Sequence record: SRR22947725_3677
Length of the DNA: 64,000 nucleotides
Direction: 5' to 3' (one strand)
Shown piece by piece: positions 1-64,000 of this stretch. Both the position numbers and the translations under genes were made by a program. Position 1 is the stretch's first letter; every line of letters starts with the position of its first letter. The notes beneath the pieces were generated by a model. The model saw only the letters and a list, made by a program, of their open reading frames with translations. It was not told where the DNA came from and did not search any database.

Positions 1-35
1 GAATCCAGCGCGTCTACCAATTCCGCCACCAAGGC
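1..35 (-). tRNA. tRNA-Leu, 5' half; the rest lies beyond the window edge. Anticodon starts with C (CAA or CAG)
   Basis: Reverse complement reads GCCTTGGTGGCGGAATTGGTAGACGCGCTGGATTC: acceptor 5' strand, type II (Leu) D-arm GGCGGAATTGGTAGACGC, and the start of the anticodon arm. Confidence 0.85.
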
Positions 36-36
36 A

Positions 37-285
37 TTAACTATTTTGATCTCTAATGTGTCGCAATTTTTGCTTTCCAACACCAGATTTCCAATATTTT
101 TCTCTTTCCCGCGCCGCCAATCGATTCGCACATAGTTCAGTATAAATTAACTGAAATGGTACGTAGGGACTCGTTGTTTTTTCCTTACCTGAATTATGCT
201 GTGTCAATCGAATAGAAACATTTTTTGTCATACCGACATAAATATAATTTCTATTAACACTTGATATGGCATAAACCCAAATCAT
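37..285 (-). CDS. Small stand-alone GIY-YIG nuclease (UPF0213/SLX1-like)
   Basis: Motifs VY...YVG...R..QHN...E (WVYAISS-YIYVGMT-RLTQHN-AREREKYWKSG). ATG at 285 preferred to the TTG at 294. Confidence 0.9.
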   Translation of the reverse strand: MIWVYAISSVNRNYIYVGMTKNVSIRLTQHNSGKEKTTSPYVPFQLIYTELCANRLAAREREKYWKSGVGKQKLRHIRDQNS

Positions 286-290
286 CTTGT

Positions 291-354
291 CCAAAATTTC
301 AATTCAGCGCGCCTGCCTGTCGGCAGACAGGTCTACCAATTCCGCCACCAAGGC
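291..354 (-). pseudogene. Second, partial tRNA-Leu copy (5' half through a degenerate anticodon arm) with a 20-bp insertion
   Basis: 331-355 is identical to 12-36 (25 bp). Similarity resumes at 301-310 after the insertion. No T-arm or acceptor 3' strand follows. Confidence 0.85.
312..331. repeat. 20-bp imperfect palindrome CCTGCCTGTCGGCAGACAGG inserted in the tRNA copy
   Basis: Absent from the copy at 1-35. On the minus strand it folds as CCTGTCTG-CCGA-CAGGCAGG, an 8-bp stem with one G:U pair. Confidence 0.85.
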
Positions 355-364
355 AAATGGATGG

Positions 365-372
365 CAAATGTA
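365..372 (-). promoter_or_regulatory. Bacteroidota -7 promoter box (TACATTTG) upstream of the partial tRNA copy
   Basis: Exact TAnnTTTG match 10 nt upstream of the partial tRNA start at 354. Confidence 0.65.
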
Positions 373-437
373 ACCAATAATTTTTTTGCTTCACAAGAAA
401 ATTGAAGGCAACAACTATGTAGGCTAAAATAAATTCC

Positions 438-445
438 TACATTTG
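438..445 (+). promoter_or_regulatory. Bacteroidota -7 promoter box (TACATTTG) for prs
   Basis: Exact TAnnTTTG match 18 nt upstream of the prs ATG. Confidence 0.6.
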
Positions 446-463
446 CAACCCGCATAAAAAGGC

Positions 464-1405
464 ATGGGTAAAACAACTATAGATTCGAAGATATTTGCCT
501 GTACGCAAAGTACTGTTTTGGCTAAGGAAATTGCCAAGCAATACGGCGTGCCTTTAGGGAACATATTATTTTCACGTTATAGTGACGGAGAATTCCAACC
601 TTCTTTCGAAGAATCTGTACGAGGATCTCGAGTTTTCCTTATTGGCTCTACGAATCCTTCTTCAGAAAACTTGATGGAAATGTTGCTTATGCTCGATGCC
701 GCCAAACGCGCATCTGCACGCCACATTACTGCCGTAATGCCTTATTTTGGATGGGCACGTCAAGACAGAAAAGACAAACCACGAGCTCCCATTGGAGCAA
801 AACTTATTGCAAAGCTTCTTGAAACTGCAGGTGCAACACGCATCATTACCATGGATTTGCACGCCGATCAAATTCAAGGATTTTTCGAAAAACCTGTAGA
901 TCATTTGTTTGCTTCTACATTATTTCTTCCCTATTTACGTTCCCTCAATATTGATGACCTAACGATAGCCTCGCCCGACATGGGAGGTTCTAAACGTGCA
1001 TACGCCTATTCAAAATATTTGGAAAGCGATGTGGTGATTTGTTACAAGCAACGTAAAAAAGCGAATATCATTTCGCACATGGAACTTATTGGAGAAGTAA
1101 AAGGTAAAAATGTTGTCCTTGTAGACGACATGGTTGATACCGCTGGAACACTTACCCATGCGGCTGATCTTATGATCGAACGTGGTGCAAAAAGTGTTCG
1201 TGCTGTATGTACGCATCCCCTATTATCAGGTGAAGCTTATGAGCGTGTTGAAGCGTCAAAACTCACAGAGTTAATCGTAACCGATTCGATACCACTTCAA
1301 AAAGAAAGTAAAAAAATTAAAGTATTGAGCTGTGCTCAATTGTTTGCCGAGGTCATGTACAATGTACACCACAATGAGTCGATCTCAGGCAAGTTTGTTA
1401 TGTAA
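464..1405 (+). CDS. prs: Ribose-phosphate pyrophosphokinase
   Basis: YSDGE, PYFGWARQDRK, DLHADQIQGFF and VDDMVDTAGT motifs. Confidence 0.97.
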   Translation: MGKTTIDSKIFACTQSTVLAKEIAKQYGVPLGNILFSRYSDGEFQPSFEESVRGSRVFLIGSTNPSSENLMEMLLMLDAAKRASARHITAVMPYFGWARQDRKDKPRAPIGAKLIAKLLETAGATRIITMDLHADQIQGFFEKPVDHLFASTLFLPYLRSLNIDDLTIASPDMGGSKRAYAYSKYLESDVVICYKQRKKANIISHMELIGEVKGKNVVLVDDMVDTAGTLTHAADLMIERGAKSVRAVCTHPLLSGEAYERVEASKLTELIVTDSIPLQKESKKIKVLSCAQLFAEVMYNVHHNESISGKFVM

Positions 1406-1417
1406 TAAATATAAAAT

Positions 1418-2044
1418 ATGAAATCAATTACCATCAACGGATCTAAAAGAGAAAGCGTGGGCAAGGTAGCTACCAAAGCCCTACGTAATGCTGGAGAGGT
1501 TCCTTGCGTGTTATACGGAGGGGAAGAACCAGTACATTTTGCAGCAGACGAACGTGTGTTTGCAAAACTAGTATACACCCCCAATGCGCATACGGTGGTT
1601 ATCGACTTAGGCGATAACGTTACGTTTAATGCCATTTTACAGGATATTCAGTTTCATCCCGTATCAGATAAAATTCTTCACATAGACTTTTATCAGTTAT
1701 TTGATGACAAGGAAGTATCTATGAATATTCCGGTCGTTATTAAAGGAGCGGCTCCTGGAGTTTTAAACTCAGGAGGTGTTTTGAGGAGAAACAAACGCAA
1801 ACTTCGCGTACGTGCGCTTCCTGCAAACTTACCCGACGAAATTGAAGCAGATATTTCCTCGCTTGAGCTAGGAAGTAAGCTTTATGTAACCGAATTAGCA
1901 GATGAAAGCTTTAAATTTTTACACCCAGACAATACCGTAGTATGTCAAGTACGTACTTCGCGAACTTCATTGAAAGTTGAAGTTGAAGAAGGTGAAGAAG
2001 CTGGTGCTGAAGGCGAAGAAGCAACAGAAGAAGCTGCAGAATAA
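1418..2044 (+). CDS. rplY: 50S ribosomal protein L25/Ctc
   Basis: [24 protein letters not shown], acidic C-terminal tail; follows prs. Confidence 0.96.
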
Positions 2045-2065
2045 AGACGCTTTTTAAGATAATTT

Positions 2066-2099
2066 AGAGCATCTCGCTTCACAGTGAGATGCTTTTTTT
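2066..2099 (+). terminator. Rho-independent terminator after rplY
   Basis: AGCATCTCGC-ttcaca-GTGAGATGCT followed by a T run. Confidence 0.8.
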
Positions 2100-2113
2100 A
2101 TTTTTACATCCTG

Positions 2114-2743
2114 ATGAAATGTTATTTCCCTTTTTTTTCATCTGCCACGAAAAAAGAAATGGCTATGAAATCCTATCTGATTGTTGGTCTTGGTAACATT
2201 GGAACCGAGTACAAAGGCACAAGGCATAATATTGGCTTTGATGTCCTAGACGCCCTCGCTTCCGACAAAGAAGCAGCCTTTGAAACCTTGCGCCTAGGAG
2301 ACGTGGCTTCCTTTCGGCAAAATGGCAAAACCGTTTACTTACTCAAACCCAATACCTTTATGAATCGCAGTGGGAAAGCGGTGCGCTATTGGATGCAACA
2401 AAAAAAGATACCGCTTCAAAATATCCTTGTTGTAACCGATGATATTCACTTAGATTTTGGGTATTTACGTTCACGTGCTAAAGGTTCCGCAGGGGGTCAC
2501 AACGGGTTAAAAGATATTTGTGTTCAGCTAAATACGCTCGATTATGCCAGGCTGAGGTTTGGTATTGGTGCTGGTTTTAGCAAAGGCAGGCAAGTCGATT
2601 TTGTACTTCAGCCATGGAATACTGAAGAAAAACAAGAGCTCCCCTTTGCCGTAGATAAAGCTGCACAAGCTGTAGCATGTTTTGTGACTAGTGGTATTCA
2701 AACTACCATGAATACGTTTAATGGTAATACACTTGACACCTAA
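2114..2743 (+). CDS. pth: Peptidyl-tRNA hydrolase
   Basis: LIVGLGN, TRHNIGF, KPNTFMNRSG, GSAGGHNGLK. Start uncertain (2114, 2159 or 2165); the ORF-track start at 2084 lies inside the terminator. Confidence 0.95.
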   Translation: MKCYFPFFSSATKKEMAMKSYLIVGLGNIGTEYKGTRHNIGFDVLDALASDKEAAFETLRLGDVASFRQNGKTVYLLKPNTFMNRSGKAVRYWMQQKKIPLQNILVVTDDIHLDFGYLRSRAKGSAGGHNGLKDICVQLNTLDYARLRFGIGAGFSKGRQVDFVLQPWNTEEKQELPFAVDKAAQAVACFVTSGIQTTMNTFNGNTLDT

Positions 2744-3678
2744 TGAGTATCATTAAAGATAGCGTATCGTTCAATCCCAAGAAAAAAACAATCGTTACCG
2801 TGGGTACTTTTGATGGGGTTCACCTTGGTCATCAAAAAATCATTGAACAGCTTGTGGTAAGAGCGCAAGAAAAAGAGTGTGAAGCCACATTACTTACTTT
2901 TGACCCACATCCCAGAAAAGTACTCCAGCCCGATGCCCCAATTGCATTGATACAAACCCTAGAAGAACGCGCTGCAACCCTTGCCGAATTGGGGTTAAAA
3001 CATCTTGTTGTTCAACCCTTCACCCGTGCATTTTCTCAGTACAGTGCCAAAAAATACGTCAAGGAGATCTTAATCGGCCTTTTGAATATAGAGGGAATTA
3101 TTATCGGTCATAACCATAGGTTTGGGAAAAACCGAACAGCAGACGTTAACGATTTAAAACGCTTTGGAGAGGAGTTTGGATTTTCAGTAACTCAAATCGA
3201 TGCTGAAGCATTAAACGATATTTCTATCAGTTCAACTAAAATTAGAACATCGTTAAAAGAAGGGGATGTCGTGACGGCAAATGCGTTTTTGGGACATCCA
3301 TTTACGCTTTCGGGAAAGGTTGTTGAAGGAAAACAAAAAGGGAGGACTATTGGCTTTCCAACAGCGAATATTGCCGTTGCCTCTCCAGACAAAATAATCC
3401 CCAAGCAAGGCGTTTATGCTGTAAGGGTTGGCATAAAAAACAATCAGCACCTAGGCATGATGAATATCGGCACGAACCCGACAGTGAATGGGCATCAAAC
3501 GAGTATTGAGGTACATATTTTTGATTGGTCGGGGGATCTATATAACCAAACTCTGGAGGTTGCACTTATAGACCGCATTCGTGATGAAATTAAATTTGAT
3601 TCGCTAGATGCATTAAAAAACCAATTGGAAAAAGACAGGGGGTCTATTGCGGCTGCCTACAAACCTTTACCTTTGTAA
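2743..3678 (+). CDS. ribF: Bifunctional riboflavin kinase/FAD synthetase
   Basis: GTFDGVHLGH, ISSTKIR, GRTIGFPTAN, EVHIFD. Confidence 0.96.
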   Translation: MSIIKDSVSFNPKKKTIVTVGTFDGVHLGHQKIIEQLVVRAQEKECEATLLTFDPHPRKVLQPDAPIALIQTLEERAATLAELGLKHLVVQPFTRAFSQYSAKKYVKEILIGLLNIEGIIIGHNHRFGKNRTADVNDLKRFGEEFGFSVTQIDAEALNDISISSTKIRTSLKEGDVVTANAFLGHPFTLSGKVVEGKQKGRTIGFPTANIAVASPDKIIPKQGVYAVRVGIKNNQHLGMMNIGTNPTVNGHQTSIEVHIFDWSGDLYNQTLEVALIDRIRDEIKFDSLDALKNQLEKDRGSIAAAYKPLPL

Positions 3679-3689
3679 AAAATACGATT

Positions 3690-4961
3690 ATGCTAATCCC
3701 TTCGTACGTTCGTCTCCATTTTGATCAAGTAGTAGCGGCACTTGAAAAAAGAAACCTCAACGCCAAGGCCGACCTTGAGCGTTTACTCGCATTGGACGAG
3801 GAGCGTCGTGCATCCCAAGCTGCGCTAGACGAAACGCTTGCCAAAGCAAATGCTGTTGCCAAAGAAATTGGACAATTGTTTAAAGAAGGTTCTGTTGCAG
3901 AAGCAAATCAAAAGAAAGAAGAATCTGCGCAACTAAAAAATAACTCTAAAGAACTTCAAAACACACTACAAGAAAGCACGGAAAAACTGCAAGAGTTGTT
4001 GTATCAACTGCCCAATATTCCTCATCAGAGTGTTGTCAAAGGAAATTCTGATGAAGACAATGAGGAAATATTCCAACAAGGAAGCATTCCTACCCTTGAA
4101 GAAGGTGCGTTACCTCACTGGGAACTTGCAAAAAAATACAACCTCATCGACTTTGAGTTGGGAGCAAAAATAACAGGGGCTGGTTTTCCTGTATATATGG
4201 GAAAAGGGGCGAAACTTCAACGTGCGCTTATCAACTATTTTTTAGATTACAACACCGCTGCAGGCTACGACGAAGTTCAAGTGCCACACATGGTTAACGA
4301 GGCTTCTGGGCTAGGCACAGGTCAGCTTCCAGACAAAGAAGGCCAGATGTATCATGCAACAGAAGATGATTTATACCTTATTCCAACGGCTGAAGTTCCT
4401 GTAACAAATATTTATCGCGATACGCTGCTACAAGAATCTAACTTGCCTATTCCGCTTACTGCTTACACACCGTGTTTTCGACGTGAAGCAGGGAGCTATG
4501 GCGCACACGTGAGAGGGCTTAACAGGCTTCATCAGTTTGACAAAGTGGAGCTTGTACGAATTGAACACCCAGACAACTCGTATAAGGCATTAGACACGAT
4601 GGTTTCTCATGTTGGGAAATTGCTTGAATCCTTAGAATTACCCTACAGAATCCTTCGTTTATGCGGAGGTGATCTAGGCTTTACTGCTGCATTAACCTTC
4701 GATTTCGAAATATATTCTACGGCTCAAAGCCGTTGGTTGGAAGTAAGTTCGGTATCCAATTTTGAATCGTTTCAAGCCAATCGCCTAAAATTACGTTTTA
4801 AAGGAAATGATGGTAAAAAACAGCTTGCACATACACTGAATGGAAGCTCGCTTGCGCTCCCACGAATTGTTGCAGGAATTCTTGAAAACCATCAAACAAA
4901 AGAAGGTATTCGTATCCCAAAAGCATTGGTGCCTTATACAGGATTTGACCTAATCAATTAA
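3690..4961 (+). CDS. serS: Serine--tRNA ligase
   Basis: N-terminal coiled coil, YLIPTAEVP, FRREAGSYG..RLHQFDKVE, HTLNGSSLA. Confidence 0.97.
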   Translation: MLIPSYVRLHFDQVVAALEKRNLNAKADLERLLALDEERRASQAALDETLAKANAVAKEIGQLFKEGSVAEANQKKEESAQLKNNSKELQNTLQESTEKLQELLYQLPNIPHQSVVKGNSDEDNEEIFQQGSIPTLEEGALPHWELAKKYNLIDFELGAKITGAGFPVYMGKGAKLQRALINYFLDYNTAAGYDEVQVPHMVNEASGLGTGQLPDKEGQMYHATEDDLYLIPTAEVPVTNIYRDTLLQESNLPIPLTAYTPCFRREAGSYGAHVRGLNRLHQFDKVELVRIEHPDNSYKALDTMVSHVGKLLESLELPYRILRLCGGDLGFTAALTFDFEIYSTAQSRWLEVSSVSNFESFQANRLKLRFKGNDGKKQLAHTLNGSSLALPRIVAGILENHQTKEGIRIPKALVPYTGFDLIN

Positions 4962-4962
4962 T

Positions 4963-5280
4963 ATGCAAATTTACAACATCACCTTTATCGTTGAACCTAG
5001 TATTGAGCAGGCCTGGGCTACACATGTAGATAAGGAACTGCTCCCAGAACTTGCTAAAAATGTGCAACAAATAGACCTACTCCGTGTTGAGCTAGAAGAA
5101 GGAATCGAGCCAATAGACGGAAGCACATTTAGCATGCAATTTTACTGCCGTGAGGCAGAACAACTGACTTGGGTAAAAGAAATTGGACACCCCCTTGTGC
5201 TACAAAAGCTGTATCGCACATTTCCAAAAGATTGGGTTGCATTTGCAAGTAGGCTAGAGTTTTTGAAAACATATTCATGA
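4963..5280 (+). CDS. DUF4286-like small protein
   Basis: N-terminal IYNITF and GSTFSMQF; position just upstream of rsmA is typical of Bacteroidota. Confidence 0.7.
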
Positions 5281-6059
5281 GTGTTCGTCCAAAAAAGCAT
5301 TTGGGGCAACATTTTTTGACCGATCTAAGTATTGCGCAAAATATTGCTGATGCGCTTCAATCTACTACATACAGAGAAGTCCTAGAGATAGGCCCAGGAA
5401 TGGGTGTTCTCACCCAATATTTACTACCTAAAGCATTTACGACAAGTGTTATCGAAATTGATACCGAATCTGTTGGCTATCTAAAAGAAAACTTTCCATC
5501 ATTGGAAAACCGTATTATAGAGGCAGATTTTTTAAAAATTAAACTAAAAGAGTATTTTGACGGACAGGTAGCCATTATTGGCAATTTTCCCTACAATATT
5601 TCGAGTCAAATATTATTTCGCGTTATTGAGCAACGCGCAATCGTTCCAGAATTTGCCGGAATGTTTCAAAAAGAAGTAGCAGAACGGATTTGCGAAAAAC
5701 CAGGGAGTAAAGCCTATGGAATTATTTCTGTACTGACTCAAGCTTTTTACGATGCCGAATATCTTTTTAGCGTGTCGCGTTTTGTGTTTAATCCTCCGCC
5801 AAAAGTTGCTTCCGGTGTAATACGACTTACACGAAAAAAAGAACTGAAACTCCCTTGTGACGATGCTTTATTCTTTCGAGTTGTAAAAACAGCCTTTCAA
5901 CAACGTCGTAAAACGCTGAGAAACAGTCTAAAAATATTTGGGCTGTCGACTAGTTTAAAAGAAGGTAGTATCTTTGATGAGCGCCCAGAACGCTTGGGTG
6001 TATCGGAATTTGTTTTGCTGACTCAAAAAATAGCTGATGACACCCTTTCAACTCAATGA
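5277..6059 (+). CDS. rsmA: 16S rRNA adenine dimethyltransferase KsgA/RsmA
   Basis: [35 protein letters not shown]. Confidence 0.97.
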
Positions 6060-7395
6060 CGAATTACTCGCGCAAATAAAAAGCGATATTGAGCAAGGCA
6101 ATGCACTTGCCTTGAAAAAACGCACCAGCGAATACCATTATGCTGACCTTGCAGAAATTGTAGATGAACTAAGTGTTGAGGATGGCGTATACTTAATCAA
6201 ACTTCTTGACTCGGAGAAGACTTCAGATGTTCTTACAGAAGTAGACGAAGATATCAGAGAAGGTATTTTAGAGCTGCTTTCTGTAAAAGAAATTGCCGAA
6301 GAGATTGAAGAATTAGATACTGATGATGCGGTAGATTTAATCTCAGAACTTTCAGAAGCACGTCAGGCAGAGGTACTTGCCGAAATAGAAGATGCAGAAC
6401 GGATACAAGATATCCAAGAACTCTTGGCTTATGATGAAGATTCCGCAGGGGGGCTTATGGCTAAAGAATTGGTCAAAGTAAATGAAAACTGGACCATTAC
6501 AAAATGTGTACGGGAAATGCGCGTACAAGCAGGTGAGGTAAAACGTGTTCACTCCATTTATGTGGTTGACGATAACGATATTTTAATAGGGCGCTTGTCT
6601 TTAAAAGATTTGCTTACTGCTACAGACAAGGCTAAAATTAAAACGGTTTATATTCCAAAAGTAGACTATGTAAATGTAAATGAGGGAGGCGATGAAGTTG
6701 CCAAGCTTATGGCAAAATATGACTTGGAAGCAGTTCCTGTAGTCGATGAGGAAAAAAAGCTTTTGGGTCGTATAACGATTGACGACATTGTAGATTTCAT
6801 TAAGGAAGAAGCAGATAAAGATTACCAATTGGCAGCGGGTATTGCTTCCGATGTAGAGGCAGATGACAGCATTTTAGAACTCACAAGAGCGCGCTTGCCT
6901 TGGCTTATTTTAGGGCTTATTGGTGGCTTGGGTAGTGTTTTTATCCTTGAGGGTTTTGAAGAAGTTATGCTACACCCATCCTACAAAACACTTTTCTTTT
7001 TTACCCCACTTATTGCGGCAATGGCGGGGAATGTTGGTGTCCAATCTTCTGCTATTATCGTACAAGGTTTGGCAAACGATATTGTTAAAGGAAGTTTACT
7101 AAGTAGGCTTCTTAAAGAAGTTGGATTAAGTCTTATTAACGGTTTAGCGCTTGGTGGGCTGCTTCTTGTTTTTGGTTATTTTTCTGGACTTGACATGGCT
7201 ATTAGTTTTACTATTGCCATATCGATGCTTTGTGTAATTGTTGTTTCGGCATTGATTGGCACATTTGTCCCCATTATTTTGGATAAAAACGACATAGACC
7301 CTGCTATTGCAACGGGACCTTTTATTACCACCAGTAATGATATTTTTGGGATTTTCCTCTTCTTCTACATTGCCAAAATTATTTTAGGTTTTTAA
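6037..7395 (+). CDS. mgtE: Magnesium transporter MgtE
   Basis: Acidic N domain, CBS pair, [28 protein letters not shown]. Confidence 0.96.
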
Positions 7396-7396
7396 G

Positions 7397-8332
7397 ATGA
7401 AACGTATTCTGCATGTGGATACTAACCACCAAAGTCTTACAGAAGGACTTTCAACTTTAGGTTTTGAAAATATCCTTAATATAACTGCTTCCAAAATAGA
7501 AATTGAACAAGAGATTGACCAGTACGATGGTCTTGTTATTCGCAGTCGGTTTCCCATTGATAAAACTTTTTTAACTAAAGCTAAAAATCTTCGCTTTATT
7601 GCTCGGGTGGGTTCTGGTCTTGAAAATATCGATGTGAAAACTGCTCAAGATATGGGCATCGTTGTACTAGCTGCCCCAGAAGGCAATAGTCCTGCGGTTG
7701 GCGAACACGCCATAGGAATGTTGCTGAGCTTGTTTAACAACATCCCAAAAGCACACCAAGAGGTTCAAAACGGCATCTGGCGACGTGAAGAAAATCGCGG
7801 GGAAGAATTAAGCGGAAAAACCATTGGAATTATTGGCTATGGACATACGGGTAAACAGTTTGCTCGAAAGCTATCCGGTTTTGATATAAAGGTATTATGC
7901 CATGATATACTGCCAAATAAAGGAGATGTTTATGCGAAGCAAGTGACGCTTGAACAACTTCAGGCAGAAGTAGATATACTAAGCCTCCACCTACCCTTAA
8001 ACGACAGCACATTTGAATATGTAAATGAAGCATTTATTGCCCAAATGCAAAAAGCATTTTGGCTCATCAATACCGCTAGAGGAAATCAGGTCGTTATGAA
8101 AAGCCTAAAAAAGGGATTGGAAAATGGAGCTATTAAAGGAGCCTGTTTGGACGTACTTGACAGTGAGTCTAAAGCTTTTGACGCAAGGTTAGAGCCCTCT
8201 GAAGAATGGCTATACCTGTCGAAGCACCCAAGCGTGCTGTTTACGCCTCATGTAGCAGGCTGGACCCACCAAAGCCATCGCAAGTTAAGCGAGGTTATTG
8301 TTTCGAAAATCAAAACGATATTGGAGTCCTAA
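7397..8332 (+). CDS. D-2-hydroxyacid dehydrogenase (SerA-like)
   Basis: ARVGSGLENID, GIIGYGHTG, INTARG, TPHVAG. Confidence 0.9.
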   Translation: MKRILHVDTNHQSLTEGLSTLGFENILNITASKIEIEQEIDQYDGLVIRSRFPIDKTFLTKAKNLRFIARVGSGLENIDVKTAQDMGIVVLAAPEGNSPAVGEHAIGMLLSLFNNIPKAHQEVQNGIWRREENRGEELSGKTIGIIGYGHTGKQFARKLSGFDIKVLCHDILPNKGDVYAKQVTLEQLQAEVDILSLHLPLNDSTFEYVNEAFIAQMQKAFWLINTARGNQVVMKSLKKGLENGAIKGACLDVLDSESKAFDARLEPSEEWLYLSKHPSVLFTPHVAGWTHQSHRKLSEVIVSKIKTILES

Positions 8333-8384
8333 TCTTAACATTTTAGAAACCTTTATTTGATTCTTATTTACGTGATTTGATCTA

Positions 8385-8810
8385 ATGAAAAATATATTAA
8401 TTCTTTGTACAGGAAATTCTTGTCGCAGCCAAATGGCACATGGGTTTATGGCCTTTTTTGGAGGAAAAAACGTCACTGTTTACAGTGCAGGAATCGAAAC
8501 TCATGGACTTAACTCACGTGCTGTGAGTATTATGCAAGAAGCGGGAATTGACATTAGCAAAAACACCTCTAATAACGTAGATGAATATGCAGCAATCGAA
8601 TTTGATCATATTATTACGGTATGTGATCACGCCAAAGAAAACTGCCCTTATATTCCAAGTAAAAATGCACAACGCTGGCATCACAATTTCTCAGATCCCT
8701 CAAAACTGCATTCGAAAGATGAAGAAAAAATTCATCAAGCTTTTGCAACAACACGTGACGAAATCAAAGCATATTGTGAAAGGTTTTTCGATACGCATTT
8801 GAAAAAATAG
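8385..8810 (+). CDS. arsC: Arsenate reductase ArsC / low-molecular-weight phosphatase family
   Basis: CTGNSCRSQMA P-loop; ITVCD...CP; DP motif. Confidence 0.85.
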   Translation: MKNILILCTGNSCRSQMAHGFMAFFGGKNVTVYSAGIETHGLNSRAVSIMQEAGIDISKNTSNNVDEYAAIEFDHIITVCDHAKENCPYIPSKNAQRWHHNFSDPSKLHSKDEEKIHQAFATTRDEIKAYCERFFDTHLKK

Positions 8811-8847
8811 CGCACTCGAGCGATCAACTATTGGAGCTTAAGATGTT

Positions 8848-10098
8848 TTATTTCATCACCAGCTGAAGCGTGGTTTCATTCCGTTGTTCAAGTACCAACT
8901 CATATGACTTAAGCAATGCGTCGGCAGAGTTTTCCTCAAAATGGCGAATTGTATATAGGTAGACTTCTGGCGTATGTTCCACATCAAAACGAGCACGAAG
9001 GGTATGTAGCATCGCATCCATATTTTGGTACTTATCTTTTACACAGACCGAAAAGCTAATGGCTGAATTTTGAATTAAATCGACAGACATTTTATGTTCG
9101 TGCAACAGCTTAAAAATTTCACTGATATTGTCTTCCATGACAAAGGAAAAATCTCGAGTAGATAACCGCAGTAATGACAACTCCTTTTTTACAATATAAC
9201 AAGGAACTTCCGGACGCATACGCACCCCTTTTCCTACTTGTGTTCCTGCATCTTTTGGATGTAAAAATGATTTTACAAATAATGGAATCTCTTTACGCTG
9301 TAACGGTTGCAATGTTTTCGGGTGGATTACTGATGCTCCATAAAAGGCTAACTCAATGGCTTCTTGATACGATATATGGTGTAAGAGTTGAGTTTTATCA
9401 AACACTCTAGGGTCGGCATTTAATACGCCGGGGACATCTTTCCAAATAGTAACATCTGTAGCTCCCAAGCAGTACGCAAAAATAGCTGCAGAATAATCGG
9501 AACCTTCTCTGCCCAATGTCGTGGTGAAATTATTGTCATCCGATCCAATGAACCCTTGTGAAATTTTTAAAACCGAGCCTTTTACTTGCTCTTGAATTGC
9601 TTTTTGGGTACGGTCCCAATCTAAAAGTGCACTTCGATAAAAACTATCTGTTTTTACACAACTTCTTGCGTCTATCCATTCGGCAGCAATGCCAGCATGA
9701 TTTAAATATGCACATACAATAGACGTTGAAAGTAATTCGCCAAAACTCACTACTTGATCGTATACAAAAGCAGCATGTGGTGAGCGGTTATTAGTCAAGA
9801 ACGTATTGCATTCTGCAATAAGCTTTTTAACCTGCTTTACAACAGGTGGTTGACTTCCATCAAACAACGCTGAAACAATAGTTAAATGAAATTCCTCTAT
9901 TTCTTTTAAAGTTTCAAGGTGCGACTTGGAATCTTCAAAATAATTAGCAACCACTTCTTCCATAGCGTTGGTGGTTTTTCCCATAGCAGAAATAACTACT
10001 ACCGTGTTTTCATATCCCATTTCCCTTAAAACATGAGCTACCCTTTTTACGCCTTCGGCATCTTTTACAGATGCTCCTCCAAATTTAAATACTCGCAT
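8848..10098 (-). CDS. lysC: Aspartate kinase
   Basis: KFGGASV, SAMGKTTN, TTLGREGSDYSA, GASVIHP. Confidence 0.93.
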   Translation of the reverse strand: MRVFKFGGASVKDAEGVKRVAHVLREMGYENTVVVISAMGKTTNAMEEVVANYFEDSKSHLETLKEIEEFHLTIVSALFDGSQPPVVKQVKKLIAECNTFLTNNRSPHAAFVYDQVVSFGELLSTSIVCAYLNHAGIAAEWIDARSCVKTDSFYRSALLDWDRTQKAIQEQVKGSVLKISQGFIGSDDNNFTTTLGREGSDYSAAIFAYCLGATDVTIWKDVPGVLNADPRVFDKTQLLHHISYQEAIELAFYGASVIHPKTLQPLQRKEIPLFVKSFLHPKDAGTQVGKGVRMRPEVPCYIVKKELSLLRLSTRDFSFVMEDNISEIFKLLHEHKMSVDLIQNSAISFSVCVKDKYQNMDAMLHTLRARFDVEHTPEVYLYTIRHFEENSADALLKSYELVLEQRNETTLQLVMK

Positions 10099-10579
10099 GA
10101 TTTTTTGCTATAAATGTTTGCATGTCACCCGCTGTCATTTGGGTTATATTCCATTCTGTAAAAGTCTTTGCCCCTTGTTTTTGATAAAAATCAATGGCTG
10201 AAGTATTCCAATCCAAAACTACCCATTGAATCCGCCTTACTCCAGAAGAGTTTGCAAAGGCAATGAATTTTTTTAATAAAGCAAAGCCTATGCCTTTACC
10301 CCGTTGTGACTCAGTTACTATTAAATCTTCTAAATGCCATGATTTACCTTTCCATGTAGAATAACATGGATAAAATAAGGCGATTCCAACAACAACTCGG
10401 TCTAATTCGGCAACAAAGCATTGAAAATGTGTCACCTCCCCAAAACCATCACGAAGTAACTCGGCCTCAGTAACAGCAACTGCTTCTGGCTCTCGTTCAA
10501 AACGAGCAAGCTCGCGGATAAGTGCTAAAATACTTGGCACATCCGACTCAACTGCTTTCCGAATTATGGCATTTTTCAT
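10085..10579 (-). CDS. GNAT acetyltransferase (spermidine/spermine N1-acetyltransferase-like)
   Basis: YSTWKG..LEDL, RGKGIG, VLDWN..AIDFY. ATG at 10579 preferred because the TTG at 10588 lies in a TACATTTG box (10586-10593). Confidence 0.9.
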   Translation of the reverse strand: MKNAIIRKAVESDVPSILALIRELARFEREPEAVAVTEAELLRDGFGEVTHFQCFVAELDRVVVGIALFYPCYSTWKGKSWHLEDLIVTESQRGKGIGFALLKKFIAFANSSGVRRIQWVVLDWNTSAIDFYQKQGAKTFTEWNITQMTAGDMQTFIAKNHASI

Positions 10580-10711
10580 CGAGAGCAAATGTACTAACTA
10601 TGTCCATAACCAACAGATAAAACTAACACAAGGTGATTCGATTTTGTTTAAAAAATAACGTTTGTTACTCATCACAGCGGATGTACTTCGTATTTTTACC
10701 AAAAATAATTC

Positions 10712-13700
10712 GTGACCGAACTTCCTGTTCTTTACCAAAATAACCCGCAATTTAAAGCGGTGTATGAAAGCTCTTGTGCTAAGGGGAAGGTTTCGGTCTC
10801 AGGAATTATCGGTTCAAAACATGCGTTTTTGGTTCGTAGTCTTTTTGAGCAACACCAAAAAACCGTCCTCTGGGTGCTTGCTGACAGAGAAGAAGCTGCA
10901 TATTTTTTTAATGACCTAGAGGTACTCTCTACACAAACCCCTTTATTTTTCCCATCTAGCTACCGCCGTCCTTACAGCAATGAAGAAACTGATAATGCAA
11001 ATGTATTACTCCGTGCCGAGGCGCTTCAACGTGTAAAAGATCAACAGCGGCAACTTATTGTAACGTATCCTGAAGCGTTGTTTGAAAAGGTATTGACTGC
11101 CAAAGCGCTCCAAAGTAAAACATTAAACATTCAAATTGGAGACAAACTTAGTATTGATTTTGTTAATGAAACACTATTTGATTTTGGATTTAATCGGGTA
11201 GATTTTGTATCAGAGCCGGGTGAGTTTGCCGTTCGAGGCGGTATTTTAGATGTACATTCTTTTAGTAATGACCATCCGTTTCGGATTGAGTTTTTTGGAG
11301 ATGAAATAGACACGATTCGAAGTTTTGATATCACTACGCAACGATCTATTAACTCATTGACTGCTATTAAAGTACTGGCGAATATTGAACAAAAGGCAGA
11401 GAAAGAAACACGTCAGTCCTTACTTTCTTTTTTAGGTAACGATACGCTTGTGTGTGTGCAAAATGAAGCGCTTATTTGCGCAGAACTAGATAAGCTTTTT
11501 GATCATGCTGCAAAAATCCATAAAGACTTGGAAGGGGAAATTCGCAGACTAGCACCTGAGGAGTTGTTTATTCAAGGCAATGCTTTTTCTGAGGGGTTAA
11601 GCATTCATAAAAGCATACACTTTTCGGGTAGTAACTCAGAAAACACCATTGCATTTAGGTGTCAACCTCAACCACATTTTAAACGCAAGTTTGATTGGTT
11701 CGTTGAACACTTAAGTGAAAATACTGACCAACAACGTACCAACCATATTTTTTGTGCGTCTGAAACACAAAAAGAACGGCTTTTACAGATTATCGAAGAG
11801 CTTGCGCCAAATATTGCCTTTAGCTGTTGGGTTGCCCCACTCTATCAAGGGTTTATTGATGAGGATCAACAGCTTGTATGCTATACCGATCATCAATTGT
11901 TTGAGCGTTACCATAAGTTTCGATTAAAAAATGGGTATACCAAAAAACAAGCGCTTTCATTAAAGGCGTTAACGCAATTAGAGGTTGGCGATTATGTTAC
12001 CCATATCGATCATGGCATCGGAACTTTTGGGGGATTACAGCGTATTGACGTTGAAGGAAAAACCCAAGAAGCCATAAAACTATTTTATGGCGACAGGGAC
12101 ATTTTATATGTCAGTATTCATTCGCTTCACAAAATATCGAAATACAATGGAAAAGATGGTGCTGCACCCAAAGTATACAAATTGGGGTCTGGTGCTTGGA
12201 AAAAGATTAAGCAAAAGACCAAAAAGAGAGTCAAGGAAATTGCCTTTAACCTTATTAATGTATACGCCAAACGTCGAATGAATAAAGGGTTTGCATGTGG
12301 TCCAGATACATACCTGCAACACGAATTAGAGGCTTCCTTCTTGTTTGAAGACACCCCAGATCAACGCACAGCTACAACAGCCATTAAGCAAGACATGGAA
12401 GACTTAAAACCCATGGATAGGTTAATTTGTGGCGATGTTGGTTTTGGTAAAACTGAAGTGGCTATACGCGCGGCATTTAAAACCGTTGATAACGGAAAAC
12501 AAGTTGCTGTTTTAGTACCTACTACAATTCTTGCTTTTCAGCACTTTAACACCTTTACAAAGCGTTTAAAAGAGTTCCCGGTCACTATTGACTACCTCAA
12601 CCGTTTTAGATCAGCCAAGCAACGAAAAGAAGTTTTGGAAGGACTGGCTAGCGGAGCAATAGATATTGTTATTGGAACTCATCAGTTAGTAAGCAAATCG
12701 GTATCGTTAAAAGATTTAGGATTACTTATTGTAGACGAAGAACAAAAATTTGGTGTTGGCGTAAAAGAAAAGCTTCGATCGCTAAAAGCGCATGTTGATG
12801 TGCTTACCCTTACCGCGACGCCTATTCCAAGAACCTTACAGTTTAGTTTAATGGCTGCACGGGATTTGTCGGTAATAAACACGGCGCCACCCAATCGTTA
12901 TCCTATTGAAAGTCAAGTCCTCTTTTGGAATGAAGCACAAATTCGCGATGCTGTTATTTATGAATTACAACGTGGTGGGCAAGTATTTTTTGTTCATAAT
13001 CGTATAGATAATATCGCAGAGGTTTCAGGAATGTTACAGCGTCTTATTCCAGATGCCCGAATTGCTACCGCTCATGGGCAACTTCCAGGAAACAAGCTTG
13101 AAGCGTTAATGCTAGGCTTTGTTGATGGTCAATACGATATTTTGGTGGCAACAACAATCATCGAAAGTGGACTAGATGTGCCAAATGCGAATACCATTTT
13201 TATAAACAATGCCAATAATTTTGGGTTAAGTGATTTACACCAAATGCGAGGACGCGTAGGGCGCAGTAACAAAAAAGCGTTCTGTTACTTTATTACCCCT
13301 CCATTTTCTGTCCTTACTGAAGATGCGCGTAAACGCATGGAGGCAATAAGTCAGTACACAGCACTTGGGTCTGGATTTCAGATTGCCATGAAAGACTTAG
13401 AAATTCGAGGAGCTGGAGATTTACTGGGGGGTGAACAAAGTGGGTTTATAAATGATATTGGGTTTGAAACCTATCAAAAAATACTAAAAGATGCGATTGA
13501 AGAGTTGCAACAAAATGAATTTAAAACATTGTATCCTGGCCAAAAACCACGTCAAAAAGAATTGGTATTAGACACTGACTTTGAAGTGTTTTTCCCAACA
13601 GATTACATCAATAATGTAACTGAACGATTAACACAATATCAAGAACTAGCAAGGTTAAAAACAGCAAAAGAATTAGATTTATTTAGTACTGGATTAATTG

Positions 13701-14026
13701 ATCGGTTTGGTCCTCTACCTGATGCCGCAAAAGAACTTTTTGAGAGTGTGCGTCTAAAGTGGCTCGGTACTGAACTTGGTTTTGAGAAAATTATCTTAAA
13801 GAAAGAAAAATGTATCTGCTCCTTTTTGGCCAATCCCGAAAGTGTATTTTACCAGGAAGAAGCTTTCCAATATATGTTGGGTAAAATGGGATCGTTAGGC
13901 AAAGCACAACTCAAAGAAAAAACCACCAAAGAAGGACACAAACTGGTATTGGTGATTGAGCAAGTTTCGTCATTGACAAAAGCACTACAACTCCTAAGCA
14001 AACTAAAACAATCTACAGCTGTTTGA
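10712..14026 (+). CDS. mfd: Transcription-repair coupling factor
   Basis: UvrB-like N region, HIDHGIG, GDVGFGKTE, DEEQKFGV, TATPIPRT, QMRGRVGR, TRCF C-terminal domain. Confidence 0.97.
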   Translation: MTELPVLYQNNPQFKAVYESSCAKGKVSVSGIIGSKHAFLVRSLFEQHQKTVLWVLADREEAAYFFNDLEVLSTQTPLFFPSSYRRPYSNEETDNANVLLRAEALQRVKDQQRQLIVTYPEALFEKVLTAKALQSKTLNIQIGDKLSIDFVNETLFDFGFNRVDFVSEPGEFAVRGGILDVHSFSNDHPFRIEFFGDEIDTIRSFDITTQRSINSLTAIKVLANIEQKAEKETRQSLLSFLGNDTLVCVQNEALICAELDKLFDHAAKIHKDLEGEIRRLAPEELFIQGNAFSEGLSIHKSIHFSGSNSENTIAFRCQPQPHFKRKFDWFVEHLSENTDQQRTNHIFCASETQKERLLQIIEELAPNIAFSCWVAPLYQGFIDEDQQLVCYTDHQLFERYHKFRLKNGYTKKQALSLKALTQLEVGDYVTHIDHGIGTFGGLQRIDVEGKTQEAIKLFYGDRDILYVSIHSLHKISKYNGKDGAAPKVYKLGSGAWKKIKQKTKKRVKEIAFNLINVYAKRRMNKGFACGPDTYLQHELEASFLFEDTPDQRTATTAIKQDMEDLKPMDRLICGDVGFGKTEVAIRAAFKTVDNGKQVAVLVPTTILAFQHFNTFTKRLKEFPVTIDYLNRFRSAKQRKEVLEGLASGAIDIVIGTHQLVSKSVSLKDLGLLIVDEEQKFGVGVKEKLRSLKAHVDVLTLTATPIPRTLQFSLMAARDLSVINTAPPNRYPIESQVLFWNEAQIRDAVIYELQRGGQVFFVHNRIDNIAEVSGMLQRLIPDARIATAHGQLPGNKLEALMLGFVDGQYDILVATTIIESGLDVPNANTIFINNANNFGLSDLHQMRGRVGRSNKKAFCYFITPPFSVLTEDARKRMEAISQYTALGSGFQIAMKDLEIRGAGDLLGGEQSGFINDIGFETYQKILKDAIEELQQNEFKTLYPGQKPRQKELVLDTDFEVFFPTDYINNVTERLTQYQELARLKTAKELDLFSTGLIDRFGPLPDAAKELFESVRLKWLGTELGFEKIILKKEKCICSFLANPESVFYQEEAFQYMLGKMGSLGKAQLKEKTTKEGHKLVLVIEQVSSLTKALQLLSKLKQSTAV

Positions 14027-14672
14027 GGTCCTTAACCACACGAAAGGCCTTGTCTACTTGTTCATCATTGACCAAAATTGTAAATTCATTGGAAGTTGAT
14101 ATTACTTCGCAAATATTGATTCCTTCCCATGAAAGACGTTGAAATACAAAATAGTATATTCCAGGAATTGCTACATTTTCGGTAGGCAACTTTAATGTAA
14201 TTGAAGATAAATTGTCTTGTTTGTGCAAGCATTCTTCTTGCGCTAAATAAGTGTCAACTAAAGGAGCCAAATGCTCACTAACAACAATATTACATTCCTG
14301 TACGCCGCGCGATGAAGTATAAAAATTTTCACTTGATAGCTGTAATTGTGCCAAGAGTTTGGCTTGTGCTGCCAAAAGTGTATCGGAAACTTTAAAACTA
14401 TAATCCATCAAGGATGAGCGAACGGTTATATCGCCAATGTTTTTTAAGGTCTTGATGATTTTATGGGAGTAGCGAAACTCCAAATCGGTCGATAATCGCT
14501 TTAGCGCCATGACAATTGCGCCAGTTCGAACAGGCTTTTGGATTTGCGATTGAATATCTTCTTGCATGATCCGTGACAATGAAGTAAGATTGATAATTCC
14601 TTGGGTAAGGGCGCTAATTAAAAAAGGCTTGGACTTGATATAGGCCTCTACGGCAGATGCTATAGTTGTCAT
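14013..14672 (-). CDS. Conserved ACT-domain protein (often labelled aspartate kinase-like)
   Basis: N-terminal GIINLTSLSR; C-terminal ACT-like EGINICEVISTSNEFTILV; no kinase domain. Confidence 0.7.
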   Translation of the reverse strand: MTTIASAVEAYIKSKPFLISALTQGIINLTSLSRIMQEDIQSQIQKPVRTGAIVMALKRLSTDLEFRYSHKIIKTLKNIGDITVRSSLMDYSFKVSDTLLAAQAKLLAQLQLSSENFYTSSRGVQECNIVVSEHLAPLVDTYLAQEECLHKQDNLSSITLKLPTENVAIPGIYYFVFQRLSWEGINICEVISTSNEFTILVNDEQVDKAFRVVKDLKQL

Positions 14673-14733
14673 ACGAGTGTATTATAGCACAAAGATATTT
14701 AAAAATTAACAAAATGTTATAAAAATAACATCG

Positions 14734-15090
14734 CTAGAAAAAATAAAACGCAGCCTTCATATGCTCTATCGTATGATTATTTTCATCTCCCAGAATACTG
14801 ATGATGTCAAATCTAGTCTCTCCTTGCCAATTGTGGCGCTCAATAAATTGTTGTGCTGCACGCGCGAGTAACTTCCTTTTTTTTGGAGTAACAAAAACAT
14901 GAGGTGCTCCATGAATATCCGATTTTCTCCATTTTACTTCAACAATTACAAGCACATCTGCTTTACGAGCAACGATATCAATTTCTGCTTTTTGATAAAA
15001 GAAATTACGTGCCATAATTTCATGACCATGCTTATATAAATAGGCACTAGCAAGGTCCTCGCCAAGCTTTCCTTTATTGTGGGTGTTCAT
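14734..15090 (-). CDS. YraN/UPF0102 family nuclease-fold protein
   Basis: GKLGEDLA, RN..EIDIVA, VEVK.R, RFDII. Confidence 0.9.
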   Translation of the reverse strand: MNTHNKGKLGEDLASAYLYKHGHEIMARNFFYQKAEIDIVARKADVLVIVEVKWRKSDIHGAPHVFVTPKKRKLLARAAQQFIERHNWQGETRFDIISILGDENNHTIEHMKAAFYFF

Positions 15091-15175
15091 ATCAAATGTT
15101 TAGGGCAATGGAAAGGTAAAAAATCTAGTGGGTCTGCGGATATAAAATCCTTATTTTTGTGGCGAAAATTCCTTT

Positions 15176-16849
15176 ATGAGCAAACGCTATACCCTTACCG
15201 CAGCACTTCCCTACACCAACGGACCTATTCACATTGGACACTTGGCGGGCGTTTATGTTCCTGCAGATATATATGCACGTTACTTACGCCTTAGAGGAAA
15301 AGAAGTCCTGTTTATTTGCGGAAGTGATGAACATGGTGTTGCAATTTCAATGAAAGCTAAAAAAGAAGGCATTACTCCTCAGGAGGTCATTGACACTTAT
15401 CATCACCTTATCAAAGATTCGTTTGAAGCCTTTGGAATATCGTTTGATTATTACGGACGGACTTCTAGTGAAGTACACAGAGAAACAGCACAAGAATTTT
15501 TTAAGCAACTCCATGAAAATGATTGTTTTGAAACACAAACTACCAACCAACTTTACGATGCCAAGGAAGATCAATTTTTGGCTGACCGCTATGTGGTAGG
15601 TACCTGTCCAAAATGTCAACACAACGAAGCCTATGGTGATCAGTGCGAAGCTTGTGGTAGTTCCTTAAACGCTACCGATCTTATTGAGCCCAAATCGGCG
15701 CTATCGGGTGAAAAACCTAGCATGAAGGAAACCACGCATTGGTATTTGCCCTTAGATCGTTACGAAGCATTTTTACGCACATGGATATTGGAAGGACATA
15801 AAGATGATTGGAAAACAAATGTGCTTGGTCAAGTAAAATCTTGGTTAGATGACGGGCTTAAGCCTAGAGCCGTTACTCGTGATTTATCATGGGGAATCCC
15901 CGTTCCCGTTCCAGGTGGAGAAAATAAAGTGCTGTATGTTTGGTTCGACGCGCCTATCGGTTATATATCGGCTACCAAGGAATGGGCTACAAAAACGGGC
16001 AATGACTGGAAGCCTTACTGGCAAGATAATGATACCGAACTAGTACACTTTATTGGAAAAGATAATATTGTCTTTCACTGTATTATTTTTCCAGCAATAC
16101 TAAAAGCCATGGGGAACTATATACTGCCTAAAAATGTGCCTGCAAATGAATTTTTAAATCTTGAAGGTCAGAAACTATCTACTTCAAAAAACTGGGCGGT
16201 TTGGCTCCACGAATACCTCGAGGAGTTTCCAAACAAACAAGATGTACTTCGTTATGTACTAACTGCAAACGCACCAGAAACTAAAGACAATGACTTTACA
16301 TGGGCTGACTTTCAGACACGAAACAACAGCGAGCTTGTAGCCATTTTTGGAAATTTTGTAAATAGAGTAATGGTACTGATGCGTAAGTACTATGACAGCG
16401 AAGTGCCAACGCCAAACACGAATTCCAAAGAAGACTCAGAAATTCTAAAAGCGCTTTCGGAAGCACCTAAGCGAATTTCAGATTTATTAGAAAGTTACAA
16501 ATTTAGAGCCGCCAGTCAAGAAATGATGCAACTTGCGAGAATGGGAAATAAATATTTGGCAGATGAAGAGCCTTGGAAATTAATTAAAACAAATCCAGAA
16601 CGCGTTGCTACCATCATGTACACTGCAATTCAGGTAGTAGCTGGTTTGGCCATTGTTTCAGAACCCTTTTTGCCGAATACCGCAGAAAAGCTTCGAAAGA
16701 TGCTTAAATTAGATCCAAACACAGGTTGGGAGGATGTAAATAAATTACCATTAATTTTTGCAAAACACAGTCTGGGTGAAGCATCTTTACTTTTTGAAAA
16801 AATAGAGGATGGTGCAATTGAAACTCAACAAGCTAAACTAATACCTTAG
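15176..16849 (+). CDS. metG: Methionine--tRNA ligase, short form
   Basis: [11 protein letters not shown], zinc knuckle CPKC...CEAC, YVWFDA, KLSTS. Confidence 0.97.
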
Positions 16850-16938
16850 GTAAGTTTCACACTTTATCTTTTTTTTTTGGTTTTTTTCATAAATCTCGGC
16901 AGAAGTTCCTAAATTTGTAGTTCCAAATCATTACAACT

Positions 16939-17157
16939 ATGAATAAACCTCCATTTTATAAGGTGCTATTTGCGCTTGGGTTTTCGATAATAATTACACT
17001 GACTCCTTTTTTAATTATTTATGAAATTGATACACTTAAATTTTTCGAGTATATCTACACACTAACTAGTATTGAGGGTGTAATTACTACTGTATTCTCA
17101 ATTGGAGTCAAACTATGTATTGTTAGCTTTGCTGTGAAAACTATAAAACATGCATAA
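16939..17157 (+). CDS. Small hypothetical membrane protein
   Basis: 72 aa with two hydrophobic stretches; TAAATTTG box at 16910-16917; fills the intergenic gap. Confidence 0.5.
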   Translation: MNKPPFYKVLFALGFSIIITLTPFLIIYEIDTLKFFEYIYTLTSIEGVITTVFSIGVKLCIVSFAVKTIKHA

Positions 17158-17174
17158 GGTGTATCTTTGTGTGC

Positions 17175-18077
17175 ATGATTCGCATTGCTCAGCACCCATT
17201 ATATGCACACCCACTCCCTGAAGGACATCGCTTTCCAATGCTTAAATACGAATTGCTCCCCGAGCAATTAAAACGAGAAGGCACCTGTTCCCCAGCACAG
17301 TTTTTTAGTCCAACGAAACTTGACAACGAAACAATTTTACTTACCCATTGCGAAACCTATATTGAAAAGCTCAATAACCTAAAGCTTTCTAAAAAAGAAG
17401 TGAGGCGTATCGGGTTTCCAGTCTCAGAAAATCTCATTTTACGCGAGCATGTCATAGCCCAAGGTACTCTCATGGGGTGTGAATATGCCTTATCAAATGG
17501 CATTGCATTCAATATTGCTGGTGGCACCCATCATGCTTTTTTTGACCGTGGTGAAGCCTTTTGTCTACTCAATGATCAAGCGATTGCTGCCAACCACTTA
17601 CTTCACAACAAAAAAGCTTCGAAAATTCTCATCATTGACTTAGATGTGCATCAGGGAAATGGAACTGCAGCGCTCTTTGAAAACAACCCACGCGTTTTTA
17701 CCTTTTCTATGCACGGAAAAGCGAATTATCCGTTCCTAAAAGAACGAAGTGATCTAGATGTGGCCTTAACTGATAACACAGATGATGAAAGCTACTTAAA
17801 GCTGCTTGAAAAACATCTAGGGAATTTATTTGAGCGGGTACGCCCTGACTTTGTATTTTATCTTTCTGGTGTAGATATTTTAAAGGAAGATAAACTTGGG
17901 CGTCTTTCTCTTTCGCTAGAAGGTTCAAAAAGGCGAGACGAAATGGTATTTTCGGCATGTTTTGAACAAAACATACCCGTTCAGTGCAGCATGGGTGGTG
18001 GCTATGCGCCTGATGTTAACCTTATTGTTGAAGCACATGCTAATACCTACCGTGTTGCTTCAGCCATATTTGAATAG
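17175..18077 (+). CDS. Histone deacetylase family protein
   Basis: GHRFPM, GGTHHA, DLDVHQGNGT, GGGY. ATG at 17175 preferred (TATCTTTG box at 17162-17169). Confidence 0.92.
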   Translation: MIRIAQHPLYAHPLPEGHRFPMLKYELLPEQLKREGTCSPAQFFSPTKLDNETILLTHCETYIEKLNNLKLSKKEVRRIGFPVSENLILREHVIAQGTLMGCEYALSNGIAFNIAGGTHHAFFDRGEAFCLLNDQAIAANHLLHNKKASKILIIDLDVHQGNGTAALFENNPRVFTFSMHGKANYPFLKERSDLDVALTDNTDDESYLKLLEKHLGNLFERVRPDFVFYLSGVDILKEDKLGRLSLSLEGSKRRDEMVFSACFEQNIPVQCSMGGGYAPDVNLIVEAHANTYRVASAIFE

Positions 18078-18403
18078 CTACAACATTAGTAGTTCATCCA
18101 AATGGATTTCTGTTACTTGCCGTTTATCTCCTGATTTGGATTCATACTCGCGATAGACCAAGTGTCCTAGGCAGGCTACATGGCTTCCTTTTTTGAGATT
18201 TCCCAAGCAAATATCAGCGAGTTTGTTCCAGGCTATAATTCGATGCCACTGCGTGTTTTCAACGCTTTCCCATCTTTATTTTTATAACGAAGGTTTGTAG
18301 CAAGAGAAAATTTAGTAAGCTTTTTATCGTTTTCTAACTGGATTTTTTCTGGGTCATCTCCAAGATGACCGATAAGTTGGACGTGGTTTTGGATTGTATT
18401 CAT
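18078..18403 (-). pseudogene. ssb: Single-stranded DNA-binding protein, frameshifted near 18265-18271 (missing from the ORF track)
   Basis: One frame reads MNTIQNHVQLIGHLGDDP...FSLATNLRYKNKDG; a shifted frame continues ESVENTQWHRIIAWNKLA...LKKGSHV...YREYESKSGDKRQVTEI. Length 326 nt, one base short of a full ORF. Confidence 0.88.
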
Positions 18404-18430
18404 GATTAGGGGGTTAGGGGTTTCTATATA

Positions 18431-18895
18431 CTAACGCCAGCGTTGACTACGCAACAACAAGGCAGCTTTAACAACATCTTGCCTACTAATTTGTCCTACT
18501 AGTCTACCTCGATCCAAAACGGGAAGCCGTCTTCTATTAGTTTTGTGAAATAACGTAGCAGCATCAAAAATGGTTTTATCCATTTCAATAGTATCTACAT
18601 TCTCACTCATGCTATCTTCTACTTTTCTATCAAAAAAAGGCTGATTAAAATACTTGCTTTCTGATAGGTGTTTGATGCAGTCGGCTTCGGAGATGAATCC
18701 AACTAATCGAGACAAATCATCCATAACTGGACCTCCTGAAATTTTATTGCGAATTAAGATCCGCATGACTTCTAGGATAGATTGTTGTGGAGAAAAAGTT
18801 ATCAAATTGCGCGTCATATAGTCTTTAACCAAAAGAGATTTTTTTCGTTTGGGAACAAGTTTTTGTCGTGCTGCTTGAAAACTTTTTATGGGCAT
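18431..18895 (-). CDS. CBS domain pair protein
   Basis: VKDYMTRNLITF, ISGGPV..LVGFISEAD, RRLPV..LVGQISRQD. Confidence 0.9.
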   Translation of the reverse strand: MPIKSFQAARQKLVPKRKKSLLVKDYMTRNLITFSPQQSILEVMRILIRNKISGGPVMDDLSRLVGFISEADCIKHLSESKYFNQPFFDRKVEDSMSENVDTIEMDKTIFDAATLFHKTNRRRLPVLDRGRLVGQISRQDVVKAALLLRSQRWR

Positions 18896-18970
18896 GTTTA
18901 TGTATTATTGAACAAAAGATACAAAAAATTAATTTGTCAAGCTGCTCCTAAAAAGAATACTTTTACGTGA

Positions 18971-19789
18971 ATGAAAAAAAAGATTTCAATAATTGGTTGT
19001 GGATGGCTTGGAAAAGCAATTGCCAAAGTACTCCTAAATGAGGGATTTGTTATTGATGGAAGCACTACCCAAAAAGACAAACTAATTGAACTAAAATCGA
19101 TGGGGATTAATCCGCATCAAATACAGCTTAGCAATGATGGGGTTTTTGGAAAACTTCTACCACTATTTGAGGAAGCAGGTATTGTAATTCTTGCCTTTCC
19201 GCCTGGTATGCGACGCAATTTAAATGCAGATTATGCCGCACGTGTGAATCACGTATTAAAAGCCATTCCAAAACATTTTGATGGTAAAATAATTCACTTG
19301 AGTAGTATCGGAGTGTTTGGAACTACGCAGGGGATTGTTTCAGAGGACAGTGTTCCAAGACCAGAGTCTGCGGTGGGTAAAGCACTATTGAAGGCAGAAA
19401 GACATATTAAAAACTTTAGTGCGCTAGCGACAGTAGTACGCCTAGGAGGGCTAGTAGGCGATGGACGGCACCCTGCAAGACAGCTTGCAGGAAAGACAAA
19501 TATTTCAGCGCCAAAAGCCCCAATAAACCTAGTGCATCAAAAAGATGTAGTTTCATTTTTAGTGAAACTAATTCAAGGAAATAATTGGGGGGACATGCTT
19601 CACTGTGTTAGCCCTATCCATACAGAAAGAGCTACTTATTACACTCATGAATGCCTAGAAAACAACTTAGTTAAGCCTATTTTTAGTGAAGACGAAAGCA
19701 AAAGAACAAAGAAGGTGTTAGATACAAAAAGTGAAAACTTACTAGGATTTCACTATCAACTACCGAACTGCCGTATTCAAGACGGGTAG
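18971..19789 (+). CDS. NAD-dependent epimerase/dehydratase (atypical SDR)
   Basis: IIGCGWLG Rossmann motif, SSIGVFG, RLGGLVG, NLVH..D. Confidence 0.85.
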   Translation: MKKKISIIGCGWLGKAIAKVLLNEGFVIDGSTTQKDKLIELKSMGINPHQIQLSNDGVFGKLLPLFEEAGIVILAFPPGMRRNLNADYAARVNHVLKAIPKHFDGKIIHLSSIGVFGTTQGIVSEDSVPRPESAVGKALLKAERHIKNFSALATVVRLGGLVGDGRHPARQLAGKTNISAPKAPINLVHQKDVVSFLVKLIQGNNWGDMLHCVSPIHTERATYYTHECLENNLVKPIFSEDESKRTKKVLDTKSENLLGFHYQLPNCRIQDG

Positions 19790-20236
19790 TTCGAGACTGT
19801 TCTCGATTCGGATTGCAAAATCATTCCAACTTTGTTTCATTTTAACAATCGCACGTGCTTGTTCTAAGGCAGGATTGACACTAAATCGTTGATCCGCGGC
19901 TAAGCTTGCATAGGTTACAAATACATTAAAACGTGATCGAATCGGATTTGAATTGAAACGCTCAGGCCAAGGTTGATTAGCAAGAGATACCGCTTCATCT
20001 TTAATATTTTTCAGAGCCACTTCGCGTTGTTCAGAAGGCATATCACTCAATGATTCCAAAAGGCTTACAAGATTTGCCCAATTGAGTGTTTCATGTACGG
20101 TAAGCTGCCTAGGAATCACTATGCTAATTATAGAATCAACAATACGCGTATCTACTGCCTCAGTACTTGAAGCAATTTGTTTTGGCTGCGTGCAAGCGGT
20201 TATGAGAAATAGAAAAGAAATAATAATAAAACGCAT
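19760..20236 (-). CDS. Hypothetical lipoprotein
   Basis: Signal peptide ending LITAC; fills the gap between genes. Confidence 0.6.
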   Translation of the reverse strand: MRFIIISFLFLITACTQPKQIASSTEAVDTRIVDSIISIVIPRQLTVHETLNWANLVSLLESLSDMPSEQREVALKNIKDEAVSLANQPWPERFNSNPIRSRFNVFVTYASLAADQRFSVNPALEQARAIVKMKQSWNDFAIRIENSLELPVLNTAVR

Positions 20237-20266
20237 ATGTAAATATAACCGTTTACCTGCTAAAAA

Positions 20267-22282
20267 CTAGTTGTAGTTTAAGCCACTTCCCTGCTTAAAT
20301 AATACTCCATCCCCATTAGGGCTAGAAGGCCATGTAAATCCAAGTGTTGCCTGTGGGTTGTAATCGCCAAAAATAACATCTGCCAATCCTTCACCTGCCA
20401 TACCGGGCAAAAACGAGGCAACAAAAGCGTCCCAATGCTCAAGCTGTTCATGTACCATTAACGGGCGTCCTGAAAGCATCACTACAACCACTAGATTTCC
20501 TGCTTCTTGTACACGTTTTATAACTTCTAAATCCGCTTTGTTTATACGCAAATCAGCGTCGTCTCCAAAGCCTTCCGCATAGGGGTACTCACCCACTACG
20601 GCCACTACAATATCTTCCTTGGAAATTGCCTGTGCATTCGGGTTGTAGGTGATTGAAGCATTTGGTGCAACTTCACGCAATCCCTCCAATACCGTCGTTC
20701 CGTTGGGCTGCAACGGACGGTTTTGCATAAAGTTCGTAAAGTCTGTAACTGAAACTTTTCCATTTCCATCCAGATCTATTTCTTTAAAATGAGCAGACCA
20801 GCTATTCGCTTCAAACTTGCCCTCATAGATTTTTTCGAGTTGGGCATTGTACTCATCAAACGAAAGCACCCCATCAGCATCATAATCTAAAAACAAAAAG
20901 TCAGGAGTAAAAAATCCTTGCCACTCAGTAGTCCATCCTCCATTTTGCACACCAAGATTATTTGCCCCTGAACCCACAACCGTAATTGAAGCATTTTTAG
21001 CTATGGGAAGTATCTTATTATTCGTTAACAGTACCGTTGATTTTTGCACTGCTTCACGAGCAAGAGCGCGATGTGATTCAGAACCAATTTTATCAAGCGA
21101 TGTGTCCTCCGTGTATGGTTCTTCAAACAATCCAAGCTCCATTTTCACTTTTAAAATACGCCGTACGGCGTCGTTTATTCGATCTATAGAAACACTGCCT
21201 TCATTCACGGCTTCAATAAGGTATTGGATAAAAAGCTTGTAATGTTTTTGCTTTTGTCCTTTCATAACTCCAGGGACCATTACCATGTCAATCCCTGCAT
21301 TTACACCGTTTATAACATCCGATTTATAATCGCCAGGGATTTCATCAATCCCTGCCCAATCGGAAATAACAAAGCCCTTAAAACCAAGCTCATCTTTCAA
21401 TAAATCTGTTAAAACATACTTACTACCATGGCACTTTTCGCCTCGGATACTATTAAAGCTAGCCATGATGGTTTTAACATCAGCGGCAATGGCTGTTTGA
21501 TACGGCGGAAGGTAAATTTCACGAAGGGTTTTATCCTCGAACTGTACATCTCCTCGGTCTAGCATATAGGTATGTATGCCATCTAAACGTGTACCGGATC
21601 CCCAAACCGTTGCGCCATCACCAATAAAGTGTTTAGCACAAGCGGCCACTTGCTTGTTTTGTACCTCATCCAATCGGTCTTGGTACCCCAAAACAGCAGC
21701 TTTGGTAAGGCCATTTACTCTTTCTGTTGTTTGACCAAAGCCTTCATAAAAACGACCCCATCTTGGGTCTTGAGGAATAGTAATACAGGGCGAAAATGTC
21801 CAGTGAATTCCGGTTGCAGCGACTTCAATAGCTGTTGCCTTGTTAACACGGTACACAAGATCTGCATCGTTTGCAGCACCAAGGGCAAGGTTGTGCGGGA
21901 AAACGGTAGCGCCCAAGACATTGTTATGGCCATGAACGGCATCTATGCCATAAATAAGGGGAATACTGAGGCGATCGCTTAATGCAATCGCCTGTAGCCC
22001 GTTTACCATGTCGAGCCAGCCTTTGGGTGTGTTGTTTTTTGGAACCGAACCTCCGCCACTTAATATAGAACCAATATGATAGGTTTTAATATCTTGAACA
22101 TCGTCCAACAAGCGTACGTCAATTTGAGTCATTTGCCCCACTTTTTCCGCAAGGGTCATTTGCTCCAAGACGAGCGTGACTTTTTTAGAAATTTCTTTAT
22201 CGTTCTGTTTTTTTGAAGGTAAAGTACAAGAGGTGTAAAGCGATAAAACTACTAAAACTGAAAGGAGATGCGTTGTATTCAT
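20267..22282 (-). CDS. GH3 beta-glucosidase lipoprotein with an inserted EF-hand pair
   Basis: MTLAEKVGQMTQ, GIDAVHGHNN, CAKHFIGDG, FVISDW nucleophile, GEYPYAEG. Start moved to ATG 22282 (signal ending LYTSC) to avoid overlap with the upstream gene. Confidence 0.92.
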   Translation of the reverse strand: MNTTHLLSVLVVLSLYTSCTLPSKKQNDKEISKKVTLVLEQMTLAEKVGQMTQIDVRLLDDVQDIKTYHIGSILSGGGSVPKNNTPKGWLDMVNGLQAIALSDRLSIPLIYGIDAVHGHNNVLGATVFPHNLALGAANDADLVYRVNKATAIEVAATGIHWTFSPCITIPQDPRWGRFYEGFGQTTERVNGLTKAAVLGYQDRLDEVQNKQVAACAKHFIGDGATVWGSGTRLDGIHTYMLDRGDVQFEDKTLREIYLPPYQTAIAADVKTIMASFNSIRGEKCHGSKYVLTDLLKDELGFKGFVISDWAGIDEIPGDYKSDVINGVNAGIDMVMVPGVMKGQKQKHYKLFIQYLIEAVNEGSVSIDRINDAVRRILKVKMELGLFEEPYTEDTSLDKIGSESHRALAREAVQKSTVLLTNNKILPIAKNASITVVGSGANNLGVQNGGWTTEWQGFFTPDFLFLDYDADGVLSFDEYNAQLEKIYEGKFEANSWSAHFKEIDLDGNGKVSVTDFTNFMQNRPLQPNGTTVLEGLREVAPNASITYNPNAQAISKEDIVVAVVGEYPYAEGFGDDADLRINKADLEVIKRVQEAGNLVVVVMLSGRPLMVHEQLEHWDAFVASFLPGMAGEGLADVIFGDYNPQATLGFTWPSSPNGDGVLFKQGSGLNYN

Positions 22283-22304
22283 ACAGCAGTAAAGGTAACT
22301 ATAA

Positions 22305-23222
22305 TTAGAACTTAAGTGTCTCTGTTTTATCCCAGAGTCCCCAATATGCGCCAACCTCGCCTTCGGGACCGACTTTCCAAGATTCATCAAATGATGAAAA
22401 ATAAAACAGCTCAACATTTGCTGCCTTAGCCCATCTTTGAGTATTGATGAAATATTTCATAGCATTCGCTTCCGAAGGGATCGATCCTTTAAAGTCCTCG
22501 CCTTTACTTGGCCATCCGGCTTCGGTAATAATTACTTTTTTGCCATTGGCTGCGGCCATGGCTTGCCCATACATTTGCTGCATGTGGTTTAGTGCATATT
22601 CCTCCGGGCATCCCTCCCAAAACGGATAGCAATTGGCCAAAATAACATCAGTGTTTTCAACCAATTCTGGATGTAATGAAAATTCGTAATACGCATCTAC
22701 ATAGCCTAAAGCAACATGTGCGGGAATCGCTTTGCGTACGCGTTTTATGTAGGACAATAATTCCTCCAGAGTAAGTTCTTTTCGGTAAAGGACCTCGTTT
22801 CCAACCGCAGCAATGTCTACATAACCTTCATTTGCCAAGCGGATTAATGCTTCGATTTCTTCTTCGTTTTTTTCTAAATTATCACTCAACCAAGCACCCG
22901 TCAAGGTTTTTAGACCGTGTTTTTTTGCTAGCGTTGGAATGTATTCATTCCCCTCAATACACGAAAAGGAGCGAATCCACTTTGTGTATGGTTTTAAAAT
23001 CGAAATACGGCGTTCTACTTGTTCCTCGGAAATGGTATCGCCAGGTTGTTGGGCATCCTCATACATACTAAAGCAAATACCGTGCATACCAGACATTAGT
23101 GTCTTTATCCAAAGCTCTTTTAGTTCATCTTCATTGAATTTATCAAAATATACCCCGATACCTTTGTCGGGTTTTTGTTCTAGTTCATCTAAGTGGAATA
23201 CTTTACCTTCTCTGTAAGACAT
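22305..23222 (-). CDS. GH17 beta-1,3-glucanase/glucosidase, no signal peptide
   Basis: GICFSMY, WIRSFS, VGNEV acid/base, ITEAGWP nucleophile, SSFDESWK. Confidence 0.88.
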   Translation of the reverse strand: MSYREGKVFHLDELEQKPDKGIGVYFDKFNEDELKELWIKTLMSGMHGICFSMYEDAQQPGDTISEEQVERRISILKPYTKWIRSFSCIEGNEYIPTLAKKHGLKTLTGAWLSDNLEKNEEEIEALIRLANEGYVDIAAVGNEVLYRKELTLEELLSYIKRVRKAIPAHVALGYVDAYYEFSLHPELVENTDVILANCYPFWEGCPEEYALNHMQQMYGQAMAAANGKKVIITEAGWPSKGEDFKGSIPSEANAMKYFINTQRWAKAANVELFYFSSFDESWKVGPEGEVGAYWGLWDKTETLKF

Positions 23223-23226
23223 CTTA

Positions 23227-25581
23227 TTAAGATTTTAATTTTTCATTTTTATCCCAAATGCCCCAACGCGCACCAACGTCTCCTTCATGATGGACTTTCC
23301 AAGACTCATCGAATGAAGAGAAGTAGAATACCGACACTTGTTCTTTTTCTGCCCAACTATTTGCATTTACAAAATACTGCATGGAGTTTACCTTAGATGG
23401 GTTAGCAGCTTCCACACTGTTGCCTTCGCTAGGCCATCCAGTCTCTGTGATGATGACTGGTTTGTTATTCGCTACATTTTTAGTTGCCGCATACATTTCT
23501 TTAAGGTATGCTGTTGACGATTCGATTTTACATCCTTCCCAGAAAGGATAACAGTTTATTAAAATCACGTCACAAGCTTCGACTAGCTTTGGACGTTGAA
23601 AATATTGATAATAGGCATCTACATAACCCACGATAACGTTGGGGTTTGCTTTCTTTACTCGTGCTATATATTCAATTATTTGCTTCTCACTTTGTTCACC
23701 GCGCATTAGCACCTCATTTCCCACAACAGCAATATCTACTAGATTCTGGCTAACGAGATTTATCAATGCGTTTATTTCTTTTTCATTTTCCTCGGCATTT
23801 TTGCCGATCCAAGCACCAACCATAGTGTTTAATCCTTTTGCCTTTGCTGCTTTGGGAATAAGCTCATTTCCATGTGTACAAGAGAACGAGCGAATCCATT
23901 TGGAATGGGGCGCAACAATATCCATACGCTTCTTGATTTGGGCATATGTAAGCGTATCCCCAACATTTTGATTTTCTGTGTATGGGCTAAAGCATAATCC
24001 ATGCAGTCCTTTGTCCAAGGTTTCCTTGAACAGCTTGACTTGTTGCATGCTTTCAAGACTACTAAAGTCTGTATCTGTAGATAATGCTTTATTAAAATTG
24101 GCACCTGTCAGTTGTTGTAATTTTCTCACCTCATAAAAAGATGTAAGAGATTTCTGGGAGTTTTTTCTTTCTCTAAGCTGTACTCTGATTTCATTTGAGC
24201 GCTCTTCATCAATATTGTAGTCGCGCATGATGTACATTGCAATAAGTGTTCCTACTAAAGGGAAGAAGCAGAAAAATGCATGTAAGCCATCAACTGCTGA
24301 TTGTTGATCGGTTGTTGCTAAGTCTGGATTAAAACCAACTAATGCAATAATCACTCCACTAAGTGCTCCTGCAATAGCAAAGCCAACCTTAACCATCCAC
24401 CAATAAATTGCACCAAAAAGACCTTCTCTGCGTAAACCCGTATTCAATTCATCTACGTCAATTACGTCTGCAGTCATAGACATCATAATGGTAAATAAGC
24501 TGCCTATCCCAAAAGAAAAAAATGGAAGGGCGATGATATACATCCATGGTTTGCCAGGAACAAATAAGAACCAAAGCAAAATATAGCCAATGATAGAAAT
24601 ACTTTGTGACAATAAAAACGCTTTTTTCTTGCCAAATCTTTTGGACAGCCTGGTAATGACGGGTATGACAATGAAGGTGGTGCCCAAGGCACCTAAACAT
24701 CCAAATAATGAAACCCATATGCCACTTGCCTCAGCATCACCATTAAATAGTTTGAATACAATCACAAAAAATGTTAGTGATGCAACAGTGTTAAATGCGT
24801 TAAAAATTAAAAAGGTAGCTCCACATAATTTTCTAAACTCTTTAATTTTAAAGGCCTCTACAAAACTGTGATAAATCTTCATTAAGCTATTCCCTATGTT
24901 AGCAGCATTGAGAGGTTCATAGTTTTCGTTTAGAGTTGACTTACTTTTTATAAAAATAGCAGGAACCATTGCACAAATAGCACATGGAATAGCAATCCAT
25001 ATAGCCAACTCACGTACGGCTACTTCAGCAGATGGAAACCATTCGGGGTCATACATAATGACCCAAAACCAAGGTGCAATGACCCAAGCCCATTGACCAA
25101 TCCATTGAGCAATAGCCATAATACTTGTACGTTCGTGAAAATCGTCACTCATCTCGTAGCCCATGGCTACGTAGGGAACGCTAAACAGGGTAAGACCTAA
25201 GTAAAAAATCACCGACCAAAAGAAGAAGTACCAGAAATTAAAGTTGAGTGAATTTTCTTTAAACAGCTGCCACATAAAGATATAAGCAATACCCATCAAG
25301 AGTCCACCAAAAAAAACATATTGTCTACGCCGTCCCCATTTTGATTTTGTGTTATCTGAAATAAAGCCCATAATTGGGTCTGTAATGGAATCGAATATTC
25401 TTGGGAAAAAATAAATTAATGACCACATCCAACCTGGGAATCCTAAGTCTTGTACCAAGACAACCATAAAAATTCCTAATATGGCGGGGAACATTTGATT
25501 CGCTAACATTCCAAAACCAAAGGCGATTTTTTGACCCATATGTACTTTAGTGGTATGAGCAGTATGTGGTTGGCTTTTCAT
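23227..25581 (-). CDS. MFS/GPH sugar transporter fused to a C-terminal GH17 domain
   Basis: N-terminal multi-pass permease (DSITDPIMG..SDNTKSKWGRRR, RREGLF); C-terminal VGNEV, ITETGWP, SSFDESWK. Confidence 0.9.
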   Translation of the reverse strand: MKSQPHTAHTTKVHMGQKIAFGFGMLANQMFPAILGIFMVVLVQDLGFPGWMWSLIYFFPRIFDSITDPIMGFISDNTKSKWGRRRQYVFFGGLLMGIAYIFMWQLFKENSLNFNFWYFFFWSVIFYLGLTLFSVPYVAMGYEMSDDFHERTSIMAIAQWIGQWAWVIAPWFWVIMYDPEWFPSAEVAVRELAIWIAIPCAICAMVPAIFIKSKSTLNENYEPLNAANIGNSLMKIYHSFVEAFKIKEFRKLCGATFLIFNAFNTVASLTFFVIVFKLFNGDAEASGIWVSLFGCLGALGTTFIVIPVITRLSKRFGKKKAFLLSQSISIIGYILLWFLFVPGKPWMYIIALPFFSFGIGSLFTIMMSMTADVIDVDELNTGLRREGLFGAIYWWMVKVGFAIAGALSGVIIALVGFNPDLATTDQQSAVDGLHAFFCFFPLVGTLIAMYIMRDYNIDEERSNEIRVQLRERKNSQKSLTSFYEVRKLQQLTGANFNKALSTDTDFSSLESMQQVKLFKETLDKGLHGLCFSPYTENQNVGDTLTYAQIKKRMDIVAPHSKWIRSFSCTHGNELIPKAAKAKGLNTMVGAWIGKNAEENEKEINALINLVSQNLVDIAVVGNEVLMRGEQSEKQIIEYIARVKKANPNVIVGYVDAYYQYFQRPKLVEACDVILINCYPFWEGCKIESSTAYLKEMYAATKNVANNKPVIITETGWPSEGNSVEAANPSKVNSMQYFVNANSWAEKEQVSVFYFSSFDESWKVHHEGDVGARWGIWDKNEKLKS

Positions 25582-25591
25582 GGTTTCGGTT

Positions 25592-27070
25592 TTAGAGATT
25601 GGTTATTACAATCGTTTGTATTGCTTGAGGTTCTATTGTTATTTTTTTGCTTAGTTGATTTAAGTTTAATTTGAAACTTTTTTGTGTCTTGCTTTCATTA
25701 AAGACAACAACTGCAATACTCCCATCGGGGTTTTTTGCTGCTGCTACCATAAGCTGGTCGTCCGTGTTTTTTGAGTCAATAACTATTGCCCCGGGACGAA
25801 TAAACTTACTAAAATGCGACATGATGTAGTATAGCGGAGTGAAGTACACTTCGTCTTTATCCGTATCTACAATAACAGGAGCAATACACCAGTTGTTGGC
25901 CCAGTTTGGTCCTCCCTTGGTGTCTAATACCATATTCCAATCGACCCAGCCGTCTACCCAATTATTCAGGCAGCCAATAATGTCCCGCGCATAGCGATTG
26001 GCAGGTGCATATTTAGGGTGTAAATATTTATTTTCAGCCTCGCGCCAATCATACCCCCAATCGGTTGCTTCTTTTTTCCAATACCATTTATCATCTTCCC
26101 AAACAGGAACTTCAGCATCAATACAGCCTTCGGTTTGAATCAACAATTTATCGGGTGCTTTTTGGTGAGCGTACTGTAAAGCTTCTGGGAAATATTCGTA
26201 AGTACTGTCATACCAATGCACGGCGGTTCCCGAAAAATACTTAGACGATGCTTCGTCCTTATACATATCGTCTACCCATTCTGTAACACCACTACGATTT
26301 TGATCATATCCTAGAATTTTAATATCTCCTTTGCCATCTGATTCAAGTTTCGGCCCTAAATAATGCTGAACAAAATGGGTCATTTCTGCTGGAGAATAAT
26401 GCATACTTTCCCAGTTTTCACCATTTCCATGAGGCTCGTTTTCTACAGTAAATCCCCAAATATCTATTCCTTCAGCCTTGTAAGCATCAACATACTTGGA
26501 AAAGAATAGTGCCCAAGTGTCGTAATATTCAGGAAGTAATTTCCCACCTACCCATTTGTTGTTGTCTTTCATCCAAGGAGCGGCAGTCCAAGGAGAAGCA
26601 AACAGGCGAAATCCATCTTCTGAAATTGCCATTGCATCCTTTATCATCGGGATTAGATCATCTTTATCTTCATCAATAGAAAAATGCTCTAAGTTTTTAT
26701 CTCCGGCGACAGGTGAATAGGAATAATTGTTAAGCGAAAAATCACAAGAATTCATGTGAGTCCTAGTGAGGGAATATCTAGCACCCTCATTGGCAAAATA
26801 TGCTTTTAAAATACGGGTCCGATTTTCTTTACTTACTTGATTTAAAAGGTAAGCGGAAGACTCTGTAAAAGCACCTCCAAATCCTGTAATGGTTTGCAAT
26901 TCAGACGTCGTATCCAGGTCTATCGTTGTAGTGTTTTCTACCGTTTCGAAAGCAGTGACTAACGTTAATTTATTGCCGCTTTCTGAAGTTTCATAAACTT
27001 CAATTTTAGGTTTATTTGATGTACATGAAACCGTCATAATGTATAGAGTTAAAAGGATGCTTTTTTTCAT
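25592..27070 (-). CDS. GH30 glycoside hydrolase lipoprotein (probable beta-1,6-glucanase)
   Basis: QTITGFGGAFT, SCDFS, ASPWTAAPWMK, ENEP, QTEGC, WVDWN; signal ending TVSC. Confidence 0.88.
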   Translation of the reverse strand: MKKSILLTLYIMTVSCTSNKPKIEVYETSESGNKLTLVTAFETVENTTTIDLDTTSELQTITGFGGAFTESSAYLLNQVSKENRTRILKAYFANEGARYSLTRTHMNSCDFSLNNYSYSPVAGDKNLEHFSIDEDKDDLIPMIKDAMAISEDGFRLFASPWTAAPWMKDNNKWVGGKLLPEYYDTWALFFSKYVDAYKAEGIDIWGFTVENEPHGNGENWESMHYSPAEMTHFVQHYLGPKLESDGKGDIKILGYDQNRSGVTEWVDDMYKDEASSKYFSGTAVHWYDSTYEYFPEALQYAHQKAPDKLLIQTEGCIDAEVPVWEDDKWYWKKEATDWGYDWREAENKYLHPKYAPANRYARDIIGCLNNWVDGWVDWNMVLDTKGGPNWANNWCIAPVIVDTDKDEVYFTPLYYIMSHFSKFIRPGAIVIDSKNTDDQLMVAAAKNPDGSIAVVVFNESKTQKSFKLNLNQLSKKITIEPQAIQTIVITNL

Positions 27071-27080
27071 GTGGTAGTTT

Positions 27081-28361
27081 TTAATTGAGTTTGGGTTCTA
27101 AAAGAATAGGAGGGATAACAGAAACAAACAGGTTTTCTGTACTTCCCTTGAAGGTTTTAACAATTGGGTTTTCTGTTCTAGTAAGCCCATCAAATACCCC
27201 TTTATCAACCAAATCCCAAAGGGCGTATTTTGCTTTGCCGTCAACCGTGAATAAGCCAAAATGATTTTCAGAACCTTTGGAATTATTGGCATCTTTCCAG
27301 CGCTCATCAAAAGCTTCAAAAAAGAAACATGCTATGTTGTTTTCGTTGGTCCAGGTTCTCATAAACTTATAGTACAATGCTTGTTTGTACTCATCTGCTG
27401 CATGCGATCCCTTTCGACCATAAAAACCACCAGAAATAGTTGCCCATCCAGTTTCTCCGATATGAATTGGTTTTTCAATTCCTAAACCAGCCACATAATC
27501 TTTAACGCTTGTGTATTGCCCAATGGCATAATCCCGTGCATTCAGCATTGCCGTTTGAATTTGTTCGAGTTGAGACTGCCCCTCAACGTCCTCAGGGTTC
27601 GCCTCCCAAAATACAGCGTTATAATGCGTATCGTGAAACGGATAGGTGTGCATCGATATATAATCAACGGCAGCTACCAAGGCTTCTAGTGATGCATTGT
27701 GATACTCGCTATCACCACCACCCCAAGAGGCAAAGTTGTCTGAACTTGTAATCCATAAAGATTGGGGTAATGCGCCGTCTTGCTTAAGTTGTTGCAGGTG
27801 GTTTACCCATTTTAAAATAACATCAGCTTGTACATAGTAACTAGTTGCCCATTTGACCATGGCTTCGTTTCCTACGGCAAGTACTTTTACAATATCCGAG
27901 TATTCATTTGCCAATGCTACTGCGCGTTGAATTTCGTCGGCGTTGTGTGGGCTTTCAACGTAATGATTTACTACGTGTGGGGTCCAAGCGTTTAAACAAT
28001 CAATCCAAGCGCCTAACATAACATACATCTCAAAATCAGGGTCTTCACTTTTAAGGGCTTTAATAGCCTTAAGAATGTTGGATGCATGCGGCAATTGTAC
28101 ATTATACGTTCTAAGAATACGGATTCCCATTGCAGATAGAATTTTTAAGTCCTCCTTTAATTCCTCAACAGTAGGCTGAATATCCCTTGATTTTCCTCTG
28201 TATCCCCCATAAGAAATTGCAGGGTATTTAGGATTTCCCAAAATATCTGCAGCTGTAATGGTGTTTTCTTTCATATTTGAATGCTGTGTATTACAGGAAA
28301 CTGAGAGTACTAAAACGTTTAAGAAAAACCCATAAAGTCCGATATTTCTTAAAATGTCCAT
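27081..28361 (-). CDS. GH17-type endo-beta-1,3-glucanase lipoprotein
   Basis: AISYGGYR, ILRTY, VGNEAM, IGETGWA, FEAFDE.WK, SENHFGL. Confidence 0.82.
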   Translation of the reverse strand: MDILRNIGLYGFFLNVLVLSVSCNTQHSNMKENTITAADILGNPKYPAISYGGYRGKSRDIQPTVEELKEDLKILSAMGIRILRTYNVQLPHASNILKAIKALKSEDPDFEMYVMLGAWIDCLNAWTPHVVNHYVESPHNADEIQRAVALANEYSDIVKVLAVGNEAMVKWATSYYVQADVILKWVNHLQQLKQDGALPQSLWITSSDNFASWGGGDSEYHNASLEALVAAVDYISMHTYPFHDTHYNAVFWEANPEDVEGQSQLEQIQTAMLNARDYAIGQYTSVKDYVAGLGIEKPIHIGETGWATISGGFYGRKGSHAADEYKQALYYKFMRTWTNENNIACFFFEAFDERWKDANNSKGSENHFGLFTVDGKAKYALWDLVDKGVFDGLTRTENPIVKTFKGSTENLFVSVIPPILLEPKLN

Positions 28362-28405
28362 ATGATGCTATCCTAGCAAACCTGATTAATTTCTTTGTTG
28401 TCCAA

Positions 28406-31400
28406 TCATTGGCCCTTTACTACAGAAACAGTGATTTTATTAATACTGTTTTTTCGTTGAAAAATAGCAGTACTTAATTCGTTAGTAAGCTGATTTCCTG
28501 TAATATGTGTAGACTCCCCCGAATTGAAAACAACTTCAATAGAAGGTTCTGTCGACTTCTTATAAACAATAGGCACTTGACAATACGTAAATGCCAATGT
28601 GTTCTTTTCTAATTGAATTGTGCTGGCTTTACTGGCTACATCTACATAGTGGAAAACTTGAGGTTCCTGTAAAAACTCTTCACTACGTAAAATAGTAGGA
28701 TCAAATCCTAATACCCCGTTTTGTACACGGACACCCAATTCACCAAAACGGCATAAAATATCTTCTTTTACCTGTCCGGTCATTCCAGGTTGTTGTGCGC
28801 CTTTTCCACCTGGTGTATGTGAATATGGATCGGTTGGAAATGCCCCGTAAAGTTCGGGGGACTTATGTGCGCCTATACCTGCATTGATTTCAAAATAATG
28901 ATCAAATAGCCTACCTATCAACGTAGTATCCTCATCATCAGCAATAGCCTTTTCAGTAATTTCATATACAGCCAAAAGCAACTTGGATACCATATGCCAA
29001 TAAATAGACCCTAAACCTTCATAACCGTAGAAGGTTCCAGAGCGCCCAGTAAATGACTTATGGTCAAAAATAGCTTCAAAAAGTTGCTCAACATAGTCGG
29101 TTTCTTTTTGAACTAAATCTGTATAGTCTTCAGGTAAAGACTTTAGTGCTTTGTGCAAACTATTGGCATTATTAAAGTTCCCATTAAAGTGGTATTCCCC
29201 TCTTGAGTCTTTGGAAATTACAGCATTATTTTTGTCTGTTAACAGCCTAGTTAAAAGCACGGAAGCTTCCACTTTATCTTGTGGAATTGTGTTCTTGTTT
29301 ACAAAGCGTGGAAGTTCTTTATTCGGGTATAATATATAACTGTACTGGTCTTCTCTAAACAACGCACTCGCTTTTAACCCATCGAGAACTTCTAAAGCTT
29401 CCTTGGCAGAAAGATAACCCGAGCTAAGTACGGCTACTTGACCTTCAAGCATTTCAGAAAGGTGCGAGACACGCACAGTCTTATCGCTTTCAAGCGTCAT
29501 TAAGTTGTATGCGTGATAAAGATTGTCATTACGCTTATTGGCATCAATCGCGTGCTCCAAAAATGCTGTGGCGTTTGACATAAACGAAATAAGATCTTGC
29601 TTTGAAATTGTTTGTTTATCTCCAGAGAATCGGTTTTCGTAAATCGTACTTCTGTAATTACTTCCCGCTTCCCCCAAAACGTCCATAATTCGCTTTCTAT
29701 CTTCATTAGAAATACTACCGTTCAGTACGTTTTTGTGTTGTGCTAATCCCGCTGAAATTTTATTAAAAAATACAGCAAGTTCTTTAGAAACAGCGACGTC
29801 ATCACAAGCAGTATTGGTTACTACATTTTCGAAAAATCTCAAAAATCTTCTTAAGTAGTAGAGGGTAACCATAGACACCCCGTTGCCTACAAGGGCATTA
29901 TTGGCGTCATTCCATTCCGGGCGTTGAGTATTCATCCAGATACCACCCTCAGGGATAAAGTTTGACATTTTAGCCAAAACAGTCGCTAATATTTTCTCAA
30001 TAAAGTTTACCTTATAAATAAAGACCGACTGATCTCTTAATAACGCACCATCTACACCAATTTCATCGCGTTTTAATTGAATTCGCTCTTCGTTTTCAAA
30101 ATCAAAATCAATGGTGTTTTTAGGGTCTTTTAAAATTTCTTGATAGCTCTTAATGCGGTAAGGCACGTTAGCATACACAAATAAATCTTGGTTGAAGTAT
30201 TCTCCTAGCTTATTTGGGTAATAGGCTTCTATAAACTCTAAGAATTTAAGGAGATAGATAATTTGATGATCGCCCCAGTATCCAATATACGACCATGGAT
30301 TATCTGGTTCAATTGTTTCCCAATCAAACCCCTCTTTAGTCACTCGATAGGGGTTGTATCCGTCAAAAGTGGTCGCATTGAGGAATTTATGAATCATTCC
30401 CTCAATAAACTCGGGATAGGCAAGCGCCAATGCTTCCCAGTTTTGGAAGATATCCCGCCAGTTTCCTTGATAGTCTAAAATTTTTGTTCCCTCTTCTGTG
30501 CGTGTATTGATAGAAAACTTATTCCACGGACGGCTAGGATCTCCATGACGGCGACTAAACTTTAAGGGCAGGTATTCAAAACAAAGTCGTTTAAAATTCT
30601 GATCATCGTCGTTAGCAGCCAATTCTTTTAGGTGATGCGCGTCAAATAATTCGGGTAGGGTTTTTAAAAGCTGTGCTTTTTTCTTGAATACTTTTCGGTT
30701 TGCCTTTGCAATGTATTGCGTAAAGTCTTCTTTTTCAATTTGGTAATTCTTATCAAAAATACCTCCTCGCATGATGTTAAACATGGTATTGGCAAAGTGT
30801 CGAATATTACGAAGGCGGTCATTGGTGAGTTGAATTCCATCGGCAGCACCTACAAGCTCGACCAAATGTTTTGACCCATTTTCAATGTCATACGCCACTT
30901 CATCGGCTAGCGATTCGTTGTTTAGTAGCTGTTCTTTAATTTGAACAATATCTGAAATCGTCTGGTTTACATTCGCAACAAGCATCCAGTTTTTGGATGA
31001 ATCCGCAGACAAGGTAAATTCGTCACACACAAAATAAGCGCCTTTTTCGGCTCTAATATCAACTTCTTGAGAAACTATCTGTCCTTTTCTAAACGCGTCA
31101 AGTTGTAGGGATGAAATTAATTTTTTCGAATGATCCAGTCCAAGCGACCAAACCACATTCGCTTTTAAGGCTTCGCTAGGTTCAGCCTTATCAACGATTA
31201 TGGCGCTAAGCGAATAAATTCCAAGACCTGTATCGGCTTCTAATTCACATTTTTTGTAGGCATCAACTAGATTACTGCTGCTGTTCTGCAGTGCCTCTTC
31301 AACGCCATAAGGCAAGATGTTTTGAATCCCGTCAATTACGTTGATTGTAAGGGATTCTGAACCGATATTAGTTAACGATGACTTTCGTACAAAGCCAAAC

Positions 31401-31891
31401 TTATCACTTGAATTCCATTCGTAACTAAACGACGTTTTGAGGTCGTGATTAATTTCTTCGAAAATGATTTTATTCCCGAATGAATTTTTATACAAGTTCC
31501 GAGTCAGCTTGTAAACCCCTTCGTGTCTGTTAGAAAAAGGTTCCCAAAGGTATTTTCTTTGAGCGGTGGCAACAATACACAGAGTTTTACTTCCTGTTAT
31601 TTCTGCCGCTTCTGTGATTTTATCATCTGTATAGTATGGAAAAAGAGCATTATTACTGTCTTTCCTACCTGCCGACAAACTCCCGCTACTAGAGATAAAC
31701 ATCCAGTGGTTTGAATTGCTTACGATGCTCATAAAAAACGGGCGCATAGCATCTGCGTTGGAAATTTTGTAAAATGTTTCCCCGTTTCTTATAATCTCTT
31801 CTCCACGTACTTCTTTTGTTGAAAATTGGCTAGAGTAATCCCCCAAGAATATAGCGTCGTCTTTAGTTAAAGGTTCTTTAATGTTTTGCAC
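28406..31891 (-). CDS. GH149 beta-1,3-glucan phosphorylase
   Basis: 1161 aa, no signal peptide; FSRRHGDPSRPWN, YQGNWRDIFQNWE, GDHQIIY, YEGLGSIYWHMVSK, QQPGMTGQVKE. GTG start. Confidence 0.85.
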   Translation of the reverse strand: MQNIKEPLTKDDAIFLGDYSSQFSTKEVRGEEIIRNGETFYKISNADAMRPFFMSIVSNSNHWMFISSSGSLSAGRKDSNNALFPYYTDDKITEAAEITGSKTLCIVATAQRKYLWEPFSNRHEGVYKLTRNLYKNSFGNKIIFEEINHDLKTSFSYEWNSSDKFGFVRKSSLTNIGSESLTINVIDGIQNILPYGVEEALQNSSSNLVDAYKKCELEADTGLGIYSLSAIIVDKAEPSEALKANVVWSLGLDHSKKLISSLQLDAFRKGQIVSQEVDIRAEKGAYFVCDEFTLSADSSKNWMLVANVNQTISDIVQIKEQLLNNESLADEVAYDIENGSKHLVELVGAADGIQLTNDRLRNIRHFANTMFNIMRGGIFDKNYQIEKEDFTQYIAKANRKVFKKKAQLLKTLPELFDAHHLKELAANDDDQNFKRLCFEYLPLKFSRRHGDPSRPWNKFSINTRTEEGTKILDYQGNWRDIFQNWEALALAYPEFIEGMIHKFLNATTFDGYNPYRVTKEGFDWETIEPDNPWSYIGYWGDHQIIYLLKFLEFIEAYYPNKLGEYFNQDLFVYANVPYRIKSYQEILKDPKNTIDFDFENEERIQLKRDEIGVDGALLRDQSVFIYKVNFIEKILATVLAKMSNFIPEGGIWMNTQRPEWNDANNALVGNGVSMVTLYYLRRFLRFFENVVTNTACDDVAVSKELAVFFNKISAGLAQHKNVLNGSISNEDRKRIMDVLGEAGSNYRSTIYENRFSGDKQTISKQDLISFMSNATAFLEHAIDANKRNDNLYHAYNLMTLESDKTVRVSHLSEMLEGQVAVLSSGYLSAKEALEVLDGLKASALFREDQYSYILYPNKELPRFVNKNTIPQDKVEASVLLTRLLTDKNNAVISKDSRGEYHFNGNFNNANSLHKALKSLPEDYTDLVQKETDYVEQLFEAIFDHKSFTGRSGTFYGYEGLGSIYWHMVSKLLLAVYEITEKAIADDEDTTLIGRLFDHYFEINAGIGAHKSPELYGAFPTDPYSHTPGGKGAQQPGMTGQVKEDILCRFGELGVRVQNGVLGFDPTILRSEEFLQEPQVFHYVDVASKASTIQLEKNTLAFTYCQVPIVYKKSTEPSIEVVFNSGESTHITGNQLTNELSTAIFQRKNSINKITVSVVKGQ

Positions 31892-32027
31892 TGTGTGTGT
31901 GATTGTTATAAAATAATTTTTAGCGAACTGATATTGATCGATATGGGGAATCCTATTTCATTCAAATAATAATTGAATCAATACATTATTCACTTTAAAA
32001 AGTTGTCTAATTTATTAGACGGTAAAA

Positions 32028-32873
32028 TTAATTAGCGGCGTACACTCTTACGTAATCAACCAACATCTGATTAGGAAATATAGTAGCGTCAGTTGGAGCA
32101 CCATCAAAATTACCCCCAACAGCAAGGTTTAAAATGATATAAAAAGGCTGGTCAAAAACCCATTCGCCAGGAACATCATCACGTATGATATGATTATACA
32201 ATACACCGTCAACATAATGATTCACATAATCTTTTGTCCACTCGATACCAAATATGTGAAAATCATTCTCAAAACGATCGTTGGTTAGCTGAAACTGTTT
32301 TGTTACGGGATTCCCCCCAGAATATCCAGGACCATGCAAACTACCTGCAACAATAGTAGGCTCAGAACCTTTGTTTTCCATAATATCAATTTCACCACAT
32401 TGTGGCCAACCTACGACATCGAAATTCGATCCAAGCATCCAAAATGCAGGCCAAAGTCCCTTACCTGAAGGCAATTTGATTCGTGCTTCAACACGTCCGT
32501 ATTGTTGCTCAAATTTTCCTTTTGTTAACAGTCTTGCTGAGGTATACTCTGCACCCTCATAAGCTTCTTTAATAGCCGTAATCTTCAACATTCCGTCTTC
32601 AATTACTACATTGTCGGCGCGATTAGTATAGTGCTGAAGTTCATTATTTCCCCAACCATTATCACCAGTACCTTCTTCATAACCCCAAATGGAGTCATTA
32701 AGAGCGCCATCAACATCAAACTCTTCTTGAAGGGTTATTGTGGATGTGAAATTGGCTACAACCTGAGTTTCATCAGGGTTACAGCTGGTTGTAAAAACAC
32801 CAAACACAACTGCTAGTCCCAACAGAGACAGCTGTTGGATTGGACTTGATTCTCTTAAATTTTTAAAATTCAT
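32028..32873 (-). CDS. GH16 laminarinase lipoprotein
   Basis: GWGNNELQ.Y, WPAFWMLG, catalytic GEIDIME, LNLAVGG, VDYVRVY. Confidence 0.93.
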   Translation of the reverse strand: MNFKNLRESSPIQQLSLLGLAVVFGVFTTSCNPDETQVVANFTSTITLQEEFDVDGALNDSIWGYEEGTGDNGWGNNELQHYTNRADNVVIEDGMLKITAIKEAYEGAEYTSARLLTKGKFEQQYGRVEARIKLPSGKGLWPAFWMLGSNFDVVGWPQCGEIDIMENKGSEPTIVAGSLHGPGYSGGNPVTKQFQLTNDRFENDFHIFGIEWTKDYVNHYVDGVLYNHIIRDDVPGEWVFDQPFYIILNLAVGGNFDGAPTDATIFPNQMLVDYVRVYAAN

Positions 32874-32888
32874 ATTCTAATTTTATGA

Positions 32889-34310
32889 TTATTGTTTGTA
32901 GAAATACACGTTATCCATGTATAGCTTGGTGACATTTGACCCATTATTTTCAAAAATAATTTGTCCTACTCTATTTTTAGAAGACAAGCTTAACGCTACA
33001 TCTATGCTACTCCAAGCATCTCCAGAAAGATCTGCGCTGGTGAGGGTAAATGCCTGAGTTTTATCATCTCCTCCACCATCTTTATTGTTTGCGCCAAAGT
33101 CCTTTATCGTTACTTTTAATTGAGCTCCAGCAGCTAATGTTCCCGGGATATAAACATCCATGTGGAAATGTGTCATGGCCGATGCATTAACTGTAGGGTC
33201 AGAAAATTGTTGCCCTACAAAATTAAAGGACTCATAACTAAGAATATTATCTCCATTTACATCAAAATCGTTAGACGTGGTAGTTTGATAAGGCTCCCAA
33301 TATCCATTGTAATAATCAATATTAACATTCGTATATACGTCACTGAATATTGAAATCACATCGGCTGCAGCATGCGGTGGTGCCGTTGGTAAATCAAAAT
33401 CTCCAAGGGACGTTATCGTTAATGAACCTGTTGCGGCAATTCCATTAAACGCTGCCGTAATTGTAGCGCTCCCCGCGTCAATTAAGGTAACCTTACCTAA
33501 CTCATTTACTTGAGCTACAGTTGGATCAGAAGATTCATAATCCAAATAACCCGCTGCAATATCTACTGTAACATCCCTACCATCTCCTAGGTTTCGGGTT
33601 TGTGAAACCCCATTTACTTGAACAATTGCATCATTAAAAGATGATGCAGATACATCTTGACCCTCAAAAATTAAATTTCTTGCCTGTCCTATAGTGCCCA
33701 GTTTTTCAAACTTAATCTCATCTATCCAAAAGGTGTAGCCCAATCCATTGGTGCTTGCTGTACCTGCAGAAAAAGTAAACATGCCTTTCTCTTGGGTCAG
33801 CTTTGAAGCATCTGGAATTGGAATCGTGTACTGTTTCCAATCGGTAGAGAGTGCTATGTTATTTAATCCAACAGCATATTTGTCTCCTTGGAAATCTGTT
33901 CCAAATCCAAATAATGCGATTTCTGCTGTGACCCCTCCCTTAGCCCAAAATGTTAAGGCATCGTAGTTGGTTAAATCTCTACCATTTCCTCTATCAAGAA
34001 AAATGCCTCCAATGAAGTTCCCTTCTGGATCATTTGAACTAGGAACGTCAATTCTAATTGAAGTATTCCCTTTATAGGCAACATTTTCATCTGTTCCAAA
34101 GCCATTAACATTAGCTCCGTCTGCAGGGTCATAGGATACAAAAAAAGCATCTGTCAAACCAACAGGAAAATCAGTAAATACTTCTGGGGTTTCAGGATAG
34201 GTCGCCAAAGCGATCTCATCTGAAAGCTCTCTTTCACAACTTACTAGTGCTAATGCAAGAAACCCTACAAAAGCAAACGTAACTTGTATTTTGAAATTAA
34301 TTTTTTTCAT
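32889..34310 (-). CDS. Surface glycan-binding lipoprotein (CBM-like and Ig-like domains, no catalytic motif seen)
   Basis: Signal ending LVSC; DLTNYDALTFWAKG and FWIDEIKF beta-sandwich motifs; SSDPTVAQV Ig-like motif; ends LYMDNVYF. Confidence 0.7.
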   Translation of the reverse strand: MKKINFKIQVTFAFVGFLALALVSCERELSDEIALATYPETPEVFTDFPVGLTDAFFVSYDPADGANVNGFGTDENVAYKGNTSIRIDVPSSNDPEGNFIGGIFLDRGNGRDLTNYDALTFWAKGGVTAEIALFGFGTDFQGDKYAVGLNNIALSTDWKQYTIPIPDASKLTQEKGMFTFSAGTASTNGLGYTFWIDEIKFEKLGTIGQARNLIFEGQDVSASSFNDAIVQVNGVSQTRNLGDGRDVTVDIAAGYLDYESSDPTVAQVNELGKVTLIDAGSATITAAFNGIAATGSLTITSLGDFDLPTAPPHAAADVISIFSDVYTNVNIDYYNGYWEPYQTTTSNDFDVNGDNILSYESFNFVGQQFSDPTVNASAMTHFHMDVYIPGTLAAGAQLKVTIKDFGANNKDGGGDDKTQAFTLTSADLSGDAWSSIDVALSLSSKNRVGQIIFENNGSNVTKLYMDNVYFYKQ

Positions 34311-34324
34311 TGTTTTAAGTTTTA

Positions 34325-37300
34325 TTATTTACCGATGTTTATGTGAATATAGGTTCTGATTTCCCACTCAGTTCCATCAGGAAATCCAACGGGACTTATG
34401 ATAGGTTCTGAAGAAAATTCTGCCGCCTCCAATGGTGAGAAACGTGGAGAGTATTGATTTAATGTTCTCCAAGTTCCACGAATACCAATTTTTGTATTTG
34501 GCAGTAAAAACCAATCCGGTTTTCCAAGTGATGTAGAAACATCCAACATCAGTTGAAGTGGATACGTTAAGTTAAAATCACGATGGTAGTCAAAAGGACC
34601 CCAGTCGTTTACCTTAACATGAGTCATAAGCATCATCTTTTTGTGAATCATGCGAACATCACCACCAAAACGAGTGATTGTTCTTGTATTGTCGCCATTT
34701 CCTTGACCGTTTCCGTAATAGAAATTACCAATAAGCCCAAGTTCAGGGCTTAGTTTAGAAACAACTCGTGTATGTGCTTCCCATAAATCCTCTGCAGGTG
34801 CAGAATTTGCAAAGGCAAAAAATTGACGGTTTGCTAAAAATCCTATGTGTGCATCTTGAGTGGTAGGCAAGTGTCTAAAGACAAAGCCTGCACTTACAGC
34901 AAACTTCGCATCTTCAACGACATCATTATTCCATTCATACATCCAAGTACCAGGTGTAGGGTCGAATGTAAATAACAATTCAGCTCCAAGGGTTTCTCTG
35001 TTACCACCACGTACCGCAAATGGATCATCAATAACATTACGTAAGCGACCAGGACCAAATGAAGTATTCGGCATTGGATCTACTAAAGGCTTTTGATACA
35101 AAAAGTTAGGTGCAATTTGCAAGTCTCCTAAAAGATACGCGAATCCAGAAAGTACATTCGTCATATTCCCACTTCCAGAGTCTTTAAGCTTCCACCCTGT
35201 AAATGTCTGGGTTTGATCGGCACCTCCGTTAGCAACTAAGCCCATGTAAGAGCCTTGAGCATACCACATAAATTTGCCTTTGGCATATTCGACTTTAGCC
35301 TTTCCACCCCAGTTATCTTTATCATTCACTTTGTCCTCAAGAACTATTTGTACATCATCATCTACAGTTTGGAATTTGCTTCCGTTAAGTGGACTCCCTC
35401 CCCATATTGCACCAAGCGCAAGATCAAAGTTTCCAAACTTTCGTTCAAACGCAAGTGTAGCGCGCTCGGTTGGCCAAGCGGGAATAACACCTGAAGAAAC
35501 TTGATTCGGATCCAATACACGACGACCACTAGCATCAAACTCAGCTTCTGTGTTCAGGTCTCTGTGATAAATAGCCGTTACATCCCATTTATGAATATTC
35601 TTAGAGTATTTTAATAAGGTTGTTGGATTGGCACCCCACCATAATTGTGGTCCAAAAGCTACTTTAAGTCCTTGTAGGGCTCCTTTGGCATCTAGTTCTA
35701 AACCTAGTATTTCACCGTTATAAATGTCCAAGTTCGGGCCGTAATTCGCTTCTGGATAAAGGTTGAAAATATCTCCCTCATACGCCCAGTGGTAATGTCC
35801 TGTTCTGTAGAATCCGCGCGCATCAAAGTTCTTTGCATTCCATTCAAAAGCTGCATTGTACACCTGAACTTTATTCGGGTTTATTGTTGCGTATCCGTCT
35901 TTTGTCATTACTTGCTGTGATCTACCTCTATTCTCATAGAAAATTTCATCTATTGGGTTTGATGCAACATTGCCTAATACGTTAACGTTTACCTCTGCGC
36001 GCATTCCTGGTGCAGGGCTTGCTTCAACTCCAATAAAATAGGACTCCATATTATCGAACCCTAATTGATTCGGATAAACAACCTCATCAGAACTAGCAGT
36101 TTTTGGAGTGGTAAGTAAGCTACCTCCCGTGTTAAACGTTGTAATTTCAGCCCTTAGGTTACTAAGACGAATTTTCTCCCCACCACCAAGGGCTGCTTTA
36201 TCTCCTCTTGCGCGAAGTACTGCGTCCATTATTTGAATGTTATCGAAGTGGTTGGCTACAAATGCAGCATCAACACCATCTTCGTAAGGGTTAAGCGAAT
36301 GTGCTTGCTTCAGTGCATAATATGCAGCTCTAGGATATAGATCGTATAACCCACGAGCATCGGTTGGGCCTTTAGCGCAAATTCCAAACCATTCCTCATT
36401 CATATTATTCAAACCCTCTTGGTGGTCAAATTGGTATCCACCATTAGACCAAGAGGCATTGTTGTCATGAACATCAAGGTTGTCTGTTTGGCCGTATTTC
36501 CACCAACCATCACTAAATTGGAATGTAAACCCACCAATCGCATTGCCTGCTTTTCCTAAACCAGCTGCATTGGCATAAATTTCTTCCCACTGACCAACCA
36601 TGTAGTCAGCTTGAGCTTTCTGATCTTCTTTATTTGATCGTGCATTGAAGGCATCCGAACCGAACTCAGTAAAGAGTACAGGCTTGCCGTATTCTTTCTT
36701 AACGCGATCAAACGTGTCACCAAAAGAAATACCACGATACATATTCGTACCGTAAATATCAACGTCTGTACATTCTTCAGCTATGATGTCTAAAAAGAGT
36801 AAGTCCCCATTACAAATCGCAACTGGGTGAGACCCGTCTATTCCTTTGATTAACTTGGCCGCCTCGTTCATTAGCTTGTACATCGGTCTGCCTCGATTCT
36901 CACCAACTGCTCTTCGCTGGTCTTCTTCATCCGGAAAATCTTCCGTTTCAGCACCAGCCCAAAACAACCCGTAGTTATTCTCGTTTCCTAGAAGGAATAA
37001 CAATAAGCCTGGCGTATTTTTATACTCCGCTGCAATAGCTTTAATCTCTGAGATAAGAAGCTCTTGTGTTTTGGAGCTACTGTAATCAGTTACTGGTACC
37101 CAAGCGCCATCTATGGTAAGTCCATATCGACCAAATGGGTGGTTCAGCATCGTGTGAATTCCGTATTTTTCATATACATATTGAATCCAACGAGGCTGCA
37201 TTCCTGTATAAACACGAATGGTATTCACCCCCATATTTTTAAGAAGACCCATCTCGGTATCTAACGCAGCTTTAATGAAATCATCTGATTGATTCCATAA

Positions 37301-37483
37301 ACTAAAGCTATAATTGGTTCCAATTGGAAAGTAATCCCAATTCATTCCATTGACAATGAAGTCTTCGCCATTAACAACCAATGTGGTGCCATCGGCCCCT
37401 TGGTTGACTGCCACATTGTGCATCTGGGAAATTCCCGAGAAAGCAACAAGACAGAAGATTAATTTAAAAATGGTGTTTTTCAT
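34325..37483 (-). CDS. Clan GH-A hydrolase (GH2/GH158-like TIM barrel) fused to a ~600-aa probable outer-membrane beta-barrel
   Basis: Signal peptide; GVNTIRVY, LGNENNY acid/base, FTEFG nucleophile; C-terminal region rich in amphipathic beta-strands. Confidence 0.75.
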   Translation of the reverse strand: MKNTIFKLIFCLVAFSGISQMHNVAVNQGADGTTLVVNGEDFIVNGMNWDYFPIGTNYSFSLWNQSDDFIKAALDTEMGLLKNMGVNTIRVYTGMQPRWIQYVYEKYGIHTMLNHPFGRYGLTIDGAWVPVTDYSSSKTQELLISEIKAIAAEYKNTPGLLLFLLGNENNYGLFWAGAETEDFPDEEDQRRAVGENRGRPMYKLMNEAAKLIKGIDGSHPVAICNGDLLFLDIIAEECTDVDIYGTNMYRGISFGDTFDRVKKEYGKPVLFTEFGSDAFNARSNKEDQKAQADYMVGQWEEIYANAAGLGKAGNAIGGFTFQFSDGWWKYGQTDNLDVHDNNASWSNGGYQFDHQEGLNNMNEEWFGICAKGPTDARGLYDLYPRAAYYALKQAHSLNPYEDGVDAAFVANHFDNIQIMDAVLRARGDKAALGGGEKIRLSNLRAEITTFNTGGSLLTTPKTASSDEVVYPNQLGFDNMESYFIGVEASPAPGMRAEVNVNVLGNVASNPIDEIFYENRGRSQQVMTKDGYATINPNKVQVYNAAFEWNAKNFDARGFYRTGHYHWAYEGDIFNLYPEANYGPNLDIYNGEILGLELDAKGALQGLKVAFGPQLWWGANPTTLLKYSKNIHKWDVTAIYHRDLNTEAEFDASGRRVLDPNQVSSGVIPAWPTERATLAFERKFGNFDLALGAIWGGSPLNGSKFQTVDDDVQIVLEDKVNDKDNWGGKAKVEYAKGKFMWYAQGSYMGLVANGGADQTQTFTGWKLKDSGSGNMTNVLSGFAYLLGDLQIAPNFLYQKPLVDPMPNTSFGPGRLRNVIDDPFAVRGGNRETLGAELLFTFDPTPGTWMYEWNNDVVEDAKFAVSAGFVFRHLPTTQDAHIGFLANRQFFAFANSAPAEDLWEAHTRVVSKLSPELGLIGNFYYGNGQGNGDNTRTITRFGGDVRMIHKKMMLMTHVKVNDWGPFDYHRDFNLTYPLQLMLDVSTSLGKPDWFLLPNTKIGIRGTWRTLNQYSPRFSPLEAAEFSSEPIISPVGFPDGTEWEIRTYIHINIGK

Positions 37484-37572
37484 GTGTTGATTTTTGTTGT
37501 TAGGGTTAACGTTTCTTAATACTAATTAAGAGGCCATATGGTTTTAAAAATAATTTTTAAACTGATTATTGT

Positions 37573-37605
37573 CAAATATATTATATTGTGTTGCTGGATT
37601 GCAAA
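37573..37605 (-). promoter_or_regulatory. Promoter of the beta-glucan operon (-33 TTTG, -7 TATATTTG)
   Basis: Minus-strand TTTG (37602-37605) and TATATTTG (37573-37580) separated by 21 nt. Confidence 0.7.
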
Positions 37606-37610
37606 AAAGC

Positions 37611-37635
37611 ATCTATACAAAATCTATACAATGCA
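37611..37635. promoter_or_regulatory. Tandem direct repeat ATCTATACAA-A-ATCTATACAA-TGCA, putative operator
   Basis: Perfect 10-bp repeat with 11-bp period immediately upstream of the -33 box. Confidence 0.6.
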
Positions 37636-37661
37636 AAAAAAAGGGGGTTAAATTATCAAAA

Positions 37662-40457
37662 TCACAACGAAAGAATATACTCTGTAAGATTTTGGTCGTG
37701 CTCGAGGTTCATTTTTTTGCGTAGCCTATATCTTTTTATATCTACACTTTTTACAGAAATATTAAGAAGTGGTGCTATCTCTTTAGATGAAAGGTTCAAG
37801 CGCAGGTAGGCACAAAGTTTTAAGTCGTGGTTTGTAAGCAAAGCGTGCAATTCCTTTAATCGCTTTAAAAAATCCTTATCCGCATTATCAAAAGCTTGTT
37901 CAAAAAATTCCCAATCGTCATCGTTTTTCAACGAACGTTTAATGATGCGTATTACGCGCGCCACTATAGGGTCTTTTGCGGCTGGACTCAAATCATTGAG
38001 CAGCGCATTCATAAACTGATTTTTCTTTATCATCGCCATAGTAGAAATGGCAAGTTCCTTGTTCTTCTGTTCAATGTTATCTTCTAGCTGCTCGTTTTTG
38101 ATACGCATAATTTCCTCGTTTTGCTTTAAAGCCATGAGGTTTAATTTGCGTTTATTTTCTTCAATAAGTTTTTCCTGTTCAACTCTGTAGTATGTGATAT
38201 ATCTATTGTTAATTACCCTAAAAAGTAAAAGCATAAATGTGACGTAAATCAATAAGGCGATAGAGGAAAAATACCAAGGGCGATCAATTTTAAAAGGCAT
38301 TTCAAATACTTTATCACTCACCACATCTCCTACCATGGCGCGTGCATTAAGCGTGTACGTTCCAAATTTTAAATTACTATAATTAACTGTTGCGCGTTCA
38401 GACCAATTCGTCCACTTGTCTGAATAACCCTCCAATTTGTATTGAAAAAGAACTTTGTCGCCAACTTGATTATTAGATAGAAAATACGTTGCTTCAACAG
38501 AATTAAATCGTGAACTGAGTTTTACTTCTTCATCCAAATTCAAGTTCATCTGTTCGCCATTCTTGCTAGATACCTTGAGGCTACTTAATACAATATTGGG
38601 TGTGTACGTGTTGATTTTGGAGCTGTCAAATATAAAAAACCCCGTAGAGGTTCCAACTAGATACTCCTCCATAGCTACATGACTGATATTTTCAAACCCT
38701 GTGTTGGTTTTACGCATCTCGTAAGAAAGCGGGTATTTGTTTATAACATATGCGTCTGAAAGTGCTGCTTTCTCTAAACGAATTAGGTTGTTTCTTTCGA
38801 AAAGCCAAAGGTACTTGTCTCGATCAACCACCATCTTTCCAGAAGTAAAATTTATATCTGTAAATACATTTGAAACGGCAGTATTTCGTACAAAGCGTTC
38901 GGATTGTTTATCAAATTCAAAAAAACCCTGGTTTGAAAAATAACATAGTGTTCCTTGAAACATAACCATGCTGGCAAATAAACTAGCAGGTACTTTAGGG
39001 ATTTGTTTTACGTCAATCACAACTTGGTTTTCCGGGTCTAACGTAAGCTTAAAAACTCCCTTATACTCATGGCTTACAAATATTTCTTTTTCGTTTAAAT
39101 ACTCAAAATACCTAGAGGATATTTCAAAATCCATAATTGGTTTTACATACTTCCAAGAAGAACCATCAGGTTCAAACAGGTGCAAACCATTGTAAGTTCC
39201 AGCAATCAATCGGTCGTTCTTAACTTGCTTAAACAGCCAAACCCCAGATTTGGTAAAAAGTGGTTTAGCCTTGTTTTTGGTTACAATAAAAGCTCCTTTA
39301 TCATGACTACAAAATAACACTTCATTTATGAGTTGTAAGTTCCAAACTTGTCCCTCAAGGCCAATGACGGGCATGAGTTTTTCATTCGAATCAAATCGCT
39401 TATAATAAAGCCCTTGATTTGTACCAACATAAAGTATATTGTCAACTGTTTTGGTTGTATAAACTGTACCTATTGGTTGTTGGTTAATGTTATGTAAAAG
39501 CGTCGGAGAAACTAACGATACATAAGTAAGTCCGTTATCAAGTCCAAGCCATAGACCGTTTTGTGTATCAGCAAGAACAGATAATACGGTACTGTTCAGT
39601 AATCCTTGTTCACCGCCAATATGACGTATCAGATCTCCGTTTGAAGTTAAAACATAAACTCCATTTTTTATAGATCCCAAAATTAACTCACCCCTTTTTG
39701 TTTTTGCAAAACAAAAAATAACATCATTTGCAAGTGTATTACTCAATGTTGCGTTCAAGGGAACTAATTTATCTTTAAAGAGAAAAAGTCCGTTGTCTCG
39801 AGTAACCAACAAAGTTCCTTTAGGAGTTTCAGAAATACCTACAACATGATCGTTATTGAGTTCATTTGCGCTAATAAAAATCTGGCTTTTTTCATTTTCG
39901 ATTTTGTATAAGGAAAGATTATTGTCTTGATAATAAATATTTCCTGAATCGATGAAAACTGTCAAAATCCCTGTGATCGGAGTAAAGGTTCTTAGCTTAC
40001 GCTTGATTTGATCGTAAATAATGAGTCGGTTTAAAGACTGGAATATCACAAATTGCTTATGTGTTAAAATGTTCCAAACCTGTTCATCTTCAATCATTTT
40101 AAAGTTGAGGCTTTTTACTAGAGATGTATATGTAAGTTGTCCGTCTTTTTGCCGTAACCAGTAACCAAAATCCATGTAAGCACCAGTATACACTTCATTG
40201 TCTTTGGCTAAAACAGAGCGCATAATGGTATTATTGGGAGTAGGGTGTAATTTCCAATTAATCCCATTGAATTCTAGTAATCCAAAATTGTTTGCTACAT
40301 AAACACGGTTAGAATCATCTTGGGATATTTTCCAGTTTTGATCTCCAGCTTGGTATAGTTCTGGTGTGAAATTTTGTATAGGAGGATTGTACTGAGAAAA
40401 AATTAGGTTTACACAGAACAGATTGATTAGCAGCAATTTAATTTCGGGGTAATTCAA
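37662..40457 (-). CDS. Membrane-anchored LuxR-type regulator with a periplasmic beta-propeller and Y_Y_Y domain
   Basis: Propeller repeats (LWLGLDNG, LYVGTNQGLY), FQYKLEGY..YSNL..GTY, TM segment after PWYFS, C-terminal LCAYLRLNLSSKEIA...RYRLRKK. Confidence 0.9.
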   Translation of the reverse strand: MNYPEIKLLLINLFCVNLIFSQYNPPIQNFTPELYQAGDQNWKISQDDSNRVYVANNFGLLEFNGINWKLHPTPNNTIMRSVLAKDNEVYTGAYMDFGYWLRQKDGQLTYTSLVKSLNFKMIEDEQVWNILTHKQFVIFQSLNRLIIYDQIKRKLRTFTPITGILTVFIDSGNIYYQDNNLSLYKIENEKSQIFISANELNNDHVVGISETPKGTLLVTRDNGLFLFKDKLVPLNATLSNTLANDVIFCFAKTKRGELILGSIKNGVYVLTSNGDLIRHIGGEQGLLNSTVLSVLADTQNGLWLGLDNGLTYVSLVSPTLLHNINQQPIGTVYTTKTVDNILYVGTNQGLYYKRFDSNEKLMPVIGLEGQVWNLQLINEVLFCSHDKGAFIVTKNKAKPLFTKSGVWLFKQVKNDRLIAGTYNGLHLFEPDGSSWKYVKPIMDFEISSRYFEYLNEKEIFVSHEYKGVFKLTLDPENQVVIDVKQIPKVPASLFASMVMFQGTLCYFSNQGFFEFDKQSERFVRNTAVSNVFTDINFTSGKMVVDRDKYLWLFERNNLIRLEKAALSDAYVINKYPLSYEMRKTNTGFENISHVAMEEYLVGTSTGFFIFDSSKINTYTPNIVLSSLKVSSKNGEQMNLNLDEEVKLSSRFNSVEATYFLSNNQVGDKVLFQYKLEGYSDKWTNWSERATVNYSNLKFGTYTLNARAMVGDVVSDKVFEMPFKIDRPWYFSSIALLIYVTFMLLLFRVINNRYITYYRVEQEKLIEENKRKLNLMALKQNEEIMRIKNEQLEDNIEQKNKELAISTMAMIKKNQFMNALLNDLSPAAKDPIVARVIRIIKRSLKNDDDWEFFEQAFDNADKDFLKRLKELHALLTNHDLKLCAYLRLNLSSKEIAPLLNISVKSVDIKRYRLRKKMNLEHDQNLTEYILSL

Positions 40458-40640
40458 AATAAGGAAAGTTATGTATACACAAATCTAAACATTTTGAATT
40501 TAAATGATAAGAAAATAATTTAGAAGAAAAAACATACAAGAACGTGAACGTATGAAAAAATTATCATAACGTCAGATATTTTCCGTAGCCAAGGCTTCTA
40601 ATATTAAAGGGGGAAATAAATTTTTCATGTGTTTACAAAT

Positions 40641-40665
40641 ACCTCTACAACAGCACTACAATGCA
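40641..40665. promoter_or_regulatory. Second putative operator ACCTCTACAA-C-AGCACTACAA-TGCA
   Basis: Same AnCnnTACAA-n-AnCnnTACAA-TGCA pattern as 37611-37635. Confidence 0.45.
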
Positions 40666-40751
40666 TTTGTTTGAAATACAATGAACTATCATTAGATAGT
40701 TTTAAAGAAGATTCTTTTTAAAATATATATATTTAAACAAAAATATACGCT

Positions 40752-41219
40752 ATGAAAGATAGAAGAAGCTTTTTAAAAGATGTGTGCCCTACTGTTGCCT
40801 TTGCCTTTTTTGGGTTCAGTTTCCTTGAAGCCTGTGATAGTGGCGATGAGGACAGCGAAACTTTACCGCCAGACAACGGATCGGGAACTGATAAGGGTTA
40901 TTCCGTAAGTGGAAATACCTATACCATTGATTTATCACACAGTAATTTTAATGCTTTAGCAGAAGTAGGTGGCTGGAGGAATGGTAAGCCTATTGGGATT
41001 GCAGCGTTGTTTTTGCGAATTTCAACTACAAAAATTCAAGCTTACACCAACGTGTGTAAATACCATGGAAGAGATAATAATTGGGCATTAGAAAATTCTG
41101 AAACATTTAAATGTACGCATCAAAACAATACGTTTTCAACGGATTGTGATGCAACTGACGCTTTAGATTGTTATGAGTCAAACTTAGATGGGGATACGCT
41201 TACGGTAGTTATACGATAA
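40752..41219 (+). CDS. TAT-exported Rieske-like lipoprotein
   Basis: RRSFLK twin-arginine motif, LEAC lipobox, Cys/His boxes CKYH and CTH. Confidence 0.7.
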   Translation: MKDRRSFLKDVCPTVAFAFFGFSFLEACDSGDEDSETLPPDNGSGTDKGYSVSGNTYTIDLSHSNFNALAEVGGWRNGKPIGIAALFLRISTTKIQAYTNVCKYHGRDNNWALENSETFKCTHQNNTFSTDCDATDALDCYESNLDGDTLTVVIR

Positions 41220-41303
41220 ACGATATGTGCAATCTATAAGTGGGTTCGATTACTCTATAGCACTATGCCTCAAATTATTATCTTGCACTACTTATAATTT
41301 AAA

Positions 41304-42425
41304 ATGTCACATAACCCAATTTTAATTACTGCCCTTCTTGCCTTATTGCTTGGTGGGTGCGCGCAAGCACCAAAAAAATCAATTACCGAGCCTAGTACAG
41401 ACTCCCATGTTACAGCTGGGCATAGCTGTACCCCTACAAATGCGCGTTTTAGCACACCATCTGATATCCAAAAAAATGATACTGAAGCCTCGGTTGAGGG
41501 GATGGTATTAATTCCAGGAGGTTCATTTAGTATGGGAGCCGATGACGAGCAAGCTTGGAGAGACGAATACCCCAAGCATGAGGTTGCAATTGATTCATTT
41601 TGGATGGATATTCACGAAGTAACCAATGCGCAATTTGCAGCATTTGTTGAAGCCACTGGTTATGTTACTATTGCAGAAAAAGAAGTGGATTGGGAAGAAG
41701 TGAAAAAAGAATTACCTCCAGGAACACCAAAACCAGATGCAAGTCAACTTGCTCCTGCATCACTAGTTTTTGTGGCTTCGGATCGACCCGTTCCTTTAAA
41801 TAATGTAAGTCAATGGTGGCAGTGGAAACAGGAGGCTAATTGGCGGCAGCCGGAAGGACCTGGTAGCAACATTATTGGAAAAGAAAACTACCCTGTGGTT
41901 CATGTAAGTTGGTTTGACGCTGTTGCCTATTGCGAATGGGCTGGAAAGCGACTCCCCACAGAAGCAGAATGGGAATATGCTAGTAGAGGGAGTTTAGACA
42001 ATAGTGTTTATGCTTGGGGTGACGAGGCATTGTCTGATGGAAAAGCCAAAGCCAATACTTGGGAAGGGAGTTTTCCCTATGAAAATAAATTGCGTGATGG
42101 CTATTACCTCAGTGCACCCGTGATGAGCTTTCAACCTAATGGCTTTGGCTTATATGACATGTCTGGAAATTTATGGGAATGGTGTGCCGATTGGTACCAC
42201 GAGGAATATTACAAAACACTTGCAGACAAAACGACAAATAACCCAAAAGGGCCTGCATCTAGTTATGACTCTAACGAGCCCTATGCACAGAAGCGTGTAA
42301 CTAGAGGAGGTAGCTTTCTATGCCACGAGAGTTATTGTAGTGGGTACAGAAATTCCATGCGTATGAAAACTACTCCTGATACAGGAAGCATCCACACGGG
42401 GTTTAGAGCGGTAAAAAACTTGTAA
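41304..42425 (+). CDS. Formylglycine-generating enzyme (SUMF1/FGE family)
   Basis: HEVTNAQF, RLPTEAEWEYA, NGFGLYDMSGN, RGGSFLCHESYC with both active-site Cys, GFR; signal ending LGGC. Confidence 0.9.
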   Translation: MSHNPILITALLALLLGGCAQAPKKSITEPSTDSHVTAGHSCTPTNARFSTPSDIQKNDTEASVEGMVLIPGGSFSMGADDEQAWRDEYPKHEVAIDSFWMDIHEVTNAQFAAFVEATGYVTIAEKEVDWEEVKKELPPGTPKPDASQLAPASLVFVASDRPVPLNNVSQWWQWKQEANWRQPEGPGSNIIGKENYPVVHVSWFDAVAYCEWAGKRLPTEAEWEYASRGSLDNSVYAWGDEALSDGKAKANTWEGSFPYENKLRDGYYLSAPVMSFQPNGFGLYDMSGNLWEWCADWYHEEYYKTLADKTTNNPKGPASSYDSNEPYAQKRVTRGGSFLCHESYCSGYRNSMRMKTTPDTGSIHTGFRAVKNL

Positions 42426-42428
42426 AAG

Positions 42429-42806
42429 CTAGGCTTCTTTTTTGGAAATCCACAAGATGGCCGCGCTGCCAATAAGCATCAGTCCTGCAGGTAAGAATTT
42501 AAGTGCTTGATCTCCCACTTTAAAATGCATAGCAATAGCGCCAACCATTAATAGCGCTATAATAGTTGCAGATGGCACAATCGCTTTCTTGTATTTAAAT
42601 CCTAAAAGGAGTCCCAATGCGGCAAGTATCTTTAAACCACCAACTAAAAAAACCATTGATTCACTCAAACCATAAGCAGTGAATTCTTCAAGCATTGTAC
42701 TGGCATCTCCTCCGCGGTAGGGTGTTGCTTTACTGTATCTAAAAAGCCAAACATTAAGTACTACTGCAGGCACGACTAACATTAAAAGTTGTTTTAAATA
42801 TCTCAT
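42429..42806 (-). CDS. DoxX family membrane protein
   Basis: Four hydrophobic segments, EEFTAYGL, LMVGAIAMH. Confidence 0.8.
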   Translation of the reverse strand: MRYLKQLLMLVVPAVVLNVWLFRYSKATPYRGGDASTMLEEFTAYGLSESMVFLVGGLKILAALGLLLGFKYKKAIVPSATIIALLMVGAIAMHFKVGDQALKFLPAGLMLIGSAAILWISKKEA

Positions 42807-43147
42807 TTTACTGATTTTATGGTGTTTCTAAATATAAGAAAATTTATAAATAAATAGAATATAGCGGGAGCTGCTTGAATTAAAGTATCCCCAATATAAA
42901 TTCGTGTAAGTAAAGCCCCAAGCATAAGAATGATCAATCCTAAGGCTGCAAACATCTTTATTTTACGAAAATAAAATCCCCCCAAAAGACCAAGCCCAAG
43001 TAGTGCTTGTACAACCCCTATAAACACGCGATAGTCGGCAAATCCGTACCGTTCAAACTCCGCAATAAAGAACGGATGATATAGCGCTATAATTCCATAG
43101 AAAAAATGTGAGAATCCGGAAAAGAAAGTAAGTCCTCTAATAAACAT
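42803..43147 (-). CDS. DoxX family membrane protein
   Basis: EFERYG, LMLGALLTR; start moved to ATG 43147. Confidence 0.75.
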   Translation of the reverse strand: MFIRGLTFFSGFSHFFYGIIALYHPFFIAEFERYGFADYRVFIGVVQALLGLGLLGGFYFRKIKMFAALGLIILMLGALLTRIYIGDTLIQAAPAIFYLFINFLIFRNTIKSVK

Positions 43148-43355
43148 CGCGTGAAGGTAGGTTATTGAGTTAAAACTGTAGTGCTGATGTAGATGAAAAT
43201 CGAAATGATTGTAAATTTTGCAGCCGTGTTTAACAATAATATCGAGAATGACACGAGCCGGTATGACCACTTTTTTAATCTAATTGACCTAAAAAAGAAC
43301 AGTTTTTAATGACAGTTAATTCATATTTACAACGTATTTTATTTTTAATGCACAG

Positions 43356-44870
43356 ATGACAAAGAGAAACACAGCGCTTCTAATTTTACTGGCACTTCTT
43401 TTACCCAAAACGGGAATAGTTGCCCAAAAAAACACAACTAATTCTGAGTCTAAGCAACCAAATTTTTTGTTTGTATTGGTAGATGATCAACCTTTTGATG
43501 CTATTGGACTATCAGGTCGTTACCCTTTTTTAGAAACACCCAATATGGATCGCTTAGCCAAGGAAGGGGTTAACGTCGAGAATTTTTTTGTTACACAATC
43601 TATTTGCTCACCTTCACGCGCAAGTTTCCTAACAGGCACCTACCCACACATTCATGGGGTTAATCAAAACAACCGCCATGTAGACCCAAAGTGGGATGAG
43701 TTTGCTCCTTACTCCGTTCATTTAAGAGAATCCGGGTATCAAACAGCACATGTTGGTAAAATTCATATGGCGCATTTAAAAGGTAAAGAACACATAAGAC
43801 CTGGTTTTGATTATTGGTTTAGTTTTATAGGACAAGGGAAATATTTTGATCCCGAAGTAAATGATAATGGTAACGAATATCAAGAAAAAGGATACATGAC
43901 AGATATCCTTACTGACAAAGCTATTTCTTGGTTAAAAGAAAAACGAGATCCAAATAAACCCTTTAGTTTAAACCTTTGGCATAAAGCAGTACATCAACCA
44001 CATTTGCCAGCTCCAAGACATGAAAATTTATACACTGGAGAGGAGTTGCCTAAGCCGCCCTACGACACCCATAAAGAAACCTTTAAAGGAAAACCAGAGT
44101 GGCAGCGCAAAAAAACTTTCGGTTTTGAATGGAAAAAAAACCTACCTATCCCTGAAGAATTACCAGAATTAGAATGGCCCATCAATTACGATAGAAACAT
44201 GCAGCTTTTACGTTGTTTAGTAGCGATTGATGAATCACTTGGAAAAGTTTTGGCGACTTTGGAAGAAATGGGCGAATTGGATAATACAGTGATTATTTAC
44301 AGTAGTGATAATGGCTACTTTATGGGAGAGCACACTTTCTTAGACAAACGTTTGGCCTATGAAAACTCCATGCGCGTTCCAATGTTAATTCGCTACCCAA
44401 AATTAATAAAAGAAAATATCAAGGTAAAAGAGCAGTGTTTAAATATTGATATAGCACCAACAATTTTAGAATTGGCTGGAATAGAAATTCCTGATTATAT
44501 GCAGGGAGAATCTATGCTAGATTTGTTAAAAGGAGAAAAGGAAGAAGATTGGCGTCAGGCAATTCTGTTTGAGTACTACTTAGACACCTACTGGCCTTAT
44601 GCGGGTCCAAATCAAATTGCCGTCAGAACAGATCGGTATAAATTAGTTGATGCTTTTTTAGCAAATGATATCGATGAACTGTACGACCTTAAGAATGATC
44701 CAGGGGAAATGAAAAACCTAATTAATGATGACAAGTACAACGAAGTTGAACAGCGTCTTAGAGAGCAAGCTACTGCGTTAAAAAAGAAATACAAGTACAA
44801 TCCTAAGAGAGATTGGTGGCTGCAAGAGGTTATGAAGGCTAAACGAAATAAAGAAACCGTTCAAAGCTAA
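43356..44870 (+). CDS. Cys-type S1 sulfatase (N-acetylglucosamine-6-sulfatase-like)
   Basis: PNFLFVLVDD, CSPSRASFLTG, GKIH, SDNG, ELYDL..DP.E. Confidence 0.93.
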   Translation: MTKRNTALLILLALLLPKTGIVAQKNTTNSESKQPNFLFVLVDDQPFDAIGLSGRYPFLETPNMDRLAKEGVNVENFFVTQSICSPSRASFLTGTYPHIHGVNQNNRHVDPKWDEFAPYSVHLRESGYQTAHVGKIHMAHLKGKEHIRPGFDYWFSFIGQGKYFDPEVNDNGNEYQEKGYMTDILTDKAISWLKEKRDPNKPFSLNLWHKAVHQPHLPAPRHENLYTGEELPKPPYDTHKETFKGKPEWQRKKTFGFEWKKNLPIPEELPELEWPINYDRNMQLLRCLVAIDESLGKVLATLEEMGELDNTVIIYSSDNGYFMGEHTFLDKRLAYENSMRVPMLIRYPKLIKENIKVKEQCLNIDIAPTILELAGIEIPDYMQGESMLDLLKGEKEEDWRQAILFEYYLDTYWPYAGPNQIAVRTDRYKLVDAFLANDIDELYDLKNDPGEMKNLINDDKYNEVEQRLREQATALKKKYKYNPKRDWWLQEVMKAKRNKETVQS

Positions 44871-44936
44871 ACAAGCTCCAAGTTTATACTTATAAACTAA
44901 TTGAAAAAGTGTATTTTACAAGCAATAATCATTGTT

Positions 44937-47900
44937 ATGAAAAAACGCTTTTTTAATTCAGTTCTTTCAATACTATTATTATTTTTCTTCTTTTCCTTTG
45001 GGCAACAAATTAAACACCTTGGTGTTTATGATGGAATTCGAAGTGGCGCTGTAAGAACCTTTGAAAAGGATACGTTGGGCTATATGTGGATTGGAACTTC
45101 ACAAGGGCTTAACAGGTATTCTGGTTATGAATTTAAAAATTACAATTCCCAAGCAACTACAAATGGTGTTGTAGATATTATACGTAAAAACGAATACCTA
45201 TTTGTATTAGGCGCTAAGGGTGATCTACTTCAATATCTCTATGAGCAAGATAGTTTCAAAACTGTTTTAAGTTTAAAAGATTTAAATTTCTTATGCTTTG
45301 AGTTGGTTAATGACGATACCCTAATTATTGGACTACAATACGGATTGTTAACCTATAACTTTAAAACAAAAGAAACAAGTGAATTACTGTTCACAAAAAG
45401 TCATTTTAACCGAAAAATCAACGTTAGAAAAAACCAGATTTATGTAGCTTCTACAAAGGGGATTACCGTTTATGATTATTTCAAAGATACCCGCCAGCTA
45501 GAAGAACGTGAGACACTTCTGAATGATGTAGAGGTCCTGGATTTTAATTTTGACAAACAAGGTCGGATTTGGGCTGGAACGTACGAAGAAGGGGTTTATG
45601 TTGTTGAAAATGACACCCCTAAAAAACTAAAAATTTACGATAAGCGCTTAAAAACCTACACAATAAGGTCTGTTGAATTTGACAAAAACAACAATGCGTT
45701 AATTGCCCTTGAGGGGGTTGGATTGGTTGTTCTAGATTCACTTTTTAATGTTGTAAACACATTAAAATACGATCCCAATACGTTTAATTCTTTAAGTCAA
45801 AATAGTGTGTATGACGTTTTCGTTGACGAAGACAATGTGTATTGGCTTGGATTGAGAGAAGTTGGAATTGATTTGATTTACCCAAAAGACAACTCTTTTG
45901 AAAACATATCATATATCCCCTACAAACAAAATAACATATCCAATAACAACATCCGGTCAATTTATTTTGAAGAAAACAAAGCGGTTTGGTTTGGTACCGA
46001 AAATGGGATTAGTAAACTTTCATCAAATGGGACCTGGACAAACTACAACCGGGATCCGTTGCTTTCAAACAAAGCAGTTTTAACGATAAATAAACAGGGG
46101 GAACACCTTATTTTGAGTGTGTATGGCATTGGGTTAATTCGATTCGATCCAAAAACGGGAAAAACCTATGACTTTCCCTTACTCGAAAAAGAAAAAAAAT
46201 CTACCTCAATTTTTGCTACCTATATTGATGGTGACGAGCTTTGGATTGGCGGTTTTGACGGGCCAGTCAAACACTTCCAAAATGGTGCTTTAGTGAATAG
46301 TTACGTCACAGGAAATGCAAGAACTATCATCTCTGGAGGAGAGAATATAATATATGTAGGCTCTCCAAATGGTTTATTTAAAATTGATACATCAACCCAA
46401 CAATTGACCCGAATTGAAAATGATACTTTCAAAAATATTGATCAAATCTATTCTTTACTATATGACCAAGAAAATGCGTGTGTTTGGATTGGAAACACAC
46501 AAGGACTGTTTAAATACAACCCTGAAACTAATGAAATAAACTCTGCAAGTAAGGCACTAAACATTGAATCAGGCACCATCTTTTCTGTACAAAAAGACAC
46601 GAATCAAAACTTATGGCTCAGTGGTTATAAAGGATTGTGGAAACTAAGTGTCAAGACTGGTGACCTCAGAAAATATGATTATGGTGATGGGGTTTCCATT
46701 GAGACCTTTGGGTTTGGCGCATCAACAAAGGCTTCCAATGGCCGCTTAGCATTTGGTGGTCCAAAAGGAGCTACGCTATTCAATCCAGTATCATTGCCTA
46801 TCGAAAAGGAAGTTGCACCTATCTATATATCAAATTTTCAGGTGAATGGTGTTGACGCAGATTCGACCGTAATTAAAAAGAATATAAATTTTCTAGAAAA
46901 GGTCGCGTTGAATTATGCTCAAAACTCGTTTAGTATTGACTTTGAAGCACCAACGTATCATGGGTCCAAAAGACATACATTTAGCTGGCAGCTTAAAGGC
47001 TACGACCAAGCTCCGATTGAGGCAAAGAATGACAGGAAAATCATTTATTCAAAACTCCCCCCTGGCAAATATACCTTGGAAATAAAGGCCGAAAACATAG
47101 CGGGTTTACCATCACAAAATTCCTTTTCAATTGAACTTATAATTAAAAATCCCTTTTGGCTAAGCGGCTGGGCAATTTTGGGTTACATAATCATGGGGAT
47201 AGGTCTGGTATTACTAATCATCGTTATTGGCAGGACGAGAGCCGAACAAAAGTTTAATGAAAATAAAATCAAGTTTTTTACTGAAGTTGCCCATGACATT
47301 AGAACACCTGTTTCGCTAATCCAACTGTTAGTATCCCAGCTATCTTCAGATAAAAGTAAATTCAACAGTAATATTGAATTGATTTATAGAAATACTCAAA
47401 ATTTGAACGAGTATGTTACGCAGCTCTTAGACTTTCAAAAGGCGGATCGTAAGATGCTTAAGTTAACTGTAAAGCAAGTTAAACTTAACAAAATTATAAG
47501 TCGGATTGTAGAAGAAGTTAATCCTTTGCTCAATGAAAAGTCAATCGATTTAACTGTATCAATTCCTAAAATAAATCTATGGGTTGATGAAAGTAAAATG
47601 TCTCGGATTTTCTACAACTTAATTTCCAATGCAATTAAATATAGTGAGGAGGGAGGGCAAATTGAAATTAAAGCTAGCAGGACGAAAAAAACAGTTATAA
47701 TTGATTTTATAGACAATGGATTTGGAATTCCAGAAAAAGAACAAAAATTGATTTTTTCTCGATTTACTAGAGGCACAAATATTAATAATAAAGGTATTTA
47801 CGGCTCTGGAATTGGGCTAATGATTTCTAAAAAGATTGTAGAACTTCACGGAGGGGAAATAGCGCTTACGAGTAAGGAGAATTTGGGCTCTACGTTTTCT

Positions 47901-48749
47901 GTTATATTGAAATTAGGCAGTCAACATTACAACGAAAAAGACTTAGTAATTGACGAAATTGACAAATCAGATTCCGAGTTTATTGAAAACAGTTTAAACG
48001 CGAATAAACTCGTATTACTCGTTGAGGACAATGAAGACTTAAGAGCAATTATTAAAGTTGAACTAGAAAAAAAATATACTGTAATCGATGCGCCCAATGG
48101 TAAGGAAGCACTTGTAATCGCATTGGCGAAAAATCCAGATTTAATCATAACAGATGTTATGATGCCTATTATGGATGGTAAGGAGTTCTGTCGTGTTGTA
48201 AAAACCAACTTTCAGACCAGTCATATTCCTGTAATAATGATCACGGCCTTGGGTGAAATTGACGACAAGATTGAAGGCTTGGAAATTGGTGCTGATGCCT
48301 ATTTAGAAAAGCCCTTTAACATGAAGTTACTTCATGCAATGGCAGGCAACCTAATAAGCTCAAGGCGGGCACTTAACCGTGTTATTGACACAAAAGAAGA
48401 GCGCTTATCAAGTACAAAATCTCCCGATGAAAATTTCTTGTCTGAAGTCGTTGAAATCATTCAAAAAAACCTTAATAATAGAACCTTTTCAATTGATTTA
48501 TTGTCAGAGAAAACTGGGCTTAGTAGATCTAATTTATTTCGGAAATTAAAAGGGTTGACCAACATGTCTCCAAATGATTTGGTGATAAAAATAAAATTGA
48601 ATCATGCGGCAGAACTGCTTAAGCTAAATAAAACAATGCGCATAAGTGATGTTGCTTATGAATCTGGCTTTAATGATCCTCGGTATTTCAGTACGCTTTT
48701 CAAAAAAAACTTCGGTAAATCTCCGAAAGAGTTTAGTCAAGACCATTAA
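44937..48749 (+). CDS. Hybrid two-component system (propeller, Y_Y_Y, His kinase, receiver, AraC)
   Basis: AHDIRTP H-box, NLISNAIKY, GSGIGL, TDVMMP receiver, GFNDPRYFSTLFKK. ATG 44937 preferred to TTG 44901. Confidence 0.95.
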   Translation: MKKRFFNSVLSILLLFFFFSFGQQIKHLGVYDGIRSGAVRTFEKDTLGYMWIGTSQGLNRYSGYEFKNYNSQATTNGVVDIIRKNEYLFVLGAKGDLLQYLYEQDSFKTVLSLKDLNFLCFELVNDDTLIIGLQYGLLTYNFKTKETSELLFTKSHFNRKINVRKNQIYVASTKGITVYDYFKDTRQLEERETLLNDVEVLDFNFDKQGRIWAGTYEEGVYVVENDTPKKLKIYDKRLKTYTIRSVEFDKNNNALIALEGVGLVVLDSLFNVVNTLKYDPNTFNSLSQNSVYDVFVDEDNVYWLGLREVGIDLIYPKDNSFENISYIPYKQNNISNNNIRSIYFEENKAVWFGTENGISKLSSNGTWTNYNRDPLLSNKAVLTINKQGEHLILSVYGIGLIRFDPKTGKTYDFPLLEKEKKSTSIFATYIDGDELWIGGFDGPVKHFQNGALVNSYVTGNARTIISGGENIIYVGSPNGLFKIDTSTQQLTRIENDTFKNIDQIYSLLYDQENACVWIGNTQGLFKYNPETNEINSASKALNIESGTIFSVQKDTNQNLWLSGYKGLWKLSVKTGDLRKYDYGDGVSIETFGFGASTKASNGRLAFGGPKGATLFNPVSLPIEKEVAPIYISNFQVNGVDADSTVIKKNINFLEKVALNYAQNSFSIDFEAPTYHGSKRHTFSWQLKGYDQAPIEAKNDRKIIYSKLPPGKYTLEIKAENIAGLPSQNSFSIELIIKNPFWLSGWAILGYIIMGIGLVLLIIVIGRTRAEQKFNENKIKFFTEVAHDIRTPVSLIQLLVSQLSSDKSKFNSNIELIYRNTQNLNEYVTQLLDFQKADRKMLKLTVKQVKLNKIISRIVEEVNPLLNEKSIDLTVSIPKINLWVDESKMSRIFYNLISNAIKYSEEGGQIEIKASRTKKTVIIDFIDNGFGIPEKEQKLIFSRFTRGTNINNKGIYGSGIGLMISKKIVELHGGEIALTSKENLGSTFSVILKLGSQHYNEKDLVIDEIDKSDSEFIENSLNANKLVLLVEDNEDLRAIIKVELEKKYTVIDAPNGKEALVIALAKNPDLIITDVMMPIMDGKEFCRVVKTNFQTSHIPVIMITALGEIDDKIEGLEIGADAYLEKPFNMKLLHAMAGNLISSRRALNRVIDTKEERLSSTKSPDENFLSEVVEIIQKNLNNRTFSIDLLSEKTGLSRSNLFRKLKGLTNMSPNDLVIKIKLNHAAELLKLNKTMRISDVAYESGFNDPRYFSTLFKKNFGKSPKEFSQDH

Positions 48750-48886
48750 ATGAATGTTTTTTAAGCAGTTTTATTTATTGGTAATAACAACTTGTGAATA
48801 GAGATACCGAATATTAAACATTATTGAATAGAATTTAAACGTTGCTGTTGTATTATTTCATCTAATTGCTAATTCTTTAAAACGAT

Positions 48887-51800
48887 ATGAATAAAACGAT
48901 ACTTTTTTTGCTTCTTTTTCCGATGCTTGTACTTGCACAAGGCATTTCACTTGAGGGAAATGTTGTTGACACAGACTCTAATGATCCATTACCCGGTGCA
49001 ACTGTTTTTGTCAAGGGAACATCAAATGGAACAACAACTAATTTTGATGGTAATTTTGAATTAAATGCACTTGTAGGTGACACCCTGGTAATTTCATACC
49101 TAAGCATGAAAACACAGGAACTCGTTGTTCTTTCATCTCACCTATCAATTCGTATGGAGCCAGATGTTAATCAATTAGAAGAGGTAAGCGTAAGTGTAGG
49201 ATATTTCGATGTAAGCAAAAAAGATCTCTCTGGTTCTATTGCTCAAATAGATGCAAAACAATTGGAAAAAAATCGGACGAATTCTATTGAAAGCCTCCTG
49301 CAAGGACAAGCTGCCGGTGTGGTAGTAACCGAAAGTTCTGAGCCTGGGGGTGGAGTTGGTATTTCTATTCGAGGGGTTAATTCCATGCTTGGTGGAACAC
49401 AACCGTTGTATGTTTTAGACGGCGTTCCGGTTAATCCAGTAACGGATGCACAAGGTAACGGAGGTACCGGAGGACAGCAAAGTTCTTTGGCTTTTTTGAA
49501 TCCGAATGATATTGAGAAAATTGAAGTATTAAAAGATGCCGCAGCCACAGCTATTTATGGGGCTCGAGGGGCAAATGGTGTGGTAGTGATTACCACAAAA
49601 ACTGCCGATAAGGCAGAAGGTGCTGATAAAATTTCTATTAATTACGACACTTCAGTTGCTTTAGTGAGGGAGCAAATTGGAGTATTAGATGGTCCAGGTT
49701 TTGAACGCTATATGAATCAGCGACAAATTAATCAGCTCTACCAAAGTATTACTAATCCAGCTAGAGCAGGTGGCGCGTTTGATGGTAGTCAAGCCCTTAC
49801 TGAAGAAAACTATCCCGAAATAACAGACTTAGAATTGCCTTATCCGGTATCTTCTGGAATTAACACAAATTGGCAAGAAGAAACGTATCGCCCGGCTTTT
49901 TCAAACATGTACAATGTCTCTTACCGAGGAGGAAATTTTAAGCGGAATCTTGCAATTAGCTTAGGAGTCTTAGACCAAGAAGGAGTAATTATCAACTCAA
50001 ATAACAAGAGAATTACGTATAACATGAATGCTAAAAGGAAGGCCTTTGATAACAAGGTCGACTTTTTCTCAAAAACTAATATTTCTTATAAAAAAGGAAA
50101 TGCTTCTTCGGTAGGTAATGGAGAAATCTTTGCACAAAGAGGTGTTGTCTCCCAAGCCTTACAATTCCAGCCAATTTTTTCATTGTTGAACCCTGGTGAA
50201 CAAGATGATGTTTATGCCGCACTAAATGAAGGAAACATTGTCTCTAATCCATATACGTTGGCCCGTGATGTGATTGATCAAAAAACCGCCGTTACCGTAC
50301 GGCAAGTTTTTTCTGTGGTTGGAAAGATCGCACCGAAGTTAACTGGAACAATCAAAGGAGCATATAATTATCAAAGAAGTACGCGTGACAATTACTACCC
50401 AATCGCTACCACAAGAGGAAGGCGTAATGATGGTGAAGCCTCACAAGCTTCTTTAGAAAATACCAAAATTTACGCAGAGGCAAACCTTCGCTATAAAAAT
50501 AGATTCAATGCGCACCGTATAGACGCCATTGTTTTGGGGACTTTCGAAAAAAACAACATCCGTTCATTGTTTAATAAGGCTACAGGATACGGAAGCGATA
50601 ATACCTCATTTTACAATTTTTCTTCTGCTACTGAAATTTTTGTGCCAATCTCACAGTTTAGAGAAGTAGGTCTATTATCTGGACTAGCCCGAGTAGGGTA
50701 TAATTACAAAAGGAAGTACTATGTAGATTTAAATGCGCGTGTCGATGCATCGTCAAAGTTTGCTACCAATAATAAGAGTGCCTTATTCCCATCTATCGCA
50801 TTGTCATGGGTGGCATCTAAAGAGCCCTTTTTACAAAAAGTGGCTGCTATTTCACAATTAAAGCTTCGTCTTTCGTTTGGTAAAACTGGTAGCAACCCCA
50901 TTTCTCCTTACCAATCTCTAGCGCTTTTGACACCTATTCGCTATAATTTTGACAATCAATTAATCACAGGATATTTCGAGTCTAATCTTGCGAATGATGA
51001 TTTGACATGGGAAAAAACAGATCAATTTAATGTAGGTTTAGACCTCAGCCTTTTTGATTCTAAATGGAACCTTACTATAGATGCTTATCACAAGTTAACC
51101 AATGACTTACTCCAAAATGTAAACTTACCTGTTTCGAATGGCTACACAAGTCGAGTAGATAACTTTGGATCGGTTGAAAATAAAGGAATCGAATTTAGCC
51201 TCAACACCAACTTGGTACAAACAAAAGACTTTATTTGGGACATTAGAGCCAATCTTAGTTTTAATCGAAACGAACTTAAGTCTCTAAATTCAAATTTAGA
51301 ATATCAACTCGGCCCGTCTGTTGGATTTACTCAGGCAAATCCAATATTATTTAAAGTTGGTCAACCTCTAGGTATTTATTGGGGTGCACAAACCGACGGA
51401 ATCTATGCAAACTGGGATGAAGCGAATGCCAGTGGCATTGTAGGTGCTGCTCCAGGTGAAATCAAGTATTTAAATAATTCCGTTCAAGTAGATGCATCGG
51501 GACAGCCTTTAGCATCACAGCAAATAAACTTTGATGATTATGTGAAAATTGGAGATCCGAATCCAGACTACACATTCTCCATTTCGAATAGTTTTAGCTA
51601 CAAAAAATGGGATTTAAGTATTTTACTCACTGGGCAAAAAGGAGGTGATCTGTTTTGGGTAGATTCCTGGCAATTAAGTGGGTTACAGAAAACAACAAAC
51701 GTACTTACATCATCGTTTAATAGCTCTTGGATAGCGCCTTTATCCGTAGATAACGGACAAGTAACCTTTAATCCTGCTGTTGGAAACACTGAAAATGCAA

Positions 51801-52096
51801 GCCATCCGGCTGCCATTCTCGACAACGGTCCAAGGGCATTGGTTTCTGATAGACAGATTTTTGATGGGTCTTTTTTTAGATTGAAAAATATTAATTTAGG
51901 ATACACCTTTAACTTTCCCAATCAACGAAGTTTTAGAGTCTATGCTACTGGACAAAACATCCTTATGTGGACAGATTATCCAGGCTATGACCCTGAAGTG
52001 AAGACGTATACAAAAAACCCTCAAAAAAGAGGCGTAGATTTTGGTACGTATCCCGGAACAAAAACCTATTTATTAGGTCTAAAATTTATTTATTAA
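48887..52096 (+). CDS. susC: SusC/RagA TonB-dependent transporter
   Basis: PLYVLDG, NPNDIEKIEVLKDAAATAIYGARGANGVVVITT, LTWEKT, C-terminal aromatic residue. Confidence 0.96.
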   Translation: MNKTILFLLLFPMLVLAQGISLEGNVVDTDSNDPLPGATVFVKGTSNGTTTNFDGNFELNALVGDTLVISYLSMKTQELVVLSSHLSIRMEPDVNQLEEVSVSVGYFDVSKKDLSGSIAQIDAKQLEKNRTNSIESLLQGQAAGVVVTESSEPGGGVGISIRGVNSMLGGTQPLYVLDGVPVNPVTDAQGNGGTGGQQSSLAFLNPNDIEKIEVLKDAAATAIYGARGANGVVVITTKTADKAEGADKISINYDTSVALVREQIGVLDGPGFERYMNQRQINQLYQSITNPARAGGAFDGSQALTEENYPEITDLELPYPVSSGINTNWQEETYRPAFSNMYNVSYRGGNFKRNLAISLGVLDQEGVIINSNNKRITYNMNAKRKAFDNKVDFFSKTNISYKKGNASSVGNGEIFAQRGVVSQALQFQPIFSLLNPGEQDDVYAALNEGNIVSNPYTLARDVIDQKTAVTVRQVFSVVGKIAPKLTGTIKGAYNYQRSTRDNYYPIATTRGRRNDGEASQASLENTKIYAEANLRYKNRFNAHRIDAIVLGTFEKNNIRSLFNKATGYGSDNTSFYNFSSATEIFVPISQFREVGLLSGLARVGYNYKRKYYVDLNARVDASSKFATNNKSALFPSIALSWVASKEPFLQKVAAISQLKLRLSFGKTGSNPISPYQSLALLTPIRYNFDNQLITGYFESNLANDDLTWEKTDQFNVGLDLSLFDSKWNLTIDAYHKLTNDLLQNVNLPVSNGYTSRVDNFGSVENKGIEFSLNTNLVQTKDFIWDIRANLSFNRNELKSLNSNLEYQLGPSVGFTQANPILFKVGQPLGIYWGAQTDGIYANWDEANASGIVGAAPGEIKYLNNSVQVDASGQPLASQQINFDDYVKIGDPNPDYTFSISNSFSYKKWDLSILLTGQKGGDLFWVDSWQLSGLQKTTNVLTSSFNSSWIAPLSVDNGQVTFNPAVGNTENASHPAAILDNGPRALVSDRQIFDGSFFRLKNINLGYTFNFPNQRSFRVYATGQNILMWTDYPGYDPEVKTYTKNPQKRGVDFGTYPGTKTYLLGLKFIY

Positions 52097-52098
52097 TT

Positions 52099-53685
52099 AT
52101 GAGCGATCTAAATTTCAACGTATCCAGAACTACCCTATTTATACTTTCTTTTCTTGCATTAACGCTTTATTCCTGTGATAATCTTGAAGAAGAATCTTTA
52201 ACACAGGTAAGTACAGAACAGTTCTATCAGAATGAAACAGATGCATTAGCCGGTTTAACCGCTGCTTATGCGCGTCTAAAAAGTGGGAATGGGTATTACA
52301 AACAAGTCTTTTTAACAGCACTACATGCCTCTTCTGATCAAGGCATTTCAACCTTTTTATTTAAAGAGTTTAAGACAGGGAATATTGCAAACACAAACCC
52401 AAATCTAACGCCCATGTGGAGAGACATTTATTTTGCAATACGGGATGCAAATAATGTCATTGCCAATGTTGAAACCATTGATATGGACGAAGAACTTAAA
52501 GCACGTATTTTAGGTGAAGCACGATTTTTAAGAGGGCTACACTATTTTAATTTGGTGCGATGTTTTGGCGAAGTTCCATTAAGAATAAGCCCTTTAAAAC
52601 AAGGAGAAGATGAGGGGCTACCCGTATCCAAAATCGAAAGCATATATGATGTAATTATAAGTGATTTGGCATTTGCTGCTGCAAATTGCTGGGGAAGAAA
52701 TGGAACAAGAGCTTCGGCTTCAAATGACTTAGGTCGTGTTACAAAAACAGCTGCGCATGCCATGTTGGCCAAAGTATATTTACGTATAGCTTCCTGCAAA
52801 AGAACAGCGCAAGAAGGCGTTGAAGGAAATAGTAAATATCTTGACTTCACAGCATCAGTAAGCGACTACTACCAACTTGCAAAAGAACAATGTGATTTGG
52901 CATTAGAAGGCTCTGGTTTTCAATTGGAAGCAAACTTAGAGGGCTGGAAAACGATCTTTAGCCCTAATAATGGCAACAATGCTGAAATGATTTTTGAGGT
53001 TCAAGGCTCCAACATTGTCGGGCAGGGAACCGCTGTTTCTAACCTATTTTCACCAAAAGACTCAAATCTTAGCGGAACAGGATTTGGAGGTACCAATAAG
53101 TTAAAAGGTAAGTTTATTAATAACCGATTGGATAAATTAGATAGTAGGTTTCAAAATACGATTATCAAATCGTATCAAAACAACACACGATCTTTCCAAA
53201 TAAATGCTGGAATTACTGGATATATTCCCACGCTGTTTTCGACTGGAAGAACGGTTGGAACACTCTGGCAAGTTTGGACTTCGAAGTATATAGATCCAGA
53301 AGCCACCACTGAATATACAAGCCGTCAAAATTGGCATATTATTCGACTTGCAGATGTATATCTGATGCGAGCTGAGGCAATGGCAGAGGTTTCCCAAGAT
53401 CCTACGCTGGCCAATTCAGACTTGAGTGCCTTACGTGCTCGGGTTGAAATGCCAGACTTCGATGGAGTTGGAATGACTATGCCAGATTTTAGAACAGCAC
53501 TACTTAAAGAACGTGCGGTAGAACTTTATATGGAAGGCCACCGCTTTTTTGATTTGACTAGAATGGGTGTTTTGGATGAATATTGTAGAACGCTTCATGG
53601 AAATGTAGATGGACAAAGACAAGCTGAAGACTACTTTTGGCCAATTCCGGTTACTGAAACTTCTGCGAACGCTAATATTGATTGA
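52099..53685 (+). CDS. susD: SusD/RagB lipoprotein
   Basis: LYSC lipobox, GEARFLRGLHYFNLVR, RLADVYLMRAEA, ERAVELYMEGHRFFDL.R. Confidence 0.95.
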   Translation: MSDLNFNVSRTTLFILSFLALTLYSCDNLEEESLTQVSTEQFYQNETDALAGLTAAYARLKSGNGYYKQVFLTALHASSDQGISTFLFKEFKTGNIANTNPNLTPMWRDIYFAIRDANNVIANVETIDMDEELKARILGEARFLRGLHYFNLVRCFGEVPLRISPLKQGEDEGLPVSKIESIYDVIISDLAFAAANCWGRNGTRASASNDLGRVTKTAAHAMLAKVYLRIASCKRTAQEGVEGNSKYLDFTASVSDYYQLAKEQCDLALEGSGFQLEANLEGWKTIFSPNNGNNAEMIFEVQGSNIVGQGTAVSNLFSPKDSNLSGTGFGGTNKLKGKFINNRLDKLDSRFQNTIIKSYQNNTRSFQINAGITGYIPTLFSTGRTVGTLWQVWTSKYIDPEATTEYTSRQNWHIIRLADVYLMRAEAMAEVSQDPTLANSDLSALRARVEMPDFDGVGMTMPDFRTALLKERAVELYMEGHRFFDLTRMGVLDEYCRTLHGNVDGQRQAEDYFWPIPVTETSANANID

Positions 53686-53747
53686 GGAATTTAATTCAAT
53701 AACAAAAAAAAAATTACCATTATTTATTTAAAATCGTGATCTAATTC

Positions 53748-55181
53748 ATGAAAAAAACCTTCACTTATATTGCCTCAATTGGACTAATTGGATTGCTCGT
53801 TTTTAGCTGTAAAACAGCTACAGTTCAGTCCAAAGGCATAGCGCCCAACTTTATTGTAATCTTAGTAGACGATCAGGGCTGGAATGGTACATCTGTTCAA
53901 ATGTCTGATGAAGTGAGTCAATCAAAAAGTGATTACCATCAAACGCCAAATATTTTGGGGCTTGCCAATCGTGGCATGCGTTTTTCCTCGGCCTATGCAA
54001 GTGCTCCCGTATGTTCGCCGTCGCGATACAGCATTCAGTTTGGACAAACTCCAGCACGACTGCGAATGATTCGGGTTGGGATGAATACAAATCACATTAA
54101 TCATCAAAGACCTACAACAATACCCAGGCTATTAAAAAAAGTGAATCCGGCCTATATAACTGCGCATTATGGTAAATGGGGAATTGATGTAGATCCTGCA
54201 GAAATGGGTTATGATAAAAGTGACGGAATCACGGGTAATAAAGATGGTGGGTTTAACTATAAATCAAATAAAAACCAATGGAGAAATAACATTGATGAAG
54301 ACCCTAAAAAGATATTCAGTACAACACAACGAGCTATCAATTTTATTGAAGAACAAGCCACTTCAAAGCGTCCTTTCTTTTTGCAACTTTCACATTATGC
54401 CGTTCACTCCGACATCATGATGCGGAAAGAAACTTTAGAAAAATACAGAGCCGTTAAAAAAGGTACATACCAAAACCATCCGGGCTTCGCGGCAATGACT
54501 GAAGATTTAGACACCAGCGTGGGTTTATTATTGGACCGGGTAAAGGCATTAGGCCTTGAAGAAAATACATATATCATTTATACTTCTGATAATGGTGCTG
54601 TACCAGTGATGCCTCCAAGAGCTCAATACAAACATGGGACAAATACACCTCTTAGTAGAGGAAAATGGGATGCCATGGAAGGAGGTATAAGAGTTCCTTT
54701 TGTTATCGCTGGGCCAAAAATAAAAGCAGGGATAGAATCAAAAGTACCAATTACGTTCTCTGATTTACTACCAACTATTGCCGATTTGGCTGGTTATACA
54801 AATTCGTTTAGTGATGAGATTGATGGTGGAAGTTTTAAAGAAATTCTTTCCAATGATGGTTCAGGAACTATCAATCGCGCGACAGAGGGGCTGGTTTTCC
54901 ATGTACCCTATGCAAATGGAATCGCACTTAAACGAGCGCATTCAGCCATTATTCAAGATGGTTTCAAGTTGATAAAATTCCACGATAACAATCAGTTGAT
55001 GTTGTTTAATCTTAGCAAGGATTTGGAAGAAAAAAACAATCTGGCATTTACACATCCAGACAAGCTGAACGCATTAGAAAAAGGTTTAGATGCTTACTTG
55101 ACAAAAGTAAAGGCCCCTAAATGGGAACCCGGTATTACTTGGAAGAATAAACCAATCGAAAAAATAAACTCTTTCCACTAA
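53748..55181 (+). CDS. Cys-type S1 sulfatase lipoprotein
   Basis: VFSC lipobox, PNFIVILVDD, CSPSR, HYAVH, SDNG, EGGIRVP. Confidence 0.92.
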   Translation: MKKTFTYIASIGLIGLLVFSCKTATVQSKGIAPNFIVILVDDQGWNGTSVQMSDEVSQSKSDYHQTPNILGLANRGMRFSSAYASAPVCSPSRYSIQFGQTPARLRMIRVGMNTNHINHQRPTTIPRLLKKVNPAYITAHYGKWGIDVDPAEMGYDKSDGITGNKDGGFNYKSNKNQWRNNIDEDPKKIFSTTQRAINFIEEQATSKRPFFLQLSHYAVHSDIMMRKETLEKYRAVKKGTYQNHPGFAAMTEDLDTSVGLLLDRVKALGLEENTYIIYTSDNGAVPVMPPRAQYKHGTNTPLSRGKWDAMEGGIRVPFVIAGPKIKAGIESKVPITFSDLLPTIADLAGYTNSFSDEIDGGSFKEILSNDGSGTINRATEGLVFHVPYANGIALKRAHSAIIQDGFKLIKFHDNNQLMLFNLSKDLEEKNNLAFTHPDKLNALEKGLDAYLTKVKAPKWEPGITWKNKPIEKINSFH

Positions 55182-55310
55182 CTCCAAACGCTGGGTCGTT
55201 TTGCTAGGCCTAATTTAGCTTTTGGTTAGATAGTTTAACTAACTGAGCAAAATTTAAACAATCTATATATATAGACTGCATAGCTTTGGATTATATAATT
55301 AAAATGATTC

Positions 55311-55637
55311 ATGATTCAAAAAATCTTTCTATTACTAGCCTTTACGCTTTTCACAACAACCGTTTCTTCTCAAAACGATGCAACTGAAAAAGCTAATAAA
55401 TTAACCAACGAAATGACACAAGCGCTTTCTTTGGGTGAGGAAGTGAAAACCAAAATTTATGAAATTCAATTAAACCGATTTCAAGAAGCGGAAACTATTA
55501 GAAAACAGTACATGGACGATTCGGAAACAAAAAAAGCTGAGTTGAAAAAAATGTACAACAGATTGTATGGCAAATTAAAGGCTACGCTTGGAGAAGAAAA
55601 AATGAAAGCCTGGAATGTTTATAAACAAAACAATTAA
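55311..55637 (+). CDS. Small secreted alpha-helical hypothetical protein
   Basis: Signal peptide followed by a Lys/Glu-rich helical body. Confidence 0.65.
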   Translation: MIQKIFLLLAFTLFTTTVSSQNDATEKANKLTNEMTQALSLGEEVKTKIYEIQLNRFQEAETIRKQYMDDSETKKAELKKMYNRLYGKLKATLGEEKMKAWNVYKQNN

Positions 55638-55647
55638 ATCTATTATT

Positions 55648-56619
55648 ATGATCAGAAAATTTACTTACCTTTTTTTTATACTACTTACAACTGGTTTAGT
55701 TGCACAAACAAGTGTGGCTGATTCTCCTTTATTTGTTGCGGGAGCAAATGCCAGTTGGCCGCACATCATTGTTGCTGCTAAAGCCGCAGATGCATCCAGC
55801 CAATCTGCTCAAACATTAGAAATCAACATTACTACGTTGCCCGATGGTGGTGCTAACTACCGCGTTTACAAGACCACTGCAAATGGTGGTGATTTTGTTG
55901 GAGATGCAAAACCACTTGCTTTAGGCCCTAACACACTTACTGTAACTGCTGTAGCTTTCAATAGAGCGGTTAAGTACCAGTTTAGTAGTGGAGCCATTGA
56001 ATTCGATGCCATCTCACTTAATAGTTCTGATAACTCTCAAACTATTGCTTCAAATGTGGGTGGTCTATTTACTGCAGGATCAAATGCTAGCTGGCCTTTT
56101 GTCTACAGTGCGGCTCAAAAAAATGATGGCGACGCCGGAAACGATGGTGCTGCTCAAACCTTGGAGATCAATATTACTAGTTTGCCCCCTGCGGGTGCAA
56201 ACTACCGTATTGGTAAGACCACGGCAAACGGAGAATGGTTTTTTGCTAATGCTCAACCCCTAGCTTTAGGAGTTAACACAATCACTGTAGCTGGCGTTAC
56301 TTTTGACCGAAGTGTTCGATTCCAATTTGGAGACGGTGCTACAGAATTTGATGCGCTCTCATTAAACGACGAGTCTGTATTAAGCGTAGCCAATATTAAT
56401 GCTAGTCATTTCACATTGTATCCAAATCCTGCTTCAGGTATTATTACTGTTCGTGGAGTTGAAAACATCAAATCAATTAAGGTGTTTTCCCTATTAGGGA
56501 GTTTGGAGATAGAAGTTTTAAACGCAAACCAAGTTGATGTTTCAGGTCTTTCAAAAGGAATCCATATGATTACCGTTGATAACGGTACTGTTTTCACAAA
56601 GAAATTTATTGTAAAATAA
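55648..56619 (+). CDS. T9SS-secreted protein with two copies of an unrecognised ~100-aa domain
   Basis: Signal peptide from ATG 55648; internal repeat; C-terminal LYPNPA...LSKGIH...KKFIVK. Confidence 0.8.
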   Translation: MIRKFTYLFFILLTTGLVAQTSVADSPLFVAGANASWPHIIVAAKAADASSQSAQTLEINITTLPDGGANYRVYKTTANGGDFVGDAKPLALGPNTLTVTAVAFNRAVKYQFSSGAIEFDAISLNSSDNSQTIASNVGGLFTAGSNASWPFVYSAAQKNDGDAGNDGAAQTLEINITSLPPAGANYRIGKTTANGEWFFANAQPLALGVNTITVAGVTFDRSVRFQFGDGATEFDALSLNDESVLSVANINASHFTLYPNPASGIITVRGVENIKSIKVFSLLGSLEIEVLNANQVDVSGLSKGIHMITVDNGTVFTKKFIVK

Positions 56620-56637
56620 CGAGTCATTAACCGATTT

Positions 56638-56683
56638 AAAGCTGGTAAAATCAATATTATACGTTGACTTTACCAGCTTTTTT
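56638..56683 (+). terminator. Rho-independent terminator
   Basis: AAAGCTGGTAAA...TTTACCAGCTTT inverted repeat followed by a T run. Confidence 0.75.
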
Positions 56684-56710
56684 AATTCCATGAGAAATTA
56701 ACCCTTTGTT

Positions 56711-58264
56711 TTGAAACAGCTTGTAGTTTTAGTTCTTATCGTATTTTCTTGGCAATGCTTTGGCCAGCCGAAATCCCAAACAGAGAAGCCAAATATTATC
56801 TTCATTTTTTCAGATGATCATGCCACAAATGCCATTTCAGCCTATGGCGGTATTTTTAAAGCATTAGCACCAACACCAAACATTGATCGCATTGCAAACG
56901 AGGGAGCATTACTAAAAAATGCCTTGTGCACAAATGCCATTTGTGGCCCCAGTAGAGCAACAATACTCACAGGTAAATACAGCCATGTAAATGGATATTA
57001 CAAAAATTATAAAGGCGGTGTATTTAATAACAAACAATGGACCTATCCTCAAGCGCTTCAGGGGGCAGGCTATCAAACGGCCTTGGTTGGGAAATGGCAT
57101 CTAGCCTCTGAACCAATCGGTTTTGATTATTACAAATATCATGTCTCCCGCGGGCAACAGGGATTTTACTGGAACCCCGTGTATAATGATAATGGGCAGC
57201 AAATTGAAGAGAAAGGATACGCCACAAATTTAACGACCGACTTTGCCTTGGATTGGCTACAATCTAGAGATAAAAAGGATCCTTTTTGCTTACTCTTGCA
57301 ATTTAAGGCGCCGCATCGGCAGTGGGCACCAGACACTAAATATGAACGCTTATGGGAAGGCGTTGAAATGCCTTATCCAGCAACTTTTGATGACAATTAT
57401 GAAGGAAGGGGATTAACGGCTGGAAAAACTGAAATGACGATGGATTATTTCACTAGAGAAGACATGAAGATGACTCCTCCAGATTCCTTATTCAAAAAAC
57501 AGCGGAATCGATGGATGCAATTCGGTTTTCGCCCGAACCAAATTGTTACTCCCTCAAAAGATTTAAGCAAACAGGAAGCTCGTAAATGGAAATACCAACG
57601 CTATATTAAAGATTACCTAGCAACCATAAAATCTGTAGATGATAATATTGGAAGGGTTTTAAGCTATCTAAAAGAAAATGGATTAGAAGAAAACACCATT
57701 GTTGTTTATGCTTCAGACCAAGGTTTTTTCCTAGGTGAACACGGTTTTTTTGACAAGCGTTTTATGTATGAAGAGTCCCTGCGAATGCCTTTTGTAATTC
57801 GCTATCCTGGCAAAATTAAACCCGGTATTGTCATAGACGATATTGTTTCAAATATTGATTTTGCACCAACACTTTTAGACATGGCTGGTGTTCCTGTACC
57901 AGAGGGCGTTCAAGGGAAGAGTTTTTTCTCAAACCTACAAGGAGAAACCTCCAAAGACTGGAAACAGTCTATGTATTATCATTATTATGAATACCCGTTC
58001 TACCACCGTGTACAACCGCATTATGGCATCCGCAATCAACGCTATAAACTGATTCATTTTTATTATGATATCGATGTTTGGGAGTTATACGACCTTGAGA
58101 ACGACCCCAATGAAATGAATAATTTAATTGCGGATAAAGCCTACACCAACACCATTCGTGAATTAAAATCCGAATTGTATCGCTTAAAAGAGACCGCTGG
58201 AAACACCATGTCGTTACAAGAATTAAGAACTATCACTGAAAAAGATTTTGGTGGGCTTGAATAA
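56711..58264 (+). CDS. Cys-type S1 sulfatase (mucin-desulfating/GlcNAc-6-sulfatase-like)
   Basis: PNIIFIFSDDH, CGPSRATILTG, GKWHL, SDQGFFLGEHG..DKRFMYEES; TTG start. Confidence 0.93.
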   Translation: MKQLVVLVLIVFSWQCFGQPKSQTEKPNIIFIFSDDHATNAISAYGGIFKALAPTPNIDRIANEGALLKNALCTNAICGPSRATILTGKYSHVNGYYKNYKGGVFNNKQWTYPQALQGAGYQTALVGKWHLASEPIGFDYYKYHVSRGQQGFYWNPVYNDNGQQIEEKGYATNLTTDFALDWLQSRDKKDPFCLLLQFKAPHRQWAPDTKYERLWEGVEMPYPATFDDNYEGRGLTAGKTEMTMDYFTREDMKMTPPDSLFKKQRNRWMQFGFRPNQIVTPSKDLSKQEARKWKYQRYIKDYLATIKSVDDNIGRVLSYLKENGLEENTIVVYASDQGFFLGEHGFFDKRFMYEESLRMPFVIRYPGKIKPGIVIDDIVSNIDFAPTLLDMAGVPVPEGVQGKSFFSNLQGETSKDWKQSMYYHYYEYPFYHRVQPHYGIRNQRYKLIHFYYDIDVWELYDLENDPNEMNNLIADKAYTNTIRELKSELYRLKETAGNTMSLQELRTITEKDFGGLE

Positions 58265-58317
58265 ATGAATGTTCATTCAAACAGTTTATATTTAAACAAT
58301 TAATAGCACGCTATACA

Positions 58318-60579
58318 TTGAAATTAAAATTACATCTGTTCGTTTTATTTCTATTACCGTTTGGGATAGCTGCTCAAAGCTATAGGTGGACAGGAAGTGG
58401 TGCAGATAATGACTTTTTTAATGAAGCGAATTGGATTGATTCAATTTCAGAAGAACAGCCAGAAGATGGAAGCATCGAGCCTTCAGAAACCATCAATGCA
58501 GATCTTTTTCTTACATGCGATGTTGTAGGGGGTGCAACAACTACTGGAGGCGCTACTATTGCTTCTCAAGTACCTACTCTTTTTAGTGTCGGAGCAAATA
58601 CTGCTTGGCCTTATGTTTTTACTGCTGCTACTCAAGGGGATGGAACTAATGGCGCATATCTAACTTTCGTAATCCATGTTACTAGTTTACCTGCTGAAGG
58701 AGCAAACTACCGCATCGTAAGGACTGTTGCCAATGAAAATTGGGATTACGCAAACCCTCAGCCACTCACTTTAGGAACAAATACCATTCACCTAAATGGT
58801 GTAAGTTTTGACCGAACCGTTAAATTTCAATTTAGTAGTGGAGCTGTAGTTTTTGATGAACTCTCACTTAATGGAAATCCAATTTATTCACTCCCTAGTG
58901 GGTCAATTGTTTTAAACCCTTCCAATACACTAGAACTTTCAAATGGCACACTAGATGCGCTTAGTTTTTCAGGTGGTATATTGGTTTTAAAACAGAACGC
59001 TTATGTGAATTTAACTGGTGCTGATCCGCTTCCAAATGGCGCACAAGTGTTTTTAAACGCTGCCCTAAGTTGGTTGCGTTTGGATGCTATAAATCCGAAT
59101 CAAGCTAATAATGATTACCTATCTCAAATTGCTGTATTTGATCAGACTGCAGAATATCCAATAAACATCCGCCTCGACAATTATTATGATCATGGGACTG
59201 TTATAAGACCTCAAAATCTTGAAGTGACTCCCCTATCGATTTTCACTAATGAAAACCTGACGGGAACAGAAGCTGAAATACAGATCAATCAAAATTATCA
59301 GGGTGTTTCAATTCCCAACCAGATGAACGACAATATTCGTTCGTTTGTATTGAAGAAAGGCTACATGGCGACCATGGCTGTGAATACGGATGGTACGGGG
59401 AAGAGTAAGGTTTTTATCGCCTCAGAAGAAGATTTAGAAGTTCATGCGTTACCCACTTTATTTGAGGAAGGGGTTTCGTTTATCCGTGTACTCCCTTGGA
59501 ATTGGGTCTCCAAAAAAGGGACTGGCGGTGATATTCTTGGAATGAATAATTCATGGTATTACAGGTGGAGCAATAAATGGGACTCTGATTTACAACGAGA
59601 ATGCCCTCCGATGGCGTGGGGATACAATGGAGCCAATGATGCTGATGATATCTTAATATACCAATCCAAGTATAAAACAACACATGTTTTAGGCTTTAAC
59701 GAACCTGATGATTGCAACGGGCAATCTGGACAATACAATAACTTGTGCGACATTAATACGGCTTTAGGGGTCTATGAAAACTTAATGAAAACAGGGATGC
59801 GTCTTGTTTCTCCAGCATGCAGACAAGGGGCCGTGTTTGATTGGCTTGATCCATTTTATCAACAAGCAATACAAAATGACATTAGAATCGATGTAATTGC
59901 TGTGCATTGGTATGATTGGGGAGGTGGTCCACAAGATTCTCCAAATGGAAATCCAGCTTCTATTTTTACTCGGTTTAAAAACTACCTAACAGATGTGTAT
60001 GCTCTATACGGTTTGCCTATATGGATTACAGAATTTAATGCCAATAAATACCGCACTCCAGCAGTAAATGAACAGTTTATGAGGCTAGCCATCCCATATT
60101 TAGAAAGCTTGGATTATGTAGAGCGTTATGCGTGGTTTGAGCCGCTTCCTATAGTTGAAGGGGAGGTGCTTGGAAATGCGGAATTTTATGACGCAAACAC
60201 GGATCTTACTGAAATTGGACACTATTATAAGAACCATGCATCAACACCATCGATTCCTGAGCCCTCTTATAGTGGTCCTGATAATTTAAGCAGTGGTGTG
60301 GTTAACAGCTATACCTATTCGTGTGATCCATCCAATTTACTTTCTTCTAGCCAATCGGATTCTCCGCAAACATACTTCTTAAAAGTCATCCCGAACCCAG
60401 CGACAACCAACATAAAAGTGATTCATTCAGAACCCATTGAAAGCCTCAATATTTATACAATTCATGGAGCGCTAATTCATAAAAAAATGACAACCAATAC
60501 AGTCGATATTTCTGATTTAAAAAAAGGGATTTACTTTATCAAAGTCAATCAATACCATGCTAAGTTTGTAAAGCTTTAA
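58318..60579 (+). CDS. T9SS-secreted GH128-like glycoside hydrolase
   Basis: WYYRW, LGFNEPD acid/base, AVHWY, PIWITEF nucleophile, VERYAWF; C-terminal IPNPA...KGIYFIKV. Confidence 0.82.
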   Translation: MKLKLHLFVLFLLPFGIAAQSYRWTGSGADNDFFNEANWIDSISEEQPEDGSIEPSETINADLFLTCDVVGGATTTGGATIASQVPTLFSVGANTAWPYVFTAATQGDGTNGAYLTFVIHVTSLPAEGANYRIVRTVANENWDYANPQPLTLGTNTIHLNGVSFDRTVKFQFSSGAVVFDELSLNGNPIYSLPSGSIVLNPSNTLELSNGTLDALSFSGGILVLKQNAYVNLTGADPLPNGAQVFLNAALSWLRLDAINPNQANNDYLSQIAVFDQTAEYPINIRLDNYYDHGTVIRPQNLEVTPLSIFTNENLTGTEAEIQINQNYQGVSIPNQMNDNIRSFVLKKGYMATMAVNTDGTGKSKVFIASEEDLEVHALPTLFEEGVSFIRVLPWNWVSKKGTGGDILGMNNSWYYRWSNKWDSDLQRECPPMAWGYNGANDADDILIYQSKYKTTHVLGFNEPDDCNGQSGQYNNLCDINTALGVYENLMKTGMRLVSPACRQGAVFDWLDPFYQQAIQNDIRIDVIAVHWYDWGGGPQDSPNGNPASIFTRFKNYLTDVYALYGLPIWITEFNANKYRTPAVNEQFMRLAIPYLESLDYVERYAWFEPLPIVEGEVLGNAEFYDANTDLTEIGHYYKNHASTPSIPEPSYSGPDNLSSGVVNSYTYSCDPSNLLSSSQSDSPQTYFLKVIPNPATTNIKVIHSEPIESLNIYTIHGALIHKKMTTNTVDISDLKKGIYFIKVNQYHAKFVKL

Positions 60580-60642
60580 AGCAAATAGCAGATGTTGTAT
60601 CTTCAAAAATTAAATATAAATTCTCTAGTAAATTACTACGCA

Positions 60643-62148
60643 ATGAAACGATTAAAAGGTGTATTTCTTTTGGTACTGGCGCTAACAATTACCGCTTCAA
60701 AAACGGTTAAACCCCCAGAGAAACTCAATGTTTTATTTATCATAGCTGATGATTTAAATTGTGCCATAGGTGCTTATGGAGATAGGCTTGTAAAAACACC
60801 AAATCTTGACAAACTAGCTAAACAAGGGTTGATTTTTACGAATGCACACGTTCAATATCCACTTTGTGGACCATCCAGAGTTTCATTGATGACGGGCTTG
60901 TATCCTGATCAAACAAAATCGAAAAAACTTCGGCTCTATGTTCGCCAAACAATTCCAGATGTCATTACCCTTGGACAGAAATTCAGAATGGAAAATTACC
61001 ACTCGGTTAGGGTTGGTAAAATTTATCATTACCACAATCCAAGAGACATTGGAACCGCTGGGCACGACGATTCATTTACGTGGGATCGGACTGTCAATCC
61101 ATATGGCCGCGACAAAAAAGAAGAATACAAAATAGCCTCCCTAAAGCGAAAATTGGATGGAGGTACGCTGAGTTGGCTCGAAGCAGAAGGCACAGATGAA
61201 GAGCAAACCGATGGCATTGGAGCGACAGAAACCATGGCCTTTTTAGATGAGTTCGCACAAAGCGGAGAAAATTTCTTTTTAGCTTTTGGGCTTTATCGTC
61301 CTCATGTTCCGTTTGTAGCACCAAAGCAATATTTTGATCTTTATGACATCAACGATTTTAGTGTCCCACAAAGCTCCAACGCCTATTTAAAAACTATCCC
61401 AAAAGCGGCGGCAATTTCTGTACGAGCCAAAAAAGAACAAGTTGATTTGGATCAGGAATTAGCCAAAAAAATTAAGCATGCCTACTATGCTACCACAAGT
61501 TTTATGGATGCGCAGATTGGACGGGTATTGGATAAACTAAAAGAAACTGGCCTGGACAAAAACACCATCGTTGTTTTTACATCAGATCATGGATACCACC
61601 TTGGAGAACATGGGCACTGGCAAAAGCAAACACTTTTTGATGCTGCGACGCGAGTTCCGCTAATTTTTACAGGGCCCGGAATTAGAAAAAATAAACGTGT
61701 TGAATACCCGACTGAACTGGTTGATTTATACCCTACAATCATGGATATGGTTGGAATGCAAACGCCTGATTTTGTTCAAGGAAAAAGTCTTGTCCCCTAT
61801 ACCAAACGCGGAAGTTCTGCTGTTCGAGAAAGTGCTTTAACAGAACTTCAAGTGAACACTCCTAGGGGAAAAGCACAAGGGTACTCAATAAAAACGAAAC
61901 GCTATCGGTTTAGCCAATGGGAACTTAACGGTCGGTTGAGCTACGAGCTCTACGACCACACCATTGATGCCGCTGAACTTCAAAATAGAGCAAATCATAT
62001 CGATTATAAAAGGGTTCAAGATTCGCTTCATAACGTACTGACGTTACGTATTGCAGAGGCTAAACAAGTGCCTAATGGCCTTGGCAAACAACTAGATGGC
62101 GCAATCCCTTGGCACGAACCCATTCGGATTCGTTCTAAGTTGAAATAA
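60643..62148 (+). CDS. Cys-type S1 sulfatase (iduronate-2-sulfatase-like)
   Basis: NVLFIIADDL, CGPSRVSLMTG, GKIYH, RPHVPF, SDHGYHLGEHG. ATG 60643 preferred because it gives a signal peptide. Confidence 0.92.
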   Translation: MKRLKGVFLLVLALTITASKTVKPPEKLNVLFIIADDLNCAIGAYGDRLVKTPNLDKLAKQGLIFTNAHVQYPLCGPSRVSLMTGLYPDQTKSKKLRLYVRQTIPDVITLGQKFRMENYHSVRVGKIYHYHNPRDIGTAGHDDSFTWDRTVNPYGRDKKEEYKIASLKRKLDGGTLSWLEAEGTDEEQTDGIGATETMAFLDEFAQSGENFFLAFGLYRPHVPFVAPKQYFDLYDINDFSVPQSSNAYLKTIPKAAAISVRAKKEQVDLDQELAKKIKHAYYATTSFMDAQIGRVLDKLKETGLDKNTIVVFTSDHGYHLGEHGHWQKQTLFDAATRVPLIFTGPGIRKNKRVEYPTELVDLYPTIMDMVGMQTPDFVQGKSLVPYTKRGSSAVRESALTELQVNTPRGKAQGYSIKTKRYRFSQWELNGRLSYELYDHTIDAAELQNRANHIDYKRVQDSLHNVLTLRIAEAKQVPNGLGKQLDGAIPWHEPIRIRSKLK

Positions 62149-62205
62149 GTTGAGTTATCAATTAAAACAAGTCTAAATTTACTGGAATAAACCTTTTTTT
62201 AGTTG

Positions 62206-62277
62206 TAGCCTCGCCAGGAATCGAACCTGGATCTAAAGTTTAGGAAACTTCTATTCTATCCGTTGAACTACGAGGCT
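62206..62277 (-). tRNA. tRNA-Arg(CCT)
   Basis: Reverse complement AGCCTCG TA GTTC AACGGATA GAAT A GAAGT TT CCT AA ACTTT AGAT CCAGG TTCGATT CCTGG CGAGGCT A forms a full cloverleaf; CCA is not encoded. Confidence 0.95.
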
Positions 62278-62927
62278 AGTTGTATGATACTAAAGATGCC
62301 AAAAAAGAGGAATTGAATCAACACCAAGTGAAATGAAAAGACACGGTCTTTGGTTCTTACTTTAGTTTGATAAATCCATTGAATAGGAAAGGCAACCAAA
62401 AACCAACCAATATAGTTTGATAAAGGCGCGGTCACTTCGGCAAATTCCCAATAGTCAAATTTTGGTGCCACAGGCTCAATAACAAGATCTAAAAGCACCA
62501 TGAGTAATGCGCCTAAACCAGCTGCCCAAAATGCGGAGCGTTTAAAAAACACCGCCCCTACTGCTCCCGTTATAAAAGTAAGCATCACCCAGTTTGCGCC
62601 AATTAGTAGCGGAACACCTCCTAGCTTGACACCCAAGTTGTTTCCATATACATACTGTCCAAAAATAAGTCCGTAGTTTACCCCTAAAAGCTCGACACCC
62701 ATGCCCACAACAAATGCGACCGAAGCAGCAATTGCCACTCCCCGATTAATCTCAGGAAGGTTAACAAATAGGAGCAAAAACGTGATAAACAGGTTAATCG
62801 GTGTCGTTTCTAAAAACAATTCTCGATCGATAAATAGGATGCCCAATAGTCCTGAAAAATGAAATAACCAGATAAGCCCTACCGATATTTTGGCGGTACC
62901 CGTCTTAGGAATAAAAAGGTCTTTCAT
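62268..62927 (-). CDS. cruF: Carotenoid biosynthesis membrane protein (CruF-type 1',2'-hydratase)
   Basis: E.LGV.YG.IFGQY.YG..LG, VPLLIG.NW, D.VIEPVA, PLSNY.GW; downstream of a carotenoid desaturase. Confidence 0.8.
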   Translation of the reverse strand: MKDLFIPKTGTAKISVGLIWLFHFSGLLGILFIDRELFLETTPINLFITFLLLFVNLPEINRGVAIAASVAFVVGMGVELLGVNYGLIFGQYVYGNNLGVKLGGVPLLIGANWVMLTFITGAVGAVFFKRSAFWAAGLGALLMVLLDLVIEPVAPKFDYWEFAEVTAPLSNYIGWFLVAFPIQWIYQTKVRTKDRVFSFHLVLIQFLFFGIFSIIQLAS

Positions 62928-64000
62928 GGTTTTGGTATTAGTTCTGCAACAATCTTAGCAGATAACAAACATAACGGAATTCCTCCTCCCGGATGAACAC
63001 TTCCCCCACAAAAATATAGATTTGCTATGGCTTTCGAAAAATTAGGATGGCGTAAAAAAGCAGCCATTTTATTGTTTGACGATGCCCCATACAAAGCCCC
63101 TAAATACGATTGTGTTCGTTGTTCTATGATGTTTGGCGTCATAATCCATTCTTCTTCTATAAGCGAAGTGATATCTTCCCCTAAAGCATTGTTAAGTTTG
63201 GCAATTACCCAGTGGCGCAATTCTTTTGCTAAAGTTTCCCAATCTTGTCCTGAGTCGTGAGGTGCATTAACCATTACAAACCAATTTTCACATCCTTCAG
63301 GAGCATCGGCAATTACATCCTTAGACGTGATGTTGACATACACGGTAGGGTCGTTAACCACTATTTTATCCTTAAAAATTGCATCAAACTCGGCTTTATA
63401 ATCCTTAGAGAAAAAGATGTTGTGTAAATCCAGTTGTGGAAACGATTTTTTAATTCCCCAATAGAATATAACTGCAGAACTTGACCGTTCTTGCGTCAAT
63501 ATTTTTTCGGGTTGTTTTTGATTGGGTAATAGCTTGCGATAAGTCGGTACTACGTCCATATTGGAGACCACCAAATCAGCAAAATATTCCTCACTCTTTG
63601 ATATGATTCCTGTCGCTTTTTTGTTTGTGACAAGAATTTTTTCAACGGGATGCTCCAAATGAAATACAACACCCATGCGCTTAGCAAGTTGATGCAAGGA
63701 GTCACTAATGTCTCCCATTCCCTTTTGGGGAATATAGGTTCCATAATGTTGCTCTAGATGTTGAACTAGCGTCATCATTCCTGGAGTTTGATAGGGGTTT
63801 GAGCCGTTATAGGTTGCAAAACGGTTGTAAAACTGCACCAGATGGGGTTCACTAAGCTGTTTTTGATTCACATTATCAAGAGACGTATCTATTTCAAACG
63901 AAAAATAATTAGCGATCCCTATCAAGGTTTCCTTTCGTAAAAAGGTCTGCCATTTATGAAGCGAATGTTCTAAAAAAAGGGTTTTTGTGCGGTCAAATTT
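62924..64000 (-). CDS. crtD: Carotenoid desaturase, CrtD/CrtI family (5' part beyond the window edge)
   Basis: Frame is open to 64000; RFATYNGSNPY, GALYGASSN, LYFCGGSVHPGGGIPLCLLSA. Confidence 0.8.
   Translation of the reverse strand, partial: KFDRTKTLFLEHSLHKWQTFLRKETLIGIANYFSFEIDTSLDNVNQKQLSEPHLVQFYNRFATYNGSNPYQTPGMMTLVQHLEQHYGTYIPQKGMGDISDSLHQLAKRMGVVFHLEHPVEKILVTNKKATGIISKSEEYFADLVVSNMDVVPTYRKLLPNQKQPEKILTQERSSSAVIFYWGIKKSFPQLDLHNIFFSKDYKAEFDAIFKDKIVVNDPTVYVNITSKDVIADAPEGCENWFVMVNAPHDSGQDWETLAKELRHWVIAKLNNALGEDITSLIEEEWIMTPNIIEQRTQSYLGALYGASSNNKMAAFLRHPNFSKAIANLYFCGGSVHPGGGIPLCLLSAKIVAELIPKP

Follow-up and report, generated by a model that had tools for sequence, protein, structure and literature searches.

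The 64,000-nt stretch of DNA analysed here (sequence record SRR22947725_3677; hereafter the window) carries on its minus strand a 319-bp unit in which a small GIY-YIG nuclease gene lies between a partial, hairpin-bearing copy of tRNA-Leu(CAA) and the start of an uninterrupted tRNA-Leu(CAA). With a probability of about 55%, we interpret this unit as a recombinase-free selfish cassette, which consists of an Ssn-like nuclease and its own hairpin, enters and leaves tRNA genes by homologous recombination and shares its transcription with the tRNA. The Ssn family comprises site-specific single-stranded DNases with NTS/SRM hairpin repeats, for instance SsnA from Neisseria meningitidis (CDD cd10448; Chenal et al. 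2025, PMC11893778). The unit belongs to a widespread, selfish-looking and apparently unpublished family of small cassettes in marine Flavobacteria. No published description of such tRNA-lodged nuclease cassettes was found in the literature, in keeping with the original prediction, which named it the best candidate for an undescribed system.

Anatomy of the 319-bp unit

The features of the locus are as follows, G001 being the genome of a close relative:

365..372, minus strand: -7 box TACATTTG of the tRNA-Leu(CAA) promoter, 10 nt 5' of the partial tRNA copy, read from the letters
332..354, minus strand: partial tRNA-Leu(CAA) copy, bases 1-23, inside the exact repeat and identical to bases 1-23 of the G001 tRNA-Leu(CAA)
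312..331, minus strand: 20-nt hairpin H CCTGTCTGCCGACAGGCAGG, between tRNA bases 23 and 24 at the 3' edge of the D-loop
305..311, minus strand: the partial copy resumes with bases 24-30 (CGCGCTG), in agreement with the G001 tRNA
286..304, minus strand: cassette leader AATTGAAATTTTGGACAAG, 5' of the start codon, with a TGAAAT-like motif also found in relatives
37..285, minus strand: GIY-YIG nuclease gene of 82 codons plus stop, catalytic domain only (PF01541, E 7.1e-17)
1..35, minus strand: uninterrupted tRNA-Leu(CAA), first 35 nt up to the window edge, identical to bases 1-35 of the ARAGORN-called G001 tRNA
464..1405, plus strand: prs (ribose-phosphate pyrophosphokinase; Pfam PF13793, PF14572 and PF00156), divergent neighbour and locus marker outside the cassette

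Re-reading of the sequence bore out the predicted order of promoter, partial tRNA, hairpin, GIY-YIG gene and tRNA, as well as the perfect repeat of 25 bp, whose copies at 12-36 and 331-355 lie 319 bp apart. By a rough reckoning, the odds of a chance 25-bp match inside 372 bp are ~1e-10. The element TACATTTG at 372-365 matches TAnnTTTG, which we take to be the Bacteroidetes -7 box consensus, and the empty sites of congeners have the same box with the same spacing before an intact tRNA. Bases 1-23 of the partial copy comprise the acceptor 5' strand, the D-stem 5' strand and the D-loop. The nuclease ORF starts with the ATG at 285 and stops at 39-37, and a single T at 36 separates the stop codon from the tRNA start at 35. 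ARAGORN called neither the truncated nor the partial tRNA on the window; at the corresponding place in the filled congeners L086, L087 and L089 it called a full tRNA-Leu(CAA). An Rfam search of 1-600 at E <= 10 gave chance-level matches only (SL2, n00280, CLRN1-AS1) and no tRNA-intron or ribozyme family. Furthermore, a search of window 1-500 detected no terminator-like site, and reading of the sequence from the promoter to the tRNA revealed no second -7 box. Because neither a terminator nor a promoter of its own was seen between the tRNA and the tRNA promoter, the nuclease gene probably shares a transcript with the tRNA.

The original prediction had seen a decayed anticodon arm behind the hairpin, which is probably not correct. 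The TGAAAT-like motif occurs within 45 nt 5' of the ORF at 33 of 61 loci with the same layout (5'-type loci, see below) and at 6 of 19 other loci, and in six relatives (L033, L046, L048, L055, L056 and L064) a genuine anticodon arm precedes the position of the motif. The partial copy of L033, L046 and L064 extends to about base 42-44.

The duplication is genuine. A 775-nt contig from the metagenome run X3 covers 9-783 with zero differences, and overlapping contigs from the runs X2 and X4 likewise cover the unit; as the unit is thus bridged from end to end by an independent metagenome contig, assembly error is ruled out as the source of the duplication. The junction between the ORF end and the tRNA was also sought in metagenome contigs with an exact 29-nt query, which gave no match. 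The joint expected for an empty allele was absent from the contigs of the runs X2, X3, X4 and X14, and contigs drop rare variants. One joint in X4 (35->328) was set aside because its shorter side has only 27 letters, and the remaining joints in the runs were set aside as tRNA-Leu contexts of other organisms. A 169-nt contig from the RNA library X14 matches 162-330 without differences; such libraries can contain DNA.

Empty, filled and decayed sites in close relatives

G001, which is 96% identical to window 331-1400, has an exact empty site, in which the promoter lies directly before an intact tRNA-Leu(CAA). Delimited in this way, the 319-bp unit contains one ORF of 82 codons and no recombinase gene. 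Searching 25 genomes of the same genus retrieved 22 loci, 20 of them with a readable tRNA beside prs. The comparison of filled and empty sites at this tRNA-Leu, which had been proposed as a check, revealed all three states: the cassette is present in 3, decayed in 5 and absent from 12 of the 20 loci, the window itself being additional. The empty sites lack exactly the 319-bp unit, and the five remnants have lost the 5' half, the hairpin and about two thirds of the ORF. As predicted, the cassette always leaves an intact tRNA. The DNA 3' of tRNA-Leu varies between congeners. Empty sites can also arise by precise loss through the repeats, without a gain ever having occurred.

A family of cassettes at tRNA genes

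The homologue survey covered the best 80 loci of 582 relatives, all in other genomes. Among these 80 loci, 76 directly adjoin a tRNA on the same strand, and the predicted recombinase-free cassette is therefore a recurrent companion of tRNA genes; the other four, for which no adjacent tRNA was called, are cases of masking, contig ends or tandem arrays. The 5' layout of the window, defined by a same-strand tRNA starting -25 to +150 nt from the stop codon, is shared by 61 loci (60 Leu-CAA, 1 Ser-GGA) with a median gap of 4 nt. All 61 have at least part of the tRNA's 5' portion 5' of the ORF (37 have uninterrupted bases 1-24, 12 a split copy and 12 one part only) and 58 have the hairpin. The remaining 15 of the 76 loci show a mirror layout, in which an intact tRNA is followed by the ORF and the ORF by a copy of the tRNA 3' part that bears the hairpin. 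The originally proposed entry behind a tRNA promoter is therefore not obligatory.

The acceptor stem of the partial copy tracks the local tRNA (GCCTTGG, GCTCGAG, GCTCAAG and GCCGAAG). Related cassettes also occur at Leu-TAA, Leu-GAG, Ser, Ala and Pro tRNAs and in two mirror layouts, and prs is located upstream in 73 of 84 examined loci. Tandem units are present at 7 of the 80 loci, and the DNA of the copies is 96-100% identical in six of the seven pairs, for which reason repeated independent invasion was mostly rejected as the origin of the arrays. It is also not the case that all small GIY-YIG genes are linked to tRNAs: 12 of 14 distant paralogues from five genomes have no tRNA in a 3.2-kb piece. 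The distribution is patchy: of 201 genomes drawn evenly from the order, 13 contain a close relative (E <= 1e-20).

The hairpin

Hairpin H consists of a 6-bp stem (CCTGTC/GACAGG), the loop TGCC and the tail CAGG, and DNA folding chooses this 6-bp stem. The 64-kb window contains one copy, versus none in 100 shuffles. Of 97 related sites, 42 carry the identical 20-mer, and they span genera whose nucleases share only about 65% identity. Its orientation 5' of the ORF is '+' in 62 cases and '-' in 9, with 11 ties, and hairpin positions 5 and 12 covary (T-A in 61 cases, C-G in 28). The hairpin is not a scar; no other part of the cassette is as well conserved, and its orientation is fixed. A 70-nt leader folds, as DNA or RNA, no better than shuffles (z -0.8 to -1.0), and the significance of the hairpin therefore comes from its conservation and not from its energy.

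Every mapped insertion point is an unpaired position or a loop edge of the tRNA cloverleaf: base 23/24 at 60 sites, bases 8-10 at 9 sites and the T-loop or its 5' edge at about 13. Five genomes contain 1-6 hairpin sites each, as compared with 0 for a reversed-pattern control. Among 12 extra copies, 7 are distant from any tRNA or GIY-YIG gene, and these solo copies indicate that the hairpin has an existence of its own. Different nuclease clades have different hairpins, for instance the Ala-type in G001 and the Pro-type L151; the tRNA copy of the Pro-type is a nearly full-length pseudo-tRNA carrying two hairpins. The published SRM search motif is absent from the 64-kb window and from the 81 loci scanned over -300 to +550 relative to the ORF (0 matches in each set).

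The nuclease

The 82-residue protein is a member of the GIY-YIG superfamily. Residues 5-76 match the PF01541 profile with 61.9 bits (cut-off 22.6, E 7.1e-17), and Y5, Y16, G18, R26 and E62 are invariant in 24 aligned homologues. We take these residues to be the GIY Tyr, the YIG Tyr and Gly, the conserved Arg and the metal-binding Glu. The AlphaFold2 model (pLDDT 95.2) has an alpha/beta fold, for which the best Foldseek matches were UPF0213 (1zg2, E 9e-4), Slx1 nuclease domains (TMq 0.62-0.69, rmsd about 2.2 A) and the I-TevI catalytic domain (1ln0). Longer database entries represent the same frame over-extended upstream. NCBIfam yielded sub-threshold matches only, PADLOC a weak partial match to PDC-S14 (E 6e-4 over 26 residues) and PHROGs no match to the window protein. 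No relatives, and hence no vector, were found in viral contigs. The long-term dN/dS of the nuclease gene is 0.07-0.12, which implies that the protein has been kept functional.

Both Pfam and the AlphaFold2 model indicate one domain and no DNA-binding domain. The original prediction had pointed to GIY-YIG domains as homing endonucleases, but for an 82-residue catalytic domain alone this classical model fits less well; because a DNA-binding domain is absent, the hairpin-directed single-strand DNases of the Ssn family (PMC11893778) fit better. By analogy with this family, the protein may cut single-stranded DNA at or near the hairpin.

Age and movement

The cassette has moved recently between species. 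Between the congeners L086, L087 and L089, synonymous differences number 35-43 over about 205 sites of prs but 0-2 over about 53 sites of the nuclease gene, located 190 bp from prs (Fisher p 0.0004-0.014), and it is this contrast that points to recent movement. In the three congeners the low synonymous divergence also covers the intergenic region and continues 100-150 nt into prs; an ordinary recombination tract that took in the cassette by chance could explain it. Across wider host distances, nuclease identity flattens near 65% regardless of the host, and the comparison with prs identity over 63 loci is indecisive (Spearman 0.03). This plateau fits old vertical descent with saturation and shuffling equally well. 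No near-identical nuclease pair from distant hosts occurs among the 63 loci compared.

How the cassette may spread

We propose that a single-domain GIY-YIG nuclease and its cognate 20-nt hairpin, the latter placed at a loop position of a partial tRNA copy, are the two functional components of the cassette. The partial copy (bases 1-30) would serve as the outer, tRNA-derived homology arm and the intact tRNA as the other arm, so that the unit could be copied into an empty tRNA-Leu(CAA) allele by host homologous recombination. Unequal exchange would give rise to tandem amplification, and recombination between the 23-30-nt repeats to exact loss. Cutting by the nuclease may stimulate the recombination that spreads or maintains the cassette, and new tRNA targets may be captured when the loops of cloverleaf-folded, single-stranded tRNA-gene DNA are cut. 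If the nuclease is co-transcribed with the tRNA, silencing of its gene would cost the host the tRNA. If it acts like SsnA, however, it would cut its own hairpin-bearing allele and not the empty allele, which leaves the benefit for spread unexplained.

A bolder reading, which we regard as less likely than not, is that the cassettes form a new class of minimal mobile elements of ~320 bp without a recombinase. A hairpin-guided single-strand nuclease would cut unpaired loops of tRNA-gene DNA in its single-stranded, cloverleaf-folded state, and repair would yield a partial duplication that holds the nuclease gene and the hairpin. The 5' layout would then wedge the element between the tRNA and its promoter, and a host silencing the element would lose the tRNA.

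Alternative explanations

The cassette might instead be a domesticated host gene, for example for Ssn-like restriction of incoming single-stranded DNA or for maintenance of the tRNA locus, which was fixed ancestrally beside tRNA-Leu(CAA) and has been lost wherever the site is now empty. Such a role would agree with long-term purifying selection (dN/dS 0.07-0.12), with the constant prs/tRNA-Leu(CAA) location over many genera (73 of 84 loci), with the lack of near-identical copies in distant hosts and with the likely co-transcription from the tRNA promoter; moreover, SsnA of Neisseria affects transformation at the host level (PMC11893778). However, a close relative is present in only 13 of the 201 genomes sampled from the order, the 20 congener loci include 5 remnants and 12 empty sites, tandem copies exist, related cassettes occupy Leu-TAA, Leu-GAG, Ser, Ala and Pro tRNAs with two mirror layouts, and in three congeners the flanking gene is older than the cassette. 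We therefore consider domestication unlikely, and the patchiness, the remnants and the young age of the cassette favour a selfish element. One fixed site that is filled in 3 loci, decayed in 5 and empty in 12 would also be expected of a classical double-strand homing endonuclease that cuts the intact tRNA-Leu of cassette-free genomes, the hairpin merely spoiling the site in the partial copy. The near-identity tract around the cassette resembles co-conversion, and the GIY-YIG enzyme SegB of phage T4 is encoded in a tRNA gene cluster (PMC2330249). Yet the filled locus retains a complete, unaltered tRNA sequence right after the ORF; the supposed site is therefore not destroyed and a carrier would cut itself. 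As the protein is an 82-residue catalytic domain without a DNA-binding domain, and as sequence and orientation of the hairpin are conserved far beyond the need of simple disruption, this model appears quite improbable.

The hairpin-bearing partial tRNA could act as RNA, being a tRNA-like leader for processing, stability or translation of the nuclease mRNA in DNA that is not mobile by itself. This would account for the strand bias of the hairpin (62 '+' versus 9 '-'), for insertions at loop positions only, which would spare a tRNA-like fold, and for the almost full-length pseudo-tRNA with two hairpins of the Pro-type; the RNA-library contig over 162-330 is a weak point in its favour, DNA being possible in the library. 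Against it stand the position of the hairpin 3' of the ORF in the mirror layout, solo hairpins far from genes and tRNAs, a 70-nt leader that folds no better than shuffles (z -0.8 to -1.0) and the lack of an Rfam family match, and it leaves the remnants, the tandem units and the young age unexplained. As the sole explanation an RNA device is improbable, but an RNA-level role could exist alongside the selfish cassette. Finally, the original prediction had named an integrase-bearing island past the window edge, or an assembly artefact, as a possible source of the duplication. The window ends 35 nt into tRNA-Leu with the left flank beyond it, integration at tRNA genes is common, G001 has a large serine recombinase directly next to the 3' end of its tRNA-Ala, and the DNA 3' of tRNA-Leu differs between congeners. 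However, it is the 5' part that is duplicated, closed within 319 bp between promoter and tRNA; empty sites lack precisely this 319-bp unit, the same closed unit recurs in 61 loci and an independent contig spans it without differences. An origin as a by-product of an island or of assembly is thus scarcely credible.

Relevance

If the preferred interpretation as a selfish cassette is correct, the unit is among the smallest autonomous-looking bacterial genetic elements, and it manages without an integrase or a transposase. Ssn-type single-strand nucleases would gain a natural role as the engine of selfish elements, with tRNA genes as a natural target context. The many natural pairs of proteins and hairpins with differing specificities are of practical interest for single-stranded DNA tools. 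Furthermore, the cassettes account for an oddity of genome annotation, namely small genes for a 'GIY-YIG nuclease family protein' next to tRNAs, orphan tRNA halves and over-extended ORFs, and they are relevant to the evolution and duplication of tRNA genes and to their role as recombination hotspots.

Comparison with known systems

IS200/IS605 and REP/RAYT elements, which the discussion of the Ssn study also cites, employ hairpin-recognising HUH enzymes. They share with the cassette a small gene with a cognate DNA hairpin, a single-stranded form and strand specificity. However, the cassette enzyme is a hydrolytic GIY-YIG nuclease and not an HUH transposase, its known chemistry involves no rejoining, and the cassette has no paired hairpin ends. 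Integrase islands and prophages at tRNA genes encode a tyrosine or serine recombinase and duplicate the tRNA 3' part. Like the cassette, they use a tRNA gene as the landing site and restore it through a duplicated segment, whereas the cassette has no recombinase, comprises 319 bp and duplicates bases 1-30 of the 5' part. Mobile endonuclease ORFs of fungal mitochondria insert in an essential gene, bring a replacement gene end and leave a dead partial copy; in both cases a nuclease ORF keeps the target gene working via a duplicated gene end. In contrast to the cassette, the fungal ORFs target protein-coding genes of the organelle, have no cognate hairpin in the partial copy and encode endonucleases with DNA-binding parts.

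The gene for T4 SegB, a free-standing GIY-YIG homing endonuclease, lies inside a tRNA gene cluster (PMC2330249). Both SegB and the cassette combine a GIY-YIG gene among tRNA genes with inheritance tied to flanking homology and with presence or absence between relatives. SegB-type enzymes are larger, have DNA-binding domains and cut the double-stranded DNA of a cassette-free relative. For the SegB type, neither a partial tRNA duplication nor a conserved hairpin has been described, whereas the cassette has both. Moreover, the occupied cassette locus still holds the whole tRNA sequence, and immunity by site disruption is not evident.

Like the cassette, Ssn systems pair a single-domain GIY-YIG protein (80-100 residues in Ssn, 82 in the cassette) with a directional, sequence-conserved hairpin of 20-50 nt, and distinct protein clades go with distinct hairpins. 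The authors of the Ssn study likened the NTS-ssnA-NTS layout to a mobile element (PMC11893778). In their Supplementary Data 4, five of six named cassette-carrying species are listed with an SsnA or cd10448 homologue (PMC11893778): Robertkochia marina, Maribacter arenosus, Dokdonia pacifica, Galbibacter orientalis and Algibacter luteus have YES on both criteria, and Aquimarina intermedia has YES by psiblast only, these genomes containing 2-7 small GIY-YIG paralogues each and the flag not being tied to one of them. The table of the same study gives no SRM enrichment for the named species (0.35-1.2 fold), and its main text mentions tRNA 0 times (PMC11893778), whereas the cassette hairpin lies within a partial tRNA copy. 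The cassette hairpin also differs from the SRM in sequence (0 matches to the published degenerate motif, another hairpin in 58 of the 61 5'-type loci) and in number, with 1-6 copies per genome as compared with hundreds for Ssn. Judged by size, single domain and hairpin, the Ssn single-strand DNases would be the closest characterised relatives of the cassette nuclease.

Structure of the unit and its presence in independent assemblies

The cassette forms a closed unit of 319 bp, which is listed here together with its borders in the order in which the elements are read from the minus strand.

Features of the unit and its borders
372-365, minus: -7 box TACATTTG, read from the sequence and presumably of the Bacteroidetes type
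between -7 box and partial tRNA copy, minus: spacer of 10 nt
354-332, minus: partial copy of tRNA-Leu(CAA), bases 1-23
331-312, minus: hairpin CCTGTCTGCCGACAGGCAGG, 20 nt
311-305, minus: tRNA bases 24-30, CGCGCTG
304-286, minus: leader of 19 nt
285-37, minus: GIY-YIG open reading frame of 82 codons
downstream of the ORF, minus: single T, then 35 nt that reach the window edge and match the start of tRNA-Leu(CAA)

The GIY-YIG gene that the original prediction had placed at 285-37 was recovered as a PF01541 match (61.9 bits, cut-off 22.6), and the exact 25-bp repeat that it had proposed was likewise found, with 12-36 being identical to 331-355 at a distance of 319 bp. The 35 nt that reach the window edge match, without a difference, the start of the tRNA-Leu(CAA) called by ARAGORN in G001 (its first 35 nt), the nearest genome among those compared. 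No terminator-like site was found in positions 1-500 of the window and a second -7 box was not seen by eye in the stretch from the promoter to the tRNA, so that transcription of the tRNA probably runs through the cassette. A contig of 169 nt from an RNA library, spanning 162-330, gives a weak hint of transcription.

Two other origins of the duplication had been considered, an assembly artefact and an island carrying an integrase. An assembly artefact is ruled out: a 775-nt contig from the metagenome run X3, which belongs to another study, spans 9-783 with zero differences, and overlapping contigs from the runs X2 and X4 span the unit as well. An exact scan of the metagenomes for the junction between the end of the ORF and the tRNA gave no match. 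An integrase-borne island is excluded by the size and the content of the unit.

Empty, filled and decayed sites

The match between G001 and the window (331-1400, 96% identity) ends exactly at the repeat, and in G001 the same promoter is directly followed by the intact tRNA-Leu(CAA). Thus, the insert comprises 319 bp with exact borders, and its direct repeats permit exact loss as well as tandem gain. For a survey of congeners, 25 genomes of the same genus were searched with the region of prs, the divergently oriented ribose-phosphate pyrophosphokinase gene; 22 loci were fetched, of which 20 carried the tRNA beside prs. These loci include both empty and filled sites. Intact cassettes, whose nucleases share 74-77% protein identity with that of the window, are present in three (G013, G004, G005), and twelve are empty. 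The remaining five (G023, G025, G003, G014, G008) contain a remnant that has lost the partial tRNA copy, the hairpin and about two thirds of the ORF from its start, so that about 25 decaying codons are kept ahead of the intact tRNA. In G002, which is empty, the promoter region nevertheless differs hardly at all from that of the three filled genomes.

The wider family at tRNA genes

A profile built from an alignment of 24 nuclease homologues retrieved 582 relatives in contigs representing one genome per species, and the best 80 were analysed with 1.2-kb flanks using ARAGORN and scripts. Since related loci share ancestry, the family counts refer to non-independent loci. The layout of the window (5' type) is found at 61 of the best 80 loci, where a tRNA on the same strand (60 Leu-CAA, one Ser-GGA) begins -25 to +150 nt from the stop codon; the gap has a median of 4 nt and does not exceed 20 nt in 53/61. 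The expectation that homologues would be flanked by tRNA fragments and a palindrome was borne out: the 5' portion of the tRNA lies, at least in part, upstream of the ORF in 61/61 of the 5'-type loci, and the hairpin consensus occurs within 220 nt in 58/61. Bases 1-24 are uninterrupted with at most two mismatches in 37 of the 61 loci, while the copy is split by further hairpins in 12 and reduced to one part in another 12. A mirror layout (3' type; 15/80) consists of the intact tRNA, the ORF and a copy that reaches from about base 45 to the tRNA end and bears the same hairpin in the T-loop or on its edge; the last 16 nt are copied in 10/15 and the hairpin is detected by consensus in 8/15. No adjacent tRNA was called at the other four of the 80 loci, due to N-masking, a contig end or longer tandem arrays, and the hairpin is present in all four. 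The partial copy mirrors the acceptor-stem sequence of the local tRNA. The upstream neighbour is prs in 73/84 loci, which indicates the same locus across the family.

As a control, all PF01541 matches across five cassette-bearing genomes were inspected. All six small ORFs scoring at least 138 bits against the profile sit at tRNA-Leu(CAA) with the hairpin; of the 14 small paralogues that are more distant, 12 lack a tRNA within the 3.2-kb piece, and one distant paralogue belongs to a Pro-type cassette with two hairpins of its own. Thus, the tRNA association belongs to particular clades and not to every small GIY-YIG gene. The Pro-type cassette (locus L151, about 1400-1810, genome G050) comprises an almost full-length pseudo-tRNA-Pro, with one hairpin after base 9 and a different one replacing the T-arm, followed by a GIY-YIG ORF with a 69-residue domain and the intact tRNA-Pro. 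G001 carries one relative of 46% identity in the same layout, with a different hairpin, at tRNA-Ala(GGC). Within or beside the 3' end of this tRNA gene (L003, 1734-1810), opposite the cassette on the 5' side, ends a 455-residue ORF resembling a large serine recombinase (1773-3140, minus strand), and one tRNA gene thus seems to be used by two kinds of element.

The hairpin

The hairpin is conserved, oriented and located at loop positions of the tRNA. The identical 20-mer occurs at 42 of the 97 hairpin sites of the family and the perfect palindrome CCTGCCTGCCGGCAGGCAGG at 11; nuclease identity among hairpin-sharing loci is only about 65%. In front of the ORF, the hairpin is oriented with the gene at 62 sites and against it at nine, whereas 11 sites have a symmetric form. 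Covariation of positions 5 and 12 (T-A 61, C-G 28, other 8), which shared ancestry reduces to few independent events, supports a 6-bp stem, CCTGYC/GRCAGG, that encloses a loop of 4 nt and is followed by the tail CAGG; DNA fold prediction picks the same stem. On the local tRNA, the hairpin follows base 23 at 60 sites, lies at bases 8-10 at nine and occupies the T-loop or its 5' edge at about 13, and all mapped insertion positions are unpaired or loop edges of the cloverleaf.

The hairpin is rare at the genome scale: five genomes contain 1-6 sites each, as compared to none for a reversed control. Among 12 further sites that were fetched, seven have no nearby tRNA or GIY-YIG gene, one lies inside another cassette and four adjoin tRNA genes in pieces devoid of a GIY-YIG ORF, three of them inside ORF-less tRNA fragments. 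Scars consisting of a partial tRNA copy and the hairpin, without the nuclease gene, are found at L120 (about 790-850, G044) and, upstream of intact tRNAs, at L021, L076, L077 and L082; in one example, the 3' part of tRNA-Gly with the hairpin in the T-loop lies about 60 nt past the intact tRNA-Gly. In the Polaribacter-like genome G045, three solo hairpins far from tRNA and GIY-YIG genes (L114, L115, L116) share about 40 nt of similar flank (…GGAAGNTACA-hairpin-TCTGAC/TCTAAC…) and resemble a small dispersed repeat. G001 has the hairpin of the window once, in an intergenic region (L002, about 1500-1530, contig C19) where no tRNA was called over 3 kb, yet it is without the Leu-type nuclease.

The nuclease

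Residues Y5, Y16, G18, R26 and E62 are invariant across the 24 homologues. A confident AlphaFold2 model (pLDDT 95.2) is closest to UPF0213 proteins, the Slx1 nuclease domain (TMq 0.62-0.69) and the I-TevI catalytic domain; the protein has no second domain. Searching 1.84 billion representatives with a profile recovered 3,374 clusters at E <= 1e-10, 11 of them at E <= 1e-30, so the window protein represents one clade among a very large number of small GIY-YIG proteins. Gene callers often extend the ORF upstream across the hairpin and the partial tRNA copy. Such database entries (P0009, P0013, P0016, P0050 and many of P0121-P0269) have 100-140 residues with homology from residue 20-60, and the entry of the window protein has 125 residues. 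The loci of the three filled congeners (L086, L087, L089) have a GTG start instead of ATG (VYWVYAISS…).

Selection and recent movement

The nuclease is under selection, has decayed in some lineages and has moved recently. Its long-term dN/dS between the window and the three filled congeners is 0.07-0.12, at saturated dS. The tests for recent movement cover these three congeners and 83 codons: prs shows 35-43 synonymous differences in about 205 sites and the nuclease 0-2 in about 53 (Fisher p 0.0004, 0.002 and 0.014 for three non-independent pairs). The nuclease differences are mostly non-synonymous (1-5 versus 0-2 synonymous). In a sliding comparison of L086 and L089, identity is 94-99% in prs, rises to 99-100% from the prs 5' end up to and including the cassette, and drops to about 50% past the tRNA. 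These comparisons indicate that the cassette and a short flank have a much younger common ancestor than the neighbouring gene, and hence that they moved between these species by recombination. Beyond position 2949 of L086, synteny with L089 (reverse-complemented) stops exactly at the 3' end of tRNA-Leu(CAA), as expected if the downstream islands differ or rearrangements occurred.

Of 201 genomes sampled evenly across the order, only 13 contain a close relative (E <= 1e-20). Tandem units occur at 7/80 loci, with DNA identities of 96-100% in six of the seven pairs and 85% in one. Viral contigs yielded no relatives of the nuclease. Over the 63 loci compared, the identity of the nucleases is uncorrelated with that of prs (Spearman 0.03) and near-identical copies in distant hosts are absent, a comparison that neither proves nor excludes older transfers.

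Possible mechanism and relation to known systems

The nuclease is predicted to be a hairpin-directed single-strand nuclease similar to SsnA. Its cut may stimulate recombination, by which the unit would be copied into empty alleles or maintained. Either layout could result from one crossover between a tRNA gene and a segment composed of partial tRNA, hairpin and ORF, depending on which part of the tRNA is carried, and new targets might arise when loops are cut in folded single-stranded tRNA-gene DNA. The weakest point of this model is that an SsnA-like enzyme would be expected to cut its own allele and not the empty one.

The openly accessible literature that was searched contains no account of a GIY-YIG gene located within a partially duplicated tRNA that bears a conserved hairpin. 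The Ssn proteins are single-domain GIY-YIG enzymes (cd10448) whose binding site is a directional hairpin repeat and whose cut in single-stranded DNA falls a few bases upstream of it, and they do not act on double-stranded DNA or RNA (PMC11893778). The main text of the Ssn study does not mention tRNA, and in 12 of its 14 supplementary files the word occurs ten times, always in the gene-description table of Supplementary Data 2, with at least two of these occurrences belonging to a gidA description. Supplementary Data 4 marks a homologue, but no enrichment of the Ssn hairpin repeat motif (SRM), in five of six named cassette-bearing species (PMC11893778); those genomes hold several small GIY-YIG paralogues. 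The hairpin of the window fails the SRM motif. The likeness to Ssn thus lies in the presumed way of working, and membership in this family would be a candidate assignment. Classical homing endonucleases such as T4 SegB share with the cassette the tRNA neighbourhood and the presence polymorphism; they differ in possessing DNA-binding domains and in their double-stranded target.
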